DNA from: Candidatus Saccharimonadota bacterium
GTDB lineage: Bacteria > Patescibacteriota > Saccharimonadia > Saccharimonadales > Saccharimonadaceae
Assembly: GCA_002421785.1 (NCBI GenBank)
Contig: DIRZ01000001.1
Span: 30,001-62,000, forward strand
Reading direction: 5' to 3'
Length of the DNA: 32,000 bases
This document shows, one piece after another, positions 1-32,000 of the stretch. A program made the translations under genes and the position numbers. Each line of letters opens with the position of its first letter. The first letter of the stretch is position 1. The notes beneath the pieces were generated by a model. That model was not told the DNA's origin and did not search any database. It was given only the letters and a program-made list of their open reading frames with translations.

Positions 1-118
1 GGGAAGTCCCGTCCTATCTTTGTCATTCCCGCCAACGAGTCACGCGAGATCGCTAAGCATGTACTTAGCGCCACAAAAGACGTACAATAACCATCAACAA
101 CGTAAACGGAATCATGCA

Positions 119-1513
119 ATGGCAAACCTGTACTCCTGGATAAATGACCTCGTAGGGAACCATGAAGCGAATAAGCAGGCACGCCTGCACGAACAAAATC
201 TTGGTCGTGCTCGCAAGCATTATGGTAAATTTGGAAGGTTCGTCCGTGTTCTTGGTCCGGGTGTTGTTACCGGCGCAGCAGACGACGACCCAAGCGGCAT
301 TGCGACGTACTCGCAAGCAGGTGCGGCCTACGGATACGGCCTCCTGTGGCTGTTTCCAATCATGTTCCCGCTGCTCCTGGCCGTGCAGGAAAGCTGCGCG
401 CGCATTGGCGCCGTCAGCGGGGACGGACTTGCCGCCATTCTAAAAAAGCATTACAGCAAGAAGATTCTTTACTCAGCAGTGACGCTCGTTGTTGTGGCGA
501 ATACCGTCAACATTGGCGCAAACCTTGCCGCAATGGCGGCAACCACCGAGCTGCTTGTTCCGGGTGCATCGGTGTCTGGGCTGGCGATTATGTTCGCCCT
601 CATCTGTGTCGTCATGCAAATCGCCGTACCCTACAAACAGTATGCGCGCATCCTTAAATGGCTTGCAATCGCGCTGTTCGCCTATCCCGTTACGGCGTTT
701 CTTGTAGGGCAACCATGGGGAGAAGTGTTCGCCAGCACACTCATTCCCGACTTTAGCATCATCAACAAAGACACTATTTACATTATGGTCGGTATCCTCG
801 GCACTACTATTAGCCCCTATTTGTTTTTCTGGAATACAAGCGAAGTCACCGAAGACGAAGTCGAAACGCATCGAATCAAAACATCATCCGGGACGGGCAT
901 ACCACGCATTAGTGCCCGGTTCATTAAAAGCATTCGGATTGACAACCTCGTAGGGATGACGCTCGCAAGTGTCTCTGCCTGGTTTATTGTTATCGCCTGT
1001 GCGTCAGTGCTCCACGCTAATGGCATCACCGAAATCAATAGCGCGCAGGACGCCGCAGCCGCGCTTGAGCCGCTTGTACAAGGATTCCCAAACTCTGGGT
1101 TTATCGCTAAGCTGCTATTTAGTGTTGGTATCGTCGGCATTGGGTTGCTCGCCGTCCCAGTTCTAGCCGGATCTTCAAGCTATGCGGTCAGCGAAGCACT
1201 CGGCCTGAAGGAGGGTTATTACCGTAAATTCAGCAAAGCCAAAGCATTCTACGGCATTATCGCGCTCGCCACCCTGGCTGGTCTTATCGTCAACTTTATC
1301 GGCATCGACCCTATCCAAGCACTCATCTTTACCGCCGTCTTCAACGCAGTCGCGAGTGTACCCTTGCTGTTCATGATTTATAAAGTGGGCAATAACCGGG
1401 ACGTTATGGGTCAGTACAAAAACAATCGATGGAGCAACGTTGGCGTCATGGCCGCATTCATCCTTATGGCCATCGCAACAGTCGTACTTTTCACCTCGCT
1501 CATTCCGCGGTAA
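119..1513 (+). CDS. NRAMP/SLC11-family metal-ion transporter homologue with non-canonical binding-site residues
   Basis: The longest ORF opens at TTG 20; ATG 119 (MANLYSW) is preferred but the start is uncertain. 'LGPGVVTGAADDDPSGIATYSQAGAAYGYGLLW' aligns to the NRAMP TM1 'DPGN' segment. 'LGTTISPYLFFW' aligns to the TM6 'MPH' segment. There are many hydrophobic helices. Confidence 0.85.
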   Translation: MANLYSWINDLVGNHEANKQARLHEQNLGRARKHYGKFGRFVRVLGPGVVTGAADDDPSGIATYSQAGAAYGYGLLWLFPIMFPLLLAVQESCARIGAVSGDGLAAILKKHYSKKILYSAVTLVVVANTVNIGANLAAMAATTELLVPGASVSGLAIMFALICVVMQIAVPYKQYARILKWLAIALFAYPVTAFLVGQPWGEVFASTLIPDFSIINKDTIYIMVGILGTTISPYLFFWNTSEVTEDEVETHRIKTSSGTGIPRISARFIKSIRIDNLVGMTLASVSAWFIVIACASVLHANGITEINSAQDAAAALEPLVQGFPNSGFIAKLLFSVGIVGIGLLAVPVLAGSSSYAVSEALGLKEGYYRKFSKAKAFYGIIALATLAGLIVNFIGIDPIQALIFTAVFNAVASVPLLFMIYKVGNNRDVMGQYKNNRWSNVGVMAAFILMAIATVVLFTSLIPR

Positions 1514-1522
1514 TATAGATAG

Positions 1523-2845
1523 ATGGCCTTTAAACCACTCCCTGTACTCTCCATCACACTTGACCGCATCGTTGGCGGGGGTCAGGCTATCGGCACGCTT
1601 GAAACTGGCAAAAAAGCCTTTGTTTGGAATGGGCTTCCCGGAGAAACCGTTTCGTTCCAAGTCACCAAAAAGAAGTCGCATTTTGTCGAAGGCATCGCCA
1701 CCGAAGTCCAAAACCCCAGCACCGAACGCACCGCACCTGACGACCCCGACAGCTACCTCAGCACAAGTCCGTGGCAAATGATGACCTTTGACGCTGAACA
1801 GCACTATAAAGCCGCGCTCATCGAGGAAGCGTTTGAGCTTCACGATATCGTGCTTCCGGAGACAATCGAAGTATATACTGATGGCCGCACGGCGCACTAC
1901 CGCAACAAAGTTGAATTCAGTTGGTATAGTGACACCGACGCCAGTACTGGTACCGAAACACTAGACCTAGCGTTCTTCCGGCGCGGAAGCAAGGGGAAGA
2001 TAAAGATTACCGAATGTTCATTGCTGCCCGAAAGTATCATGCAAACAGCCTTAAAAGTCCGCGATATCCTACGGACTAAAGGCATTACTGCCCGCAGCCT
2101 TAAAACACTCCTTATTCGCTGCGACCAGCAAGGGAATACCGTCTGGCAGCTCTACGTGAAAGAGAATCTCGCCGATATTATCAGCGCTAGTGAGGCGACA
2201 ACGCTTGGCACTCAGGGTGGCGAAATCATCTATAGCGACCCTCGTAGCCCTGCCAGCCGCATCACGCAACGGCTTACAAAGTTTGGCAATGTCGTCCTAT
2301 GCGACACCGTCCTCGACGTGCCGTTCCGCTACGCAACCGAGGGATTCTTCCAGGTAAATGTCCCAGTTTACGAGCAAGCGCTCCGCGATATGAAGCAATG
2401 GGTGGAAAACAAGCCCGTAATTGACCTGTATAGCGGCGTAGGGAGCATCGGGCTAACCATCGGCGGCGACCATGTCACATTGGTTGAAATTAACGAAGAT
2501 GCCGTTCGCGAAATGAAGCGTAACATTGCCGCACTCGGCAGGGAATCATCGGCGACACCAGTACTCGCAGCAAGCGAAAAAGCCCTCGACTATATTACGA
2601 GTGAGGGCTGCATTATCGTCGATCCACCACGTGCCGGCCTGCATGCAGACGTCATCGCGAAGCTACTCGAGGCTGCACCGCAACGAATTATCTATCTTAG
2701 CTGCAACCCCGTTACCCAGGCGCGCGATATTGCGATGCTTGCCGCGGGCTACGGAATCCGCGCGCACCGTGGGTATAACTTTTTCCCGCGCACCCCACAT
2801 ATTGAGCACCTGATTATTCTTGATAAATTACCTGGCCGCAACTAA
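1523..2845 (+). CDS. TRAM-domain SAM-dependent RNA (uracil-5)-methyltransferase (RumA/RlmD/TrmA family)
   Basis: N-terminal TRAM-like region; 'FFQVN'; SAM-binding motif 'VIDLYSGVGSIGL'; 'DPPRAGL'; catalytic-Cys motif 'YLSCNP'. Confidence 0.85.
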   Translation: MAFKPLPVLSITLDRIVGGGQAIGTLETGKKAFVWNGLPGETVSFQVTKKKSHFVEGIATEVQNPSTERTAPDDPDSYLSTSPWQMMTFDAEQHYKAALIEEAFELHDIVLPETIEVYTDGRTAHYRNKVEFSWYSDTDASTGTETLDLAFFRRGSKGKIKITECSLLPESIMQTALKVRDILRTKGITARSLKTLLIRCDQQGNTVWQLYVKENLADIISASEATTLGTQGGEIIYSDPRSPASRITQRLTKFGNVVLCDTVLDVPFRYATEGFFQVNVPVYEQALRDMKQWVENKPVIDLYSGVGSIGLTIGGDHVTLVEINEDAVREMKRNIAALGRESSATPVLAASEKALDYITSEGCIIVDPPRAGLHADVIAKLLEAAPQRIIYLSCNPVTQARDIAMLAAGYGIRAHRGYNFFPRTPHIEHLIILDKLPGRN

Positions 2846-2854
2846 GTATAAGCG

Positions 2855-2863
2855 TGATATACT
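2855..2863 (+). promoter_or_regulatory. Extended -10 element TGaTATACT, 6 nt upstream of ATG 2870 (leaderless-type)
   Basis: Sequence gcgTGaTATACTaaaaacATG read directly. Confidence 0.45.
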
Positions 2864-2869
2864 AAAAAC

Positions 2870-3292
2870 ATGAAGCGCTCTTCAGGGTTTACTATTGTTG
2901 AACTGGCCGTCGTTATTGTTGTACTTGCTATCCTTGTTACTGTTACTGTCGTCTCTTTCGGACGGGTTCAGTCTGACGCGCGCAATACGTCATCCGACGC
3001 CAAGGGAGTTGCGATTGCCGAAGGACTGGAACGTTACTACGAAACAAATGGCGAATACCCTAGCTGTGCGCTTGTGACACAAGCAAATACGGCCACTGTC
3101 ACATCTACCGTCTTAAAGGGGCTCGACCCAAACACGCTCACGCGGGCAGGGGCAACATCTGGAACGAACTCCATTGACTGCAACGCACCGGGCGCGACAA
3201 ACTTTGCCTATAGCGGAAATTCAAGCGGTTACACCCTTAGTTACCGCGAAGAAAGAACTGGACAAATTGTAACATTCACAAGCAGGCACTAA
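2870..3292 (+). CDS. Type IV pilin / pseudopilin with prepilin N-terminal cleavage-methylation motif
   Basis: 'MKRSSG|FTIVELAVVIVVLAILVTVTVVSF' is a classic G/FT(I/L)(V/I)E class III signal plus hydrophobic helix. Two Cys in the C-terminal half suggest a D-region-like disulfide. The ORF ends at TAA 3290-3292. Confidence 0.9.
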   Translation: MKRSSGFTIVELAVVIVVLAILVTVTVVSFGRVQSDARNTSSDAKGVAIAEGLERYYETNGEYPSCALVTQANTATVTSTVLKGLDPNTLTRAGATSGTNSIDCNAPGATNFAYSGNSSGYTLSYREERTGQIVTFTSRH

Positions 3293-3514
3293 GCCGCAGT
3301 CGAGACAACCGCCAAACCGACCATTGCTGTCGCATTCAGCGGAGGGAACGTCGTTGCTACCGCCAGTACCACGACCACCTGCACAAACAGCCAGACGCTT
3401 TATTCATTCAAACACAAACTAAACAACAATGCCTGGACAAGTTATGGCGCCGCCTCTACTTCTAATACAGCATCACAGCCAGCCACACCAGGCTATCAGT
3501 ATGCCTACCAGGTA

Positions 3515-4204
3515 ATGGCCCAGTGCTCAGCCAGCCCCACCATAGCTGAAAGTGATATTTCGAGCACAATCATCTACCCAGTTCCGACACCTGCTGCGCC
3601 TTCGCTCACGGTCAACATTTCTGGGTCAAACGTAGTAGCTGCACTAGCAGCGCCATCCTGCCCAGCCGGCACCACCCCGCAAAATAGCATCCAATGGATC
3701 GATACCGCCACCAACGCTGGGGGATCTTGGAATTCATGGGCTCCATGGAATCCATCATCAACCTTTAACAACAGTCACGCTATCAACCAAGGCGCTCGTT
3801 CAACTTACCGTGGCCAAGCTTATTGCGATGGTCTGTTCGCCGACAGCGCTACCGTTCAAACGGCGACCGTATCTGCGATACGTCCCATCGCTACCCCCGC
3901 AACACCTGTATGGAATTCGCAGTACAACTATTTCTATAGCTGCGACGGCGGCTGCTGGCGCAATAATGTCAGCTTCACCACGGCATGCCCCGCAGGTACA
4001 TGGCTAAATAGTACGAGCTTCGATTCGCATCCTGAATGGAAACCAGCTGAAACGTGGTGGCACCCTTGGGTCTATTCTGATTGGTGGTATACCGGCAGCG
4101 CCTCAAACCAGTATGTTTCCTACTATGCTCGCTACACGTGTGCAACAGACTTTGCTTCGGCAACATCTGCGGATGGATATTACAGAGTGGTCGTTTACCC
4201 ATAG
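3515..4204 (+). CDS. Cys/Trp/Tyr-rich tandem-domain surface protein; the frame is open back to 3293 and in-frame with the pilin ORF
   Basis: ATG 3515 is the first start codon. Codons 3293-3514 contain no stop and no ATG/GTG/TTG, and they encode a module homologous to the one after 3515. There is no signal peptide after M3515. Confidence 0.55.
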   Translation: MAQCSASPTIAESDISSTIIYPVPTPAAPSLTVNISGSNVVAALAAPSCPAGTTPQNSIQWIDTATNAGGSWNSWAPWNPSSTFNNSHAINQGARSTYRGQAYCDGLFADSATVQTATVSAIRPIATPATPVWNSQYNYFYSCDGGCWRNNVSFTTACPAGTWLNSTSFDSHPEWKPAETWWHPWVYSDWWYTGSASNQYVSYYARYTCATDFASATSADGYYRVVVYP

Positions 4205-4211
4205 GAAAATT

Positions 4212-5105
4212 ATGAGCAATATACCAATACAAGAACCCCACCCCCTGCGCCGCGTCCTCAAGTACATGGGTGTCGCTGTCGTCGCCTGCTTATTTATCGC
4301 AGGCACCGCACTGCTCGTTGTCTGGGCGCTCAAAACCATTACTTCGAAGTCAGCCCAAAGCACCGATTCGCTTAAAGTAGCAACGCCTGTTAAACAGGTA
4401 TTTGCCTCGCTTGTGTCTAAAGATGCGGTTGCTAGCCTTGGCAGCGATAAATATACTACGCGGCCAATGGCGTCGAGCGACATTTACTATAAAGACGGTT
4501 CGCATCCATATGGAGTCAGCGTGAGCACTGATTTCACGCAGCTCTACGAGCCGATAACACCGAGCACTAGCGACGATACCACAGCAGTAAATGCCGATGT
4601 TGAGCGGCTACTCGCTCAATATGATATGACTGCGGTAGATTCGCCAAAACCGCCCAGCAAAAGTATTTCGTATAAATCGTTCGCAAATACAACCATCATT
4701 TGCCAAATTCGCACAACCACACCCGCAGCAGAATCAGGCTTACCCCGACTGCACCAACTAAGCTGTGTCGACAAAACAGATATTTCTGACAGATACGCAC
4801 GAATCGAAGCCTTACTTTCCGTTTATGCCACTTCCGCCGGAACCCTTAAGCCTGAGCTCGTTAGTTATACTGAGGAATCAGAGAATGACGTGAGCTACAC
4901 GCTACTTGCCATCACCACCGACACTTCTACGAAGAATCTATTATTTGCGAAGGTGGGCAAAACGACAGAATTCCTCGCCGATCTTGCCGAGGGCGACCAG
5001 TCATTCAACAACGGCAAGTACAATATCACCCCCGAAGTCAAACGCAAAATTAGCGATCCCAAATATAACGGCTTTCTACTTCGGCAAATTGCCGGCATTC
5101 AGTGA
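4212..5105 (+). CDS. Membrane-anchored hypothetical protein (single N-terminal TM, Ser/Thr-rich extracytoplasmic part)
   Basis: ATG 4212 is preceded by AGGAAAA. 'VLKYMGVAVVACLFIAGTALLVVWAL' is a TM anchor. The longer ORF from 4113 would overlap the upstream gene. Confidence 0.7.
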   Translation: MSNIPIQEPHPLRRVLKYMGVAVVACLFIAGTALLVVWALKTITSKSAQSTDSLKVATPVKQVFASLVSKDAVASLGSDKYTTRPMASSDIYYKDGSHPYGVSVSTDFTQLYEPITPSTSDDTTAVNADVERLLAQYDMTAVDSPKPPSKSISYKSFANTTIICQIRTTTPAAESGLPRLHQLSCVDKTDISDRYARIEALLSVYATSAGTLKPELVSYTEESENDVSYTLLAITTDTSTKNLLFAKVGKTTEFLADLAEGDQSFNNGKYNITPEVKRKISDPKYNGFLLRQIAGIQ

Positions 5106-5114
5106 CGGCTGATT

Positions 5115-5606
5115 CTAGCTGGTCTTAATACGACGATAAGCAAACTTAGCCGCAACGCGCCATCCACTGCGCGAATCAGTGTCTGCCCGGTAAAGAACCC
5201 CGCCCTGAACTTCGCTCACCGCAAGGAGTGCGGGAGTGTAGGGCGCAAGAGTGCGATAGAACACAATGTCACTATCATGAATATCTTTACGACCAGGGAA
5301 TACGGCGCTAAACTTTTGCCGACCAATCTCATCAAAATAATGCGGTCGACCCTTGGGGGTAAAGTACGTTTCAACTTTAATTCCCATACGGCTCGCTATT
5401 TTTTTCACATCACCAAGCACAAGCTTTGCTTGGCCGTCAATGTAGCAGTAAAGCTGCTTCTTCTTCGTCAAAAATACGGTCGCTCGAGCGGAGTGACCGA
5501 CGTCTACACTACGGAGAATTACCGTATCAACTTCAAGCACCACCCCAAATGTGTCTTTGCACGATCGCTCAAGTGCAAAGTCGTCATAGATGTCACCTGT
5601 ATTCAT
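5115..5606 (-). CDS. Hypothetical protein (163 aa)
   Basis: ATG 5606 (MNTGDIYDD) lies 6 nt after TGgTATAAT. The TTG 5624 alternative would put that -10 box inside the ORF. No motif recognised. Confidence 0.7.
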   Translation of the reverse strand: MNTGDIYDDFALERSCKDTFGVVLEVDTVILRSVDVGHSARATVFLTKKKQLYCYIDGQAKLVLGDVKKIASRMGIKVETYFTPKGRPHYFDEIGRQKFSAVFPGRKDIHDSDIVFYRTLAPYTPALLAVSEVQGGVLYRADTDSRSGWRVAAKFAYRRIKTS

Positions 5607-5612
5607 AGGTAA

Positions 5613-5650
5613 ATTATACCACAATTTTATGAAATGCGCTGGGGTACAAT
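5613..5650. promoter_or_regulatory. Back-to-back divergent -10 elements (TGgTATAAT for 5606 minus; TACAAT for 5657 plus)
   Basis: Each hexamer sits exactly 6 nt from its ATG. Confidence 0.45.
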
Positions 5651-5656
5651 AGGGTA

Positions 5657-8600
5657 ATGAGCATGTTTGAAACTCGGTACAAAAAACTCAACACAGCGCA
5701 GCGCAGTGCTGTTGATACTATCGACGGACCGCTGCTGGTGATTGCCGGCCCTGGAACCGGCAAGACCGAGCTTCTCAGTATGCGAGCAGCGAATATACTG
5801 CAAAAAACGGATACGCTGCCTCAAAATATCCTCTGTCTTACCTTTACTGATAGCGGAGCCAACGCCATGCGAGAACGACTGGCCACTATCATTGGGCCCG
5901 ACGCTTACAAGGTCGCTATTCATACATTCCACAGTTTTGGCACGGAAATCATTAATCAAAATAACCATTATTTTTACCATGGCGCCGAATTTGCCGCCGC
6001 AGACGAACTAAGCAGCTACGAGCTGCTCAATGGCATATTTGACGAGCTCGATTATACCAATCCGCTAGCCGGCAAACTAAACGGTGAGTATACCCATTTA
6101 TCCGACGCTATGCGTATCATCAGCGAACTAAAGCAGGCAGGTTTATCAAGCGACGAGCTCCTTGCGCTCATCGCCGCCAACGAATCGACGCTGAACAGCA
6201 TCGAGCCAGACATCAGTACTATTTTCGCAAGCAAAATTAATCAGTCAATGCTCGCACAGCTCGCCCCGCTGGCAGAAAAAGTCGCCAAGCAACCCCAGCC
6301 CAACCTACCCCCAGCAATCACTCCACTTGCCAACGTACTCGCACTCAGCATGGCTCACATGTTCGACGAAGCCGTGCGCTTAAATAAAACCACGCCAATC
6401 ACGGCCTGGCGTAATGCATGGTGCGAAAAGAATAGCGAGGGAGTGTTTGTATTTAAAGACCGCAAACGTCACGCAAAGCTCCGCGCAATGAGCCACATAT
6501 ACTTTACTTATCTGTCACGCATGGAACAGTCCAGCCTTTATGACTACGACGATATGATTCTAAATGTCGTGCATGGCATGGAAACGCAACCCGACCTCAA
6601 ATTCAATTTACAAGAAAAATACCACTACATTATGGTCGACGAATTCCAGGATACGAACCTCGCACAGCTGCGTATTCTTTTTGGTCTGACCGACAACCCA
6701 GCAAACGAAGGAGCACCCAACGTCATGGCGGTCGGGGACGACGACCAGGCGATTTATAGCTTCCAGGGTGCAGACATCAACAACATCCACCGTTTTCGCG
6801 AGCAATATCCAACAGCCGCACTTATTACGTTAAAAGATAATTACCGCTCTACGCAGACAGTCATCGATCATGCACGCGAGGTAATTACCCAAGGCGAAAA
6901 CCGACTCGAAACCACAATGGAGCAGCTCGACAAATCGCTCGCTGCACACTTAGCTGCCGACGAAACCAGCGTGAGCTTACATGAACTACCAACCGCTAAT
7001 GATGAGCGCGCATGGGTAGCCGCATCTATCGCGGCGCGGCTAGAATCAGGGCAGGATCCCGCCTCCATCACCATCATCGCGCGTCAACACAACGAACTTA
7101 TCGAGCTATTGCCATACTTATACCATCACGATATTGCCGTCAACTATGAACGACGCGACAATGTACTAGACATCCCTGTCATTCAAGTTATCGAGCTCAT
7201 TGCGCACATTGCCGTGTCGCTCCACGAACGACGCCTCGACGAAGCCGATAGTTTATTGCCGCAGCTTTTGGCCCACCCTGCATTCGCACACAGCCCAGAG
7301 CTCGTATGGCGCACCAGCCTTACCAGCTACCGCAACCATCTCACATGGATGGAAGTCATGGCAACAACACCTGCGCTTGCCCCACTCCATGCATGGCTCA
7401 TCGACCTTGCGAGCAAAGTGCCAAACGAACCAATTGAAACCATCATCGACACTATCATTGGCGTCCCAACCGAAACTAATGACGAGCAGGCCAGCGCATA
7501 TGTTTCGCCACTCTATGAGTACTACTTCGGCGCACAAGTGCTCGAAGCAACACCAGATGCGTATCTCGTCACCCTCGAAGCCCTACGGACTATCCGTAGC
7601 AAACTGCGTGACTACCACCCCGGTGATTCACTTCATATTACAGACTTCCTGGAATTCGTCCGCATGCATCGCCAACTTGGCAGCACCCTCACGAGCACAC
7701 GCCGAAGCAGCGACCGCGCCGTCGGCTCCATCAATCTCATGACCGCCCACAAGTCGAAGGGGCTCGAGTTTGCAACTGTATATATCGTTGGTGCCGTCGA
7801 CACCAAATGGGGGGAGCGGGTGCGTAGCCGTAGTCGACTGATTTCGTACCCAGAAAACCTACCTATTAGTCCTGCTGGCAGCACCTACGACGAACGCCTG
7901 CGACTCTTTTTTGTCGCGATGACACGGGCCAAGGTGGATTTGATTATTAGCTACGCCGACTCTGCCGACAATGGGCGCAGCAGCCTCGCCGCCAGCTTCC
8001 TGACCGGTACTACCCTTAAGGTCCAAGCTGTTGCGTCGCAGGCCTCTTTAGCAGACGAAACCAAGCAAGCAGAATTAGCATGGCACGATACGCTGACGAG
8101 GCAGCCAACCCGCACCATGCGTGAGCTGCTCGCACCGCAGTTGGAAACGTACAAGCTATCAAGCACACACCTGAACAACTTCATCGACATCACCCGAGGT
8201 GGTCCAGTGACATTCCTCATGAACAATTTGCTCCGTTTTCCCCAAGCCAAAAGCCCCAGTGCAAGCTACGGAACAGCGGTTCACCGTGCTCTGCAGCGCG
8301 CACACAACCACCTCGTCGCAACGGGTGACAAGCGACCGATCGAAGATGTACTGGGGGACTTCGAGCGCGAACTGCGCGATCAGCACCTCTCTGAAGACGA
8401 CTATAGAGTATACAGTAAAAAGGGTGTCGATAGCCTCGGCGCCTTCTTGCACGCCAACTATGCCACGTTCACCCCGACACAAAAAACAGAGCTTAGTTTT
8501 GCCAACCAAGGCGTAGTCGTAGACGGCGCCCGGCTCACCGGTTCGCTTGACCTCGTAGACATAGATAATAACCACATTGTAGTGACAGATTATAAAACTG

Positions 8601-8947
8601 GCAAGCCAAGCAAGAGCTGGAAGGGCAATGCCGACTATGAAAAAGTGAAACTACACAAATACAAGCAGCAGCTGATGTTCTACCAACTGCTCGTCGAAAA
8701 CTCACGTGACTATCACAAGTACGAATACGGTGGTGGTATACTGCAGTTTGTCGAACCTGACCAAGCCGGGCACATCCATGCCCTTGAAACGACTATTACC
8801 GCCGACGAGCTGGCTCGCTTTAGGCAACTCCTCGCCGCTGTATGGCACTGCATTACGACGCTCGACCTACCTAATATCGACGACTTCGATAAATCATACA
8901 AGGGTGTGCTCGAATTCGAACAACACCTTATTGACAAATATGCCTAA
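5657..8947 (+). CDS. UvrD/PcrA/AddA-like superfamily 1 helicase fused to a C-terminal PD-(D/E)XK (RecB-type) nuclease
   Basis: Helicase motifs: 'AGPGTGKT' (Walker A), 'VDEFQDTN' (motif II), 'NYRST', 'TAHKSKGLEF', 'VAMTRAK'. C-terminal nuclease motifs: 'LDLVDID..VVTDYKTGK' and 'QQLMFYQLL'. Confidence 0.9.
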   Translation: MSMFETRYKKLNTAQRSAVDTIDGPLLVIAGPGTGKTELLSMRAANILQKTDTLPQNILCLTFTDSGANAMRERLATIIGPDAYKVAIHTFHSFGTEIINQNNHYFYHGAEFAAADELSSYELLNGIFDELDYTNPLAGKLNGEYTHLSDAMRIISELKQAGLSSDELLALIAANESTLNSIEPDISTIFASKINQSMLAQLAPLAEKVAKQPQPNLPPAITPLANVLALSMAHMFDEAVRLNKTTPITAWRNAWCEKNSEGVFVFKDRKRHAKLRAMSHIYFTYLSRMEQSSLYDYDDMILNVVHGMETQPDLKFNLQEKYHYIMVDEFQDTNLAQLRILFGLTDNPANEGAPNVMAVGDDDQAIYSFQGADINNIHRFREQYPTAALITLKDNYRSTQTVIDHAREVITQGENRLETTMEQLDKSLAAHLAADETSVSLHELPTANDERAWVAASIAARLESGQDPASITIIARQHNELIELLPYLYHHDIAVNYERRDNVLDIPVIQVIELIAHIAVSLHERRLDEADSLLPQLLAHPAFAHSPELVWRTSLTSYRNHLTWMEVMATTPALAPLHAWLIDLASKVPNEPIETIIDTIIGVPTETNDEQASAYVSPLYEYYFGAQVLEATPDAYLVTLEALRTIRSKLRDYHPGDSLHITDFLEFVRMHRQLGSTLTSTRRSSDRAVGSINLMTAHKSKGLEFATVYIVGAVDTKWGERVRSRSRLISYPENLPISPAGSTYDERLRLFFVAMTRAKVDLIISYADSADNGRSSLAASFLTGTTLKVQAVASQASLADETKQAELAWHDTLTRQPTRTMRELLAPQLETYKLSSTHLNNFIDITRGGPVTFLMNNLLRFPQAKSPSASYGTAVHRALQRAHNHLVATGDKRPIEDVLGDFERELRDQHLSEDDYRVYSKKGVDSLGAFLHANYATFTPTQKTELSFANQGVVVDGARLTGSLDLVDIDNNHIVVTDYKTGKPSKSWKGNADYEKVKLHKYKQQLMFYQLLVENSRDYHKYEYGGGILQFVEPDQAGHIHALETTITADELARFRQLLAAVWHCITTLDLPNIDDFDKSYKGVLEFEQHLIDKYA

Positions 8948-9004
8948 ATAACTTAAAGTATTTTCTACACAGTCACACAAGGTGATTCGTAAAGGAAGGT
9001 CGTT

Positions 9005-9160
9005 ATGGCCAACAAGGATGACTACGAACGTGCGGCAAATGCCGTGCAGTCCGGCAACCCGACACGCGATCAGCGCGAGCTGAACGACAAGATGGCGAAG
9101 CAGTCGGGCAGCGCCGGAAACGACGCTCGCGCCGCCCAGAAGGGCGAAAAGAAGTGGTAG
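9005..9160 (+). CDS. Small hydrophilic protein (51 aa), GC3-rich
   Basis: Below the 60-aa track cutoff. AAGGAAGG, a 5-nt spacer, ATG 9005, TAG 9158-9160. Sequence: MANKDDYERAANAVQSGNPTRDQRELNDKMAKQSGSAGNDARAAQKGEKKW. Confidence 0.5.
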   Translation: MANKDDYERAANAVQSGNPTRDQRELNDKMAKQSGSAGNDARAAQKGEKKW

Positions 9161-9270
9161 TCGAGTAGTAGCACGTGGGGATGGATGAAAGAAGTCACCG
9201 GCCTGCAAAGCCGGAGAGCCTGGTGCAATACCGGACCCCACTCCAACACACGCGGCATAGCCGCACCCCA

Positions 9271-9303
9271 CCCGGGCGCAATGCGTCCGGGCTTTTCACA
9301 TTT
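9271..9303 (+). terminator. Rho-independent terminator
   Basis: 9-bp stem CCCGGGCGC/GCGTCCGGG (one G-U pair), loop AAT, then CTTTTCACATTT. Confidence 0.6.
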
Positions 9304-9304
9304 A

Positions 9305-9313
9305 TGAGATAAT
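9305..9313 (+). promoter_or_regulatory. Extended -10 element TGaGATAAT, 6 nt upstream of ATG 9320
   Basis: tTGaGATAATgtattaATG read directly. Confidence 0.4.
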
Positions 9314-9319
9314 GTATTA

Positions 9320-10267
9320 ATGAATTCATTTTGGCACAACCTACCGCGACCGTTCTTCGTCCTTGCTCCTATGGAAGCAGTTACGGACGTCGTGTTTCGT
9401 CATGTCGTGTCACAGGCAGCCCGCCCAGACGTATACTTTACTGAATTTACCAACGCAACTGGCTGGTTCCGTGCTGGCGACAAAGCCATCGGCGGCCGCC
9501 TGATTAAAACCGATGACGAAAACCCCATTGTAGCGCAGCTGTGGGGGAGCGATCCCGAAGCAATGGCCGCGCTCAGTCAGCACTGTGCGACGCTTGGCTA
9601 CGATGGGATTGATATCAACATGGGTTGCCCCGACCAGTCCGCCATCAAGGGCGGCGGGGGAGCGGGCATGATTCGTACTCCCGACGTCGCCCACCAAATG
9701 ATTGCTGCGGCAAAAACGAGCGGTCTGCCCGTGAGCGTCAAAACACGCCTGGGCTACACCTATGTCGACGAGTGGCAAGACTGGCTCCGCGGACTGCTCG
9801 AACAAGACATCGCAGTGCTTACAGTCCACCTGCGCACCAAAAAGGAAATGAGTAAAGTGCCTGCGCATTTTGAGCTGATTCCAAATATTATAAAGCTACG
9901 CGACGAAGTCGCACCGCAAACTCTGATTGTCATTAATGGTGACGTGCGCGACCGTGCACATGGCCAGGAATTTGCCGAAAAATATGGCGTCGATGGGGTT
10001 ATGATTGGCCGCGGCGTCTTCACAAACCCTTATGCATTTAGCGCCAACGCTATGCCGACACGTGAGTCACTGCTATCCCTATTGCACACACATCTCGACT
10101 ATTACGACACCTACGCACATCGTACAGGCAGGCCATTTGAAACGCTCAAGCGATTCTTTAAGATCTACGTTCGTGATTTCGAGTGCGCCAGCGAGCTCCG
10201 TGATACATTGATGCATTGCAACAGCACCGACGAGGTGCGAGTAGCCCTTGGCGCCCTAAAAATATAG
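9320..10267 (+). CDS. dus: tRNA-dihydrouridine synthase
   Basis: 'FVLAPMEAVTDVVFR', 'GIDINMGCP', 'LTVHLRT'; TIM-barrel flavoenzyme pattern of the Dus family. Confidence 0.9.
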   Translation: MNSFWHNLPRPFFVLAPMEAVTDVVFRHVVSQAARPDVYFTEFTNATGWFRAGDKAIGGRLIKTDDENPIVAQLWGSDPEAMAALSQHCATLGYDGIDINMGCPDQSAIKGGGGAGMIRTPDVAHQMIAAAKTSGLPVSVKTRLGYTYVDEWQDWLRGLLEQDIAVLTVHLRTKKEMSKVPAHFELIPNIIKLRDEVAPQTLIVINGDVRDRAHGQEFAEKYGVDGVMIGRGVFTNPYAFSANAMPTRESLLSLLHTHLDYYDTYAHRTGRPFETLKRFFKIYVRDFECASELRDTLMHCNSTDEVRVALGALKI

Positions 10268-10327
10268 TGTATAATTACTTTCGTAGACGTTCGCCCGGCG
10301 TACCGGAAGTCGAACGTTTCACTTCAG

Positions 10328-10371
10328 CCCCGGGTCTCTCTCATTGAGAGGGGCCCGGGGACATTTTTATT
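10328..10371 (+). terminator. GC-rich hairpin plus T-tract between convergent genes
   Basis: CCCCGGGtctctc-tcatt-gagaggGGCCCGGGG followed by ACATTTTTATT. The T-tract is on the plus strand only. Confidence 0.6.
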
Positions 10372-10418
10372 GCACACCGCGCTAGAGCCAATCCTTGCCA
10401 AAACTCAGTCGCGCGCGA

Positions 10419-11294
10419 CTACGTCGCCAGCGCAAAGTCCTGCTGTCCGACGCGTCGACGGGCATAGACAGGCAAGTCACCGTTCGTCAGCGTCGCTGCA
10501 ACCGCAAGTGTACGAATCAGGAAGTCGGCGTAAGCAGTCTGGGCGAGCTCAGTCCTATCGCCCTCGACGCCATTACTCTGAGCGATATTTGCGATCGCCT
10601 CGGCATACATACGACCACGCCAAACATCTACTACAAATGCCTGGACAGTCTCTTGTACACCCCCGTCCCGTATGAGTTCGTCAAAGGCAACCTGGTCGAA
10701 TGTGTCACCCTCGATATCGTTCAATACAATCACGTCTTCCTGGTGGCCGCCGGCCAGTTTTTTTATCACCGCGCCATCTTTAGTCATCAAATCCATCGTA
10801 TCCCTACCCGCAGCGTTGCTGAAGTAGACACCATCGTCCGCCAAGTCTTCGTATACAGCAAAGGCCCTACTAACAGCCGGAAGGGCTGCTTCATAGCTAG
10901 CACCGTACAACGCCTGGAGTGTCGTGGAAATCTGCGAACGGTAGCGGACGATATTGTTCGAGATGTCAGGATACTTATCAATCGCACCACAGCCGCATGC
11001 AGTACCTTCAGCATGCTCATCACAATGGCCACCATAGTCTAGTCCACGAGCGGATAGCTGCCCGGCAATAAACTCGCGGTCGCCGAGCAAGGTATTTCCA
11101 TCATGCGGAGCACCCGAGACTGCGCGCCACATACTCGAGGCGACGACCAGCCCGCCACCAAATACTTTGGCGCGTGGGTATGATTTATTGTAGTGAATCT
11201 CGTTACCTTCATCATCAACAACCCACGTGTCCACAGCAGGACGCCCGTCGCCGCATCCGTCATCAGCGATCTCTGAGCTTATTGTCACAAACAC
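10419..11294 (-). CDS. Hypothetical protein with conserved-looking Cys/His/Asp clusters (possible metal site)
   Basis: GTG start at 11294; 291 aa. Motifs: 'DGCGDGRP', 'KVFGGG', 'GGHCDEHAEGTACGCGAID'. It is longer and less biased in composition than the antisense ORF 10395-11042. Confidence 0.75.
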   Translation of the reverse strand: MFVTISSEIADDGCGDGRPAVDTWVVDDEGNEIHYNKSYPRAKVFGGGLVVASSMWRAVSGAPHDGNTLLGDREFIAGQLSARGLDYGGHCDEHAEGTACGCGAIDKYPDISNNIVRYRSQISTTLQALYGASYEAALPAVSRAFAVYEDLADDGVYFSNAAGRDTMDLMTKDGAVIKKLAGGHQEDVIVLNDIEGDTFDQVAFDELIRDGGVQETVQAFVVDVWRGRMYAEAIANIAQSNGVEGDRTELAQTAYADFLIRTLAVAATLTNGDLPVYARRRVGQQDFALAT

Positions 11295-11319
11295 ACTGTC
11301 TGCACGCGTTGTAATAATT

Positions 11320-11487
11320 TCATGGGCTATTGCGAGCCCCTTTCTCGGTCAGCTCGCCCGACTCTAGTTGTGCAGCAGTACTAATCTTGCCCTCACCGAA
11401 CCCAAGACCCTTTGGCGCTATAACGATAATTTCAGCGCTCACTGCTTCCTCCTCGTGTGTTTTAAGCAACTCTAAATTCTCTTGCAT
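11320..11487 (-). CDS. Possible small ORF (55 aa) in the gap downstream of atpC
   Basis: ATG 11487 to TGA 11320: MQENLELLKTHEEEAVSAEIIVIAPKGLGFGEGKISTAAQLESGELTEKGARNSP. No convincing SD or promoter spacing. Confidence 0.25.
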   Translation of the reverse strand: MQENLELLKTHEEEAVSAEIIVIAPKGLGFGEGKISTAAQLESGELTEKGARNSP

Positions 11488-11509
11488 AGTATATCCGTTT
11501 ATTCCTTAT

Positions 11510-11935
11510 CTACAGTCGTCGTTTACGTCGGTGCAAATCAGCAACCTTCAGCCGAACAGCATGTCGGTCAACTAACTGATGTGCTTTTTCGAGCTCAACT
11601 TGGTCGGTGGCGTTTTCTTGCAATTCTAGCGCCCGATCAAGCGCCGCTTGAGTCTCTGATTCCAAAATGTCTGCACCATGGTCTGCCTCATCCACAAGTA
11701 CCCGCACATGATTGTTGGCGATTTCAATAATACCGCCAGTAATGGCAAAGTATTCCAGCTGCCCATCACCATGGTTTTTGTCACGACGCACTGCGATCAC
11801 ACCGTTTGCCGCCACGCTTACAAGTGGCTCGTGGTCAGGAAATACCGATATCTCGCCATCAACTGTTGGCAGTATCACTTCGTATACCTTTTCGTTAATC
11901 TTACTCCCTGCAAGGGTGATTAGCTCAAAATTCAT
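11510..11935 (-). CDS. atpC: F1 ATP synthase epsilon subunit
   Basis: 'MNFELITLAGSKINEKVYEVILPTVDGEISVFPDHEPLVS' is a typical epsilon N-terminal beta-sandwich, followed by C-terminal helices. TGcTATAGT lies 8 nt before the ATG. Confidence 0.9.
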   Translation of the reverse strand: MNFELITLAGSKINEKVYEVILPTVDGEISVFPDHEPLVSVAANGVIAVRRDKNHGDGQLEYFAITGGIIEIANNHVRVLVDEADHGADILESETQAALDRALELQENATDQVELEKAHQLVDRHAVRLKVADLHRRKRRL

Positions 11936-11950
11936 ATACTGTTACTATAG

Positions 11951-11974
11951 CAAAAATCTCGCCTAATGGCGAGA
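11951..11974 (-). terminator. Rho-independent terminator of the 12044-12346 cassette
   Basis: On the minus strand: TCTCGCC-atta-GGCGAGA followed by TTTTTG. Confidence 0.6.
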
Positions 11975-12043
11975 GGGTGTAAGGGTGGCAGAGACCGGCG
12001 AATGCGGGTCCCTGCCGTACGTTGTGGCGGTGCGTGATCTGGG

Positions 12044-12346
12044 TTAAAGAACCTGCCACACGATGTGGAAGTAGGCCATCAGACCGAGAACTCCCAGAAC
12101 GATGGCCAGGATCGACACCAGGGCCGATCGAGCGAACAGTAGCACCGCGACGACCGCGGAGGCGATGAGCACAGCTCCGACACCTCTCAGGTCCCAGATC
12201 GCCCAAACAAGCGCTATGAGCAGGACATAGCCAGCGATGTAGGCGACGATCTCCCAGAATTCATCTCGGTCGCCATGCTGCTTGTGAAGTTCGCTGAGCT
12301 GAGCGTCAACATCACTTTCGCGGTGATTGCGAACGTGATTTCGCAT
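12044..12346 (-). CDS. Small membrane protein (100 aa) inserted between atpD and atpC
   Basis: AAGGAAGGAAG SD, then ATG 12346. Charged N-terminus (MRNHVRNHRESDVDAQLSELHKQHGDRDEF) followed by about three hydrophobic helices. Confidence 0.7.
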   Translation of the reverse strand: MRNHVRNHRESDVDAQLSELHKQHGDRDEFWEIVAYIAGYVLLIALVWAIWDLRGVGAVLIASAVVAVLLFARSALVSILAIVLGVLGLMAYFHIVWQVL

Positions 12347-12408
12347 GATTCACTTCCTTCCTTTAAATGAGGTGCGAGCACGCATGGGTAAGCGCGCTTT
12401 CTATATAT

Positions 12409-12417
12409 ATTATATCA
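12409..12417 (-). promoter_or_regulatory. Extended -10 element TGaTATAAT for the 12044-12346 cassette
   Basis: Minus strand agTGaTATAATatatatag, immediately after the atpD terminator. Confidence 0.45.
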
Positions 12418-12423
12418 CTAAAT

Positions 12424-12452
12424 AAATAGTCCGTCAATGCCACGGACTATTT
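12424..12452 (-). terminator. Hairpin terminator directly after atpD
   Basis: Perfect 11-bp stem AAATAGTCCGT/ACGGACTATTT with a 7-nt loop. The minus-strand tail is ATTTAGTG (the U-run lies partly within the stem). Confidence 0.6.
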
Positions 12453-12473
12453 ACAACAAGTGAAGAAAAGAGG

Positions 12474-14043
<1,570 letters not shown>

Positions 14044-14044
14044 A

Positions 14045-14911
14045 TTATTTCAACGCCTCCACGCCAGCGCTGATTTCACTCAACTCCTGAGTAATCGCGC
14101 CTTGCCTCGCTTTATTCATTACCAACGTAAGGTCCTCGACTAAATCGGTTGCGTTGTCCGTAGCGTTCTTCATGGCGAGCATGCGCATACTGTGCTCGCT
14201 CGCGCGCGCGTCCAGTAGCGCCTGGAACAACTGAGCACCGACAAGCCGGTAGGCGGCATCGTCCAGAACGCGCTGTACATTCGGCTCGAATAGTGAATCT
14301 TTCACAAATTCGCTCGCCTCTACGGCTTCATACCCAGCGGGGAAGAGTCGCGTGACGGCAGAAACCTGCGTAATACTGGTTACAAACCGTGTATGCACTA
14401 CGTCAACGGCGTCCACTTCACGAGATTCAAAAGCATCTTTTGCACTGTTTAAAATTGCATGGAACTCCGACCCTTCAGGATAGTCTGAAAGGTCTTCGTA
14501 CACGCCCATCACCTGAGTATCCTTCAATCGCGACACAAATGCCGAAGCTTTACGCCCCACGGCTATCGTCTTATTCGAAACGCCCTGCTTGTCATCTTTC
14601 CGCAACAATCCCACATATTCTTTCAGGACGTTTGCGTTATAGGCTCCAGCAAGCCCCTTGTCGCTTGCAATGACGATGATAAGTCGGCTCTTTATGGGGC
14701 GAACGTCGAACCATTTATGGCCATCCGTCGCGCCTTGGCTCGCAAGGTAGCTCAGCAACTCATTAGCTGCCCTGGCATACGGCGCAGAGCCTTTTGTTGC
14801 ATCCTGGGCACGGCGCATTTTGCTTGCCGCGACCATTTGCATCGCCTTCGTAATCTGCTTGGTACTTTTAACCGAGCGGATACGTGATTTTAATTGCTGA
14901 GTCGAGGCCAT
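14045..14911 (-). CDS. atpG: F1 ATP synthase gamma subunit
   Basis: 'LKSRIRSVKSTKQITKAMQMVAASKMRRAQ' N-terminus and 'ITQELSEI' C-terminus. The start overlaps the atpA stop (TAATG). Confidence 0.95.
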   Translation of the reverse strand: MASTQQLKSRIRSVKSTKQITKAMQMVAASKMRRAQDATKGSAPYARAANELLSYLASQGATDGHKWFDVRPIKSRLIIVIASDKGLAGAYNANVLKEYVGLLRKDDKQGVSNKTIAVGRKASAFVSRLKDTQVMGVYEDLSDYPEGSEFHAILNSAKDAFESREVDAVDVVHTRFVTSITQVSAVTRLFPAGYEAVEASEFVKDSLFEPNVQRVLDDAAYRLVGAQLFQALLDARASEHSMRMLAMKNATDNATDLVEDLTLVMNKARQGAITQELSEISAGVEALK

Positions 14912-16446
14912 TAGCCTTCAAACCCCTTCGCGACAGATTTTGCGACTTTTTCAATAAGCTTGCCAGCATCACTGCCGCTTTCCAGCTTTTCAGCGCCCTT
15001 GGTCAGCTCTTGCATGTCTTTCTTGTGATCGGTCCACAAACGAGTCAACAATGCACGCTGGGCGTCCTTGATTCTGCTCGCAGGAATTTCATCAAACAAG
15101 CCCTCGCTCACAGCGAAGATACTTGCAGCCTGCTCCCACACGCTCATGGGCTGATACTGAGCTTGCTTGAGTAGCTCTGTCAACCGTTGTCCACGTTCAA
15201 TCTGGCTCTTTGTCGCTTCATCAAGGTCGCTACCGAACTGCGCAAAACTTGCGAGTTCGCGGAACTGGCTCAGGCCGAGTTTTAGGTGACCACTAACGCT
15301 TTTTACCGTCTTGGTCTGGGCGTCACCACCCACGCGGCTTACTGACAGTCCGGCACTAATAGCTGGTCGGATACCCTGGTAGAACAAATCTGTTTCCATA
15401 AAAATCTGGCCATCGGTGATTGAAATCACGTTGGTTGGAATATATGCGCTAATGTCACCAGCCTGCGTCTCAATAATAGGCAACGCCGTAAGACTTCCGG
15501 CACCCAGCTCATCGCTCAGCTTGCTTGAGCGTTCGAGCAGGCGTGAGTGAAGGTAAAACACGTCACCAGGAAACGCTTCGCGGCCCGGTGGGCGGCGCAA
15601 GAGCAGGGACATCTGGCGATATGCAACAGCGTGCTTCGTTAGGTCATCATAAATCATCAATGCGTGCTGTGCGTTGTCGCGGAAATATTCGCCCATCGCG
15701 GTACCTGCATAGGGAGCGAGATAGAGCAGGGAAGCAGGGTCAGACGGACCCGTAGCAACCACGATAGTCTGATCCATCACACCTTCTTCGCGGAGGCGCT
15801 CCACGAGGCGTGCAACTTTACTGAGTTTCTGACCAATCGCAACATACACGTTTACGACACCAGTTTTTTGCTTTGCCTGGTTAATCATCGTATCGATGGC
15901 AATAGCAGTCTTGCCAGTCTGACGATCACCGATAATCAGCTCACGTTGGCCGCGACCAATAGGGAACATGGCGTCGATAGCCATAATACCGGTCATCATT
16001 GGCTCGTGCACGTGCTTTCGCCCTAGAACGCCAACCGCTTCACGCTCAACAAGACCGCGAGCCTTCGCGTTAATCGCAGGACCGCCATCAAGTGGCTCGC
16101 CAAGTGGACTCACCACGCGACCCAAGAGCTCTGGCCCAACCGGAACAGATAATACCTCACCCTTTAGTTTCACGCTGTCACCAGCAGAAACGCCCTGATC
16201 ACTGCCAAGTAGCACTGCGCCGATTTCATCTTCCATCAGGTTGAGAGCAAACGCCTCTACGATTCCTGACTTTGTCTCAATTTCAAGCACCTCGCTATAA
16301 CCTGCATCGGTGAGCCCATGCACCCATGCTACACCGTCACCCACGCGGGTCACGATACCGACAGATTCAAGCTTTTCGCTCATATCTAGTTTGGCAATCG
16401 CATCACGCAGGCCTTTTGATAGTTCTGTAACTGCTATATCAGCCAT
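14911..16446 (-). CDS. atpA: F1 ATP synthase alpha subunit
   Basis: 'GDRQTGKT' Walker A. ATG 16446 is preceded by AAAGGA and a 6-nt spacer; the track start 16449 is a TTG. Confidence 0.95.
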
Positions 16447-16458
16447 CAATCGTCCTTT

Positions 16459-16842
16459 CTATTGCTTTGCCCGGCGCAGGGCCAGGATTTTACGTTGTAA
16501 TGTTGCATCAAGTTTCGCCCCTGGCGTCTCGAGGCGTACGCCGCCAAGTACGTCGGGGTTGACGACCTCACGCAGGTGCACATTAGGTGCACCAATGAGC
16601 TTTTTTACTTCAGCGCGCTGCTCTGCGTCGAGCGGATGGGCCGTCGTAACATTCGCCACCACGTCGCCAGCCCGAGCCAACGCATCTTCGATGGACCGCA
16701 CGACGAGTGTTTGTTCGCGCACGCGACCACTTTCGAGCAAATATGCAGCCACCTCGTCCAAAACGCTCGCGACAGAGTCGCCTGCCGTTATCCGGCTTGC
16801 GGCATATTCCGCAATTTTGCGCCGAGGTATTTTACGCTGCAT
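16459..16842 (-). CDS. atpH: ATP synthase delta (OSCP) subunit, unusually short (127 aa)
   Basis: Operon position between atpF and atpA. The C-terminal part 'VVNPDVLGGVRLETPGAKLDATLQRKILAL' matches the delta consensus. Confidence 0.8.
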   Translation of the reverse strand: MQRKIPRRKIAEYAASRITAGDSVASVLDEVAAYLLESGRVREQTLVVRSIEDALARAGDVVANVTTAHPLDAEQRAEVKKLIGAPNVHLREVVNPDVLGGVRLETPGAKLDATLQRKILALRRAKQ

Positions 16843-16845
16843 AAA

Positions 16846-17388
16846 CTAGGCGTCTCCAAGCGCAGCTTTTATGACACTGTTGTCGACATTTGCATTCACC
16901 GTTTTGCCGACAACTTTTTCGGTCGCCTGCGCAACAAGCTCAATCGTCTCGTTATGCAGTGCTTTTTTGGCGGCGAGCACTTCTTTGGCGATTGAATCTT
17001 GCGCCTGCGCAACAATATTCTCCGCCTGCTGCTTGCTCTTAGCTTCTGCATCGGTCAGCATCGCACCAGCTTCGCTTTTGGCGGTTGCCACGATTTCACG
17101 CGCTTCACTACGCGCCTGAGCCAAAAGCTTATCAACTTTTTCTTGGCTTTCGGTGGCGCGCTTGCTCGCTTCTACGGCAGCACGCGTGCTTTCTTCAATC
17201 TGCGCCTCGCGCTTGTCGAGCATTGCGACAAGTGGCGGATACACGAACTTCTTGAGAAACCACAGCAGCACCAAAAATGCTATCGTCTGTAGTACCAACA
17301 GTTTCCAGTCGATGCCTATCGACGAAAACATGTCAGCTTTTTCGACTGCCACTTCGCTACTCGCAAATTGTGTTAATAAATCATTCAC
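16846..17388 (-). CDS. atpF: Fo ATP synthase b subunit
   Basis: GTG start; one N-terminal TM helix (LLVLQTIAFLVLLWFL), then a long Ala/Glu/Lys-rich helix. Operon position supports the call. Confidence 0.85.
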   Translation of the reverse strand: MNDLLTQFASSEVAVEKADMFSSIGIDWKLLVLQTIAFLVLLWFLKKFVYPPLVAMLDKREAQIEESTRAAVEASKRATESQEKVDKLLAQARSEAREIVATAKSEAGAMLTDAEAKSKQQAENIVAQAQDSIAKEVLAAKKALHNETIELVAQATEKVVGKTVNANVDNSVIKAALGDA

Positions 17389-17402
17389 TGAGTATCTCTA
17401 CC

Positions 17403-17615
17403 TTACATAACCTTGCCGACAATAGCGACGATAAAACCAATGATCGCCAGGGCGTCGATAAACGAAATACCCAAAATCATCATTGTTCGTAGGTCGTTCA
17501 TCTTCTCTGGGTTACGGCCAGCTGCGTTCATTGCTGCCATACCGACCATACCGGCACCGATTGCAGCAAAAGATGCTGGTAGTGCATAAGCAAGTGTAAA
17601 TGCGATTGATTCCAT
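17403..17615 (-). CDS. atpE: Fo ATP synthase c subunit
   Basis: 70-aa helical hairpin, loop 'GRNPE', carboxylate in helix 2 'SFIDALAI'. Strong SD AAAGGAGAA. Confidence 0.9.
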   Translation of the reverse strand: MESIAFTLAYALPASFAAIGAGMVGMAAMNAAGRNPEKMNDLRTMMILGISFIDALAIIGFIVAIVGKVM

Positions 17616-17631
17616 ATTGATTCTCCTTTTA

Positions 17632-18489
17632 TTAACTAACTAATTCTTCACCCCTCAACCGAGCCCTGGGCGCGTCAGATGAAGAATGTTCGAGTATGGG
17701 GGTGTGTGCGTGGTCTTCGTCACTGCCGTGATGTTCCATGCCCAGCGATATAAACACAGTCGAAAGCATGAAGAAGATATATGCCTGGATTCCACCGATA
17801 AATAGCTCGAACAAATAAAACGGCTGCAGCGCGAGCGGGGAAATAAACTGCGTAAGGTAGGCGATCATAATAAGCAGCACCTCGCCCGCTAAAACGTTGC
17901 CGAACAAACGGAAGCTAAGCCCAAGCAGACGCGAAAGCTCGGCGATGAGCTCGAGGATGCCCACAAACGTCATGATGGGATCTTTTAGTGGACTTACGAA
18001 GTAGCGCCCCATATTACCCTTGAAGCCAAGGTAGCGGAAGGCGTACACCTGCGCTGACACGATTGTCACAATCGCGAGCGCGAACGTCATGTTGAGGTCG
18101 GCCACCATACCGCGGAAGAGCGGAGTGCCGTCATGCAGCGTAATTGGACCAACGAAGGGGAGTAATCCCATGTAGTACTGCGAGATGACGAAGAAAAAGA
18201 TCGTAATCGTTAGCGGCGCGACGCGGCGAGCCCAAGCGGCTTCAGGAATAATCTGATGAACCGTGCCATAGAGGCCCTCGAACACCCACACGACCAGTCG
18301 CGTCAAGAAGTTATGAGCTTTTTTGCCCTGCACGGCTTGCTTAGTACGTAGCAATGCCCACACCATAACGATAAATCCCAGTAGTCCAAGCAGGTGGGAA
18401 TTGGTTATGCTAATACCACCAACCAAAAAAATCTCCTGCGCTTTGACAGAAATGTGGGGGCCAGCCGCTGCAAACGACTGAAGCATCAT
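17632..18489 (-). CDS. atpB: Fo ATP synthase a subunit with His/acid-rich C-terminal tail
   Basis: 'LSFRLFGNVLAGEVLL' contains the essential Arg motif. ATGA overlap with the upstream ORF. Confidence 0.9.
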   Translation of the reverse strand: MMLQSFAAAGPHISVKAQEIFLVGGISITNSHLLGLLGFIVMVWALLRTKQAVQGKKAHNFLTRLVVWVFEGLYGTVHQIIPEAAWARRVAPLTITIFFFVISQYYMGLLPFVGPITLHDGTPLFRGMVADLNMTFALAIVTIVSAQVYAFRYLGFKGNMGRYFVSPLKDPIMTFVGILELIAELSRLLGLSFRLFGNVLAGEVLLIMIAYLTQFISPLALQPFYLFELFIGGIQAYIFFMLSTVFISLGMEHHGSDEDHAHTPILEHSSSDAPRARLRGEELVS

Positions 18490-18749
18490 TTAGCACTTCC
18501 TTTGAGTCGAGCGATTTGTCGGGACACCAACAGGTAAGCGCTCGCCGCTCCAATGATAATACCAGCCACCATCAGCCATGGTTTCGTATTCCACTCAGCG
18601 TCAGCCCACACCCCAAGGAGCGTGAACCCAACCGATGGCACGAACATTCGCCACGTGGTGTCTGCAATCGTTACAACAAAAGCTAGCGGCAACATGTCCC
18701 CAGAATTCCCGGTACTTGATCGAGTCTCGCTTTTTGGAACTTTACCCAT
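18486..18749 (-). CDS. Small two-TM protein at the head of the atp operon (AtpZ/AtpI-like)
   Basis: Position immediately upstream of atpB; two hydrophobic helices. ATG 18749 is 9 nt after TGaTATAAT; the track start 18755 is a GTG. Confidence 0.7.
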   Translation of the reverse strand: MGKVPKSETRSSTGNSGDMLPLAFVVTIADTTWRMFVPSVGFTLLGVWADAEWNTKPWLMVAGIIIGAASAYLLVSRQIARLKGSAK

Positions 18750-18758
18750 GTACACTGT

Positions 18759-18767
18759 ATTATATCA
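18759..18767 (-). promoter_or_regulatory. atp operon promoter, extended -10 element TGaTATAAT
   Basis: Minus strand ctccTGaTATAATacagtgtacATG. Confidence 0.5.
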
Positions 18768-18787
18768 GGAGAAAGGCAGAATTACCA

Positions 18788-32000: not shown

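Follow-up and report, generated by a model that had tools for sequence, protein, structure and literature searches.

Past a TAA that ends the ORF of a type IV prepilin in a Candidatus Saccharimonadota genome, the same reading frame continues open for a further 303 codons. Are these two genes, or one gene that has been interrupted, and, if it is one, is the sequence beyond the stop still translated? The original prediction, made on the window (the whole stretch of 32,000 nucleotides that was analysed), was that the two parts are or were a single modular pilin gene, and it offered a nonsense mutation, a sequencing error and low-level read-through as explanations of the stop. In what follows, related loci that were fetched have L numbers and proteins have P numbers.

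Layout of the locus

Re-translation of the window bears out that the pilin ORF and the downstream frame lie in one frame with only the TAA between them. The prepilin ORF is opened by ATG 2870 and closed after 140 codons by TAA 3290–3292, and its frame then continues open from 3293 to TAG 4202–4204, giving the 303 sense codons. As had been claimed, 3293–3514 contains, on translation, neither a stop nor any ATG, GTG or TTG; the earliest ATG is that at 3515, and no signal peptide follows it. The identical frame relation and stop position are found in 24 related sequences that were fetched, so the layout is not due to chance. The features of the locus, all on the + strand, are as follows.

2858–2863, +: TATACT, a −10-like box read in the sequence, 6 nt upstream of the pilin ATG
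2870–3292, +: short (truncated) type IV prepilin gene, 140 codons and TAA (Pfam N_methyl, TIGR02532, AlphaFold2)
3290–3292, +: premature stop TAA at codon 141, in the predicted linker that follows the pilin module and precedes FN3-like module 1
3293–4204, +: probable relic 3′ part, 303 sense codons and TAG, with three predicted tandem FN3-like modules and no start or signal peptide of its own
3320–3562, +: predicted FN3-like module 1 (residues ~10–90 of 303), covering the start-less stretch and extending beyond ATG 3515 (strand pattern)
3605–3880, +: predicted FN3-like module 2 (residues ~105–196; strand pattern, and a conserved C123/C178 pair in the alignment)
3908–4195, +: predicted FN3-like terminal module 3 (residues ~206–301), bearing the most conserved motif of the family, YTCATDFASATSA
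3515–4204, +: 229-aa ORF of public databases (P0005, P0001 and P0011), an artefactual gene call with a mid-domain start
3442–4896, +: segment deleted in the commonest stop alleles (L011–L020), with AGCTAC microhomology at the junction (blastn mapping, junction sequences)
4164–5078, +: segment deleted in the TGA alleles L021–L024, with the junction at the 9-nt repeat CTTCGGCAA (blastn mapping, junction sequences)
4212–5105, +: gene for a 297-aa membrane-anchored protein without a Pfam or NCBIfam match (synteny)

The TATACT box is also found directly ahead of the pilin ATG in L001, L002 and L005. The promoter scan made no call at 2858–2863, and a −35 box is missing. We suggest that the box is a putative promoter for a leaderless mRNA, or one with a very short leader. 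Within 3293–3514 the promoter scan found no promoter-like site, and a scan for terminator-like sites found none after 3292.

The pilin module

The prepilin begins with the leader MKRSSG, followed by FTIVE, a hydrophobic α-1 helix and a complete pilin globular module. The window ORF matches PF07963 (N_methyl) with 26.0 bits against a cutoff of 21.2, and TIGR02532 with 19.8 bits against a cutoff of 16.3, and by these sequence features it has the class III signal peptide of a type IV pilin. The AlphaFold2 model of a natural fused allele, P0014 (pLDDT 86.6), has a helix at residues 9–60 and strands at 112–116, 121–126 and 133–137, which is the predicted arrangement of a long α-1 helix and an α/β globular module with an antiparallel sheet. 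In this model, the pilin module is complete by residue 137, and the 140-residue product would then be the whole pilin module. The linker, residues 138–150, has lower pLDDT, and module 1 begins at residue 151; thus, codon 141 falls between domains.

The 140-codon ORF is undamaged in all of the stop alleles that were fetched. Comparisons with a sufficient number of differences give it a pN/pS of about 0.1. The short 140-residue pilin is probably functional. Genes for PilD, PilB and PilC were not found among the window ORFs scanned.

The downstream FN3-like modules

What does the downstream frame encode? The AlphaFold2 model of 3293–4201 (mean pLDDT 85) shows β-sandwich modules at residues ~10–90, 105–196 and 206–301. 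There are three of them, in agreement with the claim that the start-less stretch encodes a module homologous to the later ones. In a Foldseek search of the PDB, the top matches were tandems of FnIII domains (contactin, titin and fibronectin) with E-values from 7e-9 to 1e-6 and a probability of 1.00. The whole-chain TM-scores of these matches are low, 0.25–0.45, because the domain orientations differ. Neither Pfam nor NCBIfam gave a match to 3293–4201, even at E ≤ 1. The modules are thus FN3-like by predicted structure and not by the Pfam fn3 profile, and the three in tandem belong to a family that has no Pfam model. As modelled, they would be independent folds carried on a short linker. Furthermore, the alignment shows conserved Cys positions in the downstream modules, as in exported domains.

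The absence of a signal peptide after M3515, noted in the original prediction, is readily understood from the model, in which M3515 is residue 75 of 303 and lies within the β-strand 69–78 of module 1. The 229-aa ORF that public databases hold from this position is the stranded tail of a modular pilin and an artefactual call, since the real start is missing and the ORF begins in the middle of a domain without an export signal.

Fused alleles and orthologues

A word-indexed search with the 303 downstream residues as the query gave three clusters: a close relative of 229 aa, a protein of 294 aa with 48% identity and one of 438 aa with 41% identity. The last of these, P0003, has an N-terminal prepilin motif and is a fused form. 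The decisive sequence is P0014, a protein of 444 aa that shares a >90%-identity cluster with the window's own products and was found on 6 contigs. It reads ...TFTSKH-Q-AAVETTAKPTIAVAF..., with CAA (Gln) as codon 141 (loci L007–L010). This naturally occurring fused allele shows that the 444-codon modular pilin postulated for 2870–4204, with its interruption at codon 141, exists in uninterrupted form. The fused alleles were seen in one run series only, SRR310210xx.

An exhaustive profile search for the module family, with E up to 0.001, gave 261 representatives, in most of which the match starts after about 130–350 N-terminal residues. A GFT-type prepilin motif is present within the first 60 residues of 89 of the 147 newly found representatives, and an AFT-type variant in most of the others. 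The comparison of fused and split orthologues that had been called for yielded about 10 orthologues of 435–456 aa, including P0003, P0019 and P0022, which have the entire architecture; in the fused orthologues, the residue at the position of the stop is Q, L, K, S, N, T or G. L006 has a pilin of 881 aa that bears the same modules. A scan of GTDB species genomes found no relatives, and a metagenome scan found one distant fused pilin.

These sequences indicate that 2870–4204 was one 444-codon modular pilin gene. Had the downstream part been a separate gene in relatives, with its own start and signal peptide, the idea of a single gene would have failed, and no such case was found. The sole relative with its own ATG for the downstream part, P0002, has no signal peptide and is set apart from its pilin by a 1-nt frameshift. 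The locus belongs to the modular type IV pilins, as P0014, P0003, P0019 and P0022 do by having a complete pilin and extra modules in one polypeptide. The window allele, with TAA at 3290–3292, encodes the pilin module only.

A second truncation in a sister species

In the sister species represented by L002–L004 (48% identity), the pilin is 141 aa long and ends at TAG, and the FN3 ORF is in a different frame. In L002, the counterpart of codon 141 lacks exactly 1 nt, and the linkers are otherwise of equal length. An ATG located 14 nt past the pilin stop, at the start of module 1, opens a 294-codon ORF. In the alignment, this ATG matches a residue within the linker, and the protein encoded by the ORF has no signal peptide. 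The split in L002–L004 is thus a frameshift lesion and a second, independent truncation at the same boundary. A programmed −1 frameshift in L002 was considered and rejected, since the 19 nt over which the frames overlap contain neither a slippery heptamer nor a homopolymer.

Other apparent splits do not add to this. L031 and L033, which are two assemblies from one JGI project, have one frameshift each at differing positions, are otherwise fused, and are probably errors, and L032 and L034 are fragments ended by the contig end. Independent truncations may cluster at the linker because this is the only place that leaves a folded pilin without a partial domain.

Occurrence of the stop at codon 141

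TAA occurs at codon 141 in the window and in 13 fetched loci (L001, L011–L013, L015–L020, L028, L035 and L036), and TGA occurs there in 10 fetched loci (L014, L021–L027, L029 and L030). These stop-bearing loci are drawn from many ENA, JGI and Logan samples and were assembled with various assemblers. Pilins of 140 aa are found on at least 131 contigs (the sum over ten listed 140-aa variants and the window's own), versus 6 for the fused form. One close relative, P0007, carries the annotation Candidatus Saccharibacteria bacterium 32-50-10. An alternative genetic code was rejected, as TAA, TAG and TGA end 9, 10 and 3 ordinary genes of the window, respectively.

Decay of the downstream part

All 303 codons past the stop are intact in the window and in L001. 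The other stop alleles present a series of lesions. L021–L024, with TGA, are without the segment corresponding to window 4164–5078, a deletion of 915 bp by which module 3 has its last 12 codons replaced and the whole of the next gene is taken out; the product is P0011. The tail of L021 has, as private changes, 4 nonsynonymous and 1 synonymous. L011–L020, with either TAA or TGA, are without window 3442–4896, a deletion of 1455 bp with the AGCTAC microhomology, and only about 360 nt are left between the pilin gene and the next gene. L035 and L036, with TAA, have a second in-frame stop, formed by the change of the family's invariant Trp codon from TGG to TAG, as well as the loss of 12 nt that encode the conserved YQYA strand, and several replacements. 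These alleles trace a stepwise decay of the tail, with the pilin module kept. The decay in the stop alleles points to natural domain loss, not recoding, and it supports the proposal of a nonsense mutation with a pseudogenised 3′ part.

The gene for the 297-aa protein at 4212–5105 adjoins the modular pilin gene in L001, L002, L005 and L007 and is missing in L011–L024, having been taken by both deletions. The protein gave zero Pfam or NCBIfam matches. We speculate that this membrane-anchored protein may work together with the FN3 part.

Substitution pattern and history of the stop

The substitutions in the downstream part, taken at face value, imply continued translation and count against its being a relic. 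The downstream pN/pS is 0.04–0.10, with the start-less stretch included, and in this stretch the window and L001 differ by 39 synonymous and 7 nonsynonymous changes, with an omega of 0.02. However, we have rejected the low dN/dS as proof of translation past the stop, since site-by-site alignment and a sliding window show a haplotype mosaic. The aligned haplotypes reveal the locus as a patchwork, whose blocks are deeply diverged and are bounded by recombination breakpoints.

Five stop-bearing haplotypes (the window, L001, L021, L011 and L014) were compared in bins. In 3230–3289, the 60 nt on the 5′ side of the stop, they differ by a mean of 1.0 nt, versus 4–8 nt in the remaining bins upstream of the deletion junction. 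In the same 60 nt, all five are 7–9 nt from the fused L007, and in every other bin at least one of the five is close to L007. The low diversity at 3230–3289 implies that the stop tract is much younger than the surrounding blocks. Most of the synonymous divergence downstream would thus have arisen while the gene was whole, and not from selection after the stop. The intactness of the tail is similarly uninformative. Only 4.5% of the possible substitutions in 3293–4201 create stops, and an untranslated relic stays open with a probability of 0.5–0.8 at 0.5–1.7% divergence. With so few stop-creating substitutions, an intact tail is no evidence of function.

The stop is present on two tract backgrounds, one window-like (AGG CAC TAA/TGA GCC) and one L007-like (AAA CAC TAA GCT; L035 and L036). 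Across nt 301–540 of the gene, only 2 nt distinguish the stop allele on the L007-like tract from the fused L007. A single origin of the stop, which we had considered, is weakened by the TAA of L035 and L036 on the L007-like tract, and at least two backgrounds are now counted. Either there were two CAA-to-TAA events or a very short conversion tract moved the stop.

Proposed explanation

We consider it highly probable that 2870–4204 represents a naturally occurring nonsense allele of a gene for a modular type IV pilin in a Saccharibacteria population. The ancestral gene would have encoded one prepilin of 444 residues, with a class III signal peptide, an α-1 helix, a globular module, a linker and three FN3-like modules. 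The pilin module would polymerise into the filament, and the FN3-like array would be displayed by the pilus. A change of CAA to TAA at codon 141, 3–4 residues past the last pilin strand, would stop translation there, and the cell would make a complete, ordinary-sized pilin of 140 residues. The 303 downstream codons would no longer be translated to any selected extent, and the tail would be intact in the window genome only because the time for decay has been too short. The tail and the adjacent gene for the 297-aa membrane protein would be dispensable, and would have been lost in relatives by nonsense mutation and microhomology-mediated deletion. The proposal is built on the observations that a fused allele exists, that the stop is real and widespread, that the domains are arranged as described and that the stop alleles form a decay series; that truncation at the domain boundary was tolerated or favoured is our interpretation of them.

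Loss of the FN3 array may have been favoured. This possibility is suggested by the dominance of the short alleles, by the stop on two backgrounds and by the truncation of a sister species at the same place. If loss was favoured, the benefit could be, for example, altered host binding or escape from pilus-binding phages.

Other explanations of the stop

Could the long and short alleles both be maintained? A selected, reversible population switch would keep a long, adhesive allele and a short one, interconverted by TAA/CAA changes or by recombination, under host or phage pressures. Several observations fit such a switch: both states are within one >90%-identity cluster, the stop is on the window-like and the L007-like tract, the locus is plainly pieced together from recombining blocks, and the sister species was independently truncated at the homologous codon. 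However, the deletions and secondary lesions make most of the stop alleles irreversible, and the fused alleles come from the SRR310210xx run series only. Furthermore, there is no repeat or homopolymer at the locus that would give a high switching rate, and nothing points to the two states occurring within one sample. We therefore regard a selected switch as improbable.

Read-through of the codon-141 stop, leaky or programmed, would give a rare 444-residue FN3-bearing pilin beside the abundant pilin of 140 residues, and an adhesive subunit would now and then be put in or on the pilus. Such a product would fold, since the stop is placed exactly in the interdomain linker, and the 303-codon frame has stayed open in three deeply diverged stop haplotypes (the window, L001 and L021), with low pN/pS downstream. 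The pN/pS is explained, however, by haplotype blocks that are older than the stop tract. Moreover, TAA and TGA swap freely at codon 141, and in most of the stop alleles the sequence past the stop is partly or almost entirely gone, or a second stop is present. The extension is deleted or further disrupted in L011–L024, L035 and L036, and its loss in most of the stop alleles means that it is dispensable there. The context of the window's stop is TAA-G, and in E. coli termination is efficient where a G follows TAA. No sign of a stimulatory RNA structure was obtained, the fold of 3275–3400 being no more stable than shuffled sequences (z = +0.52). There is no Rfam match in 2600–4400 and no tRNA in the window. 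The sequences thus appear to have neither the leaky context or structure nor the conservation of an extension together with its stop that would mark programmed read-through, and the suggestion of functional read-through finds no support. We judge this explanation decidedly improbable.

A basal leak is another matter. Basal read-through is of the order of 1e-4 to 1e-3, which could yield roughly one long subunit in a pilus built of about 1000, and leakage at this level at the codon-141 stop would be compatible with the sequence. That strains with intact tails actually place about one FN3-tipped subunit in each pilus of ~1000 subunits through read-through of TAA or TGA is, in our estimation, very unlikely. 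If it were true, a single gene would provide the main structural subunit of the pilus and, in addition, a rare adhesive one, and the deletion alleles would be lineages that have given up the rare subunit.

In a functional split, the FN3 part would be made separately, by reinitiation at, for example, ATT 3323–3325 or from ATG 3515. The ATT at 3323 is conserved in L001, and the downstream ORF of 294 codons in L002–L004 has its own ATG 14 nt past the pilin stop. However, the L002 ATG is an internal Met codon exposed by the 1-nt frameshift lesion, and ATG 3515 is inside a β-strand of module 1. The product would have neither a signal peptide nor a pilin N-terminus, though its Cys positions fit exported domains, and the downstream part is deleted in other alleles. 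A functional split is hardly credible.

The chance that a sequencing or assembly error at 3290 hides an intact 444-codon pilin gene in this genome is practically nil: although one base, T versus C, separates the two states, the window's exact 140-aa product is on record on 6 contigs from four sources, and TAA or TGA stands at codon 141 in 23 other fetched loci from differing samples and assemblers, so that the original suggestion of an error is refuted by many independent assemblies and by the ≥131 contigs with 140-aa pilins.

Comparison with known systems

Modular pilins, in which a short linker joins a grafted function module to the pilin, are widespread and well documented (Raynaud et al. 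2021, PMC8179133), and in the survey of that work FN3 (IPR003961) is among the 15 commonest grafted domains (PMC8179133). PilB and PilC of Streptococcus sanguinis (PMC8179133) resemble P0014 in having a class III signal peptide, a small pilin module, a linker and one or more C-terminal modules that are not specific to pili. The graft differs from theirs in consisting of three tandem FN3-like modules, which in the window are severed from the pilin by the stop. [quoted passage not shown] Unlike CofB, the window pilin is an orphan, flanked by genes for a tRNA methyltransferase and a UvrD helicase.

PilX1 and PilX2 of the Saccharibacteria strain TM7x (PMC11623550) are pilins with extra C-terminal domains from the same phylum. 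Their extra domains are proposed to bind host-cell glycans, and the proteins are implicated in host binding (PMC11623550). These domains are a β-jelly roll or a β-propeller, whereas the extra domains at the window locus are FN3-like. PMC11623550 reports no truncated alleles, its text having 0 occurrences of 'truncat', 'stop codon' or 'pseudogene'. At 19016–21223, the window has a gene for a PilX2-like protein that contains an RCC1 propeller. The 'Pam' pilus of CPR bacteria is a different system, based on donor-strand exchange, and is not relevant to the pilin locus.

Type IV pili are central to the finding and binding of host bacteria by ultrasmall episymbionts (PMC11623550, PMC9894109). The presence or absence of the FN3 array on a pilin is thus a candidate strain-level difference in host binding or in phage exposure. 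One Saccharibacteria population offers a natural series of domain loss, with the fused gene, the stop at the boundary, secondary lesions and deletion all represented. The window locus is a truncated allele of a known kind of protein, and there is no evidence for new recoding biology.

Two further systems are instructive in this respect. The A1 coat protein of phage Q-beta also combines a subunit ORF, a single stop and an in-frame read-through extension. Unlike Q-beta A1, the pilin locus has no leaky context, stimulatory structure or conservation of the extension in the stop alleles. In Listeria monocytogenes, common natural nonsense alleles of inlA shorten a surface adhesin and coexist with full-length alleles. 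The truncation described here differs from inlA in falling at a domain boundary, so that a complete and probably functional pilin is left and the relic can be traced through its deletions.

Truncation and probable recombination at the pilin stop

Two observations concern the sequence around the stop codon of the modular pilin. The identical 140-aa pilin of the stop alleles (P0010) ends with TAA in locus L028 and with TGA in L021-L027, and the same large deletion is found 3' of TAA in L011 and of TGA in L014. Because the same protein precedes two different stops and the same deletion lies behind either of them, recombination is probably frequent in the few dozen bases around the stop.

In a sister species, the same pilin plus FN3 locus is split by a 1-nt deletion (L002 2975-3003, also L003 and L004), which falls at the codon homologous to codon 141 of the window. 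The start of the resulting 294-aa ORF is an internal Met, and no signal peptide follows it. The locus was truncated here independently of the window, at the same boundary between domains.

At the same syntenic site in another species, 3' of the tRNA U5-methyltransferase gene, a pilin is followed by an FN3-like module and then by an RCC1 propeller (L031 286-1745 and L033 1582-3791). Each of these two assemblies has one frameshift, at differing positions, and these are probably errors. At this locus, the same pilin appears to carry different C-terminal modules as a result of swapping.

Pilin upstream region and the adjacent gene

The pilin ATG is preceded, at a distance of 6-10 nt, by a TATACT -10-like box (2858-2863 in the window) that is kept across species (window, L001, L002, and L005), and a Shine-Dalgarno sequence is absent. 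Together, the box and the missing Shine-Dalgarno sequence suggest that the pilin mRNA is leaderless or near-leaderless.

The gene on the 3' side is:

4212-5105, +, 297-aa protein that matches no family and has a single transmembrane segment, at the N-terminus

This gene is always directly 3' of the modular pilin (L001, L002, L005, and the fused-allele locus L007), and it is lost in both independent deletions that take out FN3 sequence. Its product may work together with the FN3 array.

Other genes in the window

Further features of the window
20-1513, Nramp
1523-2845, TrmA-like methyltransferase
5657-8947, UvrD
9320-10267, Dus
10419-11291, -, candidate ORF, marginal match to PF18484 (cadmium carbonic anhydrase repeat)
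12474-18489, -, ordinary F-type ATP synthase operon (A, B, alpha, gamma, and beta subunits)
19016-21223, -, 735-aa protein with pilin-like N-terminus, RCC1 repeats, and ricin-B lectin domain

The candidate ORF scores 30.1 bits against PF18484, for which the cutoff is 29.2, and overlaps a candidate + strand ORF at 10395-11042.

The N-terminus of the 735-aa protein, RGFALPTIV, is pilin-like but non-canonical, lacking Glu5, and the ricin-B lectin domain breaks up its RCC1 beta-propeller repeats. The protein resembles PilX2, an adhesin candidate of Saccharibacteria TM7x (PMC11623550), relative to which the lectin insert is extra.
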